From assembly GCA_964486045.1 (NCBI GenBank), contig CAZALK010000013.1, forward strand, positions 1 through 46,740: a stretch of 46,740 bases of DNA, in the 5' to 3' direction. How positions within the stretch are numbered: the stretch's first letter is position 1; the number at the start of each line of letters is the position of its first letter. The notes below the pieces were generated by a model, which saw only the letters and a list, made by a program, of their open reading frames with translations, was not told the DNA's origin and searched no databases. Made by a program: the position numbers and the translations under genes. This document shows positions 1 to 46,740 of this stretch, in pieces. The DNA is from an uncultured archaeon. Lineage in GTDB: Archaea; Asgardarchaeota; Lokiarchaeia; Sigyniarchaeales; SOKP01.

Positions 1-56
1 GATCTAAATCTCAGGACTTGCAAAAGAGTGACACATTCATAAACTTATATTCATTC

Positions 57-368
57 TCAATCATCTTTAAGGATTCCTTTTCTCTTCTTTATTAAGAACG
101 CTCCTGGTATTATAAATGCTATAAGGCAAGTTACAAGTAATATTATATTGAGAATAAAGTTAAATAATAAATAATTTATTTGGTCCCAATACTGATCAAT
201 ATAATAAGACTCATAGTGGTTCATAATCACCGTGGTTCCTGCTAGTAACGTGAATGAAAGGTAGGCTAATATTGGAATTCCAATTATCAATAATATCGCC
301 CCATATTTTTCATTATTTGAAAGTTTTTTCTTTCGGATATCGATTTTTAGCTCCATAATAAACTTCAC
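57..368 (-). CDS. small membrane protein (2 TM), hypothetical
   Basis: 103-aa ORF with two hydrophobic segments and a basic C-tail. Confidence 0.6.
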   Translation of the reverse strand: MKFIMELKIDIRKKKLSNNEKYGAILLIIGIPILAYLSFTLLAGTTVIMNHYESYYIDQYWDQINYLLFNFILNIILLVTCLIAFIIPGAFLIKKRKGILKDD

Positions 369-629
369 TTGCTAATGATGTTCTTTTATTGCTTTGATAG
401 TAAAAAATTAAAATTCCTTGCCTCTATTTTATCTCTAGAATACAATCCTATAAATATTATTATTATTTTCAAATTCTAATGTAAATTCTATCTTATAAGT
501 ACCAGAATAAGAAAAGGATAGCCACTTCATATATAAGGAAAATTTTACTTTTCTATTATAGGCAAAAAGAAATGTTTTTCTACTATTCATAGGAAAATTC
601 CGTATGAAACATACTTAAGAGGGTGTAAA

Positions 630-1076
630 TTGTCAAAAATAGGCTTGAGTGTAAGCATGATTGGTGGTATTTTGTTCTTTATTTTAATGTATTTCTTTGC
701 TAGATGGTATTATTCTCTGTTGAAATTTGATATGGTGGAATCTGTTTTATTTTTTTATTTTTTTCTACTCGCTAATGGGGGTGCAATAGTTGGCGCACTT
801 TTAGGATTCATAGACAAAAGTTGGCAAATAGGCAAAAATAGACAAATAAAATCGGTAAGAGTTGGGCGTATTATGTGTTTTTTTGTAGGATTCAGTTTTC
901 CTCTATGGTTGTTAATTCGCAATTTAGGCGTTAAACCTCCTCTTTTTCCATATTTTTTTGAAGATTTTGCTCGCTTATTTTACATTAATATACCAGAGCT
1001 GATATTATTCATTGGTGGTTTTACCAGTATTATAGAATTGGAATTAGAACTAAGAAAAAATAATTTAAAAATGTAA
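630..1076 (+). CDS. multi-pass membrane protein, hypothetical
   Basis: About 4 hydrophobic helices; TTG start preceded by GAGGG. Confidence 0.65.
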   Translation: MSKIGLSVSMIGGILFFILMYFFARWYYSLLKFDMVESVLFFYFFLLANGGAIVGALLGFIDKSWQIGKNRQIKSVRVGRIMCFFVGFSFPLWLLIRNLGVKPPLFPYFFEDFARLFYINIPELILFIGGFTSIIELELELRKNNLKM

Positions 1077-1499
1077 TACACGTACCATCAATTGATGTCT
1101 TCGAAATACGGAACGATGGGACGATTCTCACTAACTTCCTTGACTACTTCACTTAAAGAAGATTCATATACACGTACCATCAATTATTATATAATTACCT
1201 GGATAAATATCTTCATGTTCCATAATAGTATTCCAAAATTTTTCAAAATCTTTCTTAGAATTTACAATATGTATCCATCCATATACCAATCATAATCACC
1301 ATTAATATACTAATCTGTAATGTATAATTTCATGACACTAATATAAGTTCCTAAAGTCAAGGAATTAATCTTTCTTTCAATAGTGCTGTTTAAGAATAAA
1401 GAGTTTTGCAGAAATTTTTTTGGTTTGATCCCAAAATAATATCTAAATATAAATTGGAATTAATTAACTATATCATAGACGTAGAATCAAATTTGAAAA

Positions 1500-2396
1500 A
1501 TGGATAACCGACTACTAAACAGGTTGAAAAGGAGAGATTTTAGGTTCGATAAAACCATGAATGGCTATATTTCAAAGAATTTATGTATGGTTGTTGGATC
1601 TCGAGAAAGTTTATTTAAATTTCCATATATTAAAGATTATGAATTTACCGATATTAATTCTTTTCTTGATGCTGCTAAACTATTTCACCCTAATGGTCTC
1701 CCAACTGACCCCTTGTTTGGTTGGGAATACGGAGGGAAAGATAACTATCTAGCATGGGTAAACGGGGGTGTATGGAGCTTAAGCTATTTTAATATGGCTC
1801 TATCACTAATCAAAGCTCAAGAGATCGGCTTTCATAAGGAAGAATCCTTCCCGTTGCTTATTCAAAACGATAAAGAAGTCTGTTTAATTACGGTAAATAT
1901 AACCTTATTAGATGTGTGGAAACAACAGTTGACGAAAATTGAAATAGAGAGTCATATGATACCCTTCAATGAGATTTCAATCACAAAAGCCCAAATTAGA
2001 GAGTTCTTAAATAGATTGTCAGGATATGAGGGATGTCAATATAACGGTGTGAAATGGAGATGTGATGGTCCAGAATTTAATTTTTCTACAAAGATCATGA
2101 ATTTAATGAAAATTCCTTCAGGAGTGCAAACTGCTTTTATAGCATTATGTAAAGGTTATGGAGGAAACTGCGACTGTGAAATTTTGATGAATGCTGCTCC
2201 ACACCTGCTAAATGAAGAAGCTTCTGGAAATGAGTCATCGCTACCTAATAAACATGATAAAAGTATGGAACTTGCTGAAAATGAATGTCCTTTTTGTGGG
2301 GATATATATGATAACATCACTTTACATTTCAAGGTATGTAGATTTGCCCCAATTGATGGGGAGGAACAATTAAGAAAACTTAGAAGAGAAAGCTAG
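1500..2396 (+). CDS. DUF2695-like domain protein with C-terminal CxxC..H..C zinc motif
   Basis: YGGNCDCEILMNA motif typical of DUF2695; CPFC...HFKVC near the C-terminus. Confidence 0.65.
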   Translation: MDNRLLNRLKRRDFRFDKTMNGYISKNLCMVVGSRESLFKFPYIKDYEFTDINSFLDAAKLFHPNGLPTDPLFGWEYGGKDNYLAWVNGGVWSLSYFNMALSLIKAQEIGFHKEESFPLLIQNDKEVCLITVNITLLDVWKQQLTKIEIESHMIPFNEISITKAQIREFLNRLSGYEGCQYNGVKWRCDGPEFNFSTKIMNLMKIPSGVQTAFIALCKGYGGNCDCEILMNAAPHLLNEEASGNESSLPNKHDKSMELAENECPFCGDIYDNITLHFKVCRFAPIDGEEQLRKLRRES

Positions 2397-2641
2397 TTAA
2401 GAAAATTTGTCAAAAAAATAAAAAAAAAATTTTTAGAAATTTCTTGCTTTGAGGAAGAATAGCATGAATTTCAGACCGGTTAAGAGGATTACACCAACCC
2501 AATTGCTATCTCATATCAGCTTTCTACGATTTACTCATTACCTTAAATGATGATAAATCAATACAAACGTCAGACAAATAAAAAAAATAAAAAAAATATT
2601 TAGTTTTTTTTACCAAACAAACAAGCTGAAAGAAAGCAGCC

Positions 2642-2675
2642 GAAAATTGCTTAAATTAAACTAATAGCAATTTTC
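2642..2675 (-). terminator. stem-loop just downstream of the histone stop, followed by T-tracts on the coding strand
   Basis: Perfect 10-bp inverted repeat GAAAATTGCT/AGCAATTTTC; plus-strand poly-A at about 2580-2597 is poly-U in the transcript. Confidence 0.5.
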
Positions 2676-2679
2676 ATTT

Positions 2680-2889
2680 TCAGTCCACCATCGAAATTGA
2701 CAGCGAGATATCTGCTGCGGTTACTTTCTTTCTTCCAGAGTGCTTAGCAATATCGAGTGCGCATCCAGTTAAGGTTTTTGCATACTCTTCTAAGTAATCC
2801 ATTAATTTGTCAACCGCTGCACGACTAACGATTTCAGCACCTGCCTTTTTCATCAATGCGCGCAATGGAGACCAAGCAAAAGCGGCCAT
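2680..2889 (-). CDS. archaeal histone (HMf/HMt family)
   Basis: 69-aa histone fold: SPLRALMKKAGAEIVSRAAV...AKHSGRKKVTAADI; GGAGG SD upstream. Confidence 0.95.
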   Translation of the reverse strand: MAAFAWSPLRALMKKAGAEIVSRAAVDKLMDYLEEYAKTLTGCALDIAKHSGRKKVTAADISLSISMVD

Positions 2890-3081
2890 AAGTTATATTC
2901 CTCCACAATTTTTTTAGTTTTAGTTAATTTTCTTAACCAGTTTCCCATTCGGGATAATACCTTCAATTTTTATTTCTTGACTAAAAACTGATGTATATAT
3001 ATCTAAATTGTTAATCCTTATATATAAATTTGTTGGTTGATCCTTCATAACCGAGTAATTTGATCTACTCGATCCAATCGA

Positions 3082-3305
3082 CAAAAAAATTTGGGGTAGA
3101 AAGTTTTTATTTTTTTTACTAGTAAACTCCAATCATATGATCTGATCAATATCTGAAATCAATTAAGGCACTTGTTGATATAATTTTAGTTAATACACTA
3201 TAAAAACACAGAAAATTGTAACCAAAATACAGTAAATCTCTTATGAAATAAAACTTAGAGGTCAATTTAAACCCAAAATTTCATACATACATTTAACAGA
3301 GCGTT
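3082..3305 (+). repeat. non-coding repeat A, copy 1 (direct repeat of 35433-35655)
   Basis: 74-bp core 3091-3164 matches 35441-35514 with one mismatch; diverged similarity continues to ...ACAGAGCGTT. Confidence 0.9.
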
Positions 3306-3469
3306 AAAATTATATATCCAAACGAATTAAAGAAATTTGTGACAGAATTAGAACAGGATATTTAATTTGGGTTTAACTCTAAAGACAAGTTTTTCTTTGC
3401 CTTTCTCGGATTGAATTAGATATTCAAGTATTTTACTCTTTGAAATTCTTTCATTTTTATAATTTTCAA

Positions 3470-3753
3470 TTAAATATCGGGAAACTATTATTCCCAAAGC
3501 GATAACTAACGATAATAAATATCTTATATTTCATACTCAATTGTATATTGGATTTGAAAAGAGAATAGAGATATGGGGAATACCATCTGGAGAACACATT
3601 AAAACTCTTAAAGGTCATAAAGGTTCTATACAATCATTAGAAATGACTCCTGATGATAAATATTTAATAAGTGGCTCAAAAGATGGTGAGATCATCATTT
3701 GGGAGTTTATTACTGGACAAATTTCTCATATTTTTAGAGAACTTAGTGATTAA
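3470..3753 (+). pseudogene. WD40-repeat protein fragment
   Basis: LKGHKGSIQSLEMTPDDKYLISGSKDGEIIIWE is one clear WD40 repeat, too short for a propeller. Confidence 0.75.
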
Positions 3754-3884
3754 ATAGAATGATTTATCTGATACCAGAGCTAAAATTCTTTGTAGTCTCT
3801 TACTTTTAAAATATTTCATTAATAATATGAAATATAAAATAGATACAATTTTGTTAACTAATACAAAATTACCTTCATTATAAA

Positions 3885-5516
3885 GTGATTTTTATGAATA
3901 GGGATGATTTTACAAGAAAAACTAAGGAAACAGTCGCAAAAAGAGCCGCGTATTTTTGTACTAATCCCAAATGCAATAAATTATGTATTGGTCCAGCTGA
4001 ACAAAATTTTGATGATGTCAATTATTATGGTAAAGTTGCTCATATAACTGCTGCAGCGGAAGGAGGTCCTAGGTATGATAAAAATCTAGCTTCAGATCAG
4101 AGGAAATCTGCCAAGAATGCAATATTCTTATGTTCAAATTGTGCAGATATGATTGATAAGAATGAAGGAATTGATTTTCCCAAGGAAAAACTCCTTCAGT
4201 GGAAAAAGATTCATGAAGAGAGAATTAAAAAAGGGGAATTTTCATTAATCAATGATGAATTAGGATATAAGAAAGAAATTCAGGATTTATTCGAATTTTT
4301 ATATACTTTCATTGAAAATGTATTCAATGGATACAGATTAGATTATATAACGGTTAATGATAATATTTTAGAAATAAAAGAAAAAAGAGGGAAATTTAGA
4401 AGATATTTTGGCATGATTTTCAGTCCTCTTGAATTGGATGAAGAATTCCCATATCCTATTGAATGCAAAATCAGATTCTTAGAAAGCGAATATGAATTGT
4501 CTTTTTATGCCGATCCTCAAGAGAGACACTTTTTCGATATGGGTGGAGATTTGCAAATCTCTTATAGAAATGAGAATAATGATAGTGAAACATGGAGTAA
4601 TGTAGAAAATGAAAATCCCAGAGAAGTTTTGGATAAGATTTGGCAAGATATCAAATTAAATGTTGAAGAAAAATTCAATTTCACTTTAAAAATCCCAAAT
4701 ATTCAATTACTTTCTGTTTTAAGTGAGAAAGTGGACAAAATTGAAGAATTATGGAGGAATATTATGAATAATTTGCAAAAAATAAAAACTGAATCTCAAA
4801 AAAATAAATTTCAAAATGCTTTTGATACAATTGAACTGTATATTGAACGATATCCTCACATCATTAAAAAGATAGAAATTCGATATGGAGTTAATATCAG
4901 GTTCAACAAGGAGAAAATGGTTATAATCATTTCGGATAAAGAAGATCCAAATTATATCAAGTTAAAGCTCAGAAGAAGAGACTGGACTGATTCTTTTGGC
5001 AAGTATAAAGAGGATAATTTTTATTTTAGAGAGATTATCAAAAAACCTCCATATAATAATGAGTGGCATAGAAAAAATAAAGTCATGAAGGAGCTTTTAG
5101 AACAATTGTTCAAAATTCCCAATGAAGATTTAAATGAAATAAAATCTAGCGAAAAAGAGTTTTGCATTATGAAAATTTGGTCGGAAAGGTGGAATGGAAT
5201 AATTGATATGTCAGCTGGAAGAGATGGAAGGAATTGGGATGAATACCGTATAAAATGGACAGAAACTGGGTGGTATATTGAACATATCGCCATTAACGGT
5301 GAGTGCGATAAAACTGGTGAGCCTTTTTTATATCAAAACCTTAGACAAGATTTTATCTCATATCCCAGTGATTTACCGAATATGATGAGATCATTATGGT
5401 ACACCTTCTATGAAGAAAATCTATCGCAAGAGCAGTTACAAATTAAAATAAATGAAATTTCAGAGCGAATTAATATATGTGAAAAGAATAAAGCACGAAC
5501 AAATCCTAATTATTAA
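3885..5516 (+). CDS. HNH endonuclease fused to a C-terminal VCH_CASS14-like (integron cassette protein) domain
   Basis: N-terminal CTNPKC..AHITAAAEGGPRYD..NAIFLCSNC HNH; C-terminal YRIKWTETGWYIEHIAINGECDKTGEPFLYQNLRQDFISYP resembles VCH_CASS14 (recalled). Confidence 0.75.
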   Translation: MIFMNRDDFTRKTKETVAKRAAYFCTNPKCNKLCIGPAEQNFDDVNYYGKVAHITAAAEGGPRYDKNLASDQRKSAKNAIFLCSNCADMIDKNEGIDFPKEKLLQWKKIHEERIKKGEFSLINDELGYKKEIQDLFEFLYTFIENVFNGYRLDYITVNDNILEIKEKRGKFRRYFGMIFSPLELDEEFPYPIECKIRFLESEYELSFYADPQERHFFDMGGDLQISYRNENNDSETWSNVENENPREVLDKIWQDIKLNVEEKFNFTLKIPNIQLLSVLSEKVDKIEELWRNIMNNLQKIKTESQKNKFQNAFDTIELYIERYPHIIKKIEIRYGVNIRFNKEKMVIIISDKEDPNYIKLKLRRRDWTDSFGKYKEDNFYFREIIKKPPYNNEWHRKNKVMKELLEQLFKIPNEDLNEIKSSEKEFCIMKIWSERWNGIIDMSAGRDGRNWDEYRIKWTETGWYIEHIAINGECDKTGEPFLYQNLRQDFISYPSDLPNMMRSLWYTFYEENLSQEQLQIKINEISERINICEKNKARTNPNY

Positions 5517-5564
5517 TACTAACTATCTTAAACTCCGAACAAAAGTAGGAGGAAAATCTTTTTC

Positions 5565-5594
5565 AGGAGGGGGCACCACGGGGGAGGGAGGTAA
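5565..5594 (+). repeat. 30-bp G-rich motif, copy 1
   Basis: AGGAGGGGGCACCACGGGGGAGGGAGGTAA, identical to 8029-8058. Confidence 0.9.
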
Positions 5595-5781
5595 TAATTA
5601 TAGGAGAGAATAGGGAAAAAAATAGAACTTCATTGAAAGCTATTATAGATTAAAATATAGCGAAATTTAGGGATTTACACCTAAAAGAAGGTCTAGGGTA
5701 GGTAAAATGCAAATATCAACATTATGAATATTTGATTCAATTAAAGAGTTTTCCAAGCAATAAATTCTTTCTTTATCTGAA

Positions 5782-5943
5782 TCATTCATTTACTAAATTC
5801 CGATTTTCAACTAATGTTTGTTTCTTACAATGAGGACATTGTTCATAATTCCCTGTAATAACATTTTTCTCTAAATTTTCAACTTGAATTAGTTTAGAAA
5901 CAAACTTCTTTCCACAATTATCACATATTACATAAGTAGTCAT
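5782..5943 (-). CDS. small zinc-ribbon protein (53 aa, not in ORF track)
   Basis: Manual translation MTTYVICDNCGKKFVSKLIQVENLEKNVITGNYEQCPHCKKQTLVENRNLVNE; two CxxC pairs. Confidence 0.7.
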   Translation of the reverse strand: MTTYVICDNCGKKFVSKLIQVENLEKNVITGNYEQCPHCKKQTLVENRNLVNE

Positions 5944-6121
5944 AATCTTATACAATTAAGTAAAAGTATAAAAAAAATTCTATTTCTTTTTATCATCGAT
6001 ATGTTTACATAAATAATAGTGTTAAAACTTTGTAAATAAATTCTATGGATTTATCATATCTTATTTACCAGTGAGAGAATAAGGAAAAAAATCTTAAATT
6101 TCTCATTTAACTCTTTTATTT

Positions 6122-6667
6122 TTAAAGTTTGCTAATTTTTTCGTGTAATTTTTGCATTTCCTCTGATAAGATAATATATATTTTTTCAAATAATTCCTCT
6201 GTTTTTCTTAGTGGTTCTTCAGATATACATTCTGCACTAGCATCTCCAAAAGTTATTTTTGAACCATCTAAGTTATAAAACTGTATATTACCACGAACGC
6301 TTTTCTTAGTCAATTCCATTATTGATCTATTTAAATGTTTCATTCCATTGGCAATTAGTCTAAATGGCTTAAAATAATTCTCATTTTCAGACTTTAGGTT
6401 TTTTAAATCTTGACATTCCAGTATTGCTGCTATATGGTCTAAAATAATTGAAAATTGGTTCTGACAGAATGCATATAAAAAACAATTAAAAAGTAATTTT
6501 TGATTTTCTTCTTGAATTTCCTTAATATTTTCACCCGTTTTCAAATTCTCATATCCATTCTTTATGATTGTCCACTGTTTCCTACAACCAATTACACAAC
6601 CTTTTAAAAATTGTTGAAGTCCTACACAAGTACTATATTTTACCCACCAAATGTTTTTCTCAGTCAT
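6122..6667 (-). CDS. hypothetical protein, possible HEPN-like RNase
   Basis: Helical protein with RLIANGMKH (RxxxNxxKH) motif. Confidence 0.45.
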   Translation of the reverse strand: MTEKNIWWVKYSTCVGLQQFLKGCVIGCRKQWTIIKNGYENLKTGENIKEIQEENQKLLFNCFLYAFCQNQFSIILDHIAAILECQDLKNLKSENENYFKPFRLIANGMKHLNRSIMELTKKSVRGNIQFYNLDGSKITFGDASAECISEEPLRKTEELFEKIYIILSEEMQKLHEKISKL

Positions 6668-7170
6668 ATATTCTTCTACTTTTTACGGTTCGTTTAATGA
6701 TTCTTTTCGTTAACCTATATTTTTAAATAACTAAATGTTAATCCTAAGCATATTAACTTATTGGATTAAATTGAATTTCTTAAAATACATCTCTCTATAG
6801 CAGAATCTAATTCTTTAATTAGTTGTTATTTATTTTCTGGGATTAATCCTGCTTCTTTATATTTTTTTGTTATTTCCTTTGCTTTCTTCTGTAATTTCTT
6901 AATTTCTTCTGGATTTGTTATATCAACATTCACTAAATCTTTAAATTGTCCAAGTACACATCACACACGAAATGAGATCATATTGGGGAGAAACTTACCT
7001 TTTCAACAGTAAAAAGGTAAATAAAAAGTTTATAAAAATTTGTATTGTTTAAGTCTGAGTTTTTTTGCTTTGGTGTAGATTCTTCAGTATAATTCATTTA
7101 TATCATGTGTCTCTTTTCTAAGTTGTATGCAACAAATTTAAAAATCAAACTAATAAAAAGAGCATTTATT

Positions 7171-7416
7171 TTATCTAAACCTACGAATTCTTTTTTGTCT
7201 TTCTTTTTCTTCTACCTTTTTTTCAATATAATTAACAAATAAAAGTATTCCGATTAACGATAACACAAAAATCAAAATAATGAGGGGAATATTTTCTCCT
7301 TTTAAAATAAATATCCAAATACCGAAGATTATAACAGCATGGATAACTAAAAAGAAGATCAAGATCTTTCGCTCCCTATTTAGAAACTTTCTCTTACTTC
7401 TCTTTTGGATTTTCAT
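7171..7416 (-). CDS. small 2-TM protein with basic termini
   Basis: Two hydrophobic helices; starts 5 nt downstream of the 152-aa gene. Confidence 0.6.
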   Translation of the reverse strand: MKIQKRSKRKFLNRERKILIFFLVIHAVIIFGIWIFILKGENIPLIILIFVLSLIGILLFVNYIEKKVEEKERQKRIRRFR

Positions 7417-7421
7417 GAAGC

Positions 7422-7880
7422 TTATTTTTTATCATTTTTTTGTTCTAATTTTAATTTTTTCTTATCAACTTTTTCAGCGAGATTTGACATGAAATTCTTA
7501 ATCTCAACATCAAGATTTTCGGTTTCTTTCTCCAATAATTTAAACTCATGAATACCAAATTCTCCTCTTTCTATTATTTTTTTGTTTTCTACTTTATATT
7601 CTTCAAGATGGGTTTTAGCTTTACTTAATAAGTCATTGATCTTAGACATTCCAATTTCGGTTTCGTGTAACTTAGACAAGATTGCAGCTATTTCTTCAAG
7701 TAAGGTTATTCTTTTTGCAATAAATTCATTAGTTTTAAGTTGTGTTCTTGATGTAAATTCTGCATATTGATTAAATCCGTCAACTATTTTATGATTTAAT
7801 TTTAAGACATTTTCTATAATAACACTTACTTGTTGAATTCTATTATAGACCTTTAGAAATTCCTTATCTAAGTTTGGCAT
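7422..7880 (-). CDS. coiled-coil hypothetical protein
   Basis: 152-aa helical, heptad-rich ORF. Confidence 0.6.
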   Translation of the reverse strand: MPNLDKEFLKVYNRIQQVSVIIENVLKLNHKIVDGFNQYAEFTSRTQLKTNEFIAKRITLLEEIAAILSKLHETEIGMSKINDLLSKAKTHLEEYKVENKKIIERGEFGIHEFKLLEKETENLDVEIKNFMSNLAEKVDKKKLKLEQKNDKK

Positions 7881-8028
7881 AAATAAAAGGGTATTATTGA
7901 TTCACTATAAAATTAATTATTTTGTTATAATTTTTTTTATCTTTTTAAGAGAAAAAATTTATCCAATTTCTTGATTCAAACAAGATAAATCACTTTCTTG
8001 ACTAATTCAGTTTCCCCCCTACTTCTTT

Positions 8029-8058
8029 AGGAGGGGGCACCACGGGGGAGGGAGGTAA
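8029..8058 (+). repeat. 30-bp G-rich motif, copy 2
   Basis: Identical to 5565-5594. Confidence 0.9.
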
Positions 8059-8101
8059 CTTCGGTAGTGGGGGGGATTTGTTAGAGGAAAAAAGTATATT
8101 A

Positions 8102-8701
8102 TTATATATCAATATCAAAATCAGCTATAATTTTTGGATAGGCATTCATTAAAATTTCACTGTCACAGTGTCCACCATATTGATACAGAATATCTAAAAA
8201 AATATTCTGATCTTTTTTTTTAATCCCCATATCAGCCAGGATCTGTTTAGACAACTTTAAAGTAGTTTCACATTGATCAGAAACTTTTTTCAATTTTTTT
8301 AAGAATTCAATTACCTGATCTTCAGTAAGAGGATATTTGGGTTCCCAGGCTTCTTGAAGGTTTTTTGGGATTTTGTTTTCATAACAATCGATGCAAAACC
8401 ATTCTTTCGGTCTTGTAGCATAAACCATATCCTTATCCATTTTTCTACACACACCACAAATGCAAATGGATTTTTCAAACGTTCTACTTAATTGTTGAAT
8501 TTTGGATTCAAGTTCTTTTGTTGCTTCAATCGCAGATTTAATAGACTTTCCTTTTTCTATGAATTTCTTTCTTATTTCTCGTTTTTCTTTTAACAATTTG
8601 TCATTTATCTCAAAATATGCTTCCGCGATAACCGTTCTTAAACTGTATCTTACATTTTTCAGCTTTGAATTCTTAATAATAACTCTTTTGTGTTTCTTCA
8701 A
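8102..8701 (-). CDS. zinc-finger plus DUF2695-like domain protein
   Basis: CGVC..CIDC; C-terminal YGGHCDSEILMNA. Confidence 0.65.
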   Translation of the reverse strand: MKKHKRVIIKNSKLKNVRYSLRTVIAEAYFEINDKLLKEKREIRKKFIEKGKSIKSAIEATKELESKIQQLSRTFEKSICICGVCRKMDKDMVYATRPKEWFCIDCYENKIPKNLQEAWEPKYPLTEDQVIEFLKKLKKVSDQCETTLKLSKQILADMGIKKKDQNIFLDILYQYGGHCDSEILMNAYPKIIADFDIDI

Positions 8702-8739
8702 CTTCTACAAATTCATTAATAATTCATATTTAATAATTC

Positions 8740-10611
8740 CTATGGCATTGATCCTAAATATCGCATAATTTCATGGTTATTATGATGAGCTATAATTCTT
8801 TCTAATCCTCTATTCATAATAGTTTTAAAAGATAAAGATGTTTTACTGGTAAAAAATCTACTGTAAAGACTATTCTTATTATCTCCTACTTCTTCTGAAT
8901 AATATGCCTCAATAAACATCTCTTCAATCTTACTTGGATTCCCCGAAAAAATTTCGTTTAAATCTTGTAATAAATTTTTCCTTTCATTAAACCTATTTAA
9001 ATTTACTCTAAAATCAGCGCTTTCGACATTCCAATAATTAAAAATCCAATGATTCTCTCCAAATACACTTAAAATCCTTTCAGAAGTAATGTCACCTTCT
9101 ATCTCGATTAATTGCTGAAATTTGACCAATAAATCTTGCATTTTCGCTTCACTTTGTTCTGACATAAATGCTTCATAATCATGGTGTAATCTATCATCAG
9201 TGATTATCATATCTTTAACTCGCATTGATTGTTTCCGTATCCATGCTTTTAGATTTCGGAAATGATGTCTAATAAAAGTTGGTTGTCCGTTTTTAATCTC
9301 TGCTTTTGTTGCAGAAAATATTTTCCCATCCAAAGGTGCAAAATGTAAGATATCAAATCCTAAGTTTCGTACAATCATCTTCACAAGATGATAAGCCATT
9401 ACACTATCGCTATAAAAAGCTTTAGGATACACGTTTCCATCAACACGAATCTTTCGTGTTTTTCCATAATCTCTAATTTGTTTAATTGTCTTTTGATATA
9501 TGTGTCTATTCTGTCTGTTGTTTGCTGTAAATTTTTGTAAAGCAATGATAAAAGCATCTAAAGTATTAGAATCAATATCGGAAGTTCCTTCTGTAAGATA
9601 TGATTTTAGAGTGCGCTTTGTGCCCAAATATTTTTTAAAAAAGTTATGGGGTAGATGATCCTCTATAAGGTCCATAGCAAGTTCCAGAGTAATTTTTCCG
9701 TCAAATTCTCCTTCATAAGCTGTCTTCGCATAAACAGCTACACAGAACCAAATATTTTTAATAAGATCATATTCAAGTCTAAGAAAGTCTTTAGTCTTAA
9801 CCTCTCCATCTCCTCTGATTGGATTTTCTGTTATGAATCCATTTTCAAAGACATAATCTGTTATAACGTCTCTTATTTGAGATAATTTTATATTGTCTTT
9901 AATATTGGCTTCAGAATAATAGAGAAGCTCAAGGATAACGTTTAGGTCTTTTGGATAATTCGTTAAATCTTGAACAAAGTCCTTTCCTACTTTTAGTCTT
10001 CTTTGCAGAAATTCTCCTATCTTTTGAATATCTATATCAGTACCCTTAGATTTTGGATTTACTATTCGATATAATTCAGCAAAAAATTTGATTTGGTTTG
10101 TAGTAAATGATCCTGCTCCAGCTTGTTCATCCATCACAGTTATGACATCAGAAGATCTAAGGTTAAGTTCCGCGATTTGTGTGAAGTCAGATAATACTTT
10201 ACCATTAGCAATGAATTTTATGTCTAAAATCGGATTGAGATTGTATTCATTCTTTATAATACTTTTAAGATCTTTTACGGTAGATTTTGAATTTTCAATA
10301 ACAATTGATCTTATAGCTTGAGCAACAGGTACACCAGTAAGTCTGAATTTTTTCACTAAATTTCCTAGTAAATCAGACTTTGAATTGACCTTTCCTACCA
10401 ATTTTTTAGAAACCCAAAGTTTTGCCTTTACTAATACATCTTTCAATCTATTTTTAAGACTCCCATCGATTTCGGCTTTTAGATGTTTAACATTAATGTC
10501 GTTGGAAGATTGTAGGACATTATCCTTAACAATTCCTTTTTGAAATTCAAGACTATTGCTAACTGACTGTATAGCACTAAATCCGCAAGCAAGAGAGGCA
10601 CCGAAGAACAT
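8740..10611 (-). CDS. toxin-like protein with an internal ubiquitin-like domain (aa ~86-167) and a possible HNH-like C-terminal region; likely 5'-truncated
   Basis: TVKDLKSIIKNEYNLNPILDIKFIANGKVLSD...DVITVMDEQAGAG; RHH...DDRLHH motif; frame stays open upstream to about 10749 through a Gly-rich hydrophobic segment with no ATG. Confidence 0.7.
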   Translation of the reverse strand: MFFGASLACGFSAIQSVSNSLEFQKGIVKDNVLQSSNDINVKHLKAEIDGSLKNRLKDVLVKAKLWVSKKLVGKVNSKSDLLGNLVKKFRLTGVPVAQAIRSIVIENSKSTVKDLKSIIKNEYNLNPILDIKFIANGKVLSDFTQIAELNLRSSDVITVMDEQAGAGSFTTNQIKFFAELYRIVNPKSKGTDIDIQKIGEFLQRRLKVGKDFVQDLTNYPKDLNVILELLYYSEANIKDNIKLSQIRDVITDYVFENGFITENPIRGDGEVKTKDFLRLEYDLIKNIWFCVAVYAKTAYEGEFDGKITLELAMDLIEDHLPHNFFKKYLGTKRTLKSYLTEGTSDIDSNTLDAFIIALQKFTANNRQNRHIYQKTIKQIRDYGKTRKIRVDGNVYPKAFYSDSVMAYHLVKMIVRNLGFDILHFAPLDGKIFSATKAEIKNGQPTFIRHHFRNLKAWIRKQSMRVKDMIITDDRLHHDYEAFMSEQSEAKMQDLLVKFQQLIEIEGDITSERILSVFGENHWIFNYWNVESADFRVNLNRFNERKNLLQDLNEIFSGNPSKIEEMFIEAYYSEEVGDNKNSLYSRFFTSKTSLSFKTIMNRGLERIIAHHNNHEIMRYLGSMP

Positions 10612-11489
10612 AGGTCCGCCAATGCCGATGAGTACAGTTCCAAGTAAAAGGGAGGCTCCGGTCTTAATAATTGAACTCCATTGAGGTTTAGCTGTTATAC
10701 CTAACTTTTGTTTACTAGTTCTTAATTCTTTGTTCTTGAAATCAAGATTCTACGATCATTTTAATAAATCAAAAAATTGTATTTTTAATTATAGTTGTAA
10801 ATTCGGGTATAATCAAATTTTTGATTAGTTTCTTTTTCACTCGGTGTACTGTAGAACTCTGTGTTCCAGCTATTTCCCACACATCGCAATTAGAGTAATG
10901 GATTCATTAATGACAAAAATATCTTGATTGACAAAAATTCCTAATTGAACTGAAATCCAATTTTTTGTTTAAATATAGAGAGTTTACTTATGGTTCAATT
11001 CGATCCAAAAGGTTGGGTGGTTTTTTTAAAATGTGTGTTTATGAAGCTTTAATGAAAAAAATCAGTGAATTGCGATTGCAAGTTTATTCTGAAAAAGTAG
11101 AAGAGCAAAATCAAGGTCAAAATTGCTTGGAAAATCAGCAGCGCTTAGATGACTTAAGAAACTTCAACAAACACATTCACATTCCTGATTCCAAATTTAA
11201 GTTTAGCAAAAGAGATTTCAGCAACTTCTTTCGTGATAAAAACTGCTATAGTGCAATTTTAGCACATAATTTTATCTGGAGTAATGGCAAAATGCATCAA
11301 TCTCCCTTAATTATATTATCTATATGCACTATTGATGCTAATGTGTTGAATACAATAATTCAGAGAAATATAATTTTTACAATCCCCAATATATGTTTTT
11401 TCTCTTTCAAGTTCAATTATCTTTAATTTTGCTTTACATCTTGGGCATTTCGCTTCTTCTAAAACCATTTTAATAATTCTTTTCTTAAA

Positions 11490-12465
11490 GGATTATTATC
11501 ATGAATTTACTGTTGAAGAACTCAAGGAAGATAATAGATTTAAGGAAATTAATGAAAATGAGATATACTATTGGATAGATCAGTTGAAAAAGATTAGTTA
11601 TGTTGAGATTAGAACATTTTCTGATAAATTTGTTTTTCGTATATCCTTAGATGGAATTCTTTTTTTAGAAAATTTTTACGTGAAAGAGGAACAAATTTTT
11701 ATTTCCCTTACTGTTGATGTCCTGAATTTTTTAAAAAAAGTGCAAGATAGAACAATAGAATTGTATCCTGGTGAAGGGAATCAAATAGGCTCAATTCCTA
11801 CTCCAGAATTTCTTAATATTATAGGGATTATTGGAAAAGAAAAACAAGCAAAATTATAATTCGTTATAAATGAGATTACGGGATTTAAAGAAGGAGAAAA
11901 TTATATTAATTTTAATAGTTTTGGAAATGCTGGAAAGAAATTGGTTTTCTTTAGAACAGCTTTATTAACAACTAAAGGTAGAGAGTTTTTAAATTATTAT
12001 CAAAAATTAAGATATTTATTTACCACGCTCCACGATAAATTTGCAAAAGAAATTATTCTTGAAGAATATAATGAAATAGAATATTTACGAAAAAGAGAGA
12101 AATGGAGGGATGCTTTTATTAAAATGGGGTCTATTTTAGAGTATCTAATCACTAATTACATTGATGAAAATAAATTAGATAAAGATAAAAATGGTAAACC
12201 AAAAACAGTTGAAATCTTAATTAGAGGAAAAAAAAGAATGATTAATCTTATAAACGCTAAATTTGGTGAGAAAATATTATTTATAATGCAATTTAAGATT
12301 TTCGACATGGAATATAATTCTGATTGGAATATCTTGGATGGTTTAATCATGAAATTAAGAAATTACATTCACTTGTATCAATATATTAAAGATAGAGCAA
12401 TAGTGAACAAAGACATGTTCGATAAATTTTACCCAGTTTTTGAAAGGTTAATATTATTGTTTTAA
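11490..12465 (+). pseudogene. HEPN-like domain protein split by one in-frame TAA (11857-11859)
   Basis: ORFs 11584-11859 and 11941-12465 share a frame and the sequence between them is open; C-terminal MGSILEYLI...LRNYIH HEPN-like motif. Confidence 0.6.
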
Positions 12466-12623
12466 GATAAGCCCTTAAAATGTTAATATGATGCAATTGA
12501 ACCTGGAATGTACATAAAATCCCATTACATTTTTTTATGATTATCTTTAATTTTTAATTTTATAAACCGAAAATTCTATTATTAGATTGTACAACATAAT
12601 AAAATAAAAAGGGGGTGAAAAAA

Positions 12624-12791
12624 ATAAAAGTTAAAAAACTAATTGAAGCATTAAAAAAATTGGATCCTGAAAGTTTTATTTACTGTATTGATAATGATAA
12701 TAAGCAATACTATGCAATATCGGGATTACCTATACACGATGGTTCGGAAATCTTCGGTATTCCAATTAAAAAAACAAAAAAATCAGAATGA
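12624..12791 (+). CDS. small phage-like protein (55 aa, ATA start)
   Basis: GGGGGTGA SD, then (I/M)KVKKLIEALKKLDPESFIYC...; MKVKxLIExLxKLDP N-termini are common in small viral ORFs. Confidence 0.5.
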   Translation: MKVKKLIEALKKLDPESFIYCIDNDNKQYYAISGLPIHDGSEIFGIPIKKTKKSE

Positions 12792-12936
12792 TAATCCATT
12801 ATTCTTTTTTTTTTTAATTATTTCATCGTGAGAAAGTTGTTAAATTGCTTAAAAATAATAATGATGATAATTTGTTTAAATTTTCTTTTTCTAACCATAA
12901 TTTTAAGAAGAACTTAAAGCAAAAAACATCGCTAAA

Positions 12937-13330
12937 TTTCTAGTCTATAACAAATCTAAGACTTTGTGTAGACTTTCTAGTGGAAAATTACTTATAATAT
13001 TGCAGTCAAAAAATGAATAGGGAGAGAATCGGGCTGAAATCCCATTTTATCTACAACTTACAACAATTTAAATTCAAATTGATATTTTAAAAATGGTATA
13101 GGATGGTGATAAAGTGGGAAAAGCCCTAAATTCTTCCCAGAAGAGAAGGGAAAAGAAATCTGAGCCGAAATAAAAAAATCAGGGAGAGATTAAACTCTAC
13201 AGAGTTTAATAAAGGGCGAAATCCAATGATAGCCCAAATTAATTTTAAATTAATTTCCCTTCCCTATTTTCTATAAATATACATAATATTAAAAAATTTG
13301 CTTTTTTGTGGCATTTCTCAATAAAATATG
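12937..13330 (-). repeat. non-coding repeat B, inverted copy of about 35667-36060
   Basis: Collinear reverse-complement similarity over about 390 bp, including AATCTAAGACTTTGTGTAGACTTTC and ATCAGGGAGAGATTAAACTCT..AGAGTTTAAT. Confidence 0.9.
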
Positions 13331-13635
13331 ATTACATCTTTCTTGGTATTAAATTCAGATATAGTTACGATAAAGACTTGTGGATTTAATACATAAAGAT
13401 CAAACAAATTTCAAGTAAACTAAGTCTAAAAATCATAATTATCTAAAAGAATTTTAAGAGTTTTTGAACTTGGATCAAGTAAGAGAATATTAAATTTAAT
13501 TTTGTAAAACTAAGTAGAGCATTAACAAGATTAGAAAGTTATTCAAAAATTAAAATTTTTAGTATCTCCTTATATTTAAAGTAATAAATGACAATAAAAA
13601 GTTAGATATTGATACTTCGATTGAGGTGAATTATT

Positions 13636-14464
13636 AATAAATAAAACTAGATTATACCATGAATTAAAACTTCATCATTTAATAGAAATAAATATAGATT
13701 CTTTAGAAAATGGTTTAATAGTTTTAAAGCATTTATTTCGAACAAGGAATGGAGAAATCGATTTGTTATGTTTAGATAATAAAAGTAGAATTGTAATAGT
13801 TGAAGTTAAGATTAATAAAGATAAAAAACAACTATTTCAAGCCCTTAAATATTGCATTGAAATAAAAAAAAGTATGAAATATTTTCCAGAAATTTTTAAG
13901 GATAAAATTATAAAATTAGAAAAATCACCCCGAATAATATTAGTAGCAAAGGAATTTTCAAAGATAATGAGAAATATCTCTCTTTTAATAAAATTTAAAA
14001 TAAATTTTTATAAGTATCAGATTTCTCAGAACCAAAGTAAGAAAAAAACTATAATATTTGAAAAAATGGAATCACCTGTTTTGGAAACTTACTATCCTTT
14101 ACTCTATAATATTAAGCAACATATAGAAAGGATTAAGATTAGAGATATAAAAGATTATTGCATAAACTTAATAAATGAAATTAAAAAGATCGATTCATTT
14201 CTTAGAGTATACGCTATAAAGCATAAAATAAATATTAAACATCTTAAAAGTCAACGTATTATCAGTTATATTGAAACATATCAAAAATCCTTTAGAATAT
14301 TTGCTTACAATTTTGAAAAAAGAGAAGATGGTAATTATTACCATTACGGCACTAAAACGAATATTTCTGTCAAAAAAGCAACCCAAAACTTAATCCCGAT
14401 TTTAGAACGCTTAAAAAAATCTATTGAATTTTTAAATAGAAAAGAAGATAATATAGATACATAA
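13636..14464 (+). CDS. NucS/DUF91-like PD-(D/E)xK endonuclease domain protein
   Basis: Frame extends upstream of the TTG at 13763: ELKLHHLI..GEIDLLCLDNKSRIVIVEVK..QALKY; GAGGTG SD suggests an ATA start near 13636. Confidence 0.7.
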
Positions 14465-14576
14465 TTTTTTCAAAAAGATCATTATTTCATATGTTGATAT
14501 GGATATTAATAAATATGGACTTCAAAAATCTCTTATCTATAACGAAGATTTTTAGACTAAATTTGTATAAAAATCA

Positions 14577-14690
14577 ATGGAAGATAATAGAATTGAAACC
14601 GAATTATGGGATTTTAAAAAAACTTTAGATTTATGGAAAACTATAGAAAATTTAATATATCTACATCAAAAAGAAAAATACTATCAATAG
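14577..14690 (+). pseudogene. AlbA_2/Schlafen-like domain remnant
   Basis: MEDNRIETELWDFKKTL resembles the E-x4-(D/E)FK start of AlbA_2. Confidence 0.4.
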
Positions 14691-15052
14691 TCTCGATTGC
14701 ACTAATTGGTTCTTTATTTTGATATCTCTTCGATTTGGGTGGAAATCCATTTGGGAGAGAAATTAGAAGAATCTGTTGAAGAGAAAATCAAAAGCTTAGA
14801 AAAATTTAATTCGACTGAAAAATAATCAGTTTCAAGATATTGGAAACAATTCGTGATCCAATCATCTTGTCATCACTGAATTTTTTAACTAATCTTTTTT
14901 TTTTTAATATTTATAAACGATAATAAGTTACCAGAAGGTTTGCTCATAAAAACCTCCCCAAAGAAGAACGCATATCCGGGGTGAATTAGATGTCCACTTT
15001 TACATTCGCGAAAAGGAAGAGAAAGTCTATAAAACTGTAGACCAAGATCTCT

Positions 15053-15652
15053 TCAATGAGATACTTCCTTAGTTTCAGGTTTAAATTTAAGTATTAAAAG
15101 AGCAACGAATAATGCTATATAAAAAATTAACAAACTCATTTGCATCTCAGGGGGTATTAGTGGTAGTAATGCTGGGGGGAATATTAATACCCAAATGAAA
15201 ATTAAAATTGAAAGTAGAACCATAATAATTGAAAGCGCAAATCGTATTATCGAAATGGGTGAGTCACGTTTAGGTTTTGGGTTTGGTAGGAGGTAGATAA
15301 TTGACATTAAAACCCCTAGATAACCTAATACAAGATTAAATAACAGAATATTAAACTCAAAATAATCCATCATGCGACTAATCCCCCAAAAAATAATGCT
15401 TAAGTAAAAATCAATTATTATAGTGTACTCATGCTTATTGGGGTTCTTCCATTTCGCAACAAGATTTATGAGATATAGGATTAAAACATATATATTTAAC
15501 AAGAAAATGTTTCCAAATCCCAATTCAAAAGTAATTTTCTCTGTAATCCATATAGAAGACGTAATTAGAAGTTCCAACAAAAAAAAGATAAAGAGAATTG
15601 TTGATCCAAATCTTTCTACAAGTTTATAAACTTTTTCAGAAACTTCTCCCAT
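15053..15652 (-). CDS. multi-pass membrane protein (~6 TM)
   Basis: Hydrophobicity pattern. Confidence 0.65.
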   Translation of the reverse strand: MGEVSEKVYKLVERFGSTILFIFFLLELLITSSIWITEKITFELGFGNIFLLNIYVLILYLINLVAKWKNPNKHEYTIIIDFYLSIIFWGISRMMDYFEFNILLFNLVLGYLGVLMSIIYLLPNPKPKRDSPISIIRFALSIIMVLLSILIFIWVLIFPPALLPLIPPEMQMSLLIFYIALFVALLILKFKPETKEVSH

Positions 15653-15876
15653 AATTAGGATTCACTGCCATGATTAATAAAATTAATTGAGAATTAGATT
15701 ATAGGAATCTTAACAACTCATATTCTGTCATCGTACTCATAATCTGAGACATAGATTGGATAACTTAATTTATAGGTACTTTTTGCTCTATGGAAGTCTG
15801 AAAAAACCAAGAGGATTTAATTTTAAGCTTTATGTAGGAAGATTAAAAAATCCAATCATCGAAAAAAGTAGTTTTT

Positions 15877-16413
15877 TTATAGTTCAATGGAGCCTTTTAT
15901 GTATAATTTACACACTTTTTGTTTTATTAATTGTATTAAATCTCCAGTATTTCCTAAAATTAATATCTCCTCTAAATTTATGATAAAGATTCTAATCCCT
16001 TCCCTTAACGCAAGGGGGATTTCAAAATGGGCTCTAGTTGAATCTTCTTGAGAACCCGTGATCCCATTTGAGGCAATTATTATCCCAAAATCCAAACCTT
16101 TATTTCTTAATTTTGTAATAAAATATGCTACTTCTTTAGTTGGTACCTTTCCGGCTAAATTTTTACATTCTATAAGAATTATTACAGGAAAACTTTTTAA
16201 ACCATCAGATTCTTGGTCATTCCATACCGCAATATCATTTTCTTCTGTTAAATGATAATTCAAAGAGTCAACGTCATAGATTTCTACTCCAGGAATCTTT
16301 TTAAAAAGATAAACAGCTAAGTTTTCTAAAGCTTGACCTTTTTCCTTTTTAGTTCTTGAATTTTCCCCATTATTTATAAACCTAATAATTTTTTCTTTAG
16401 AATATTTAACCAT
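15877..16413 (-). CDS. Mrr-like restriction endonuclease (PD-(D/E)xK)
   Basis: KGQALENL..ENDIAVWN..IECKN..GIIIASNGIT. Confidence 0.85.
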   Translation of the reverse strand: MVKYSKEKIIRFINNGENSRTKKEKGQALENLAVYLFKKIPGVEIYDVDSLNYHLTEENDIAVWNDQESDGLKSFPVIILIECKNLAGKVPTKEVAYFITKLRNKGLDFGIIIASNGITGSQEDSTRAHFEIPLALREGIRIFIINLEEILILGNTGDLIQLIKQKVCKLYIKGSIEL

Positions 16414-16514
16414 ATCGATGATAAAAAAGATATATTTCTTTTTAAACCAATTTTTTTTGCTTTATCATTTAAATACTTGAATATAAAAATATTATTAAAT
16501 GAATTAGAAGCATT

Positions 16515-16739
16515 ATGAATGAAGATAATAAATTAATTAAACGAATACATTCTCTTTTGAAAGCTCAACTCTCTACGCATATATATATTTACTTTATGAT
16601 ACTAAACAAAGTAAATCAATTAGGTATGGTCAAGCAGCAAGAGATAATTAAACATCTTAAAGACCTTTGGCAATATAAAACCGTTCGGAAACATCTTTAT
16701 AAACTGAGAAAAAAAAAAAAATATGTTAAATTTTGTTGA
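16515..16739 (+). CDS. short winged-helix-like protein or fragment
   Basis: QQEIIKHL..YKTVRKHLYKL HTH-like; ends just after a long poly-A run. Confidence 0.35.
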   Translation: MNEDNKLIKRIHSLLKAQLSTHIYIYFMILNKVNQLGMVKQQEIIKHLKDLWQYKTVRKHLYKLRKKKKYVKFC

Positions 16740-16989
16740 ATAGAAGCTCTTAGGTAAAAAACCAAGGAAATCTCGAAAGAACAAAAAAGATATAAAAATT
16801 AAAATTGATTATTTTTGAAGGATACAAGACATCATAATAATATAAAACCATCTAATTTTTTTGTCGGGATTAATATATAGATCTTATAATATGTTAAATT
16901 GAAGAAAGTTTTTTATAACAATTATTTTTTGATGCATGTGAAAAAAGGTTATTTTTAAAAGAATAAAAAGCTAGTTTAAATGATTAAGA

Positions 16990-17412
16990 ATGAGCGATAA
17001 ATATGTAGTAAATGTTATGAAAAAGATTAGATATGCCCTTGATGATGAAAAATACTTCTTAGCAGGTCAAGGCTTTTTTGATCTAACGAAATATGGCATT
17101 ATAGTGGGAGATGATACTTTAGTTTTCCTCGCTTCAGAGTTATCAGATGTTTTTAGAAATAGCTTACTTAGAACAAAAGAATTTGAAAAAGATTTAGACA
17201 AGGATATTATTTCAAATATTCTATCTAATGTTAAAGAAATACTGAATACTATTGCCCATAAGAAAGAGAGTTTAGATTCTGATACTAAAATTAAGATTTT
17301 TGATGCTTTAACCTATATAATTTCTAATGCAGAAAGGATTCAAGCAGAAACGATAGATCTTGAGGATTCTAAAATTATTAGAAGAAGAATAATTCGAGGT
17401 GGGATATCATGA
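16990..17412 (+). CDS. hypothetical protein, first of a 3-gene operon
   Basis: ATGA overlap with the next gene. Confidence 0.7.
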   Translation: MSDKYVVNVMKKIRYALDDEKYFLAGQGFFDLTKYGIIVGDDTLVFLASELSDVFRNSLLRTKEFEKDLDKDIISNILSNVKEILNTIAHKKESLDSDTKIKIFDALTYIISNAERIQAETIDLEDSKIIRRRIIRGGIS

Positions 17413-18014
17413 TTAGGAATGAAACAATAATTACACATGACTTAGAACATACGATTAAATATAATTATCCTGTGATAAAGGAAAGATTCCAAGAGTTTTT
17501 TAGTTCCTTTATAACGAGGATACCTCATTATGACGAGTATTGGGAAGAATTTGGTAGAAGAATTAGAAAGATATCTCGCAGATTCTTTGATAAAATAAGT
17601 TATGAACCAAAATCTTTATTTATTAGTTTTTTAGAAAATTACATTGATGATGAATTTAATAAATATATGAATATATCCAGCAGATTTATAGGTTTGTTAA
17701 GAAAAGATCAGGTTTTTAATGATTATTTTAATTGGTTCAAGAAATTTCTACTATATTTTTTAAATTCAAATCACATTGATCATATTCATGGAGCTTGTTT
17801 AATTGAAAATGATACTAAAGACTCGACTAAAGAAATAATAAAAATCAAGATTCTACTTCCAATTGAGGATTTTGATGAGATTTTAGACTTAATGGAATTA
17901 TTTGTAATAAAGCAGGAAAGATTTCTAAATGAATCCATTGAAGATAATTATTACAGGAGTCTGATTCTCCATAAATTTAAAAGAACAAATTTCATATTTA
18001 GATCAATGTTTTAA
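17409..18014 (+). CDS. hypothetical protein, possible antitoxin partner of the HEPN gene
   Basis: Translationally coupled; directly upstream of the HEPN gene. Confidence 0.6.
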   Translation: MIRNETIITHDLEHTIKYNYPVIKERFQEFFSSFITRIPHYDEYWEEFGRRIRKISRRFFDKISYEPKSLFISFLENYIDDEFNKYMNISSRFIGLLRKDQVFNDYFNWFKKFLLYFLNSNHIDHIHGACLIENDTKDSTKEIIKIKILLPIEDFDEILDLMELFVIKQERFLNESIEDNYYRSLILHKFKRTNFIFRSMF

Positions 18015-18024
18015 GTGGATCAGA

Positions 18025-18360
18025 TTGAATCCAGAAGAAATCATTAAGTTAGGTTTAGATTTAATTGATGATGAACATTATTTTAGAGAAGCACGATACA
18101 GAACTGCCATAAGTCGAATATATTATGGATTATTACATCATATAAGGATTATTAAAAAATTATTGTATATTGATACTCACCATTTTCACACGGAATTAAT
18201 TGATGCAATAAAGGATCTAGATACCGTACTTGGAACTTATTTGGGTAATATGCGAGAATATAGAACTGAATCAGATTATTTTATTACTCAAAAAGTTGGA
18301 AAAAAGACTCTAGATGACTTTTTAAAGGTTTATGATAGGGTAATTGAAAAAATAGAATAA
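18025..18360 (+). CDS. HEPN domain protein (UPF0332-like)
   Basis: YRTAISRIYYG...MREYRTESDY. Confidence 0.8.
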   Translation: MNPEEIIKLGLDLIDDEHYFREARYRTAISRIYYGLLHHIRIIKKLLYIDTHHFHTELIDAIKDLDTVLGTYLGNMREYRTESDYFITQKVGKKTLDDFLKVYDRVIEKIE

Positions 18361-18551
18361 AATTTTGAGAAATCCAAGTTTGGTACTTATCTCTTCGAAT
18401 AAAATTGTACAATCACCAAAAGTGTACCTAATTTCCAATTTTCTATTACTTGACTAAATTTTTTTATTTAAATAGATCATTTAGAGAGACTTGACAATTT
18501 GTAGAAATTAAATCTTTAAAGATAAATTAGTGCAATTATGAAGTACTTACG

Positions 18552-19022
18552 TCATAAGGAATCCCAATATTGCTGTAAATATTTGTTAAAACCTCGTCCA
18601 GGATTATATAAAGGATAAAATCTTTTAAAAGAATGTCTTGCTACATCAAAAGATTCATCAGGGATCTCCTTTCTGCGTTTGGCTAGATAAAGGATAGCAA
18701 GGCTCGGTGCTCGTGATTCACCTCTATTACAATGTATTAGGATTTTTTGCCCTTCCATCTCATCCATGAAACTATAGAATGCTGTTATGATAGGGCGCAT
18801 AAAGCGGTCATCCAGTCGATCCATATCTACTAAATTTAAAACTAAATGGGATTCTCGTCGAAATATTAAGTAATGTGGGTGAGTAGAAGGTAGGTTTTAT
18901 TTATATCTTACAGCGTGGCGGTGGCAAGGGTGTTTACAGGCATGCACGACGGACCATCCACATCTTTCATCCCAAAAGCAATCCGTATCGTTACCAATGT
19001 AAATACCAAAACATTCTTTCAT
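18552..19022 (-). pseudogene. dual-specificity phosphatase family protein with an in-frame TAA at 18897-18899
   Basis: HCNRGESRAPS (HCx5R) loop; frame continues upstream to ATG 19022 (MKECFGIYIGND..HACKHPCH..YK*NLPSTHPHYL). Confidence 0.8.
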
Positions 19023-19176
19023 ATTCCTTATATAGCAATCGAAGATTATAAAGCCTCTATAAATAACTTTTTCCTAAAATATTTTTAAAACTTTAAGTTT
19101 CCCTATGATCAAATCCATTTTCTATAAATTATATAATAAAATCTATTTGATTAAAACTCTTAAAACCCATCGGCGT

Positions 19177-19201
19177 GGGACACCACGGGAGAGGGAGATA
19201 A
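19177..19201 (+). repeat. G-rich motif, diverged copy 3
   Basis: GGGACACCACGGGAGAGGGAGATAA. Confidence 0.7.
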
Positions 19202-19595
19202 ATTAATTTAAAGAAGTTATTCAACTAAAAACCAATTGAGTAAATCATACCGTATAACTTTCAGTCCAAATTTTGTATCTTCCTTTATGATTGCACTATT
19301 TAATATATCTTCATCAAAAAGAAAAATACTTTATATAATTCTATGCGCTAAATTTAAAAAAGCAGGCTATAAGTTTCAAATAAGTGGGAAAATTGCACTT
19401 CCTCCCATAACTATTGCTTGCTTTACGGGGGATATCTTATAGGGTGAAAGAAATAAAAAGTATAAAATTCTTATACTAAGAAAATAATTCTTCAGATCAG
19501 CATTTTAAATGGGTTTACACCTATTTCAAGTAATAAATTTTATTAGAATAGGTTATTATTAATTAATAATATGCTCAGAAATGTAAAAAAGAAAT

Positions 19596-20264
19596 TTGAT
19601 TACAATAATGTGGAAGCCTCATAATTTGGAACAATCACTCGAAGATTTTACGATTGAGAATATTGAATTTTTAAAAAAAATTGAAATAAGAGAGGGATTA
19701 CACCTAGAGTTTAAAGAAAAATTCTCAAAAAAACTTGAACCTTCTTTATGTGCATACTTAAATACCGATGGGGGATGGTTAATTCTGGGAGTAGAGGAAA
19801 AGAATGAAAAAATAGGGAAAATTGTTGGAATATCAGAGGATTTCGTTCAGGATTTCAGAAAATCATTTAAAAAGTTCGATCCTTACATTGAGTGGGATCC
19901 TGACATACATTTAAAAGAAATACCACTAAATTCTGAGAAGTCTGTGTTTATAATAAAAATTCCAAGTTCTAAACATACTCATAAATTAAACGGTTTGTAT
20001 TATATAAGAATTGGAGCAGAGACAATTAAATTAACAAGAGATACTGAAATTATTCAATTAAAGAAAGAGAAGGGAGAAGTTGACGAGTTAGGAAGAGAAA
20101 TTCAAAGGTATAGGAAGATAACACAAAAAAATTACGATAGATTTATTGGGAGAGAAAATATCTATAAAGACATTATCAGAGAGTTAAGAAACCATCATCG
20201 TGTCATAAGTATTGATGGAATTGGTGGAGTGGGGAAGTCAACATTAGCTTTAGAAGTTGCATAA
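19596..20264 (+). pseudogene. AlbA_2/Schlafen plus truncated NB-ARC (STAND) protein
   Basis: EGLHLEFKE..AYLNTDGGWLILGV; FIGRE..GIGGVGKSTLALEVA followed by a stop right after Walker A. Confidence 0.8.
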
Positions 20265-20286
20265 GTATCAAGAGAAGATTTCAAAA

Positions 20287-20441
20287 TTAAGAAACCGGTT
20301 TCCAGAGAATTCCTAATTTATCCGCATATACTCTGACTTCTTGCATTTCTTGTGAAGTAGGTCTACGGTTTTCTCAGGATATTCAAATAATTTCCACTGT
20401 GGACGATATTGAGACATTATGTTTACGACAGCCTTCGGTAG
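20287..20441 (-). pseudogene. 3' fragment of a PflX-like radical SAM gene
   Basis: LPKAVVNIMSQYRPQWKLFEYPE / (frameshift) NRRPTSQEMQEVRVYADKLGILWKPVS*. Confidence 0.6.
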
Positions 20442-20863
20442 CGATTTCTTGTTTTTTCAACCTTTAGAATGTCTTTAAAGTTTTGAATTATATCATCCCT
20501 TATCCATTTATCGCTATTACCAATTTTAATTTGTTCTCGAAACTTAGATATGGCGTTCTTAATCGGCGCGGGTTCATAATCAAGTTTTTCTAATTTTCTC
20601 TCCAAGATTATCCTTTCTTCTCCCTTCTTGCGTTGTTCTTCTTGTTCATTTTGTTTTTTAACCTCATCTCTCCTCTTTTTTTCTTCCCAGCATTTCTGAC
20701 AATAATTAATAAAATTGTAAGAACTCCTTCCTTTTCTATCCATTTCATATTGAGAATGCGTTATGATCGTCTTGTATTCATTACAAATTTCACATATATC
20801 TCGTCGGTTCATTTTGGTGCATTCACGACAATTACAAGGGCGCCCCCAATCACAGTTTGGCAT
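20423..20863 (-). CDS. Cys-rich hypothetical protein, probably 3'-truncated
   Basis: MPNCDWGRPCNCREC..CEIC..CQKC; its end runs into the PflX-like fragment. Confidence 0.6.
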   Translation of the reverse strand: MPNCDWGRPCNCRECTKMNRRDICEICNEYKTIITHSQYEMDRKGRSSYNFINYCQKCWEEKKRRDEVKKQNEQEEQRKKGEERIILERKLEKLDYEPAPIKNAISKFREQIKIGNSDKWIRDDIIQNFKDILKVEKTRNRYRRLS

Positions 20864-21035
20864 TTATATCACATCCTATAATATTAGTTATCATTATTTG
20901 GAGATTTATTAATGTGGTGCACCATCTCACTAAAAAACTTGTATAGATTTAGCTTATATGGTCTTTTGAAATTTTGGGTATAAATTTATGAAGGTGAAAC
21001 TTCAATATAAAAAGTAAAATTGAATTGTACTTCTT

Positions 21036-21842
21036 TTATCCTTTAAAATGTGTCTGGATATAATAGTTGGTCTCACTTCTAGTAAAAGGTCTGGTTGCTG
21101 AACCTTTTCGTACATAGAATTCTTCCTCATTCGCTTTTTTAGTAAATACTGGTATTTTGCTGGGTTGGACTTCCAAAACACATATCTCTTTATCATCGAT
21201 TGTTAAAAAATCTATCTTCCAATAATCGGAAAATTTGTTACCAATATGATTTGTGATCAGTTGTGTAAGAAACAATGAAAATTCATCCTTATCTTTTTTA
21301 CGTTTTAATGCGTTATAATCTTTTTCTAATCCCTTTATCTCTTTTTTATCACTAACTCCAATCATTAATAGTCCCCCTTGAGCATTTAAAAATCCTGATA
21401 TTTCTTTTATAACAGAGAATTCAAGATCCTTATTGACTTGGTTTTTTTGAATATCATATCGCAGTGTCTCTTTAAATTCGATGGTAGGACCTTCTCCCTT
21501 CTCAATCCCATATTTTACTCGTTGTTCTAAATTACCGTTAATAAGCTGTTTTAGTTGCTTAATTTCGACTTCATGATTTCGTTCTATTTGATTGGCATTC
21601 AACTTATATACAATTTCTTGTATCATTTTTAAAGCATAATGATAGAAAGACGCGGGGAATCTAACACTGTAAAAATCAAATGATATTTTCTTAAGATCGT
21701 CAGATACTTCATATTGCACATCATAAAATCTGTTTGGTCCGACTGAAATTTCAATCTCACCATCAAATCCTATTATTGAATCCTTTATTATTTTCCTTAT
21801 TTTTTCAATATCTTCTTTGTATTTTTCTTCTATATTTGTCAT
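21036..21842 (-). CDS. AlbA_2/Schlafen domain protein
   Basis: EGPTIEFKETLR..GFLNAQGGLLMIGVSD..FYVRKGSAT. Confidence 0.85.
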   Translation of the reverse strand: MTNIEEKYKEDIEKIRKIIKDSIIGFDGEIEISVGPNRFYDVQYEVSDDLKKISFDFYSVRFPASFYHYALKMIQEIVYKLNANQIERNHEVEIKQLKQLINGNLEQRVKYGIEKGEGPTIEFKETLRYDIQKNQVNKDLEFSVIKEISGFLNAQGGLLMIGVSDKKEIKGLEKDYNALKRKKDKDEFSLFLTQLITNHIGNKFSDYWKIDFLTIDDKEICVLEVQPSKIPVFTKKANEEEFYVRKGSATRPFTRSETNYYIQTHFKG

Positions 21843-22216
21843 TATACTTCGATTAATCTTTCATTAAATATTATTTAAACATTGAGGTTCCCTTAACTCT
21901 CACGTCTCATTTGTTTTTAATTATCATTATATTCTAAACTACCATAAAAATGGGGGAAATCTTGATGTGAGGTGTCTATGCATAATTTGCATTGACCTTG
22001 AATAGCTTTATATTCTTTAAGTTTATATAGAATTTTTTCTTTGGAAGCTAATTCGTCTATATTTCCTTTAGTTTTTATTAATTTAATGATAGAGACAACA
22101 ATTATGCACCTTCTTGTTCATTATCTGTACTTGAGGGGAATCCTTATTTAAAAGAGGACATTTAGAGAGATATTTAACCTTTTTCATAATATAAGAATTA
22201 AATTATTGTTATAATA

Positions 22217-22510
22217 TTACTCAATGCCTTTTAAAATCATTGTATTACTTTCTTCATATAAATCTATACCAAACGGACTATTAACAAGAGCCTTATCTCC
22301 AATTAGAACAACCCAACCTTTATCAATTATGAAATTTTTTACTTTATTATAGAGATCTCCATCCAAACAATTAATTGTAATTATAGAATTTGTATTTATA
22401 ATATTTCCTTTATAATTTTGTTCTGGATTGTATATAATATTTATTTGTACTTCAGGATATTCTTTTAATATTATCTCCCTTAATTCTCCAGCTTTCGTTT
22501 GTTTTGGCAT
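22217..22510 (-). CDS. hypothetical protein
   Basis: 97-aa ATG ORF with protein-like composition. Confidence 0.5.
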   Translation of the reverse strand: MPKQTKAGELREIILKEYPEVQINIIYNPEQNYKGNIINTNSIITINCLDGDLYNKVKNFIIDKGWVVLIGDKALVNSPFGIDLYEESNTMILKGIE

Positions 22511-22742
22511 AATTTATAGAATAAATTTAGTTAATTAAAAAAAATTGTTAAAGGCTTATTATTCCTCTCTTTTTTGAATCTCCAAACTTATTTAAATATT
22601 TAGAGTAAATTATACTTAAGAATGGAAGAAAAAATTTACCGGCATTTTCATTTAACCTGTGTTTAACCCATATTTTTATTTTCATGTTTATATTTTCAAG
22701 AATAGCACGAGGAAATGTAGAATTAACAATCCTAGTTTTTCT

Positions 22743-22950
22743 CAAAGGACTTGAAGTCTTACAAGGCTGATGAGGTTAAGGTGATTTGGAAATTAAATAA
22801 CCGAGATTAAAGAATTAGGAAAACTCGTATAGCTAAAAAATTTGATTTTAGAGAAAAATGAATTTACAGAAATTGAAGATCTTTTGAATTTAAGAAACTT
22901 AACTTAGTTGTGGTTAAGGTATAACCAATTAGCTGAAATTACAGACGCTT
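22743..22950 (+). pseudogene. leucine-rich-repeat gene remnant
   Basis: ITEIKELGKLV*LKNLILEKNEFTEIEDLLNLRNLT*LWLRYNQLAEIT. Confidence 0.7.
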
Positions 22951-23264
22951 TAACGCTCATCTTCAAAAAATACCAATTTTCTCATAAATTTCAAAACATC
23001 TAAACCGTGTTGGTAAACACTTGGAGTCTTATATAAATCCACTATTTTTTAAATTATAAGGTCAATTTTGACTAAATAGATAAGGATTATTTTGAGTATT
23101 TAAAGGGGATTCAGAATTATTATTGGAGTTTATATAACTTTTTTTCGATTAAATTCTATCAGTAATTTTAAGCAAAAATCCTGAAATAGTTCATGAATAA
23201 TCGATATTGACGTTTTTCTAAACATTTCATATTATATCAATAAGTTATACATAAGTGATGTCAA

Positions 23265-23810
23265 ATGGAGAATAAATACAAATTAGCAAGCATATTTATC
23301 TTTTTTGAATCGTTATCCGTGGGGCTCTTTATCGGATTTAATCCTATTTTTTTAGATTTAATGCCTGTAGTAATTATTGTAATAGCTTTTTTTTACTGTT
23401 TATATATTTACCATAGTCAAAAAAATAGGGGAGGTATAATGCGACATTTAAAAATTAAGTATAATGAAATATTGAAAGATGATGAAAAATATAATGAAAC
23501 CGTAACTGAAGAATTTATTGAACGTTTCAATGAAAAAATGAAATCTTCAATAACAATTTCAGCCTTATTAATTAGCTTCTCACTTCCGGGATTAGTTTTC
23601 CTTATTAACATATACATTCGAGTACCTACTCCCTTTAATGAAGTTCAACGTATTTACTTTATCTTTTCTATCGCAACCTTTCTTTTTTCAATAGCTTTTT
23701 TATTGCTGAAGTTAGAAATATCGAAAACTTGTCTTGACCCTTTTTTCAATATAAAGCAAAATCTTGCCTTCCACCTTAAAATTCAGTACTTTTATATTAT
23801 AGTGTCTTAA
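23265..23810 (+). CDS. membrane protein (~4 TM)
   Basis: Hydrophobic segments. Confidence 0.6.
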   Translation: MENKYKLASIFIFFESLSVGLFIGFNPIFLDLMPVVIIVIAFFYCLYIYHSQKNRGGIMRHLKIKYNEILKDDEKYNETVTEEFIERFNEKMKSSITISALLISFSLPGLVFLINIYIRVPTPFNEVQRIYFIFSIATFLFSIAFLLLKLEISKTCLDPFFNIKQNLAFHLKIQYFYIIVS

Positions 23811-23844
23811 ATATTTTATTTTGAACTATTTTTATTTGAAAGTC

Positions 23845-25347
23845 TTAATTTTTCTCTTTATATTTTTTTACTAAATTTAAATCAATTTCAGTAATTTTTT
23901 TATGTGAAGTAGTGATTTTTCTATAAAGCTGCAAGAGACTTTTCAGAGTCATATTGAATATCTCTCTATTCTTTTCAACATAACTAGGTGTAATAATATC
24001 TTGAACTTGATGTACATTAAAGTTACCATCCTTTCGAAATTTCTCTAAATGATTAAATATATCATCGTGAATTGTCATTAGGTAAGATTTGTCAATTTCT
24101 GATCTCAAAAACCTAAGCAAATCTATAAGTCTTGAAAAGTCTCTAACTCTTCGTTGATTTTTATTATAATATAAATTTGTATATTCACCTTTTAAACATG
24201 CAGAGAAAATATCTCTCAGTATATTTTCAAACAAATTTCTTAATAGATTGGGTAAAATTTTATAAAAATCAGAATGTTTTACGCATAAATTTATTGAATC
24301 TTTAATTCCAATATAATCTGGTAATTGATATTGAAGAAAGTCAATTTCAATGTATTCTATTTCACTTCTCTGAGTTTGTGGCTTTAAAGCTCTTTGATCA
24401 CTGTCGTTATAATTACTTCCCTCTAAATCCTCCGTATATATACCATCAAATGATTTTGACCATCTTGGAGTTTCAAAAGATTTTTCTATGTCAATAATGT
24501 ATTCTCCACGAATTATTTTTTCAAACAACACTCTTATATTAAAATTTGGATCGCAGTCATTTTTACTGAAATCAAAATTAAATGAAGTTTTAAAGTAATC
24601 TTCAGAAAGATTCTTAGTATTTTTATCATTAAAATTTATTTGAAACTCTTTTAAGCCAATAAAATACTCTTCTCGTAACATTGGTCTTGAAAATATTCTA
24701 TAAAATACAATTGAATTATTAAATATTTTGTGGTATTCTATTTCACCAGACAATACATCTTTTATAGATTTTAAATTTGAAAATTTTATGTAAAGCGGTA
24801 ATACGAAAGAAAAATATAAACCCACATTAATATCATAATGATCCAATTGAAAAATCCTATTCAGAACATTATAAATATTATTTTCACCAATTTTTACAAT
24901 TTCCTTATTTAAAAAACTAAAACTTTTATGATGTTCTTGAGGATGCGACAATGTACAATAGAAATTAATAATATTATATACCTTAACCTCATTTTCAGTC
25001 ATCCAGAATCTACTTCTTGAAGTATTTAGTCTTGCATCTAATTTATCGAAAGGGCATTCTTCTGAAAATTGATCTATATTTTTATAAATTTCTTTAAGAT
25101 TTTGTTCCCAATTTAGGATATCTAAGGCTCTATATATAACCTCAAAGTTGTCAGTTTTATATCTTTTTAGATTTAACTCATCATATTTTTTTTCTAGTTG
25201 TTCTTTTTCTTCATTTGAAAATCTAATAATAGTAAGAATTGGGTACCATTCTCCACCCTTTTTATATAATGCACTTCTAAAATCAATTATTTTATAGGAA
25301 TCTTGAAGTACATGTAACGTTTTTAAAAAATCGATTTTTAGTGACAT
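23845..25347 (-). CDS. protein with a C-terminal HEPN-like (DUF4145-like) domain
   Basis: LLRNLFENILRD..FRKDGNFNVH. Confidence 0.6.
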   Translation of the reverse strand: MSLKIDFLKTLHVLQDSYKIIDFRSALYKKGGEWYPILTIIRFSNEEKEQLEKKYDELNLKRYKTDNFEVIYRALDILNWEQNLKEIYKNIDQFSEECPFDKLDARLNTSRSRFWMTENEVKVYNIINFYCTLSHPQEHHKSFSFLNKEIVKIGENNIYNVLNRIFQLDHYDINVGLYFSFVLPLYIKFSNLKSIKDVLSGEIEYHKIFNNSIVFYRIFSRPMLREEYFIGLKEFQINFNDKNTKNLSEDYFKTSFNFDFSKNDCDPNFNIRVLFEKIIRGEYIIDIEKSFETPRWSKSFDGIYTEDLEGSNYNDSDQRALKPQTQRSEIEYIEIDFLQYQLPDYIGIKDSINLCVKHSDFYKILPNLLRNLFENILRDIFSACLKGEYTNLYYNKNQRRVRDFSRLIDLLRFLRSEIDKSYLMTIHDDIFNHLEKFRKDGNFNVHQVQDIITPSYVEKNREIFNMTLKSLLQLYRKITTSHKKITEIDLNLVKKYKEKN

Positions 25348-25494
25348 AGCTCGAAATAGCTTAATTTTTAACTGTTAAAAACAGTCATTAAAATAATCTC
25401 TAATCTCTTTAGGGTTTTATAGGTTTTTTCCCTTTTAAATTTACATTAATAATCTTTTATTTATATTAAACAACGATAACTTATTACAATTCAA

Positions 25495-26586
25495 TTATTT
25501 TGACTCATTTGCTTGTTCAGAGCAAATATTACATTTTTTATTAGTTAAAAATTCAAAGAATAAGACTTCATTTCCACAAACACACTCCACATTACTAGTT
25601 TCCAATTTAAGGACGATATCATTCAACCCATACAAGACACCTAATGATATTGATTTTCCCAATTTTATTATTTTATGAGCAGATGGATTTCTGTAACCTG
25701 TATAATACCCTACTAATAAATATCTTGTACCTTCTTGTATGTTTTTACCATTGTTAGTTGATAGATCTGCAACTTTAACAACAGGGTTTTCCAACGACAA
25801 TGTTTTATGAAATAAGTCTACTCCATCTTTTTCTTCTCCTGTTTTTACCTTGTAAACCTCCTTAAAATTGTCATTTAATTGAACAAGAACTGTTTGAACA
25901 GCATCAGTATAATGTGTGTCTTTAAATTTCTTTTTAGCGTTATTAGTAATAAATTCTGTAAAATTGTTCCAAGGATTTATTTTCCAATGTTTAACTAAGA
26001 TTGAAGCAAATAGTATAATTAGAATAATTTGAATAATAAACAAAATGATAAAATTAAACCGTTCAAAAATCAATAATTCATAGTACAGTGCAAATTCAAC
26101 ATCACCAAAGAAAGGTTCTATAACTATATAGAGGGGTGTAATTATTTCCTCAATGTTTATAAAAATGGCTTTGGAATAAAGAATGTGTTCTGATGTTATG
26201 TTATCAAAATTAATCGGAGAAGGTATCTGGTTCCTTTTTTCCTGATATTCAGCATATTGGACTGCGTTAAAAACAAAGAGATCTACGACAGACTCTGGAT
26301 TTATAACGATTTTTAGCTCTATATATGGAAAAAATACAAAATTGGTTATATCGAGTTTTTCTGTATAATATTCATCCTCACTATAATCTAAGTTAAGATT
26401 GAATCTGTTATCTTTAATTCTGAAAATAGGTAGGCTTAATATAGGTAGAAAAAATAGACTGAAGAATAGAACAAAAATCTCCCCCATTAAAATCAGGCCA
26501 AATATTTTAAACGAGTTTCTTGATAAAAAAGTCCTAATTGATTTTAACCATTTTAAAAATTTGCTCAACCTCATTAAATAAATCAA
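25495..26586 (-). CDS. membrane-anchored TIGR02391/Ymh (HEPN-like) domain protein
   Basis: Two TMs, then YTDAV..DGVDLF..NIQEG..YRNPSAH; C-terminal CxC..CxxC. Confidence 0.8.
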   Translation of the reverse strand: MIYLMRLSKFLKWLKSIRTFLSRNSFKIFGLILMGEIFVLFFSLFFLPILSLPIFRIKDNRFNLNLDYSEDEYYTEKLDITNFVFFPYIELKIVINPESVVDLFVFNAVQYAEYQEKRNQIPSPINFDNITSEHILYSKAIFINIEEIITPLYIVIEPFFGDVEFALYYELLIFERFNFIILFIIQIILIILFASILVKHWKINPWNNFTEFITNNAKKKFKDTHYTDAVQTVLVQLNDNFKEVYKVKTGEEKDGVDLFHKTLSLENPVVKVADLSTNNGKNIQEGTRYLLVGYYTGYRNPSAHKIIKLGKSISLGVLYGLNDIVLKLETSNVECVCGNEVLFFEFLTNKKCNICSEQANESK

Positions 26587-27047
26587 CTTAATAATTCAAT
26601 TTCTTATCTTTTGGTTTCTATAATCTTACAAGGATTGTTAAAAGATAATTCCTAACTGTTTCAGTTCATATTGTCCATTCTGTTTGATACTACTCCCAAT
26701 ATACATATTTAATAATATTATATAAATATGATCTCTCTTATTATTAGCCCGTTGATTAAGAATGGGAATTAATTAAATAAGATTTATATACCACCAGTTC
26801 AGAGTGTAATACAAAATAGCAATAATCTTTTGTTCCTCATAGTACATAAATATTCCTCTAATGTAGATGAGTTCTTGTTCAGTCGTGAATTCATTCCCAT
26901 ATCGGAAATTCGATACACAGAATTAACTCTCAGAATTTTAACAAGTATCAAATCTTAATGACAAATCGTCTTGTAACTACATTTTTTGTTATAAATGGTT
27001 AATATTCTTTTACTTTAGATTGATGTTGAAAAAAGTGTATTGCTCTC

Positions 27048-28355
27048 TTGCCCAGTACTCTTCCGACTGCTGTCAAAATGAGTAGTGGTGTTGGTGGTGT
27101 TGCCTCGACTCTACCGTGGAATTGGTTTGGTGGACAAATTGGTACAGCAGTCTTTCCCGCATGGGATGAAGAAGTAGGTGCACATGAAATAGGTCATGCA
27201 TTTGGTATTGCATCCCACATCGAGGATAACCCAGATTATCCGTTTTCAGGGATAGGAGAGTATGGAGTGCATCTCAAATACTACGGGACGGTGATGGTTA
27301 ACCATCCAGGGAGAAGTCAAGATATTATGTCGACGAGACCAGGATGGGTTTCACCTTATACATATAATGACTTACTCTGTAAGACTATGAATCTGTATTG
27401 GACTTACGGTCCTGTTGACGCGGTACCTTCAAAGATCCAGCTTTCAGAACGAGTTGTAGTGCGTGGGATACTTTGGCCAGACTCAGGTCGAGTCAAACTT
27501 AGACTTTTATACCATAAACGGCTCTATCAAGATAGACCATGGCGGTATTCTACCCAGTTTGAGATTGCTTTGGTCAATAAACATGGGGATACACTTGTAG
27601 CTGAGCCAATTCGCACTCGTAGACCTAAAAAAGGTTTGATTCGAATTTTACAGACTATTCCTCTTTATCGAGGCACCGTAGCACTAGAGATTCGGGACGA
27701 CAAGAAAGTCCTTATCCGGGTGGATCGAGATGTTGGTCGACCCATGATAAAGGATTTAAGGCTAGCAAAAGGAAAAACTGGGTGGTCCCTTGAATGGGAT
27801 TCCAATCATAGGGATTCCAATCATTCTGAAGAGCATAAACTGGTCTATGACGTTGCGATAACATTTGACAACGGAAAGAGTTGGCAACCTTTAGCTACCG
27901 AATTGATAGAACCTATGTACTCTTTTGATTCGAGCAAGCAGGCTGGTGGGGATGAGTGTCGGCTAAGGGTTTTTGCTCACGATGGATTCAACAGCGCCTA
28001 CGTAGATACAGAGACTTTCTCCATACCATTACAACCGCCATTAATCATCCCAGTAAACTTTAAAGACGGAGAGGATCTTCCAGCTTCAAGACTCCATTTT
28101 CTAAGAGTAGAGACCATTTCACCTCGTTTTGGGAGTCTAGATGATGATCAAATACGCTGGGAGTCGAAAACTGAGGGGGTACTCGGGATCGGTCGTATTA
28201 TTCAAGTGGATCTGAAGGAGGGTGAACACGAAATAACGGTATATGCCGAAACATCTCCTTCATGTATTGCTCAAAGAACATTCAAACTTCAAGCAACACT
28301 TGAGCAAGAAGACAATATTAACCACATAAAAAAAAATATTGAAAAAGAATCCTAA
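27048..28355 (+). CDS. zincin metallopeptidase with Ig/FN3-like C-terminal domains, likely N-terminally truncated
   Basis: AHEIGHAFGIASH (HExxHxxGxxH) and DIMS Met-turn; visibly higher GC than the flanks. Confidence 0.75.
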   Translation: MPSTLPTAVKMSSGVGGVASTLPWNWFGGQIGTAVFPAWDEEVGAHEIGHAFGIASHIEDNPDYPFSGIGEYGVHLKYYGTVMVNHPGRSQDIMSTRPGWVSPYTYNDLLCKTMNLYWTYGPVDAVPSKIQLSERVVVRGILWPDSGRVKLRLLYHKRLYQDRPWRYSTQFEIALVNKHGDTLVAEPIRTRRPKKGLIRILQTIPLYRGTVALEIRDDKKVLIRVDRDVGRPMIKDLRLAKGKTGWSLEWDSNHRDSNHSEEHKLVYDVAITFDNGKSWQPLATELIEPMYSFDSSKQAGGDECRLRVFAHDGFNSAYVDTETFSIPLQPPLIIPVNFKDGEDLPASRLHFLRVETISPRFGSLDDDQIRWESKTEGVLGIGRIIQVDLKEGEHEITVYAETSPSCIAQRTFKLQATLEQEDNINHIKKNIEKES

Positions 28356-29112
28356 ATCACAAGATAAGAAAGAAAAATGAACTGGGTAAGAGTTTTCGAG
28401 AAATCGCAGAAGAATTAGGAGAGGATATGATCACCATGAGACATTATCTTGATGCAGATTTAGAGAAATACAAAAGAGAGCCCGAAAGATCTTAATATTA
28501 TTCGATGGAAAGTATTTGAAATACACAGGTTAAAGGCGATAAATGAAGAATTTTTTGTAGAATATAGGCAACTGAAGTTTTTCCTTCAAAAGCACAAAAA
28601 ATCAAAACTTATATTCGAAAGTAGTAATATGATCTTGGATTCTTATTGTATGATCACTCCAGATGGTTGGTTTTATCAAGATACTAATAATCAACTAATG
28701 AACATAGCTTACGTTTAATATAAGGACAATAATCTGTATAAAAGGAATAAATTTCTTCCATAATAATCAATTCGAATTAATTATGATAAAGCTGCAAAAT
28801 TAAAAATTTAAAGTTGAATATTTAATTTTAATTATTATTTTTAAAAGACTTGAATTTTTTTTAAAATCATTTTAATTTCTACAGATTTTTTATATTTGAA
28901 AAATTTGTGGCAGCTAAATTTTGATATCAGGATGACCATACTTTTTTTGATAAAAAAAAATCCTTTCCTCTAATCTCAGTTTATTTGCTTTGTTTGTCAT
29001 TTTCTTTAAAATAATTAATATTATATCGACAAAACTCGAAATTCAAGCGATTTTTGAAGAGTAGTCAAGTATTATTAATTCTTTAATCTAAGGTTTTTTA
29101 TTTTACTTTCTC

Positions 29113-29682
29113 ATGAGTAATATTATGAAATACAAGAATTTGGTTTCTCTTAGTATCATAATTGGCATCTCAATTCTATTAATAGCATTATTATTTATTT
29201 TTCAAATAATAGAATTGAAGGATTTAGCTATTAATTTGGTTTCAATTCTTCTGCTCTCAGGAATAGTTCAATACTTATTTCAAAAATATTCAAAAAAAAG
29301 TGAACTAAAAAATGTTATTAATAAGCATTATAATATTCTCTTTTCTTTCTTAGATGAGTTATTTTTAGAAAAGAGTTTTGCTTCAGGAAGAATTACTTTT
29401 ATAACAAAATATATAGATGAAAACAAGAAAGATTATTTAAAATTCTTTGAATTTGAAAAAGATGAGGTAACTCTTCCTTCAGCTCAAAATTATCGTTTTT
29501 TAAGAAATAAGTATAGTGTTAGATTTACATATCATTTTGAGTTGCCTTCTATTATTATTCTTGATAAAGGAATAACAGATGATGCCAAAATTCCTCATGA
29601 GAAAGCTTTAAAATTGTACAATAATTTGAAAAAGGAGATTAAAACATCTATAAAAAGAGAATTTGAAATTAAAATAAAATAA
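29113..29682 (+). CDS. 2-TM hypothetical protein
   Basis: Two N-terminal TMs followed by a soluble domain. Confidence 0.6.
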   Translation: MSNIMKYKNLVSLSIIIGISILLIALLFIFQIIELKDLAINLVSILLLSGIVQYLFQKYSKKSELKNVINKHYNILFSFLDELFLEKSFASGRITFITKYIDENKKDYLKFFEFEKDEVTLPSAQNYRFLRNKYSVRFTYHFELPSIIILDKGITDDAKIPHEKALKLYNNLKKEIKTSIKREFEIKIK

Positions 29683-30551
29683 TTATTATCTTTTTCTCAT
29701 TTCATTTACAGACTCGAAGGACAACTTTATTCCCCTGAGCCAATCCAAAGGCAAATTCTTTTCATTTTCAGATACATAATCCTGAAACCATTGAACTATT
29801 TCCTTTTTATTCATAAACTCTTTGAACAATAAGTTTTTTTAAAAGAATTAAAGAAATAAAATCTTGACTTTTAAGGGTTGTAATGCTTTTAGTAGCATAG
29901 AATATAAGACAAATGTATTTCCTACTCTCCCAATTTCTGTTCTCGGTTAAGTTTACAACTTTTAATTTTCAAATTATATTTGTTTTCATTTTATTTTGAG
30001 CCAGGTGATCAATTTAGCAGCTACTTTTTTTCTATTAACAAAATTGTAGTTTATATAATTTAAGTTGGAATAGTTAGTACGGAACGAGAAGATAATCAAT
30101 ATAAAAAAATTGAAAAATATCTGAAAGCATCATTAGGAAGGAAGTTTCAAAAACTCTCCGAAGACGTCAAAATGATGATAAAAAAATAATCAAGGATGAA
30201 TACGTAATCTAATTTTTTACTTTTTTTGAAGTTCTTTCATGAGCATCTATAGCAGCTTTCTGATCCCTATCAACCAATTGAGTAACTTCTTCTTCATTTA
30301 ATATGCTTTTATCTTCCAGAAATTTTACTAAATCAAAAAATTTATAATCTTCAAATACAATTATAATATAAAAACTCGCATTCTTTTATTATTATCGATG
30401 AAATTATGATACTCGGGAAGAATATAGGAAAGAATTTCTTTTTAGCTATCATAGAAATAATATAAATTAGAAAGTCATTAATCTATTAATGTTTAATTAA
30501 AAAAACAGTTAAACAAATCATAATAATAAAATTTTTGGGGGGAAAAAAATT

Positions 30552-31055
30552 ATGAATAAAATAGAATGTATAATTGCATTATTATATGCTAATAATTCGG
30601 AAAAAATAAAGGGAATTACTCGATTTGAAAAATTACTATTTTATTATTTAAAACTACAAGAGCAATTAAATAAGCAAATTAACTTTAAATTTGAAGCTTA
30701 TGATTATGGACCTCATTCAGATGAAATTCGAGATCTTCTCTATGCACTCCAAGACAAAAAACTAATTACTATAAAAACCTTAGAGACAGATAATTTTCTT
30801 GAAATTGATGATGTTGAAATTGATGAAGAAGAATTAAAGCCAATCGATTATGATAAGCAAGAGATTTATACAATAACATCTTTAGGTAAGAAAATTGGAG
30901 AAAAAATCTTTCAAAATATAGGAGATTTTGAATCTTTAAATAAATTTAAAAAAAATTTCAATAATCTCCCATTGAATAGGTTAATTCAAATTGTATATAC
31001 AAAATATCCTGAAATGACTAAACAATCTAAAATTTTAAAGGAAGTTTTTGGTTGA
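30552..31055 (+). CDS. Panacea/DUF4065 (SocA/YwgA-like) winged-helix protein
   Basis: GITRFEKLLFY..FEAYDYGPHSDEI. Confidence 0.75.
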   Translation: MNKIECIIALLYANNSEKIKGITRFEKLLFYYLKLQEQLNKQINFKFEAYDYGPHSDEIRDLLYALQDKKLITIKTLETDNFLEIDDVEIDEEELKPIDYDKQEIYTITSLGKKIGEKIFQNIGDFESLNKFKKNFNNLPLNRLIQIVYTKYPEMTKQSKILKEVFG

Positions 31056-31722
31056 AAATATGGGAGAGGTTACTAATTATGTTTTATACGGGATAGTATC
31101 ACCTCTTTTCTTTGGTCTAGGAGTTTATTTTATAAATAAATATAAAAATTATAAAGATCCTAAAGAAAAGGCTTCTTATTCCCGTAAAAGAACTACATAT
31201 TTTAATACAATATATTTTAATGAAATAGAACCATTAATAATCGATTTTTTCAAGAAATATCTTCAATATTTAGCTAAAAGTTCTTTTAGTTTTAAAAATT
31301 TTAGAGATTTTGTTAACCAAATATATAATTTAACAAAGAGGAAAATAAAGCTAAATCCTACAGAATTTAAAAGTATTATTGATAAATCTGATGTTTTTAA
31401 TAACATTCCGCATTTAGAACTTGATCCAAATATTATTAAAAATTTAATAAAGGGATGTAATAATTTTTCTAAATTTAATAAAACTTTATCGAATTATAAA
31501 AAAACAGGTATTTTGTGTTTCTTAATATTTGGAACTAATACTATCATACTAATTGTTTTTGATTTTTTTCCTAATACATATTTATATTATTTAGGAATAA
31601 CCTTATTTTTTTGGCTTTTAATCATTATTTTATTAATAATCTCCTATTTTAGATATTATAAAGATACATCTGTAATAATAAAAGAATTTGAATCTCAACC
31701 ATGGGTTAAACGAGGTAATTAA
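31048..31722 (+). CDS. 3-TM membrane protein
   Basis: One N-terminal and two C-terminal TMs; overlaps both neighbours. Confidence 0.65.
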   Translation: MVENMGEVTNYVLYGIVSPLFFGLGVYFINKYKNYKDPKEKASYSRKRTTYFNTIYFNEIEPLIIDFFKKYLQYLAKSSFSFKNFRDFVNQIYNLTKRKIKLNPTEFKSIIDKSDVFNNIPHLELDPNIIKNLIKGCNNFSKFNKTLSNYKKTGILCFLIFGTNTIILIVFDFFPNTYLYYLGITLFFWLLIIILLIISYFRYYKDTSVIIKEFESQPWVKRGN

Positions 31723-32119
31723 AATTCTTGAAAAAAGCTTATATAAACCAATTAAAGAAAAATATGGTAAAAATTATAATGCATATTATGAAATTCGTCT
31801 TTATAGTAGAATTGTTGACATCCTCTTTGTAAGAAAAAGAAGTACTTATCCAATTATAGCAATGGAATTTAAAGTAAAAGATTGGAAAAAAGCCTTAATT
31901 CAAGGATATAGTTATTTTTTAATTGCTAATTATGTATATATAGTTTTATACTATAAATCAATTAAATTTATTGAAGAGAAGGATTTAGAAATCTTTAGAA
32001 AAAATGGGATTGGTTTAATTTCTTCTTCAACGAAAAAATATGAAATTATTTTGAAACCAAGGAAAAATAAATTTATAGATCAAGAATTAAGTAAAAAAAT
32101 TATTAAAAATTTGAATTAA
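31688..32119 (+). CDS. PD-(D/E)xK nuclease-fold protein (MmcB/sce7726-like)
   Basis: YEIR..IVDIL..AMEFKVKDWKKALIQGYSY. Confidence 0.75.
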   Translation: MNLNHGLNEVIKILEKSLYKPIKEKYGKNYNAYYEIRLYSRIVDILFVRKRSTYPIIAMEFKVKDWKKALIQGYSYFLIANYVYIVLYYKSIKFIEEKDLEIFRKNGIGLISSSTKKYEIILKPRKNKFIDQELSKKIIKNLN

Positions 32120-32131
32120 TAGAGGGTTATA

Positions 32132-33379
32132 ATGACAAATTTTAAAATTTATTATCGGTATGATAATCAAAAAAGAAATCTATTAGTTGATTCAAAATTA
32201 CAGAATAATTTTCATGGAATTATAATAAATGCTTCAATTGCGTTATATTATCATAATTCTTTAAATTCTTTTTTAGAGAATTTTAAAAAACCTTTTTTTA
32301 TTGATCCAATAACTTATTTTTTAAATCAATCTCCTCAACTTATTAAAAAACGTAATGGAAATATTAGGAGATCTTATAAACAAGTAATTGAACAATTTCT
32401 AAATCTTAATGAAGCTGAAATTGAAAGATATGTTAATAATAATAAAATTTTTATTCCATTCGATATAGATGATGATGATTTAGAGAAGTTCTGTAAAAAT
32501 GTAATTGATTTCCAACGAGATTTTGCCCATTCGAGTGATATATATGAATTTTCATTAGAGTATGAAGAAATTTTAGGGACATATAAAGAATTAAATAGTG
32601 TAGAATACATTGTTGCTCCTTATTTTACAATTGAAGATATGAACACATATAACCTTAATAAAAGAAGTGTTTATTTTGCTAATGACCATATAAATCCGAA
32701 TGATCCTCCTTTATGTGGGTGTTTTACTATTACTAAGAGTTTTTTTAACAAAAATCCTAATATTGGAGATCAAATTATTGATGATTTTCCTTTTTTAAAA
32801 AATTTCATTATTTGGGTTTCCGATTTTAATTCAAAAGCAACTAACGTGAAGAAACTTAACAGATTAAAAGATTTGGTAAGCAAATTATCAAATAATGGTA
32901 AAAATGAAGTAATTAATTTTTATGGGGATTATTTTTCTTTACTTTTATCAAAATTTGGTTTAACAGGTATGTGTTCTGGATTTGGAACATCTACAAAAAA
33001 AAGAGCAAAATTATCAAGAGGGGCTCCCGGGGGTATAACTGAAAGAATTTATGTCCCACAGCTAAATAATGAAATACTTAAAGATGACATGAGAATACTC
33101 ATTAGAGCTCACCCTGAAATTATTTGTGATTGTGTTATATGTAAAAGAATTACTAATAATTTAAGGAGAGAACATCCTGATTTTATTATTAATTATTTTA
33201 ACTTATTAATGTCTGAAAAAAATCATATTAAACATTTTCTCTACACTCGAAATTCAGAAAAGGAACATATTGAATCAACAGATACCGATGCAATCATTAG
33301 AGATTTAGAAATAAAATATGATAAATATTCAGAACTTCTATATACGGAACATTTAAAGAATTGGAAAGATGATCTTTAA
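32132..33379 (+). CDS. TIM-barrel-like protein with a CxCxxC..H zinc site (TGT-like or phage beta-protein-like)
   Basis: FFIDPITY, YIVAPYF, CDCVIC...HF; GAGGG SD. Confidence 0.55.
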   Translation: MTNFKIYYRYDNQKRNLLVDSKLQNNFHGIIINASIALYYHNSLNSFLENFKKPFFIDPITYFLNQSPQLIKKRNGNIRRSYKQVIEQFLNLNEAEIERYVNNNKIFIPFDIDDDDLEKFCKNVIDFQRDFAHSSDIYEFSLEYEEILGTYKELNSVEYIVAPYFTIEDMNTYNLNKRSVYFANDHINPNDPPLCGCFTITKSFFNKNPNIGDQIIDDFPFLKNFIIWVSDFNSKATNVKKLNRLKDLVSKLSNNGKNEVINFYGDYFSLLLSKFGLTGMCSGFGTSTKKRAKLSRGAPGGITERIYVPQLNNEILKDDMRILIRAHPEIICDCVICKRITNNLRREHPDFIINYFNLLMSEKNHIKHFLYTRNSEKEHIESTDTDAIIRDLEIKYDKYSELLYTEHLKNWKDDL

Positions 33380-33677
33380 TTTCTCATTTCATTTACAAAT
33401 TTATTTTTTTGATTTTTGCTTAAAATGGAACTATTTCCTTTTAAGTTGTTTATTATATTTGACAAAAATTACTTTTTTTTTTTTCCTAATTACTTAAGTC
33501 TCATTATCTTGTTTTTCTACCTTACAGTCTAAAAATTTATAATCTAACATTGATTAAGTTGAATTTATAAACCACAATTACCATTATTTTGGGATATCTT
33601 CCAGAAAAGTCAAGAATTGAATGATATAACATCGTCATTTGAAGAATATAGGGAATGGTCTAATTCGGTACTTTAAA

Positions 33678-35060
33678 CTAAACCTTAAAGACGTTGCAAT
33701 TATGTTTAATTAAATTTACTAAACCTTCAAATGATTGATCATCCAATAATGCTTGGTCAATTAGTTTTAACCACTTTTTTTTCCCCATTATCTTATTTAT
33801 TTGTATAGAAATAAGAAGACAGAGTCTGGTAAATTCATAAAGATTTTTCAAAAAATTATCTTTCCCTTTTAACTTTTCTCTTAGATTTACAACACTTCCA
33901 TGACTATAATTATTACGAATATTATAAGCCAAACTTATATTCTCAAAGATATTCAATGGATTGTATCCTATAGCTTTCAGAATAATTGAAACTTTTTGAC
34001 TTAAACTTCTTTTTAATTCTTGTCCGCCTACAGAGAATAAAGCTTCTAAACAAGAAATAAGGGAAGTAATTCTTTGTTCTCTATTTTCAGCAAAAAGATA
34101 TGAATTTTGATACCGATTTAAAGCAATCTGAAGGAACTTACTTTTTTTATTAGAAATGTAAAAAATTTTTCTAATTTCTTCATCCTGAAAAATTTTAAAT
34201 ATTTTTTTCAGATCTTTTACGTGATCTTTTGAGATGAAATACTTTTCAGTTGTTCTTCTTGGGGTAAATCCAGTCGTAATAGATTCCCTTGGAAATATTG
34301 AATTAATTTTGCTAATAGTCTTATTTCTAAATACTGGACCACATCTAAATAAGATAAAAGCTATGTCAATAAAGGACATTTCTATTCCTAATTCTTGTGG
34401 TCTTGTGTAATCTACAATGTACTCATTATAATAATTTGATATAAAGGTGTACTCCAGAATCACTGGTGGAAATTGAAATGAATAAGATTGAAGCATATTA
34501 TTATATTCCCCAATATCATTACATTCAAAATCAAATGAATTTGCTTTTCTAATAATTAGATCATCTCTAATTTTATAACTATCATCTTCTAATTCAATAC
34601 CAAGCAAGTAACTCTTAATGGTGTAGACAAAAGGATTTTTCATTAAATCATTGTATAAGTATTCTATTAGATATTCTATTTCCTTTTCACAGCTCTTCTC
34701 TCTGCATTTATTTAGTGAAAATTTAAGAAATTCTTGGATTAGTTTCTCAATCTTTTCTTGAGGCAAATTAATGTTATCTTGTACAAGTTTAATGATTTCT
34801 TGAAATTCTTCTAATTTTTTAAATTCTTCAAGTAATGAAAGTAATGTGGAGTAGCCATATTTTTTAATTGATTTTGAACTTATTTGAGTAGAGTTAACGA
34901 ATTTTGGTAAAATTACTTGATATTCATGCTTTTTTTTATCACTTGTATCAAGATTATCTATGATTTTATTAAATAACATCTTGACCTTTTCAAATAATTC
35001 TTCTCTAATCATCTCTGTCCTCTTATAAAATGATATTTCATCTATTAGATTGTATAACAA
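33678..35060 (-). CDS. ApeA-like HEPN domain protein
   Basis: ALNRY..LISCLEALF..AYNIRNNYSHG. Confidence 0.8.
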   Translation of the reverse strand: MLYNLIDEISFYKRTEMIREELFEKVKMLFNKIIDNLDTSDKKKHEYQVILPKFVNSTQISSKSIKKYGYSTLLSLLEEFKKLEEFQEIIKLVQDNINLPQEKIEKLIQEFLKFSLNKCREKSCEKEIEYLIEYLYNDLMKNPFVYTIKSYLLGIELEDDSYKIRDDLIIRKANSFDFECNDIGEYNNMLQSYSFQFPPVILEYTFISNYYNEYIVDYTRPQELGIEMSFIDIAFILFRCGPVFRNKTISKINSIFPRESITTGFTPRRTTEKYFISKDHVKDLKKIFKIFQDEEIRKIFYISNKKSKFLQIALNRYQNSYLFAENREQRITSLISCLEALFSVGGQELKRSLSQKVSIILKAIGYNPLNIFENISLAYNIRNNYSHGSVVNLREKLKGKDNFLKNLYEFTRLCLLISIQINKIMGKKKWLKLIDQALLDDQSFEGLVNLIKHNCNVFKV

Positions 35061-35382
35061 TTCATATATTTATTCTTCATTTATAACAATCCCCTATTTT
35101 TCTCTAAATTTTACATTTGGGATTGTTTTAGATTCAATAGTAAGTATTGTACTACATATTAATCCTTAAACTTCGAATTTATTGATATGACTTAAATAGA
35201 GCCAACCATAAACATTCTGGAGAGTATTGATTACTTATCCAAGTTTTTAAATATTTAATTGTTGTCTTAATGTTCCACTCCAAACCAGATTTGCATAAAA
35301 TATATAAGGCATTTAAAGTAACTTAGAGGTCCATCTGAACCTAAATAGGCATATTTACATTTAACAGAGAGCTAACGTTATA

Positions 35383-35433
35383 ATGGCTTTCAGATAATAT
35401 ACTGTAGCTCCAACATCAAATATTCGGGTTCGC
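35383..35433 (+). repeat. 51-bp duplicate of an internal segment (36407-36457) of the methyltransferase gene
   Basis: ATGGCTTTCAGATAATATACTGTAGCTCCAACATCAAATATTCGGGTTCGC, 2 mismatches. Confidence 0.9.
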
Positions 35434-36060
35434 AAAAAAATTGGGGTAGAAAGTTTTTATTTTTTTTACTAGTAAATTCCAATCATATGATCTGATCAAT
35501 ATCTGAAATCAATTGGGGCAATTGTTGATCAGAATATATTTAATACATTACAAAAACACAGAAATTCATTACCAAAATATATTAAATCTCTTACGAAATA
35601 AAACATAGAGAGCAATTTCAACTTATAGGTTCACATATAGAGTTTACAGAGCGTTTATAGAGCATATCATAATTATTGAGAAATGCCCCAAAAAAGAAGA
35701 TTTTTTAATATTTGTATATATCTATTGAAAATAGGGAAGGGAAATTAATTTAAAGATAATTTGAGCTATCATTGGATTTCGCCCTCAATTAAACTCTTTA
35801 GAGTTTAATCTCTCCCTGATTGTTTTATTTGGGCTCAGATTTCTTTTCCCTTCCTTTCTTGGAAGAAAATACGGATTTTCTCACTATATCGCGAGTCTTT
35901 ACCATTATTAAAACATTAATTTTAATTGAACTTGTGGTAAGCTGTAGATAAAATAGGATTTTAGCCCTCTTCTCTCCCTATTCATTTTTTGTCTGCAATA
36001 ATATAAATGATTTTCTACCGGAAAGTCTACACAAAGTCTTAGATTAGTTTAAGACTGAAA
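35433..36060 (+). repeat. composite non-coding element: repeat A (35433-35655) plus repeat B (~35667-36060)
   Basis: A matches 3082-3305 (direct); B matches 12937-13330 (inverted). Confidence 0.85.
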
Positions 36061-36261
36061 AGTGAGTTTAACCTTATTTTTTTTGTTTTGACATAAAAAT
36101 AATTTTTTCATTTAAGGTTCCAGCTCTTATTGCTAAATTTTACAGTATATTAAAAATTATATTTAAATTTGAATCAGAATGAGATTAATTTTCAACTTTA
36201 GTTCAAAAAAAAAGAACCGTAAAATCAGATTTTACAAGCGATTAGGAGTAATAGTAGGATT

Positions 36262-37041
36262 TTATGTTTTAGGTTTTTTTACTTTTATAAAGAATCGATG
36301 ATTGTTCATGTCTAAATCTAAATATCCGTTGTCATTAATGATTTTATTAATATCCACCAATTTTTTGTAGTATTTCTTGACCGAAAAATCTGGAAAATCA
36401 AAAGGGATGGCTTTCAGATAATATACTATAGCTCCAACATCAAATATTCGCGTTCGCGAAAAATCTTCAAAACCTTCTAGTATTTCAAAACCAACTGCTT
36501 CTAATTCATTTATTGCATATTTTAAATTCCATTCCCCTTCATTTGTGGAAGGTTGTCTTAAATTTAACATTGAATTAAACTTTGAGTTGTTTTTATCCCC
36601 TACTTGTTGAGTAAAAAAGGTTCCTCCATGTTTTAGAATTCTATGCACTTCTTTTGGGTTGTAATATTCATGACGATTAATAATTAGCTCAAATTCTTCA
36701 TTCTTGAATGGGAGTTTCTTTTCATCTTTTAAAAAGACAACTTTTACCCCCAATGGTTCCAATTTATTTTTCGCAACGGGTACATTTGGATCATATCCCT
36801 CAGTTGCCCAAGTATGTTTTGGTAATGGGGCTAGTGTAGCCAAGATCTCTCCTCCACCCGTTCCCATATCTAAGAGTGATTCTGATATCCTTATTAATGG
36901 TAATACTCTGCTGGAATAACTCCATGTTAAAGGAAACTCCACAAATCTACTATTTACATACGAGAAATCCCATCCAGAAAAAGGATGTTCAACTTCAGAA
37001 ACAAGAAAATCAAATAGTTCATTATCTTTCATTGTACTCAT
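36262..37041 (-). CDS. class I SAM-dependent methyltransferase
   Basis: FSGWDFS..LLDMGTGGGE..FELIINRH..GGTFFTQQVG. Confidence 0.9.
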   Translation of the reverse strand: MSTMKDNELFDFLVSEVEHPFSGWDFSYVNSRFVEFPLTWSYSSRVLPLIRISESLLDMGTGGGEILATLAPLPKHTWATEGYDPNVPVAKNKLEPLGVKVVFLKDEKKLPFKNEEFELIINRHEYYNPKEVHRILKHGGTFFTQQVGDKNNSKFNSMLNLRQPSTNEGEWNLKYAINELEAVGFEILEGFEDFSRTRIFDVGAIVYYLKAIPFDFPDFSVKKYYKKLVDINKIINDNGYLDLDMNNHRFFIKVKKPKT

Positions 37042-37202
37042 CGAGTATACTAATTATTGGAAATCAAGTATCATTTAATTTAAATTTAGCATAACTTAGT
37101 CATAATCTTCTGAATTTTATTATAAATTTTTCGCTCTCGGAGATTTTAAATAAGCAAAATCTTGTATTTTTATTTAAATACATCAATAAGAATGTGTGTC
37201 AC

Positions 37203-37370
37203 ATGACTAGTAATATTTTTTATATCCCAAGATTTGAGTTGCTTTCATGTCCATTTATTGACACATGTGAACTTCCGAAATTGCAATTTTTATGTAAAAT
37301 CCCTGATTGCAGGAATTGTACTGATTATATTGATAAAGCCCAAAAGTTAAAATCCAAGATTCTCTTCTAG
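37203..37370 (+). CDS. small Cys-rich protein (55 aa, not in ORF track)
   Basis: MTSNIFYIPRFELLSCPFIDTCELPKLQFLCKIPDCRNCTDYIDKAQKLKSKILF. Confidence 0.55.
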   Translation: MTSNIFYIPRFELLSCPFIDTCELPKLQFLCKIPDCRNCTDYIDKAQKLKSKILF

Positions 37371-37545
37371 TTTAATTTTAATTAATATCAATTACATATT
37401 GGCCTCAGGGGTATAGATAGATTGATAAGTAGGATTACAGTAAAAAACAATTAATTATAACTAACTCGAGATAATTTATTTAACTTAAATCATATTGTGA
37501 ATTTTTCATTATTGAATTAAAAATAAAAAACAGAGTGTTAAAATC

Positions 37546-37731
37546 TTGATTTTTGATTCCCTTCAATTTCTTGCACCATTTATTATATGTATTTGTATAT
37601 TAGTGTTCCTAATCATATCTGTCATTAACAACTATAAAAAAGGAAGAAATATTGGTGCGTTAATTTCTGCTTTAATAGTAATTGTGTTTATAAATGTGAT
37701 TGTAGGATATTTTTTCTTTAGTAGCTTATAA
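37546..37731 (+). CDS. small 2-TM protein
   Basis: Two hydrophobic helices. Confidence 0.45.
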   Translation: MIFDSLQFLAPFIICICILVFLIISVINNYKKGRNIGALISALIVIVFINVIVGYFFFSSL

Positions 37732-37938
37732 ATTCATGAATTAGTTCCTGTTCTTTTATTTTAGTATAAAATTAGCTAATTACTTCCCTTACAACAACAT
37801 ATGGGTAAAATTTTCACTAACTATTATCGTTTGAGATGAATTTATAAAAATACTATTCAAAATTTATAAATCTCAAATTGTATTTTTTATTATTAAGAAT
37901 AAAATTGTATTAAAAAAATTAAGAAGTTTACCTTATTT

Positions 37939-38547
37939 ATGACAGAGCAATTAAAGTCATCAACTAAAATTAATACGGAAAATAGACCTATCTACATTTT
38001 TAAGGTAGTTTTACTTGGACAAGAACGAGTTGGGAAGACTTGTCTTGCCAAGCGTTTATGTTTTAACACTTTTGAAGTAGACACAAAAGAAACGTTAGGA
38101 ATTGAGTTTTATACATATGATCTCCCTATTATAGTTAGTGGAGATAATACCTTTGTAAGAATTAGTATTTGGGATTTTGGTGGACGAGAGCAATTCAAAA
38201 AATTGTTTCCCTATTATATTAATGGTGCCAATGGAATTTTTATGATATTTAACTTGGTAGATATACAAACATTACTTCGATTAGACTGGTGGTATGATAG
38301 GTTAGGCGAATATAATCATGGAACCACTCCTAGAATGTTCATTGGTGCCAAAAAAGATCTTGTAAACAAAATTGATGAAAAATCAAGGGTGGACGATTTA
38401 GTTATTGACAGATTCATGAGTCGTCATGAAGAAGTTGATTTTTTCAAAACTTCTTCGAAAGATAATTGGAATATTAAGGAAATAGTTAAAGAACTCGTTA
38501 TTAGAATATTAGATAGAAACAAATTAGATTACGATCAAATTTATTAA
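37939..38547 (+). CDS. Ras-superfamily (Rab-like) small GTPase
   Basis: G1 GQERVGKT, G2 TLGIEF, G3 WDFGGR, G4 AKKD, G5 TSSK. Confidence 0.92.
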   Translation: MTEQLKSSTKINTENRPIYIFKVVLLGQERVGKTCLAKRLCFNTFEVDTKETLGIEFYTYDLPIIVSGDNTFVRISIWDFGGREQFKKLFPYYINGANGIFMIFNLVDIQTLLRLDWWYDRLGEYNHGTTPRMFIGAKKDLVNKIDEKSRVDDLVIDRFMSRHEEVDFFKTSSKDNWNIKEIVKELVIRILDRNKLDYDQIY

Positions 38548-38604
38548 ATAAAATTAGTCAATTTTTTACATAAGTTTAAATCTCTTTTTCTGAGGAGTGG
38601 TAAA

Positions 38605-38676
38605 ATGGTGGAAATTTATCATGAGAAAGATGAGGATCTTTCAAAATTAAAGGTAAAAACCACCGACTGGAGATGA
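38605..38676 (+). pseudogene. 5' remnant of a ketol-acid reductoisomerase (ilvC-like) gene
   Basis: GAGGAG SD, then MVEIYHEKDEDLSKLKVKT, resembling the IlvC N-terminus, then a stop. Confidence 0.5.
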
Positions 38677-38750
38677 TATTTTGCAACCAAGGGGGATTTC
38701 AGATGAATTAAAATTATTTGAGTAGTACTATGAATGAAATTTAAAGTTAG

Positions 38751-39752
38751 TTATATAAGGATAAGAACAACCCCTAATATTGTTAGAATTACCCCAATGA
38801 ATCCAAATTTAGAAATTTTTTCTTTATTTACAACATAGGTCAAAGGGAGTGCAAATAAAGGACTTGCACTTGCAATTAATGCCATTATATTTGCTCCAGC
38901 TTGATGAATTGCTTCTGTATAAAGATGTGCTCCGAGTGAGGTGCCCAAAATTGAGGCAATTATTAATAATAGCCATGTGCGAAGCCTTTTCTTTTTTTTC
39001 TGTGAAGAATAACTATCTTTTTTTATGTGATTTTCTCTTAATACCATCGATCCCAAGATCAGAGTGGCAAAAGGGAATCTAATCATATTTCCTATAACAG
39101 AACTCAATTCCTCAACATTAACAATTTGATCTATCTGGATTGTGGTGAATTCAATTATAACGGCTCCAATAGCCCATCCTAAAGATGCGGTAATACAAAA
39201 ACCTATTGCTTTGAAAATATTTTTTCTAAGAATTTCATTAAATTTCTTTGTTTTATCTCCATTTAAGGAAAGAATTTTAACGTTTTTAGAATTTTCTGAG
39301 GTTATTTTAGACTTACCGATAATTATGATCCCAATACCGATCAAAACTAGTGTTAAAATCAAGGTAGGGTTAAACGGCTTAGTAAGGAAAATTAGAGATA
39401 ATATGAATGTAAAAAGAGGAAATGTCATCGAAACAGCTAATGCAATGGTAGTTCCTAATTCTTTTTGTGCTGTAAAATATGCCGTATCTCCTATAACTTG
39501 ACCAAAGATAAAACTCAAGATTAACAGGAGCCACAACTCCCATGGAATAATAAAAATAATATTAAATTGATTTATTAACAAAAGCACAAAAAGAAATGTT
39601 AGAGTTCCTATACTTGTACGAAAAAAATTGATAAAAGTTGGGCTAACTTCTTGTTCTGTTTGACGAAAGATAACGTTGGATCCAACAAACGTAAGTACTG
39701 CTAGTATCGCTAGAAATTCTTCTAACATTGATTTTGAAAAGGAAAGCATCAA
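38751..39752 (-). CDS. DMT/EamA family transporter
   Basis: About 10 TMs in two EamA repeats (GQVIGDTAYF..; ASPLFALPL..KEKIS). Confidence 0.9.
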   Translation of the reverse strand: MMLSFSKSMLEEFLAILAVLTFVGSNVIFRQTEQEVSPTFINFFRTSIGTLTFLFVLLLINQFNIIFIIPWELWLLLILSFIFGQVIGDTAYFTAQKELGTTIALAVSMTFPLFTFILSLIFLTKPFNPTLILTLVLIGIGIIIIGKSKITSENSKNVKILSLNGDKTKKFNEILRKNIFKAIGFCITASLGWAIGAVIIEFTTIQIDQIVNVEELSSVIGNMIRFPFATLILGSMVLRENHIKKDSYSSQKKKKRLRTWLLLIIASILGTSLGAHLYTEAIHQAGANIMALIASASPLFALPLTYVVNKEKISKFGFIGVILTILGVVLILI

Positions 39753-39855
39753 TTTTAGATTTTAAGATTTATCTTAAGATTAGAAATGAAATAAAGAAAA
39801 ATTCTAGTGAAAAACACTCTATCTCAAACTTCCCGTCTAAATTTTGCTCTCGATT

Positions 39856-41313
39856 CTAAATTTTATGAATTTTTTCTCCATATTCATAGAATTTCAAAAA
39901 GGATTTAGCAGCAGCTTCAAGGGACGGGAAAACAAGAAAATTATCTTTTTGAAGCATGTCTATGAAAGTTTTCCGGGATACGCTAGGATATTGATGTAAA
40001 ATAATAACGAAAATAACATTCTTTTCTTCTGCATACTTTTTTATATTTAACAAGTTGCTATAATACCCCTTAAAGCGTTCTCCTTCTGTGTCTTTCCACG
40101 CATCTGTTTCAAATATTACTATGCTTATATTTTCATCAATACCTGCCTTAGTTATTTCTACTAATACTTTCTGATGAGTAATAAAGGGTAAATCAAAAGG
40201 ATTTGCTAAAGAACCCAACTTAAGATTGAAAATTTGCTTAAATTTCTCAACTGTTTTCCCTTCAAAATGTGGGACATCTAAACCTAACTCTATTAGCATA
40301 TCAGTTGCCAATATCCCAAAACCACCAGAATAAAGTACAACTAAGGCACGTTTATTTTTAGGATATACGATTTCTTTATTAAGTGCCTTAAAACGTTTAA
40401 AATGGTAAGAGAATAAATAAGCATAATCAATTAATTCATCCAAGGATGAAGAAACTTCAACAATCGAAGTTTGTTTAAAAATTGCATTCCAAATATTCTT
40501 TCCTGTTGCTAAAGATCCCGTATGAGACAAAACTGCTGCCTGAGCTCTTTGTGTTTTTCCTCCCCTCATAAATAAAACTGGTTTTTTCATGTTTTTTAAG
40601 ACATTTAATAGAACTTTTCCTTCATTTTTATGAATTGGTGAAATTCCTTCAAAATAAACACAAATCACATCAGTATCAGCATCATCATCTAAATATTGTA
40701 ACACTTCAGAAATTTGTATATCAACACAATTTCCAATGCTTACACCAATTGAGAATCGAAGATCATACCTACGAGACCCAAATTTAATAGTTTTTGAATG
40801 TAAGTCTCCAGATTGAAAAATTAACCCTATATTTCCAAGTTCGGTTGGAAAAGATGAATAATATGCCGTTTTTCCTCGAGGACTATAAATTCCCATGCAA
40901 TTAGGACCAATACTTCTGGTATTCTTATAATTATCCAAAATTTCTTTTATTTTCCTTTCGATTTCAGTACCAAATTCATCATATTCTCCTGTTCCTGCGG
41001 TAAAAATATGAAAAAATTTGACTTTCTTCTTAGAGAGAATTTCCTTTAAGGTTTGAACTAAAAGATCCCTTCTTATAGACAATATCAATAGATCGATAGT
41101 GTTAATTGGAATTTCATCTAAGGATTTATAACATTTAAGACCCAAAAAAGTGTCCATTTTTGGAGAAATTAAATATAAGTTGTTTAAATCAAAATGTTGT
41201 CTTTTAAATCCCTTTATGAAAAAATCTACGGCATTACCAGCTCTATAAATAACAACATTTCTGGGTTTAAACAAGAATTCTAAAGAATGCTTACTATTAT
41301 CTGAATTCAACAT
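39856..41313 (-). CDS. CoA-binding protein, NDP-forming acyl-CoA synthetase alpha-subunit-like
   Basis: IGPNCMG, QSG, SIGNCVD, SHTGSLA (phospho-His), NPFDL. Confidence 0.88.
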   Translation of the reverse strand: MLNSDNSKHSLEFLFKPRNVVIYRAGNAVDFFIKGFKRQHFDLNNLYLISPKMDTFLGLKCYKSLDEIPINTIDLLILSIRRDLLVQTLKEILSKKKVKFFHIFTAGTGEYDEFGTEIERKIKEILDNYKNTRSIGPNCMGIYSPRGKTAYYSSFPTELGNIGLIFQSGDLHSKTIKFGSRRYDLRFSIGVSIGNCVDIQISEVLQYLDDDADTDVICVYFEGISPIHKNEGKVLLNVLKNMKKPVLFMRGGKTQRAQAAVLSHTGSLATGKNIWNAIFKQTSIVEVSSSLDELIDYAYLFSYHFKRFKALNKEIVYPKNKRALVVLYSGGFGILATDMLIELGLDVPHFEGKTVEKFKQIFNLKLGSLANPFDLPFITHQKVLVEITKAGIDENISIVIFETDAWKDTEGERFKGYYSNLLNIKKYAEEKNVIFVIILHQYPSVSRKTFIDMLQKDNFLVFPSLEAAAKSFLKFYEYGEKIHKI

Positions 41314-41902
41314 TTTCCTCTGGTTTTAATATTAATTTTGTATTACAATTATAACAAAAAATAGGAGTAGAATCAAATTCTGTTGCACATTTCGGACATT
41401 TTGATCTAATTTGCTTAGCTACAATTTGTAAATCTTCTAGATGGTCAACAATTTTAACTTTCTTCATCTTTTTAAGAATATTAGATATTAACAATGAAAT
41501 CGCTGTAATTAATAATCCAATTAAGATTGTATGTAAAAAATGAAATTGAAAATTTAAATTAAAATAATTCACTGAATGCTGATACAGAAAAGTATATACA
41601 AAGAAGTTAGGGAAAAAGAACGTCATCAAATTCATTGAGTAAGCTTTTTTAAAATTAATGTATAGGAAGTCAGGAATAAAAGAGACTATAATCCATATAA
41701 CGTAGATAAAAATCATCCCAGATGAATTGTTAAATAAGACATAGTTAGCTACAAATTGAATAATTCCTTTCTGAGGAATAGTAACAGTGATATCAAAGTT
41801 TATAGTGATAAAATAACGAAAGTAAAATATTAATAAACTTAAGAAAAGAATCTGAATACAGAAGAGAATAATCTTACTTCTGAAAAAATCAATTACCTTC
41901 AT
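41297..41902 (-). CDS. membrane protein with a C-terminal zinc ribbon
   Basis: 4 TMs; CPKC..CYNC. Confidence 0.7.
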   Translation of the reverse strand: MKVIDFFRSKIILFCIQILFLSLLIFYFRYFITINFDITVTIPQKGIIQFVANYVLFNNSSGMIFIYVIWIIVSFIPDFLYINFKKAYSMNLMTFFFPNFFVYTFLYQHSVNYFNLNFQFHFLHTILIGLLITAISLLISNILKKMKKVKIVDHLEDLQIVAKQIRSKCPKCATEFDSTPIFCYNCNTKLILKPEENVEFR

Positions 41903-41989
41903 TAGTAATTAAGTAAATTATATCCAAAAATTAAACTCTTTTAAATATCCTTTAATGAAAAAAAAAGAAGTATATTGGATTTATAATTC

Positions 41990-43492
41990 TCAGATTATCT
42001 TTTTGAATTTTTTCCGTTTTATAACTATTATAGCTATTCCCACAGCTAATGCAGCAGAAAAAATCTCAATCGGATAGCCTGGAATGCTTACTCCTTCCGA
42101 AGGTATTTCGAAATATGCAACAAAAACAGGATCATGAACTAAGTGACCTCCCCCGCTTTCTCCAAATTTTGGATAGCAAGTAATAAAGAAAGCTGCTGTT
42201 TCAGTAGGGTTGAAGGAATCATATGCATCTTCGAAAGGAATTCCGTAAGTAAATTGGTTAGTCTGATTAATTGCGTAACTAATCACTACTTTTGCGAAAT
42301 TTCCCATTAATGGAAGCATTCCCGATACAAATTCTATAAATTCTGAGTTGTCATTGACATCTAGACTTTCATAATAAACTGGATATGTACCCATTGCTGT
42401 TCCATTAATATCTGTAATTTCATATGTTGGTTTTTGACTAAATTTAAAATCAAACGCATGCGTTCCTCCTAAAGTAGTTTGAACTTCAGTTAGTCCTGTT
42501 GTATGTGTGCTTGCGTTGATATCTCCTACTGCCAAATCTGTTAAGGCATAATCTTGCCCAGCCATAATAAAGCTCCACGTTCCAAGAGCGAGAGCCCATT
42601 CATCTGGCATATATCCTTGGTCACCGTCATGGACTTCTACCCAAGGTTCTGTTTGATTTGATCTTATCATTAAAGATCCAAACTTACCAGTTTCATAGTT
42701 TTGGTATAAGGTTGATTCACCTAGTGCAGTATCAATTTCTAAAGAGTAAGTATAGGAAATATACGTTTGGTTTCCAATAGCAGACGATCCGCTGATATAT
42801 GTCCCTGGATCATCATACTGAAAACCCCATTCAAATCCAATTACTGTCCCATTATCAGAGTGGTTCGTTCGGGGAACATAAAAAATTATATCTGTATAAT
42901 TGTAACCCCAAGTATATGTAATAACTGAACCGCTTTCAGAACGCTGTAGGGGGGTTAGCGTGGTTTTCGGAGTAGACTTAATTCCTACCGAATTTTGCAT
43001 TTCAGATGTAGTTGATCCTAAATAGAAGAAAGGATTTATCGATTCCCCATCATCATAGAGATCATTGGAATTATTGTCAGTAAATCCAAACCAAGCACAA
43101 TGCATTGATGCTATTAAAATTTCTGAGCCATTTATATAAAAATGTTGCCACCAAAATTGAGCGGGAGTAGTATAAGTTGAAATTGCTCCATCTTCATAAT
43201 TTGTTTTGTTCATAAATGCTAACATTCCCATCTCAAAATTACCCTCTTTAATCCATTTAATGTTCCAAGTATTATTGATCCAACTAGTCTCATTATTAAC
43301 TTCGGGATGATCCCATCTAGAATTATTGAAAACATTTGTGTCCCAAAAGTTTTCTTCGAAATCATGACCATTAAAAAGTTCATCTTGTGTTGGAATACCA
43401 TCTTGTGCAGTGATATTAAGAGTAAACAACCCTATAACCAATATAGTACAGAAAAATAGGACAAATAATCTGGTTTTTTGATAATATTGCAT
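41990..43492 (-). CDS. secreted surface glycoprotein with a Loki-CTERM-like anchor
   Basis: Signal peptide, many NxS/T sequons, C-terminal SIPGYP + TM + KRKK. Confidence 0.75.
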   Translation of the reverse strand: MQYYQKTRLFVLFFCTILVIGLFTLNITAQDGIPTQDELFNGHDFEENFWDTNVFNNSRWDHPEVNNETSWINNTWNIKWIKEGNFEMGMLAFMNKTNYEDGAISTYTTPAQFWWQHFYINGSEILIASMHCAWFGFTDNNSNDLYDDGESINPFFYLGSTTSEMQNSVGIKSTPKTTLTPLQRSESGSVITYTWGYNYTDIIFYVPRTNHSDNGTVIGFEWGFQYDDPGTYISGSSAIGNQTYISYTYSLEIDTALGESTLYQNYETGKFGSLMIRSNQTEPWVEVHDGDQGYMPDEWALALGTWSFIMAGQDYALTDLAVGDINASTHTTGLTEVQTTLGGTHAFDFKFSQKPTYEITDINGTAMGTYPVYYESLDVNDNSEFIEFVSGMLPLMGNFAKVVISYAINQTNQFTYGIPFEDAYDSFNPTETAAFFITCYPKFGESGGGHLVHDPVFVAYFEIPSEGVSIPGYPIEIFSAALAVGIAIIVIKRKKFKKII

Positions 43493-43848
43493 TTATATCA
43501 TTCTCTAATTTTAGAAGAAATTTTAAATAATCAAAAAAACTTCGCTTATTTAAATCTATTTAAATAAGGTTTTTCAATTTACAAGCTAAAATCATCGACC
43601 GGGTTCCTTATTGTTATTTAATATACCTTTTGGATGTCAATCATCTATAGGATTGAAGTTTAGAAGTTTACATAAAATTTAAAACACGAAAAATGATAAA
43701 ATTTTTATTATTTGTTATCATACATTTCATACAGTGGAAGAGTCACTACCCTATTTTTTAAAATTAGCAGTCTATAATCAGTTTAGAGGATGTTTTCTCC
43801 TATGAGTTCTCGATCTTCCTTAAAAGAAATGTGTAACATTACTAACAT

Positions 43849-43854
43849 GGAGGT
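43849..43854 (+). promoter_or_regulatory. Shine-Dalgarno site of rpoA1
   Basis: GGAGGT 9 nt upstream of ATG 43864. Confidence 0.75.
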
Positions 43855-43863
43855 AAATAGCAT

Positions 43864-46740
43864 ATGAGCTATACTTTTTCAAGAACCAAATTAATAGAAA
43901 AAATCAAATTTGGACTTTTAAGTCCAGATGAGATACGAAAAATGTCTGCCGCTCGTATTATTACAGCAGACACTTATGATGAAGATGGTCTTCCGATACC
44001 AAGTGGTTTAATGGATCAAAGATTGGGTACAATCGAGCCTGGTCAACGATGTCAGACATGTGGAAATCTAGTTAGTAACTGTATGGGACACTTTGGACAT
44101 TGTGAGAAACAATTAGTTTCTTACGTCTAAATAGAGTTAGCCCGTCCAGTTATTCATGTAGGATATGCGAAAAAAGTACTTAAAGTCCTAAGATCTATAT
44201 GTCCTGAATGTTCTAGATTAATGCTCACAGACGAGGAAAAGGAGGAATTTCGTCAAGAACAAATAAAACATAGAAAGATCTTTTTTGAGGGAGATGAAGA
44301 GGCTTCTAAAATAGTATTCAAGCGTGCAAGGAAAACTAAAAATTGTCCGTATTGTGGTGCTAAAAAAAAGAAGATTGTTATTGAAAAACCAACCACTTTT
44401 TATGAAGAGGAAGAAGGAAAGGGATCTCGCAGAATAACTCCTATTGAGATTTTAGACCGATTAAAAAAAATGACTGATATTGATCTTAGAGTCTTAGGTA
44501 TTTCACCCGAAAATGCCCGGCTTGAATGGGTAATTTTTACTGTACTACCTATCCCTCCTGTATGTGCACGCCCTTCAATTACATTGGACAGTGGTATTAG
44601 GTCAGAAGATGATTTAACTCATAAATTAGTAGATGTTATAAGAATTAATCAAAGATTAAGGGAAAATATAGACGCAGGAGCTCCTCATCTAATTGTAGAA
44701 GATCTCTGGGAATTATTACAATATCATATTACCACATATTTTGACAATCAAGTTTCTGGGATACCTCCTGCTAGACATCGCTCAGGGAGAGCACTTAGAA
44801 CGTTGACTCAAAGATTAAAAGGCAAAGAAGGGAGATTTAGAAGTAATTTAAGTGGGAAAAGAGTCGATTTTTCTGCAAGAAGCGTAATTTCACCAAATCC
44901 TTATATAAGCATTAACGATGTGGGTGTACCTATAGAAATTGCGAAAATTTTAACCATACCTACTAATGTTAATGATTGGAATATTGAGGAAATGAAGCAA
45001 ATGGTCTTAAATGGACCTCATCATCACCCTGGGGCCAATTATATTATACGGAATGATCGTAGAAGAATTGACTTACGCTATGTTAAAAATCGCAAGATTA
45101 TCGCTGATATGTTAGCGCCAGGGTTCACTGTTGAACGACATTTGAATGAGGGAGATTTAGTTTTGTTCAATCGTCAACCCTCACTTCATAGGATGTCTAT
45201 AATGGCACATGAGGTAAAAATTATGGATGGAAGGACTTTTAGATTAAATTTAACTGTATGCCCTCCATATAATGCTGATTTTGATGGGGATGAGATGAAT
45301 TTACATGTACCCCAAAGTGAGGAAGCCCGAACAGAAGCAGAATTGCTTCTTAAAGTACAAAACCATATATTATCCCCCCGGTTTGGAGGCCCTATTTTAG
45401 GTGGGATTCAAGATTTTATTTCAAGTGTTTTTCAATTCACAAGTAAGAATTCGTTATATAATAAAAAAGATACATTAAAATTATTGTATAATGGAGATGT
45501 GTTCATTAATAACCCTGATTTTAATCTAGAAGAATTAACTCCTTCAATTACAAATCCAGAACCTTTATATTCTGGTAAAGAAATATTTAGTAGTTTATTT
45601 CCTGATGATTTAAACATAAAAGTTAAGTCAAAATTTTGTAAAAAATGTGATGTGTGTGAAGAAGATAACTGCTCTTATGATGCTTATGTCGTAATTAGAA
45701 ACGGAAAGCTGTTAACTGGAACAATCGATGAAAATTCTTTTGGTGCTATGCAATCTAATAGTATTCTTCAGAGAATTATTAAAGATCATGGAAATGCCCT
45801 TGGAAGGCAATTTTTAGATAGTGCCACTAAAATGCTATTGTATGTAATTAGACAAAATGGAATAACTATGGGATTAGATGAGGTTTATGTCCATGGTCAT
45901 GCTTATGAACATATTCAAAAAATTTTAGAGGATGCTACTGATGAATCTAACAAACTTATTAAAGCATTTTATGAAAATGATACTTCTGTTCTAAAAAGAG
46001 CTCCAGGGAGATCAATGAGAGAAACTTTAGAATTGCGAATTCGTCAAGTATTGGCAGAGGCACGTAAGGAAGCAGAAGAGTCCGCTGCTGACTTCATAGG
46101 GGATGAAGCCCATTCAGTTATCATGACTAAATCAGGTGCAAGGGGAAACATATTAAACTTGGGACAAATGTCTGCTGTAGTAGGTCAACAAGCTATTAGA
46201 GGCGAGAGAATTAACCGAGGTTATGGTAATAGAACTCTACCACATTTTAAAGTTGATGATCTCTCCCCTAAATCCAGAGGTTTTGTTTCATCATCTTATA
46301 GAAATGGATTAAAACCAGCAGAATTCTTTTTTCATGCTATGGGGGGAAGAGAAGGGCTTGTTGATACAGCAGTGAGAACATCTCAGAGTGGTTATATGCA
46401 ACGAAGATTAGTGAATGCATTACAAGATATGGTTGTAGAAAATGACGGAACTGTTAGGAATTCCGATAAAAATATAATCCAATTCCGATTTGGTGATGAT
46501 GGAATTGATGCAATGCATACCGATCATGGAGCAGCAGTAAATCTAGATGTTTTATTGCTAAAAGCTAAAGCATTAGATGTAGAGAAGATTCGTAAAGAGG
46601 TAAAGGAAGCTTCTTCTACTAAAAAGGCTTCTTCTACTAAAAAGGCTTCTTCTACTAAAAAGGCTTCTTCTACTAAAAAGGCTTCTTCTACTAAAAAAGC
46701 TTCTTCTACTAAAAAAGCTTCTTCTACTAAAAAAGCTTCT
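43864..46740 (+). CDS. rpoA1: DNA-directed RNA polymerase subunit A' (Rpo1N); join(43864..44100,44131..>46740), runs off the window
   Basis: Exon 1 ..[13 protein letters not shown]; exon 2 [62 protein letters not shown]; exon 2 is open for 870 codons. Confidence 0.96.
44101..44130 (+). other. putative bulge-helix-bulge (archaeal-type) mRNA intron, 30 nt
   Basis: GGAC/GTCT 4-bp central helix, 3-nt bulges AT^T and AA^A, 9-bp intron stem; excision gives CAT|ATA (GHFGH-IEL) and removes the in-frame TAA. Confidence 0.85.
46609..46740 (+). repeat. 18-bp coding tandem repeat GCTTCTTCTACTAAAAAR (ASSTKK), at least 7.3 copies
   Basis: 4 units ending AAG, 3 ending AAA, and a partial unit at the window edge; in frame with rpoA1. 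Confidence 0.95.

What the first reader, a model, noticed from the sequence alone, without database searches (positions are those of the whole stretch)
8740..10750. Toxin-like protein carrying an embedded ubiquitin-like domain ending QAGAG
Seen: the architecture is a Gly-rich hydrophobic segment (GASLLLGTVLIGIGGPMFFGASLACG), then a beta-grasp-like domain (10111-10356: KKFRLTGVP..TVKDLK..YNLNPILDIKFIANGKVLSD..DVITVMDEQAGAG), then about 450 aa with an RHH...DDRLHH HNH-like motif. From memory the domain closely resembles stand-alone Lokiarchaeal ubiquitin-like proteins ending in QAGG. Inference: a polymorphic-toxin-like effector that captured host ubiquitin, either as a protease (JAMM/DUB) release site for the C-terminal nuclease or as a decoy, since the di-Gly is altered. 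The downstream DUF2695-like gene sits where an immunity gene would.
Basis: partly seen in the sequence, partly recalled or inferred. Interest (0 to 1): 0.75.

Follow-up and report, generated by a model that had tools for sequence, protein, structure and literature searches.

The report
Asgard toxin cassette with captured ubiquitin
This stretch from a Loki-type Asgard archaeon is a spare, headless "warhead plus antidote" cassette for its giant (up to about 15,000-residue) cell-surface toxins, and it carries a copy of the cell's own ubiquitin-like tag just before a DNA-cutting domain, which suggests that ubiquitin-processing enzymes may release or admit the toxin.

Summary
Observation confirmed. 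The frame (10749-8743, minus strand) is not a whole gene. It is an orphan tip cassette of a family of giant membrane-anchored Lokiarchaeial proteins that have a constant hydrophobic block and swappable nuclease tips; four close giant paralogues are in this genome. After the block come a ubiquitin-fold domain (Pfam above cut-off; 48% identical to the host's free Gly-Gly Ubl) and an HNH-type tip (pLDDT 88; 24 of 35 fold hits are HNH; conserved His495/496/522). The downstream zinc-finger/DUF2695 gene follows this tip in 29 of 34 loci and is modelled to bind it (ipSAE 0.64, best control 0.00): probable immunity protein. Ubls are optional but recurrent: 12 of 58 family tails carry one at this position, of two unrelated kinds (ubiquitin-type and ThiS-type). 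Their tails keep Gly/Ala at the penultimate position but rarely the last Gly; the window's Gly-Ala is a variant that an archaeal Rpn11 still cuts (PMC6043591). Release by a JAMM protease is plausible (about 40%) but untested. I found no paper on this. This scan noted the giants, and one embedded Ubl, earlier on other DNA.

The parts
10525..10710 (-). Conserved pre-tip block shared with the giant proteins (aa 14-75), including the Gly-rich hydrophobic helix pair (aa 31-56); probable homology arm for tip swapping and, in the giants, part of the membrane-crossing region
   Evidence: 43-57% aa identity to four giant paralogues in the genome; 78-82% DNA identity over about 100-120 bp; alignment A1
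10609..10611 (-). First in-frame ATG, inside the hydrophobic segment; gives a 623-aa product without export signals
10344..10393 (-). 50-bp joint shared with other family members; the Ubl begins exactly where the match to L029 ends (mosaic junction)
   Evidence: 92% DNA identity to L029 and 83% to L089; L029 continues into unrelated sequence
10111..10356 (-). Embedded ubiquitin-like (beta-grasp) domain derived from the conserved Lokiarchaeial free Ubl; tail Gln209-Ala-Gly-Ala212 followed by Gly213
   Evidence: Pfam PF00240 above cut-off; 48% to the stand-alone Ubl; 69% DNA identity to a stand-alone Ubl gene over 162 bp; dN/dS 0.19 against L021
9460..10110 (-). Helical middle region of the tip (aa 214-430), function not assigned
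   Evidence: 84% identical in L021 (aa 214-399) and 60% in L022 (aa 290-399), dN/dS about 0.2; no Pfam hit
9172..9276 (-). HNH / His-Me finger (beta-beta-alpha): strands 492-496 and 514-518, helix 522-526; His495, His496, His522
   Evidence: AF2 model pLDDT 87.6; His495 48/48, His496 47/48, His522 47/48; 24 of 35 VIA rows are HNH proteins, best Cap5 Z 5.3, rmsd 3.5, 98 aligned
8893..9021 (-). C-terminal helices (aa 577-619) predicted to bind the partner protein away from the active site
   Evidence: complex prediction interface
8102..8701 (-). Probable cognate immunity gene: coiled-coil hairpin + CxxC/CxxC zinc finger + C-terminal DUF2695
   Evidence: follows this tip in 29 of 34 loci; ipSAE 0.64 against 0.00; DUF2695; four invariant Cys
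8022..8058 (.). GC-rich 37-bp intergenic repeat downstream of the pair; about 10 copies in the genome and near several related loci; role unknown

Best explanation
The locus is an orphan toxin-tip/immunity cassette of a Lokiarchaeial polymorphic toxin system. SHOWN by sequence comparison: full-length family members are 9,000-15,000-aa proteins with N-terminal membrane anchors, a long stalk, a conserved hydrophobic block and then highly variable 450-1000-aa tails ending in HNH, PD-(D/E)xK, GIY-YIG or LAGLIDADG-type nuclease domains, each followed by its own partner gene. The window holds only the end of the block, a captured host Ubl, an HNH tip and its partner. INFERRED mechanism: (1) the cassette is a silent or weakly expressed reserve that can replace a giant's tip by recombination in the conserved block; (2) on contact, the hydrophobic helices carry the tail into a neighbouring cell; (3) the Ubl is a module read by that cell's own ubiquitin machinery, most likely a JAMM/Rpn11 protease cutting after Gly-Ala212 to free the roughly 457-aa nuclease (about 40%; alternatives listed as rivals); (4) the HNH domain cuts nucleic acid; (5) kin are protected by the zinc-finger protein, which binds helices 577-619. 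Confidence is about 0.85 for the cassette and toxin-immunity part and about 0.4 for JAMM release specifically; the figure given below is for the cassette with a functional, machinery-facing Ubl.
For: Four giant paralogues in the genome are 72-88% identical over thousands of residues, then diverge completely after the block. The block is found in 39 of 400 phylum genomes, 35 of them other genomes of the same family, in frames up to 14,833 aa. Complete giants mostly begin with several predicted TM helices. The window's tip ends giants of 11,241-14,833 aa and also occurs in many orphans. Similar tips have similar downstream genes: 61 pairs against a mean of 14 and a maximum of 32 in 5000 permutations. 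The zinc-finger gene follows this tip in 29 of 34 loci (17 of 21 in a set not used to seed the profile) and follows 1 of about 47 other tips. The complex model passes: 0.64 against best control 0.00, runs agree in at least 88% of contacts, partner pLDDT at least 80; the mark was reached by 58 of 80 solved and 2 of 110 mismatched pairs. The HNH fold and conserved His residues are shown. Ubls of two unrelated classes sit at the same position: ubiquitin-type in 9 and ThiS-type in 3 of 58 tails, plus L021, L022 and two more own-genome frames. The tail Gln is kept in 9 of 11 and Gly/Ala at the penultimate position in 10 of 11 embedded ubiquitin-type domains, against 29% mean column identity. The genome encodes six JAMM-like proteins with the HSH/HTH motif. 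CsRpn11 cuts linear Ub fusions and tolerates Ala at the last Gly (PMC6043591). All segments are under purifying selection.
Against: No experiment shows toxicity, export, cutting or binding. About four fifths of tails have no Ubl, and this same tip usually lacks one, so a Ubl is not needed for release. Only 1 of 11 embedded ubiquitin-type tails and 1 of 5 ThiS-type tails keep Gly-Gly. The nearest homologue (L021) has Gly-Glu, and others have Ala-Lys, Gly-Asn or Ala-Ser; Glu at the last position blocked CsRpn11 and Ala at the penultimate position slowed it. Individual fold scores are weak (Z at most 5.3) and no Pfam HNH model hits this tip. The usual Asn of H-N-H is not clearly present. The giants in this genome run off contig ends and the nearest is on another contig, so recombination into them is not observed. 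DNA identity in the arm is only about 80% over about 110 bp.
Confidence: 0.68

Rival explanations
1. Same cassette, but the Ubl is an uncut binding handle (like the UBL domains of Rad23 or Get5). It engages the target's Cdc48/PAN unfoldase, proteasome or UEV-ESCRT to pull the tip through the membrane, or it distracts ubiquitin-binding proteins as a decoy.
For: The last Gly is lost in 14 of 16 embedded Ubls while the fold core is kept. The best PDB sequence matches of this Ubl family are non-conjugated UBL domains (Get5/Mdy2; Rad23). Asgard ubiquitin binds UEV proteins in two-hybrid tests (PMC9192718).
Against: The tail Gln and the small penultimate residue lie outside the folded core, yet are among the best-kept columns. 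ThiS-type and ubiquitin-type folds would need different receptors but share a small-residue tail.
Confidence: 0.3
2. The Ubl is a passenger. Host gene fragments are captured into the hypervariable linker by illegitimate recombination and serve only as a stable spacer.
For: There is a sharp mosaic junction at 10344-10393. Most tails do without a Ubl. Embedded copies have drifted to 18-46% identity from a family whose free members are at least 60% alike.
Against: Two unrelated beta-grasp classes recur at the same position in several genera, and no other host domain recurs in the Pfam scan of 54 tails. dN/dS is 0.19 in the Ubl.
Confidence: 0.2
3. The locus is a self-contained intracellular toxin-antitoxin (addiction) module or selfish nuclease, translated from the ATG at 10611. 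It derives from a giant's tip but no longer serves contact killing; the Ubl could then act as a degron or stability switch.
For: The 623-codon frame is intact and has an AT-rich, TATA-like region upstream. Some tip homologues are apparently complete, about 550-aa ATG-started genes with the same partner, inserted beside ribosomal-protein genes (L092, L093). The tip classes are also those of homing endonucleases.
Against: Homology to the giants begins about 35 codons before the ATG and that part is conserved in frame. Orphan tip-immunity pairs with a homology arm are the standard reserve form in polymorphic toxin systems (PMC3482391).
Confidence: 0.15

Closest known systems
Bacterial polymorphic toxin systems (CdiA-CT/CdiI, Rhs, MafB; Zhang et al. 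2012, PMC3482391)
   Same: Long stalk, constant pre-toxin region, variable nuclease tips, toxin-immunity gene order, orphan tip-immunity cassettes with a homology arm.
   Different: Archaeal; N-terminal multi-pass membrane anchor; stalk has no Pfam match; no Hint, Rhs, VENN or PT-TG processing module seen; captured host Ubls before the tip; zinc-finger/DUF2695 partner not a described immunity family in what I read. That paper calls such systems rare in archaea and mentions Ubls only as JAB substrates in the passages found.
Linear ubiquitin precursors and fusions cut by Rpn11/JAMM (Caldiarchaeum CsUb-pre, PMC6043591; eukaryotic Ub-ribosomal protein fusions, from general knowledge)
   Same: Ubiquitin fold followed in frame by a cargo; JAMM proteases are present in the host.
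   Different: The Ubl is internal, in a toxin tail; the tail is Gly-Ala rather than Gly-Gly; it derives from a stand-alone Lokiarchaeial Ubl that lies outside the E1/E2/JAMM operon.
HNH / His-Me finger nucleases (CBASS Cap5 7rwk, Cas9 HNH 7mpz, McrA 6ghc, phage GVE2 HNH 5h0o)
   Same: Beta-beta-alpha core with conserved histidines.
   Different: Very divergent (16% identity or less, Z at most 5.3); no Pfam HNH hit; extra helical subdomain that binds the partner; found in about a third of genomes of this family (46 of 135).

Membership tests
Polymorphic toxin system | Constant N-terminal body with variable C-terminal toxin domains among homologues | tested here: met
Polymorphic toxin system | Cognate immunity gene directly downstream, co-varying with the tip | tested here: met
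   29 of 34 loci; permutation 61 against 14 (kin not independent); complex model 0.64 against 0.00. Protection itself is not tested.
Polymorphic toxin system | Orphan tip-immunity cassettes with homology to the full-length gene | tested here: met
   This locus, G000 C3:57089-59038 and C6:234700-232940, L076, L089-L091, L094
Polymorphic toxin system | Export or surface display of the full-length protein | tested here: inconclusive
   N-terminal hydrophobic TM segments in five complete giants by hydropathy only
Polymorphic toxin system | Kills or inhibits neighbouring cells | not testable with these tools
   needs experiment
HNH (His-Me finger) nuclease | Beta-beta-alpha fold | tested here: met
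   model pLDDT 87.6; 24 of 35 VIA rows and 6 of 10 Atlas rows are HNH families, each with a weak score
HNH (His-Me finger) nuclease | Catalytic His at the end of strand 1 and metal-binding His on the helix | tested here: met
   His495 48/48, His496 47/48, His522 47/48
HNH (His-Me finger) nuclease | Structural Asn between the strands | tested here: inconclusive
   Ser508 (44/48) and Asp513 (41/48) are conserved; no conserved Asn
Ubiquitin family (PF00240) | Beta-grasp ubiquitin-type sequence profile | tested here: met
   26.3 bits against cut-off 25.4; 48% to a free Ubl scoring 35.5 bits. No usable structure model of this part.
Conjugatable or DUB-cleavable ubiquitin-like modifier | C-terminal Gly-Gly | tested here: not met
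   Gly211-Ala212 in register with the free Ubl's Gly-Gly; this variant was still processed by CsRpn11 (PMC6043591)
Conjugatable or DUB-cleavable ubiquitin-like modifier | Cleavage by a JAMM/DUB | not testable with these tools
   six JAMM-like genes are present; activity on this tail unknown

The most novel reading that the evidence does not exclude
Lokiarchaeia wage contact-dependent warfare with giant surface toxins. Their tips have repeatedly captured the host's ubiquitin-like and ThiS/SAMP-like tags, so that the victim's own JAMM deubiquitinases (or ubiquitin-reading unfoldases) unleash the nuclease. That would be hijacking of the ubiquitin system in archaeon-against-archaeon conflict, would restrict killing to cells with the matching Ubl machinery, and would give a function-linked assay for an uncharacterised, near-universal Lokiarchaeial Ubl.
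Probability: 0.4. Interest if true: 0.88.

Novelty: new variant of a known kind. Interest (0 to 1): 0.7.

Why it matters
Asgard archaea hold the most proteins over 10,000 aa among archaea (10.1101/2023.11.21.568195), and these proteins are unexplained. This locus ties them to a toxin-immunity logic, names a new HNH tip family and a probable new immunity family (a role for DUF2695-linked zinc fingers), and shows ubiquitin-fold domains reused inside toxins in the closest prokaryotic relatives of eukaryotes. If JAMM release or Ubl-guided entry holds, exploitation of ubiquitin machinery in cell-cell conflict occurs outside eukaryotes. The cassette is small, probably soluble, and testable in vitro without culturing the host.

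Tried and rejected
Single-sequence AlphaFold of the whole frame was useless (pLDDT 33). Foldseek on PDB gave no hit with E at most 0.001. Pfam and PDB sequence searches with the tip alignment gave no HNH hit. ESM Atlas feature searches for the partner and the tip gave only sub-0.8 rows. Pfam found nothing in a 9,498-aa giant body. A search for longer proteins with this Ubl region found none (weak evidence). The idea that all tails share a Gly-Gly or small-residue cleavage motif was rejected: in 40 non-Ubl linkers such motifs were not above shuffles. One motif, Gly-Ala-Ala-Val after Gly-Gln, occurs in 6 of 40, but it was picked after inspection and among related linkers. A tree of embedded against free Ubls was unresolved, so one capture or several for the ubiquitin type cannot be told. 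No in-frame continuation or frameshifted giant sequence lies upstream of 10750. The sigma-70 promoter scan was at chance level and does not suit archaea. The 2019 mBio paper on archaeal polymorphic toxins (Makarova et al.) is not held, so I could not check whether it mentions these proteins. Literature searches found no description of Asgard giant toxins or of embedded Ubls.

Full report
Observation. The minus-strand frame runs stop to stop from 10749 to 8743 (669 codons). It holds the hydrophobic segment (aa 31-56), a ubiquitin-like domain (aa 132-213) and a 456-aa remainder with His495-His496 and His522. The Ubl passes the Pfam ubiquitin cut-off on its own (26.3 against 25.4 bits) and is 48% identical to a stand-alone Ubl gene of the same genome that ends in Gly-Gly. 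Close relatives of that free Ubl account for most of the matches found in 54 of 61 related genomes. Homologues are labelled Promethearchaeota, so the host is a Loki-type Asgard archaeon. The first ATG is at 10611, in the middle of the hydrophobic segment, and nothing upstream continues the homology in any frame. The frame is headless.

What the head belongs to. Residues 8-95 match a block near the C-terminus of four giant proteins in the same genome (open frames of 9,498, 9,447, 5,235 and 2,010 codons, at or near contig ends). These are 72-88% identical to each other over long stretches and unrelated after the block. A profile of the block finds 39 of 400 genomes of the phylum, 35 of them other genomes of the same family, in frames up to 14,833 aa, plus 17 metagenome loci. 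Five complete giants begin with clusters of 2-6 hydrophobic helices, so they are probably anchored in the membrane and displayed outward (inference from hydropathy). The 54 tails after the block average 9% column identity and hit GIY-YIG, HNH_3, LAGLIDADG and PD-(D/E)xK models. This is the layout of polymorphic toxins (PMC3482391), and the window's frame is an orphan tip cassette. Its arm is 78-82% identical in DNA to the giants over about 110 bp.

The tip. A search of 1.8 billion representatives gave 64 relatives of aa 400-669. In a 48-row alignment His495 is invariant and His496 and His522 are kept in 47 rows. The model built on that alignment is confident (pLDDT 87.6) and puts these residues on a two-strand, one-helix finger. 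In the wide structural search the first 18 rows, and 24 of 35 overall, are HNH-bearing chains (Cap5, Cas9, McrA, PtuB/retron, IscB, phage HNH, EndoVII; my reading of the entry names). The best is Z 5.3, rmsd 3.5, 98 aligned, and the Atlas search agrees. Each score is weak; the agreement among them and the conserved histidines carry the assignment. The same tip is present in 46 of 135 genomes of the family, as the end of 11,000-15,000-aa giants and as orphans.

The partner. The gene at 8102-8701 is a coiled-coil hairpin, a four-Cys zinc finger and DUF2695. A member of this family is the next gene after this tip in 11 of 12 first loci, in 17 of 21 further loci not used to seed the profile, and in a second pair in this genome (C6): 29 of 34 in all. 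It follows only 1 of about 47 other tips. Across 56 loci, similar tips have similar downstream genes (61 pairs; shuffled mean 14, maximum 32; kin are not independent). A complex model of tip and partner passed its mark: score 0.64, best of three controls 0.00, at least 88% contact agreement, partner pLDDT at least 80; the mark was reached by 58 of 80 solved and 2 of 110 mismatched pairs. The interface is tip aa 577-619 against partner 26-58, away from the active site. This supports binding but does not show it. The genome also has about ten further copies of this zinc-finger family, mostly without a tip, as expected of orphan immunity genes.

The Ubl. It is optional but recurrent. Of 58 tails, 9 carry a ubiquitin-type domain and 3 a ThiS-type domain between block and nuclease (ThiS above cut-off in L081); reversed tails give no hits. 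Further cases are L021 (same Ubl, same tip), L022 (ThiS-like by profile only, no Pfam hit, ending Gly-Gly, same tip), the C10 giant (weak profile hit, E 0.049) and a C3 frame of this genome. The C7 giant of this genome has one ending in Gly-Gly. In the window the Ubl starts exactly where a 50-bp joint, 92% identical to L029, ends, and its DNA is 69% identical to a free Ubl gene: a captured host gene. It is under purifying selection (dN/dS 0.19 against L021, like the rest of the cassette). In a blind alignment of 11 embedded ubiquitin-type domains, mean identity to the free Ubl is 29% per column. The tail Gln is kept in 9 and a Gly or Ala at the penultimate position in 10, while the last Gly is kept in 1. 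Whether the ubiquitin type was captured once or several times is unresolved; the ThiS type must be a separate capture.

How it may work. The Caldiarchaeum Rpn11 cuts linear Ub fusions and still processes a Gly-to-Ala change at the last position. It is slowed by Ala at the penultimate position and blocked by Val or Glu at the last (PMC6043591). By those rules the window's Gly-Ala, the Gly-Ala of L047 and C10, and the Gly-Gly of C7 and L022 are cleavable; the Ala-Ala tails are doubtful; and Gly-Glu (L021) is not. This genome encodes six JAMM-like proteins, and its operon-linked Ubl ends Ala-Gly, so local enzymes may tolerate Ala. I therefore favour (about 0.4) release of the nuclease by a JAMM protease in the target cell. 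An uncut handle for Cdc48/PAN/ESCRT or a decoy comes next (0.3), then a passenger spacer (0.2). Separately, the locus may now work as an intracellular toxin-antitoxin pair from the ATG at 10611 (0.15). None of these steps is shown.

Novelty. Polymorphic toxins are a known kind. I found no paper describing them in Asgard archaea, nor toxins with a Ubl in front of the tip. One relevant 2019 paper was not available. Surveys list Asgard giant proteins as uncharacterised. This scan has noted the giants of this genome as candidate toxins, and an embedded Ubl and a headless giant in another Lokiarchaeon; those notes are not independent evidence. Verdict: a real, undescribed variant of a known system; interest 0.7.

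Noticed in passing
G000:C7:1-28494 (L023, L087, L088): The 9,498-aa giant has its own divergent ubiquitin-type domain ending in an intact Gly-Gly before a canonical HNH tip, followed by an LRR gene; the best natural positive control for a cleavage test.
   Followed up: partly
G000:C10:198077-187932 (L127): A more distant 3,382-aa giant with a very divergent embedded Ubl whose tail ends Gln-Ala-Gly-Ala, followed by about 1,350 aa and an LRR gene.
   Followed up: partly
G000:C3:224065-223208 (L129): Frame ending just after a ThiS-like domain, with no nuclease, followed by a zinc-finger partner gene: possibly a cassette that lost its tip.
   Followed up: partly
G000:C3:57089-59038 and C6:234700-232940: Two more orphan tip-partner cassettes in this genome (a GIY-YIG-like tip; a distant paralogue of the window's HNH tip).
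   Followed up: partly
L095:777-1943 (G049:C630): A 389-aa protein with the same Lokiarchaeial Ubl fused at its C-terminus (tail Ser-Ala-Gly-Cys), directly upstream of an E2-like gene.
   Followed up: no
G000:C5:172904-177218: Ubl ending Ala-Gly, E1, E2, JAMM and a membrane RING-like gene in one operon; the free Gly-Gly Ubl that donated the embedded domain lies elsewhere (C10:126155-126442), without such neighbours.
   Followed up: no
window 8022-8058, 5558-5594, 19177-19204: GC-rich 30-40-bp intergenic repeat, about 10 copies in the genome, also near L021, L029, L077, L089 and L090; may mark cargo boundaries.
   Followed up: partly
L092, L093 (G012, G018): ATG-started, about 550-aa relatives of the HNH tip with the zinc-finger partner and an HTH gene, inserted beside ribosomal protein genes.
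   Followed up: no
L021:1844-1846; L022:1931-1933: The two closest homologous cassettes each carry one in-frame stop, as expected of decaying reserve cassettes (or assembly errors).
   Followed up: no
window 1500-2396 and 3885-5516: A second DUF2695-like region at about 1980-2210, and a 543-aa gene with an HNH-like N-terminus; the window is rich in orphan conflict-type genes.
   Followed up: no
tails of L023, L040, L043, L044, L048, L053, L055, L063, L077 and others: Many tips are followed by Lokiarchaeial LRR-type genes, suggesting that part of the large LRR expansion of these archaea serves as immunity proteins.
   Followed up: no

What the first reader, a model, noticed from the sequence alone, without database searches (positions are those of the whole stretch)
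44090..44137. Candidate BHB (tRNA-type) intron inside the essential RNA polymerase A' gene
Seen: the conserved zinc-clamp motif CxGHFGH-IELARP is interrupted by TGTGAGAAACAATTAGTTTCTTACGTCTAA (44101-44130), which ends in an in-frame TAA, while the remaining 870 codons are intact. The RNA folds as GGAC(44095-98) paired with GUCU(44125-28), 5' bulge AUU, 9-bp stem GUGAGAAAC/GUUUCUUAC with a 5-nt loop, and 3' bulge AAA. The outer helix is relaxed: ACUUU can pair with AGAGU with one extra unpaired base. Established: archaeal splicing endonuclease (EndA) cuts BHB motifs after the second bulge nucleotide and RtcB ligates; the classic mRNA example is the crenarchaeal cbf5 intron. That rule predicts cuts at 44100|44101 and 44130|44131, exactly the insertion boundaries. 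Inference: this Asgard-like archaeon must splice its RNAP mRNA, which would tie transcription capacity to EndA/RtcB. It also suggests overlooked mRNA micro-introns that annotators call broken genes.
Basis: partly seen in the sequence, partly recalled or inferred. Interest (0 to 1): 0.96.

Follow-up and report, generated by a model that had tools for sequence, protein, structure and literature searches.

The report
tRNA-type intron in RNA polymerase gene
The only gene found for the largest RNA polymerase subunit of this Loki-type Asgard archaeon is broken by a 30-base insert shaped like a tRNA intron, and related genomes preserve its RNA shape so strictly that the mRNA very probably has to be cut and rejoined; the papers I could search report this inside a coding sequence for only one archaeal gene (cbf5).

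Summary
Confirmed. Removing 44101-44130 restores GHFGH|IELARP in the only rpoA1 found in this Lokiarchaeia genome. The insert is identical in four other assemblies. Twelve family genomes in five genera carry an insert at this site. Ten 30-nt copies keep the bulge-helix-bulge (BHB) fold: 93% of cells pair, 10 of 13 pairs show compensatory changes, 0/500 shuffles match. Variants of 31 and 40 nt exclude read-through. The genome encodes a two-subunit EndA with its catalytic residues, and RtcB. Added here: (1) a ~17-bp exon-exon helix (44075-44153) kept by codon choice in 14/14 carriers versus 9/81 non-carriers; (2) no two carriers are sisters on the gene tree, so presence switches often; (3) two more intron sites in the gene, one only 4 nt away, where tandem introns predict ordered splicing; (4) 14 more such inserts in this genome. 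A regulatory role is doubtful. The scan already noted this intron in two other genomes, and the class in 25 or more. Verdict: new variant of the cbf5-type mRNA intron.

The parts
43864..44100 (+). rpoA1 exon 1 (79 codons, ends with the His of CxGHFGH)
   Evidence: TIGR02390 positions 2-74
44101..44130 (+). 30-nt BHB-type intron, phase 0, in-frame TAA at 44128-44130
44131..46740 (+). rpoA1 exon 2 (continues past the window; spliced product 1025 aa in locus L154)
44095..44098 (+). exon half of the 4-bp central helix (GGAC)
   Evidence: 40 of 40 cells paired in 10 genomes; third position of the Gly codon varies with intron position 44126
44099..44101 (+). 5' bulge AUU, predicted cut 44100|44101
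   Evidence: sequence; rule of cutting after the second bulge base (PMC2738675)
44102..44124 (+). intron hairpin: 9-bp stem and 5-nt loop
   Evidence: all 9 pairs show double-sided changes; RNAalifold finds the same fold unaided
44125..44128 (+). intron half of the central helix (GUCU)
44129..44132 (+). 3' bulge AAA plus unpaired U, predicted cut 44130|44131
44075..44094 (+). 5' arm of the long exon-exon helix (about 17 bp with small bulges)
44133..44153 (+). 3' arm of the long exon-exon helix, including the carrier-enriched GCC CGT codons
   Evidence: GCCCG in 13/14 carriers versus 11/81 non-carriers

Best explanation
It is a real archaeal BHB intron in the rpoA1 mRNA. The transcript folds into a long exon-exon stem capped by a 4-bp central helix, two bulges and a 9-bp intron hairpin. 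The two-subunit splicing endonuclease EndA cuts at 44100|44101 and 44130|44131. The exon stem holds the halves together and RtcB joins them, restoring the zinc-clamp motif and a 1025-aa subunit A'. Unspliced mRNA yields only an 88-aa fragment. SHOWN: insert, boundaries, conserved and covarying fold, exon helix, enzymes present, one gene copy found. INFERRED: cleavage, ligation, and that these enzymes do it. The intron is most likely a tolerated passenger that comes and goes, one of some tens in the genome's mRNAs, sitting in the loop of an exon hairpin. It is probably not a conserved regulator. The route of gain and loss is unresolved.
For: Only this excision restores the motif. One rpoA1 found in a 99%-complete genome. 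Identical in four other assemblies. Twelve family genomes have an insert at the same base, each with a 4/4 central helix at the frame-restoring placement. Covariation: 93.1% paired, 10/13 pairs with double changes, 0/500 shuffles; slid controls 31-45%; fold recovered blind. A G.U pair is kept in 9/10, as expected of RNA. Inserts of 31, 40, 35, 50 and 85 nt shift the frame and others carry 2-3 stops. Exon duplex is -12 kcal/mol or stronger in 14/14 carriers versus 9/81 others; 11 independent pairs, none opposite, sign test p about 0.004. EndA alpha keeps residues aligning to A. pernix Y125/H133/K164, R157/W183 and the specificity-loop K44/R46 (PMC3241643). A second EndA subunit and RtcB are present. 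Motif-free census: all 4 well-aligned frame-breaking inserts in 481 orthologues are 30-32-nt BHB-like hairpins; none of 24 harmless in-frame inserts has a stem above 6/9.
Against: The BHB is not the single-sequence MFE and has low ensemble probability in some relatives (0.02 in G075, 0.36 in G064). The covariation shuffle ignores relatedness. The genome is a draft with 7.8% contamination, so a missed second copy is not strictly excluded.
Confidence: 0.92

Rival explanations
1. Translational recoding: the ribosome reads through the stop or hops over the hairpin (T4 gene 60-like bypass), with no RNA splicing.
For: The insert here is a multiple of three, is a stable hairpin, and has a single stop.
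Against: Homologous inserts of 31 and 40 nt shift the frame and some carry three stops. Read-through would put 10 unrelated residues next to a zinc ligand. There is no matching landing codon for CAT at the 3' end. Hopping does not explain the conserved 4-bp exon-intron helix with EndA spacing or the exon-exon stem.
Confidence: 0.03
2. Split gene: an 88-aa N-terminal piece plus a second protein restarting at ATG 44221, as gene callers predict.
For: Archaeal Rpo1 is already split into A' and A''; an in-frame ATG exists at 44221.
Against: Restart at Met110 loses residues 80-109, including IELARP and the CPEC cysteines, in one of the most conserved stretches of the gene (95th percentile). It does not explain the covariation.
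Confidence: 0.01
3. Dead gene or assembly artefact, with a working copy elsewhere.
For: Draft metagenome bin, 7.8% contamination.
Against: Identical in four other assemblies. No second copy found. The rest of the gene is intact and 89-94% identical to relatives. The same site is occupied in 11 other species and 3 metagenome contigs.
Confidence: 0.01
4. The RNA is cut at this structure, but by another nuclease or ligase, or the cut serves decay or regulation more than production of full-length mRNA.
For: Yeast TSEN cleaves mRNAs for decay without ligation (PMC10485636). The motif is relaxed (4-nt 3' bulge).
Against: No other rpoA1 was found, so ligation has to happen. The geometry matches EndA, and EndA has the broad-specificity loop lysine. 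Patchy presence argues against a conserved regulatory role.
Confidence: 0.03

Closest known systems
cbf5 pre-mRNA BHB intron of Desulfurococcales and Sulfolobales (Watanabe 2002; Yoshinari 2006; Yokobori 2009, PMC2738675)
   Same: Short (16-44 nt there, 30 here) ORF-less intron in a coding sequence, at a functionally critical motif, relaxed BHB, cut predicted after the second bulge base, host has a hetero-oligomeric EndA.
   Different: cbf5 is one gene with one ancestral gain and a few losses, confirmed by cDNA. Here the gene is the RNA polymerase subunit A' of an Asgard archaeon, three sites in its first 81 codons are used, carriers are scattered with no two sisters, tandem introns flank a 4-nt exon in two genomes, a long exon-exon helix tracks the intron, and the genome has at least 15 such inserts. 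No cDNA yet.
Haloferax volcanii HVO_1309 5' UTR BHB intron (PMC7714728; PMC10485636)
   Same: mRNA substrate of EndA with a BHB motif.
   Different: Lies in the untranslated leader and does not break a reading frame; homodimeric enzyme.
Non-canonical tRNA introns of Asgard archaea (PMC11291895; bioRxiv 10.64898/2026.10.13.758758) and Thermoproteales
   Same: BHB-bounded, repeatedly gained, arrival route unknown, two-subunit EndA widespread.
   Different: Those studies treat tRNA genes only; the preprint has no occurrence of 'mRNA' or 'cbf5' and its focal families are Freyr-, Jordi- and Atabeyarchaeaceae.
Homing archaeal rRNA introns (BHB introns encoding a homing endonuclease; as summarised in PMC2738675)
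   Same: BHB-spliced, patchy among close relatives, at conserved sites.
   Different: This intron is far too short to encode a nuclease; no trans-acting factor was identified and homing is not shown.

Membership tests
Archaeal BHB (EndA-type) intron | 4-bp central helix between exon 1 and the intron 3' end | tested here: met
   4/4 here; 100% of cells paired in 10 genomes
Archaeal BHB (EndA-type) intron | Two 3-nt bulges on opposite strands, boundaries after the second base of each | tested here: met
   Frame-defined boundaries equal the rule-defined ones in all site-A carriers. The 5' bulge is 3 nt; the 3' bulge has one extra unpaired U (relaxed form, as in many cbf5 introns)
Archaeal BHB (EndA-type) intron | Intron-side helix h' | tested here: met
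   9 bp, 90% paired, 9/9 pairs with compensatory changes
Archaeal BHB (EndA-type) intron | Exon-side helix h | tested here: met
   About 17 bp, -16.9 kcal/mol here; 14/14 carriers versus 9/81 non-carriers at -12 or below
Archaeal BHB (EndA-type) intron | Host encodes EndA able to cut relaxed motifs, and an RtcB ligase | tested here: met
   Two EndA-family genes, catalytic triad and loop Lys aligned to A. pernix; RtcB E 3.6e-167. Enzyme activity not assayed
Archaeal BHB (EndA-type) intron | Precise removal from the RNA in vivo or by EndA in vitro | not testable with these tools
cbf5 mRNA intron family | Lies in cbf5 at the catalytic Asp codon | tested here: not met
   Host gene is rpoA1. It works like the cbf5 intron but is not that intron
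Group I / group II self-splicing intron | Catalytic core of hundreds of bases matching Rfam models | tested here: not met
   30 nt; no Rfam match near any gathering score
Homing (mobile) BHB intron | Encodes its own endonuclease | tested here: not met
   30 nt with a stop
Homing (mobile) BHB intron | Lateral spread with co-conversion of flanks | tested here: inconclusive
   The three closest reciprocal carrier/non-carrier pairs differ 4.6-7 times more in the first 300 nt than later, but some intronless pairs show 2-3 times (p = 0.05), and carriers do not cluster on a local tree

The most novel reading that the evidence does not exclude
Lokiarchaeia run a genome-wide mRNA splicing system on the tRNA enzymes, and its micro-introns are mobile. 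ORF-less introns of about 30 nt invade loops of exon hairpins at conserved motifs of essential genes, move between species by recombination with their flanks, and pile up in tandem so that one intron has to be removed before the next can fold (4-nt micro-exon in G075 and G095). That would be a non-autonomous, structure-targeted intron invasion of protein genes in close prokaryotic relatives of eukaryotes.
Probability: 0.3. Interest if true: 0.92.

Novelty: new variant of a known kind. Interest (0 to 1): 0.77.

Why it matters
A 2023 review counts two archaeal mRNAs spliced by the tRNA endonuclease, only one inside a coding sequence (PMC10485636). If confirmed, an Asgard archaeon cannot build its RNA polymerase without mRNA splicing, and the same holds for histones, GTPases, SelD and metabolic genes of this genome. 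That would make mRNA splicing routine in close prokaryotic relatives of eukaryotes, by a chemistry unrelated to the spliceosome. It offers a tractable case for the open question of how BHB introns are gained: near-identical species pairs with and without the intron, three sites within 120 nt, and intronless alleles that already carry the exon helix. In practice, core Asgard genes are being mis-called as fragments: the 88-aa stub sits in a 106-member database cluster that includes stubs from other such inserts.

Tried and rejected
Tocchini-Valentini 2011 (PMC3064391) is not held, so other predicted archaeal mRNA introns in papers outside the library cannot be excluded. De novo genome-wide BHB scans were noisy: no peak under loose criteria, and 7 hits at 30 nt versus 0-3 in decoys under strict ones. 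I did not use them for counting. Rfam gave no match. No rpoA1 junction pattern was found in viral contigs. The metagenome pattern scan gave three more site-A introns and three contigs intronless at A; these are assembled metagenome contigs of other species, not spliced transcripts. Homing or co-conversion: suggestive at first, weakened by controls. Intronless pairs are also mosaic at the 5' end, the excess is borderline (p = 0.05), and a local tree does not group carriers. Intron identity does not track exon distance significantly (rho -0.27, p 0.12). The introns of different G000 genes share length and shape but, by eye, not sequence. Two reverse-transcriptase domains and one LAGLIDADG domain exist in the genome; no link was shown. 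The tRNA-intron reconstruction was incomplete. The sigma-70 promoter scan was uninformative.

Full report
OBSERVATION. The window ends in rpoA1 (TIGR02390 and PRK08566 match both pieces). The frame from ATG 43864 reads ...[16 protein letters not shown]-stop. Of all 30-nt excisions near the site only 44101-44130 gives GHFGHIELARP, and the frame then stays open to the window end. tblastn finds one rpoA1 locus in the 5.18-Mb, 99%-complete genome. The stretch 43864-44300 is letter-identical in two ENA and two Logan assemblies, where gene callers split it into 88 and 916 aa. The spliced product there is 1025 aa. The host is a Lokiarchaeia (Promethearchaeota) archaeon: Asgard placement on an RpoA1 tree, a Loki-CTERM protein in the window, and cluster mates so named.

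STRUCTURE. The 61-nt region folds with z = -3.94. The BHB form is 2.7 kcal/mol above the MFE but its central pairs have probability 0.64-0.69 in context. The outer helix is longer than described: 44090-94/44133-37, 44083-87/44141-45 and 44075-81/44147-53.

RELATIVES. Among 128 family genomes with a match (about 124 cover the site), 17 have an interrupted 5' rpoA1. Site A, this one, is filled in 12 genomes of 5 genera: ten 30-nt, one 31-nt and one 40-nt insert. Site B, 4 nt downstream after the first base of the Glu81 codon, is filled in 5 (35, 35, 50, 85, 85 nt). Site C, near residue 42, is filled in 3. None of 17 genomes of the order's other families and none of 75 more distant archaea is broken at this site. 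A metagenome scan added three site-A and three site-C inserts. The ten 30-nt copies align without gaps. With the BHB structure, 93.1% of cells pair (shuffled 71.5%), 10 of 13 pairs have double changes, 0/500 shuffles reach this, and slid controls give 31-45%. RNAalifold returns the same structure unaided. The synonymous third base of Gly78 in the exon varies with intron position 26 (A-U, G.U, G-C, U.G). The shuffle ignores relatedness, but carriers are not a clade (below).

EXON HELIX. Carriers choose codons that build a long exon-exon stem. GCCCG follows the junction in 13/14 A or B carriers and 11/81 others. The duplex is -12 kcal/mol or stronger in 14/14 versus 9/81 (median -7.5). Eleven independent pairs on the tree go 9-10 the same way and none the other (p about 0.004). 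Sites A and B lie in the loop of this stem. Inference: the stem holds the exons for ligation, much as the tRNA body does. Whether it precedes the intron or is selected after it is open; nine intronless genomes have it.

TANDEM INTRONS. G075 and G095 carry A and B around a 4-nt exon (ATAG). The exon half of B's central helix reads ATAT only after A is removed (AAAT before). In G095 the probability of that helix rises from 0.06 or less to 0.51-0.96 on removing A; in G075 it stays low (0.04). This predicts ordered splicing and is untested.

ENZYMES. The genome has two EndA-family genes and RtcB. The C7 subunit's best solved match is the A. pernix enzyme; residues align with its Y125, H133, K164, R157, W183 and with K44/R46 of the loop that confers broad specificity (PMC3241643). 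An archease-like ORF lies beside rtcB (recognised by eye). ARAGORN predicts introns in 20 of 31 tRNA calls, with unreliable boundaries; tRNA-Glu on C1 has a clean 38-nt BHB intron.

HOW COMMON IN THIS GENOME. A motif-free comparison with an 800-kb sample of intron-poor G006 covered 481 orthologues (142,000 codons, about a tenth of the coding capacity). It found 4 well-aligned frame-breaking inserts in 3 genes, all 30-32 nt with 3-4/4 central pairs and 7-9/9 stem pairs; none of 24 harmless in-frame inserts had a stem above 6/9, and G006 showed no well-aligned break in the reverse search. That scales to about 40 per genome (Poisson range roughly 10-100; my estimate). Comparison with paralogues gave ten further 27-30-nt inserts: selD2, two histone genes with two each, a Rab-like GTPase, a thiolase-like gene and three others (gene names read from the aligned motifs). 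That makes 15 with rpoA1. Relatives also carry inserts in rpoA2 (at PGTQ|MTL) and in uS12.

EVOLUTION. On trees of exon 2 (56 and 95 genomes) the 11 site-A carriers need 11 changes, no fewer than shuffled labels; starred branches force all 11. Some carriers have intronless sisters at 2-3% distance. So the state has switched many times; an unrooted count cannot tell gain from loss. The first 300 nt are mosaic: G081/G019 differ at 37 of the first 168 nt and 1.9% later; G075/G012 differ 14% versus 2%; and around the site carriers G075 and G095 match each other, as do their intronless sisters G012 and G018. But several intronless pairs are mosaic too, the contrast is borderline (p = 0.05), and a local tree does not group carriers. 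Recombination of short 5' tracts is therefore real; intron homing is not shown. Site A is in the 95th percentile of conservation, as for homing elements, but three sites are too few to test a preference.

MECHANISM AND RIVALS. Best reading (0.92): EndA cuts after the second base of each bulge and RtcB joins the exons. Read-through and hopping fail on frame-shifting and multi-stop homologues. A split protein would lose IELARP and two cysteines. Artefact and pseudogene fail on independent assemblies and on 11 other species.

KNOWN VERSUS NEW. Eight searches of the held papers gave cbf5 as the only coding-sequence case (PMC2738675) and HVO_1309 as a 5' UTR case (PMC7714728, PMC10485636). Asgard intron papers cover tRNA genes (PMC11291895; bioRxiv 10.64898/2026.10.13.758758). 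Subscription papers are mostly not held. The scan itself noted this rpoA1 intron in two other genomes (e1-2661052, e1-5425930) and the class in 45 findings over at least 25 genomes; two of those notes claim RNA evidence in other genes, which I did not check and do not count. It works like the cbf5 intron and meets every sequence-testable BHB feature. It differs in host gene, lineage, number per genome, multiple and tandem sites, and rapid turnover. Verdict: new variant of a known kind, interest 0.77.

Noticed in passing
window 46561-46740; L154 C-terminus: RpoA1 ends in a K/S/T-rich six-residue tandem repeat tail (about 8 units in L154; the genome has an N gap in the repeat just past the window), followed by a short conserved end.
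   Followed up: partly
L042:7957-8002 (-) and L043:11445-11490 (-), plus the next 35 nt: Two BHB introns separated by a 4-nt exon in G095 and G075; the second motif is completed only after the first intron is removed.
   Followed up: partly
L051, L041, L045 (site B): Site-B introns of 50-85 nt carry one to three extra internal hairpins; several share an ATTTC-type pentaloop also seen in the 40-nt site-A intron of G057.
   Followed up: no
L046:8883 (+); L043:6060 (-): 30-nt BHB-like inserts in rpoA2 (PGTQ|MTL, G057) and in uS12 (near PGDG, G075).
   Followed up: partly
G000 C12:112768 and 112898 (+); C6:146615 and 146775 (+): Two histone genes each interrupted by two 30-nt BHB-like inserts; a third paralogue on C1 is intact.
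   Followed up: partly
G000 C1:29542 (+), C17:96924 (-), C1:354340 (+), C1:547454 (-): Several Rab-like GTPase paralogues carry 30-33-nt inserts, two or three of them at about the same place before the P-loop.
   Followed up: partly
G000 genome-wide: Almost all mRNA inserts are 30 nt (1 + 9-bp stem + 5-nt loop + 4 + 2) without evident shared sequence, which hints at a length ruler in their origin or processing.
   Followed up: no
L038:2854-4382: About 1.5 kb in-frame insertion at RpoA1 residue 456 in G063, probably an intein; open frames near 1490 aa in G141 and G145 suggest the same.
   Followed up: no
window 43492-43864: rpoA1 is preceded by a 370-nt spacer and a divergent Loki-CTERM gene, not by rpoH-rpoB.
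   Followed up: no
G000 contigs C40 and C45: 58-59% G+C against about 31% for the rest; likely rRNA or contamination.
   Followed up: no

What the first reader, a model, noticed from the sequence alone, without database searches (positions are those of the whole stretch)
46561..46740. Ser/Thr/Lys hexapeptide tandem repeat (ASSTKK)n on RNAP subunit A'
Seen: after the normal end of the A' homology region (..[13 protein letters not shown]) the frame continues into at least 7 copies of ASSTKK, nearly perfect at the DNA level. The AAG and AAA variants form blocks, suggesting recent slippage expansion. Inference: a disordered, basic, phosphorylatable tail or A'-A'' linker, analogous to the Pol II CTD or histone H1 tails. 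It is not positionally homologous to the CTD, which lies after the A''-equivalent region.
Basis: partly seen in the sequence, partly recalled or inferred. Interest (0 to 1): 0.7.

Follow-up and report, generated by a model that had tools for sequence, protein, structure and literature searches.

The report
Repeat-expanded tethered tail on RNA polymerase A'
The ASSTKK repeat is real and sits in frame on the largest RNA polymerase subunit (A') of a Loki-type Asgard archaeon, but it is a species-specific expansion inside a lysine-rich floppy linker found on A' in two families of this order (and without the end domain in a third), which ends in a small, undescribed folded domain and then a stop codon, so it is neither an A'-A'' fusion nor a conserved CTD-like array.

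Summary
Observation confirmed with corrections. The 18-nt unit (ASSTKK) starts at 46609, not 46561, and runs 7.3 copies to the window end. The window stops there because the assembly has a 100-N scaffold gap inside the array. After the gap come 4.1 more copies, 31 more linker residues, a conserved 38-aa C-terminal module and a TAA stop. rpoA'' is a separate gene 33 nt downstream. Copy number is therefore at least 11 and unknown.

About 100 relatives of two Lokiarchaeia families carry the same A' tail: a Lys/Ser/Thr/Pro-rich linker (median 45 aa) plus the module (three modules in one genus). None of them has ASSTKK repeats. The nearest relatives have a single copy of the unit, and several other lineages have their own expansions.

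AlphaFold predicts the linker to be disordered and the module to be helix-hairpin-helix (pLDDT about 92). The module matches no Pfam or NCBIfam family and no solved fold. It occurs on 3-23 places per genome and only in these two families.

A CTD-like role is not supported. The best reading is a polycationic tether with a terminal adaptor domain, lengthened here by recent slippage.

This scan had already flagged the tail on other DNA, and also the BHB mini-intron in the same gene.

The parts
43864..44100 (+). rpoA' (rpo1N) exon 1, 79 codons ending in GHFGH
   Evidence: Pfam RNA_pol_Rpb1_1 positions 2-75, E 8e-21. 95-99% identical to the N-terminus of uninterrupted A' genes of the same genus.
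44101..44130 (+). 30-nt stop-containing insert with a bulge-helix-bulge-like fold (candidate tRNA-type mini-intron); not part of the tail but part of the same gene
   Evidence: Relatives lack it at exactly this point. Ten 30-nt inserts at the same site in other species covary: 88.8% of cells paired, 11 of 17 pairs changed on both sides, 0 of 500 shuffles as high.
44131..46563 (+). rpoA' core up to ...NLDVLLLK, the last stretch that aligns with solved A' subunits
   Evidence: Pfam Rpb1 domains 1-5. PDB 4qiw_A matches at E 6.5e-67, aligned to residue 896 of 906.
46564..46608 (+). [15 protein letters not shown]: end of the normal A' C-terminus and start of the extension
   Evidence: Translation. 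Solved A' chains end about 10 residues after LLLK. Conserved as [12 protein letters not shown] in the genus.
46609..46740 (+). (ASSTKK) array, part before the gap: 7.3 units of GCTTCTTCTACTAAAAAR.

The feature continues beyond the window. Contig C13 coordinates simply continue the window's:
- 46741-46840: 100-N scaffold gap inside the array.
- 46841-46913: 4.1 more units, all ending AAA.
- 46914-47006: non-repetitive Lys-rich linker.
- 47007-47120: conserved 38-aa module, then Gly.
- 47124-47126: TAA stop.
- 47160-48356: separate rpoA'' gene (398 aa), followed by rpl30e-like, nusA-like, rps12 and rps7.
   Evidence: Array in the window: TRF, translation, unit list.

Beyond the window:
- Gap. 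G000 is not among the genomes with withheld bases.
- Resumed array.
- Linker: translation; it aligns with the relatives' linkers; pLDDT 47-58.
- Module: profile A1 hit at E 9e-19; helix-hairpin-helix at pLDDT 85-92.
- rpoA'' and neighbouring genes.

Best explanation
The repeat is a recent, lineage-private replication-slippage expansion of one six-residue unit (ASSTKK) at the start of a disordered, polycationic linker. The linker joins the normal end of RNA polymerase subunit A' to a small folded C-terminal module.

Shown:
- The tail architecture (linker plus module) is present on A' in two families of this Lokiarchaeia order.
- The linker varies freely in length and sequence and repeatedly gains tandem duplications.
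- Only the module is conserved.
- The polypeptide ends before a separate rpoA''.

Inferred:
- The tail emerges at the A'/A'' split point, the equivalent of Rpb1 residue about 880 at the base of the foot/cleft region.
- It acts as a flexible tether. Its lysine-rich, H1-like linker gives non-specific affinity for nucleic acid.
- Its terminal module docks on a ligand that is also used by the many other proteins carrying the same module. I cannot tell whether that ligand is protein or nucleic acid.
- The ASSTKK expansion mainly lengthens the tether to at least about 113 residues, against a genus median of about 45, and adds at least 22 positive charges. It is probably close to neutral rather than a new signalling array.
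For: Repeat and frame.

Continuation, stop and separate A''.

Scaffold gap.

Conserved tail: 24 same-genus genomes and a second family all show linker plus module. In 80 distinct tails scored the linker has a median of 45 aa (range 34-123), and about one third of its residues are K or R.

Ancestral single copy: the nearest relatives read KE(A/V)S..KK followed by (A/T/S)S(P/T)KV.K (..SSSKK-ASPKVKK in two of them), where G000 has KE-(ASSTKK)n-ASPKVVK.

Independent expansions elsewhere: (PTKK)x6, (KKKDES)x3, (TPKKK)x4, (AAPKK)x9 and a duplicated 30-aa block.

Disorder versus fold: pLDDT 47-58 without secondary structure for repeat and linker, about 92 for the module. The module alone gives pLDDT 85.

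The module is a mobile domain. There are 397 representative proteins at E<=1e-3, and in most of the best 150 the match lies at the C-terminal end; those I read have a Lys-rich linker before it. Partner domains include beta-helix/NosD, LRR, PD-(D/E)XK, ribosomal L13e, small GTPases, reverse transcriptase, ABC ATPase and HisKA-receiver.

It was found in 54/54 and 5/5 genomes of two families and in 0/191 genomes of other families of the phylum.

Solved A' chains end about 10 residues after LLLK.
Against: No experiment or binding prediction supports any ligand for the linker or the module.

The module as a whole is charge-neutral: an acidic first helix (mean -4.2) and a basic hairpin plus second helix (mean +4.1). 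That is not typical of a simple DNA-binding domain.

Many of its other carriers (membrane proteins, GTPases, kinases) have no obvious link to nucleic acids.

The gap hides part of the array. Continuity of the reading frame is inferred from repeat phase and homology, not read directly.

Recurrent expansion in several lineages could reflect selection for longer or more charged tethers rather than neutrality.
Confidence: 0.72

Rival explanations
1. CTD-like or H1-like signalling platform. The Ser/Thr-rich hexad array is itself functional: it is phosphorylated by Asgard Ser/Thr kinases and recruits factors to the polymerase, as the Pol II CTD does.
For: Each unit has three hydroxyl residues and two lysines. 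It sits on the largest subunit. Linkers of other lineages also build tandem arrays, some with TP motifs such as (TPKKK)x4 and (PTKK)x6.
Against: The array is absent from all of about 100 related A' tails, including relatives whose tails are 63-75% identical and carry a single copy of the unit. The unit has no proline-directed site and no tyrosine. It lies before A'', so it is not positionally homologous to the CTD. Near-identity at the DNA level means it is too young to be a conserved platform. No phosphorylation data exist.
Confidence: 0.1
2. Assembly artefact. The two repeat blocks were joined wrongly by the scaffolder, or the array is a collapsed or expanded artefact, so the tail after the gap does not belong to this rpoA'.
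For: A 100-N scaffold gap lies inside the array. The bin has 7.8% estimated contamination. No other public contig with this repeat was found.
Against: The unit and its phase are identical on both sides of the gap. The sequence after the gap aligns residue by residue with the linker and module of every relative's A' tail. It is followed by rpoA'', rpl30e, nusA, rps12 and rps7 in the standard order. The 18-mer occurs only at this locus.
Confidence: 0.05
3. A'-A'' fusion linker. The repeat connects A' and A'' into one Rpb1-like polypeptide.
For: Some other archaea do have fused genes. Open frames of more than 450 residues run past the split point in the Nitrososphaeria and Bathyarchaeia loci L114, L115, L119 and L120.
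Against: There is a TAA stop at C13:47124-47126, a 33-nt spacer, and an ATG-initiated 398-aa rpoA''. All relatives examined have the same stop after the module.
Confidence: 0.01
4. The tail is primarily a nucleic-acid-binding appendage. Its module would be a remote, truncated relative of the RNase H1 hybrid-binding domain (or an Lsr2-like RGR domain), holding the polymerase on DNA or on RNA-DNA hybrids.
For: The second half of the module (A-I/V-x-R-G-K/R-x-T-K-x-Y/F-x-x-W) aligns with the first 16-18 positions of Pfam Cauli_VI (whole-protein E 1e-4 for a three-module tail). It also aligns with PDB 3bsu and 1qhk at the same register (E 0.7-0.9). The Lsr2 DNA-binding domain is the third-best structural match (Z 3.0). 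Carriers include RNAP, ribosomal L13e, nucleases and a reverse transcriptase.
Against: All these matches are below significance and cover less than half of the HBD. PF01693 finds nothing in 61 genomes of the order at E<=0.01. The predicted topology is alpha-beta-beta-alpha, not beta-beta-alpha-beta-alpha. The best fold Z is 3.4 with no family standing out. The module is net neutral.
Confidence: 0.2

Closest known systems
Archaeal RNA polymerase subunit A' / Rpo1N (for example Thermococcus kodakarensis 4QIW chain A, Saccharolobus 2PMZ chain A)
   Same: The body of the protein is an ordinary Rpo1N: Pfam Rpb1 domains 1-5, E 6.5e-67 to 4qiw_A, and a separate A'' gene downstream.
   Different: Solved A' subunits end about 10 residues after the LLLK-equivalent position. 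Here at least 150 further residues follow (repeat, linker, module).
C-terminal domain (CTD) of eukaryotic Rpb1
   Same: A low-complexity, hydroxyl-rich tandem repeat on the largest polymerase subunit, predicted to be disordered, with copy number that can change by slippage.
   Different: It is a hexad ASSTKK, not a YSPTSPS heptad. It sits on the A' half at about the Rpb1-880 equivalent, not after the A'' half. It is strongly basic. It is private to one genome rather than conserved. It ends in a folded domain.
Lys-rich C-terminal tail of linker histone H1 and S/TPKK-type basic tails
   Same: The composition is about one third Lys, with the rest rich in Ser, Thr, Pro and Ala, and disorder is predicted. 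Short STKK, TPKEK and SPKV motifs occur. Such tails bind DNA non-specifically (established for H1; inferred here).
   Different: It is attached to an enzyme subunit, not to a winged-helix globular domain. There are few canonical SPKK sites. There is no evidence of DNA binding.
Bacterial RNA polymerase alpha-subunit C-terminal domain (alpha-CTD)
   Same: It works like this in outline: a small helical domain on a flexible linker hanging off the polymerase core, free to reach DNA or regulators.
   Different: There is no sequence or fold relationship. It is on a different subunit. The linker is much longer and polycationic. The module is shared with many non-transcription proteins.
RNase H1 N-terminal hybrid-binding domain (Pfam PF01693, Cauli_VI)
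   Same: Local motif A-V/I-x-R-G-R/K-x-T-x-V/I-F/Y-x-x-W and a beta-hairpin followed by a helix.
   Different: Only 16-18 of 44 positions match. The third strand and the second helix of the HBD are missing and a helix precedes the hairpin instead. The match is below threshold in genome searches.

Membership tests
Archaeal RNA polymerase subunit A' (Rpo1N) | Rpb1 domains 1-4 plus the first part of domain 5 (bridge helix region), with the [10 protein letters not shown] active-site motif | tested here: met
   Pfam PF04997, PF00623, PF04983, PF05000 and PF04998 positions 1-67. [11 protein letters not shown] is present in the translation. PDB A' chains match at E 1e-55 to 6.5e-67.
Archaeal RNA polymerase subunit A' (Rpo1N) | Split from A'' (a separate gene carrying the rest of Rpb1 domain 5) | tested here: met
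   Stop at C13:47124-47126. rpoA'' ORF of 398 aa, with PF04998 positions 66-265.
Pol II CTD-type repeat | Lies at the C-terminus of the complete largest subunit, after the A''-equivalent region | tested here: not met
   The repeat follows the A' half and precedes rpoA''.
Pol II CTD-type repeat | Tandem heptads of YSPTSPS type | tested here: not met
   The unit is the hexad ASSTKK, with no Tyr and no Pro.
Pol II CTD-type repeat | Repeat array conserved across the lineage | tested here: not met
   None of about 100 related A' tails has the array. The nearest relatives have one copy.
Pol II CTD-type repeat | Cycle of Ser/Thr phosphorylation coupled to transcription | not testable with these tools
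   This needs phosphoproteomics or kinase assays.
H1-like / S(T)PKK basic DNA-binding tail | Lys-rich, Ser/Thr/Pro/Ala-rich low-complexity sequence predicted to be disordered | tested here: met
   Linker K+R is about one third of residues in 80 tails. pLDDT 47-58 and no secondary structure.
H1-like / S(T)PKK basic DNA-binding tail | Repeated S/T-P-K-K motifs | tested here: inconclusive
   The G000 unit is S-T-K-K without Pro. Single TPKEK and SPKV sites follow. Other lineages have (TPKKK)x4 and (PTKK)x6.
H1-like / S(T)PKK basic DNA-binding tail | Binds DNA | not testable with these tools
   This needs EMSA or a similar assay.
RNase H1 hybrid-binding domain (PF01693 Cauli_VI) | Full-length match to the 44-position profile above the curated cut-off for a domain | tested here: not met
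   Only positions 4-19/21 match and no single stretch passes on its own. 0 of 61 genomes of the order match at E<=0.01. PDB HBDs match at E 0.7-0.9.
RNase H1 hybrid-binding domain (PF01693 Cauli_VI) | beta-beta-alpha-beta-alpha fold | tested here: not met
   The AF2 models give helix, two short strands, helix.
Lsr2 / H-NS-type RGR DNA-binding domain | Structural similarity clearly above background | tested here: inconclusive
   6qkp at Z 3.0, rmsd 3.0, 38 aligned residues, ranked third among unrelated folds with Z 2.2-3.4. Foldseek gives nothing at E<=0.001.
Archaeal bulge-helix-bulge intron (for the 30-nt insert at 44101-44130, noticed in passing) | 4-bp central helix flanked by two bulges that hold the splice sites, symmetric about the helix | tested here: met
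   The central helix is paired in 100% of cells and covaries with the exon wobble base. The 5' bulge is 3 nt and the 3' bulge 4 nt (relaxed). Both junctions lie 2 nt 3' of the helix strands. Motif definition from PMC5829648.
Archaeal bulge-helix-bulge intron (for the 30-nt insert at 44101-44130, noticed in passing) | Removed from the RNA by EndA and ligated | not testable with these tools
   No transcript data are available.

The most novel reading that the evidence does not exclude
The 38-aa module marks an undescribed Lokiarchaeia-specific docking system. A lysine-rich leash plus this module would tether RNA polymerase, a ribosomal protein (L13e), nucleases, small GTPases, kinases and membrane proteins to one common cellular structure or hub. 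The leash on the polymerase, prone to tandem expansion, would then be an evolvable recruiting arm on the largest RNAP subunit in close archaeal relatives of eukaryotes: a functional, non-homologous counterpart of the CTD.
Probability: 0.15. Interest if true: 0.8.

Novelty: new variant of a known kind. Interest (0 to 1): 0.42.

Why it matters
Lineage-specific appendages on the polymerase's largest subunit are how eukaryotes couple transcription to RNA processing.

Here a cultivable branch of Asgard archaea is shown to carry a flexible, charged arm with a conserved end-domain on Rpo1N, and Ca. Lokiarchaeum ossiferum has the same tail. This gives archaeal-transcription laboratories a concrete object to test: delete the tail, pull down its partners, and look for it in cryo-EM maps.

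The module itself is an unnamed domain family with about 400 representative proteins, restricted to two families of the order.

The ASSTKK array on its own is ordinary. It shows that the linker tolerates, or perhaps favours, rapid length change, and it warns that copy number in this assembly is unresolved.

Tried and rejected
- A'-A'' fusion: rejected by the stop codon and the separate gene.
- Contig-end artefact: rejected. The contig continues, and the break is a scaffold gap.
- Resolving the copy number from other public data failed. Two metagenome scans, one for the 5' junction and one for a two-unit repeat, found nothing. A word-based protein search of longer proteins found only relatives with a single copy of the unit.
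- Naming the module failed in every library tried: Pfam at E<=1, NCBIfam, PDB sequences, VIA-align against 48,161 chains (best Z 3.4), Foldseek PDB (no E<=0.001) and ESM Atlas twice.
- RNase H1 HBD membership was considered because of a shared local motif. It was rejected as membership and kept only as a weak lead.
- Literature searches found no description of this tail.
- The minus-strand ORF over the tail (L003:2928-3290) spans the N gap and low-complexity DNA. I did not treat it as a gene.
Full report
1. What is in the sequence.
- The open frame 44221-46740 translates to an RNA polymerase A' body and ends, at the window edge, in (ASSTKK)7-AS.
- Tandem Repeats Finder reports one array at 46609-46740: period 18, 7.3 copies, 99% matches, score 243.
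- The interval 46561-46608 is not repeat. It encodes [16 protein letters not shown]. Solved archaeal A' subunits align up to the LLLK at 46561-46563 and then end about 10 residues later (4qiw_A aligned to 896 of 906; 2pmz_A to 869 of 880).

2. The window end is a scaffold gap, not a contig end.
- The window is positions 1-46740 of a 172,878-b contig.
- Positions 46741-46840 are 100 N. The genome has eight 100-N and five 10-N runs, which is a scaffolder's signature, and this genome is not listed as having withheld bases.
- Directly after the gap the same unit resumes for 4.1 copies, all of the AAA type. The 18-mer occurs nowhere else in the genome.
- Because the N run has an arbitrary length, the ORF finder's reading across it (901 aa, stop at L003:3127) is meaningless. 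Reading the units after the gap in the ASSTKK phase gives 94 residues (P0002): four repeat units (24 aa), 31 further Lys-rich residues, a compact C-terminal segment and a TAA.
- rpoA'' starts 33 nt later as its own 398-aa ORF (PF04998 positions 66-265). It is followed by an L7Ae/L30e-family gene, a NusA-like KH protein, rps12 and rps7.
- The tail therefore belongs to A', it terminates, and there is no fusion. Copy number is at least 11.4 and unknown. I could not resolve it from public data.

3. The tail is conserved; the repeat is not.
- The organism is a Lokiarchaeia/Promethearchaeia MAG. Its nearest named records are 'Promethearchaeota archaeon' MAGs. The second family that shares the tail includes Ca. 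Harpocratesius repetitus and Ca. Lokiarchaeum ossiferum.
- All same-genus genomes with a hit, and that second family, extend A' in the same way: a linker rich in Lys, Ser, Thr, Pro and Ala, then a conserved motif of consensus ..DEE.L..QFE.ETGK.AIWRGKETKAYL.WK.EK..
- Over 80 distinct tails the linker has a median of 45 residues (range 34-123), and about one third of its residues are Lys or Arg.
- One genus (Harpocratesius and kin) has three modules in series on A' (loci L034-L036).
- A third family has a Lys-rich tail without the module. A fourth ends like ordinary A' (L038-L040).
- The outgroup archaea returned by the scan lack the tail.
- None of these tails contains ASSTKK repeats.
- The closest relatives, whose tails are 63-75% identical, read ..KE(A/V)S..KK followed by (A/T/S)S(P/T)KV.KVSETKPKK.. 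(..SSSKK-ASPKVKK.. in two of them). G000 reads ..KE-(ASSTKK)n-ASPKVVKASELKPKK... The array is therefore an expansion of one pre-existing hexapeptide at the start of the linker.
- Other lineages have their own private expansions: (PTKK)x6, (KKKDES)x3, (TPKKK)x4, KKKTT-type runs, (AAPKK)x9 and a duplicated 30-residue block. The linker is thus a recurrent site of slippage or duplication, under constraint on composition rather than on sequence.

4. Physical nature.
- AlphaFold2 was run on the G000 tail after the gap, with 24 aligned tails. It gives pLDDT 47-58 and no secondary structure for the repeat and linker. It gives about 92 for the last 38 residues, which form a helix, a short beta-hairpin (the WRGK turn) and a second helix. 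The module alone gives the same fold at pLDDT 85.
- The module is a charge dipole: the first helix has a mean net charge of -4.2, and the hairpin plus second helix +4.1. Invariant residues are Ala20, Thr27 and Trp33. Glu15, Gly17, Lys18, Arg23 and Gly24 are nearly invariant.

5. The module is a mobile, unnamed domain.
- A profile search of 1.84 billion representative proteins finds 397 at E<=1e-3. They are 40 to over 1600 residues long. In most of the best 150 the match lies at the C-terminal end, those I read have a Lys-rich linker before it, and some carry up to eight matched stretches.
- Partner domains include right-handed beta-helix/NosD, LRR, PD-(D/E)XK and Cap4 nucleases, ribosomal protein L13e, Ras/Roc/Arf-type GTPases, a reverse transcriptase and BBS-like beta-propellers. 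In this genome the partners are an ABC ATPase, HisKA-receiver proteins, an LRR protein and a 259-aa multipass membrane protein.
- In a sample of 251 genomes of the phylum it is present in 54/54 and 5/5 genomes of the two families (3-23 matches each; 17 in G000). It was not found in 191 genomes of other families.
- It matches no family at significance in Pfam, NCBIfam, PDB sequences, Foldseek, VIA-align or the ESM Atlas.
- Two sub-threshold leads both point to nucleic-acid binders. One is the first 16-18 positions of the RNase H1 hybrid-binding domain. The other is the Lsr2 DNA-binding domain at Z 3.0. PF01693 itself finds nothing in 61 genomes of the order, and the predicted topology differs, so membership is not met.

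6. How it most likely works.
- Shown: A' carries a disordered polycationic linker ending in a folded module, and only the module is conserved.
- From established knowledge: the A'/A'' break corresponds to about residue 880 of Rpb1 (alignment), at the surface of the foot/cleft region. An arm of 50-150 residues from there can reach DNA or nascent RNA around the enzyme. Lys-rich S/T/P tails such as that of histone H1 bind nucleic acid non-specifically.
- Inferred: the tail is a tether whose linker adds unspecific nucleic-acid affinity, and whose module docks on a ligand shared with the other carriers. The ASSTKK expansion roughly doubles the tether and adds at least 22 positive charges. Because it is private to one genome and nearly perfect at the DNA level, it is most simply a recent, near-neutral slippage product.
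- The CTD-like reading is not excluded but has no positive support.

7. Literature. Full-text searches found no description of this A' extension or of the module. Two first-stage notes of this scan had flagged the same tail, on the adjoining window and in another genome. I tested both descriptions here.

8. Side finding in the same gene.
- The A' frame is broken after GHFGH by a 30-nt insert with a TAA (44101-44130). No in-frame start would rescue the next 30 conserved residues.
- At least 15 of 144 genomes of the order with a hit, all in this family, have an insert at or 5 nt after this point. Two genomes have both, separated by a 5-nt micro-exon.
- Ten 30-nt inserts fold alike. A 4-bp helix pairs the exon GGNC with the intron G..Y. 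It is flanked by a 3-nt and a 4-nt bulge that hold both junctions. A 9-bp inner helix has changes on both sides at all nine pairs. 0 of 500 shuffles reach the observed values.
- This fits a relaxed bulge-helix-bulge intron, as defined in PMC5829648. Another agent of this scan had already reported it.

Noticed in passing
window 44101-44130: A 30-nt in-frame insert with a TAA splits rpoA' between GHFGH and IELARPV. It folds as a relaxed bulge-helix-bulge motif with strong covariation across ten species, so it is a candidate tRNA-type mini-intron in an essential mRNA. Another agent of this scan had already reported it (e1-5505518). I re-derived it independently.
   Followed up: yes
L153, L156, L170 (type 2 only); L155, L162 (both types): A second insertion site lies 5 nt downstream, after ATAGA in phase 2 of the Glu codon. 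Its inserts are 35-85 nt long and end in TATAAA. A TATA/TATA central helix is possible, and one helix covaries (CTGGTT/AACCAG versus TTGGTT/AACCAA). Two genomes carry both inserts around a 5-nt micro-exon. Genomes G313, G314 and G174 show breaks (a stop inside the match or a split match) further upstream in the same exon; I fetched these loci but did not examine those sites.
   Followed up: partly
G000 contigs C4:127181-128473, C1:291685-296835, C2:150495-151271, C6:206336-207559, C1:428100-429098, C10:122792-124405 and others: The same 38-aa module sits on 15-20 other open frames of this genome (20 at E<=0.01). These include a protein with three to five partial copies, an ABC ATPase (module at the N-terminus), HisKA-receiver proteins, an LRR protein and a conserved multipass membrane protein of about 260 aa.
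   Followed up: partly
L034-L036 (genus of Ca. Harpocratesius repetitus): The A' tails here are 345-376 residues past the SGYMQRR motif. They carry three copies of the module separated by acidic or basic low-complexity spacers.
   Followed up: partly
L037 (G039:C81): Another A' tail, in a different genus, runs into an acidic (EEEEL)-type repeat that is also broken by an N gap. Repeats in this tail are a recurrent assembly breakpoint.
   Followed up: no
window 37939-43492: rpoA' is not preceded by rpoH or rpoB. Upstream lie minus-strand genes: two without Pfam hits, a succinyl-CoA-ligase-like gene and an EamA transporter. There is also a plus-strand Ras-family small GTPase.
   Followed up: no
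L117 (Methanomethylophilaceae MAG): An unrelated archaeon has an acidic Asp/Glu/Gly-rich extension of about 45 residues at the same A' C-terminus. Extensions at this split point are therefore not unique to Lokiarchaeia.
   Followed up: no
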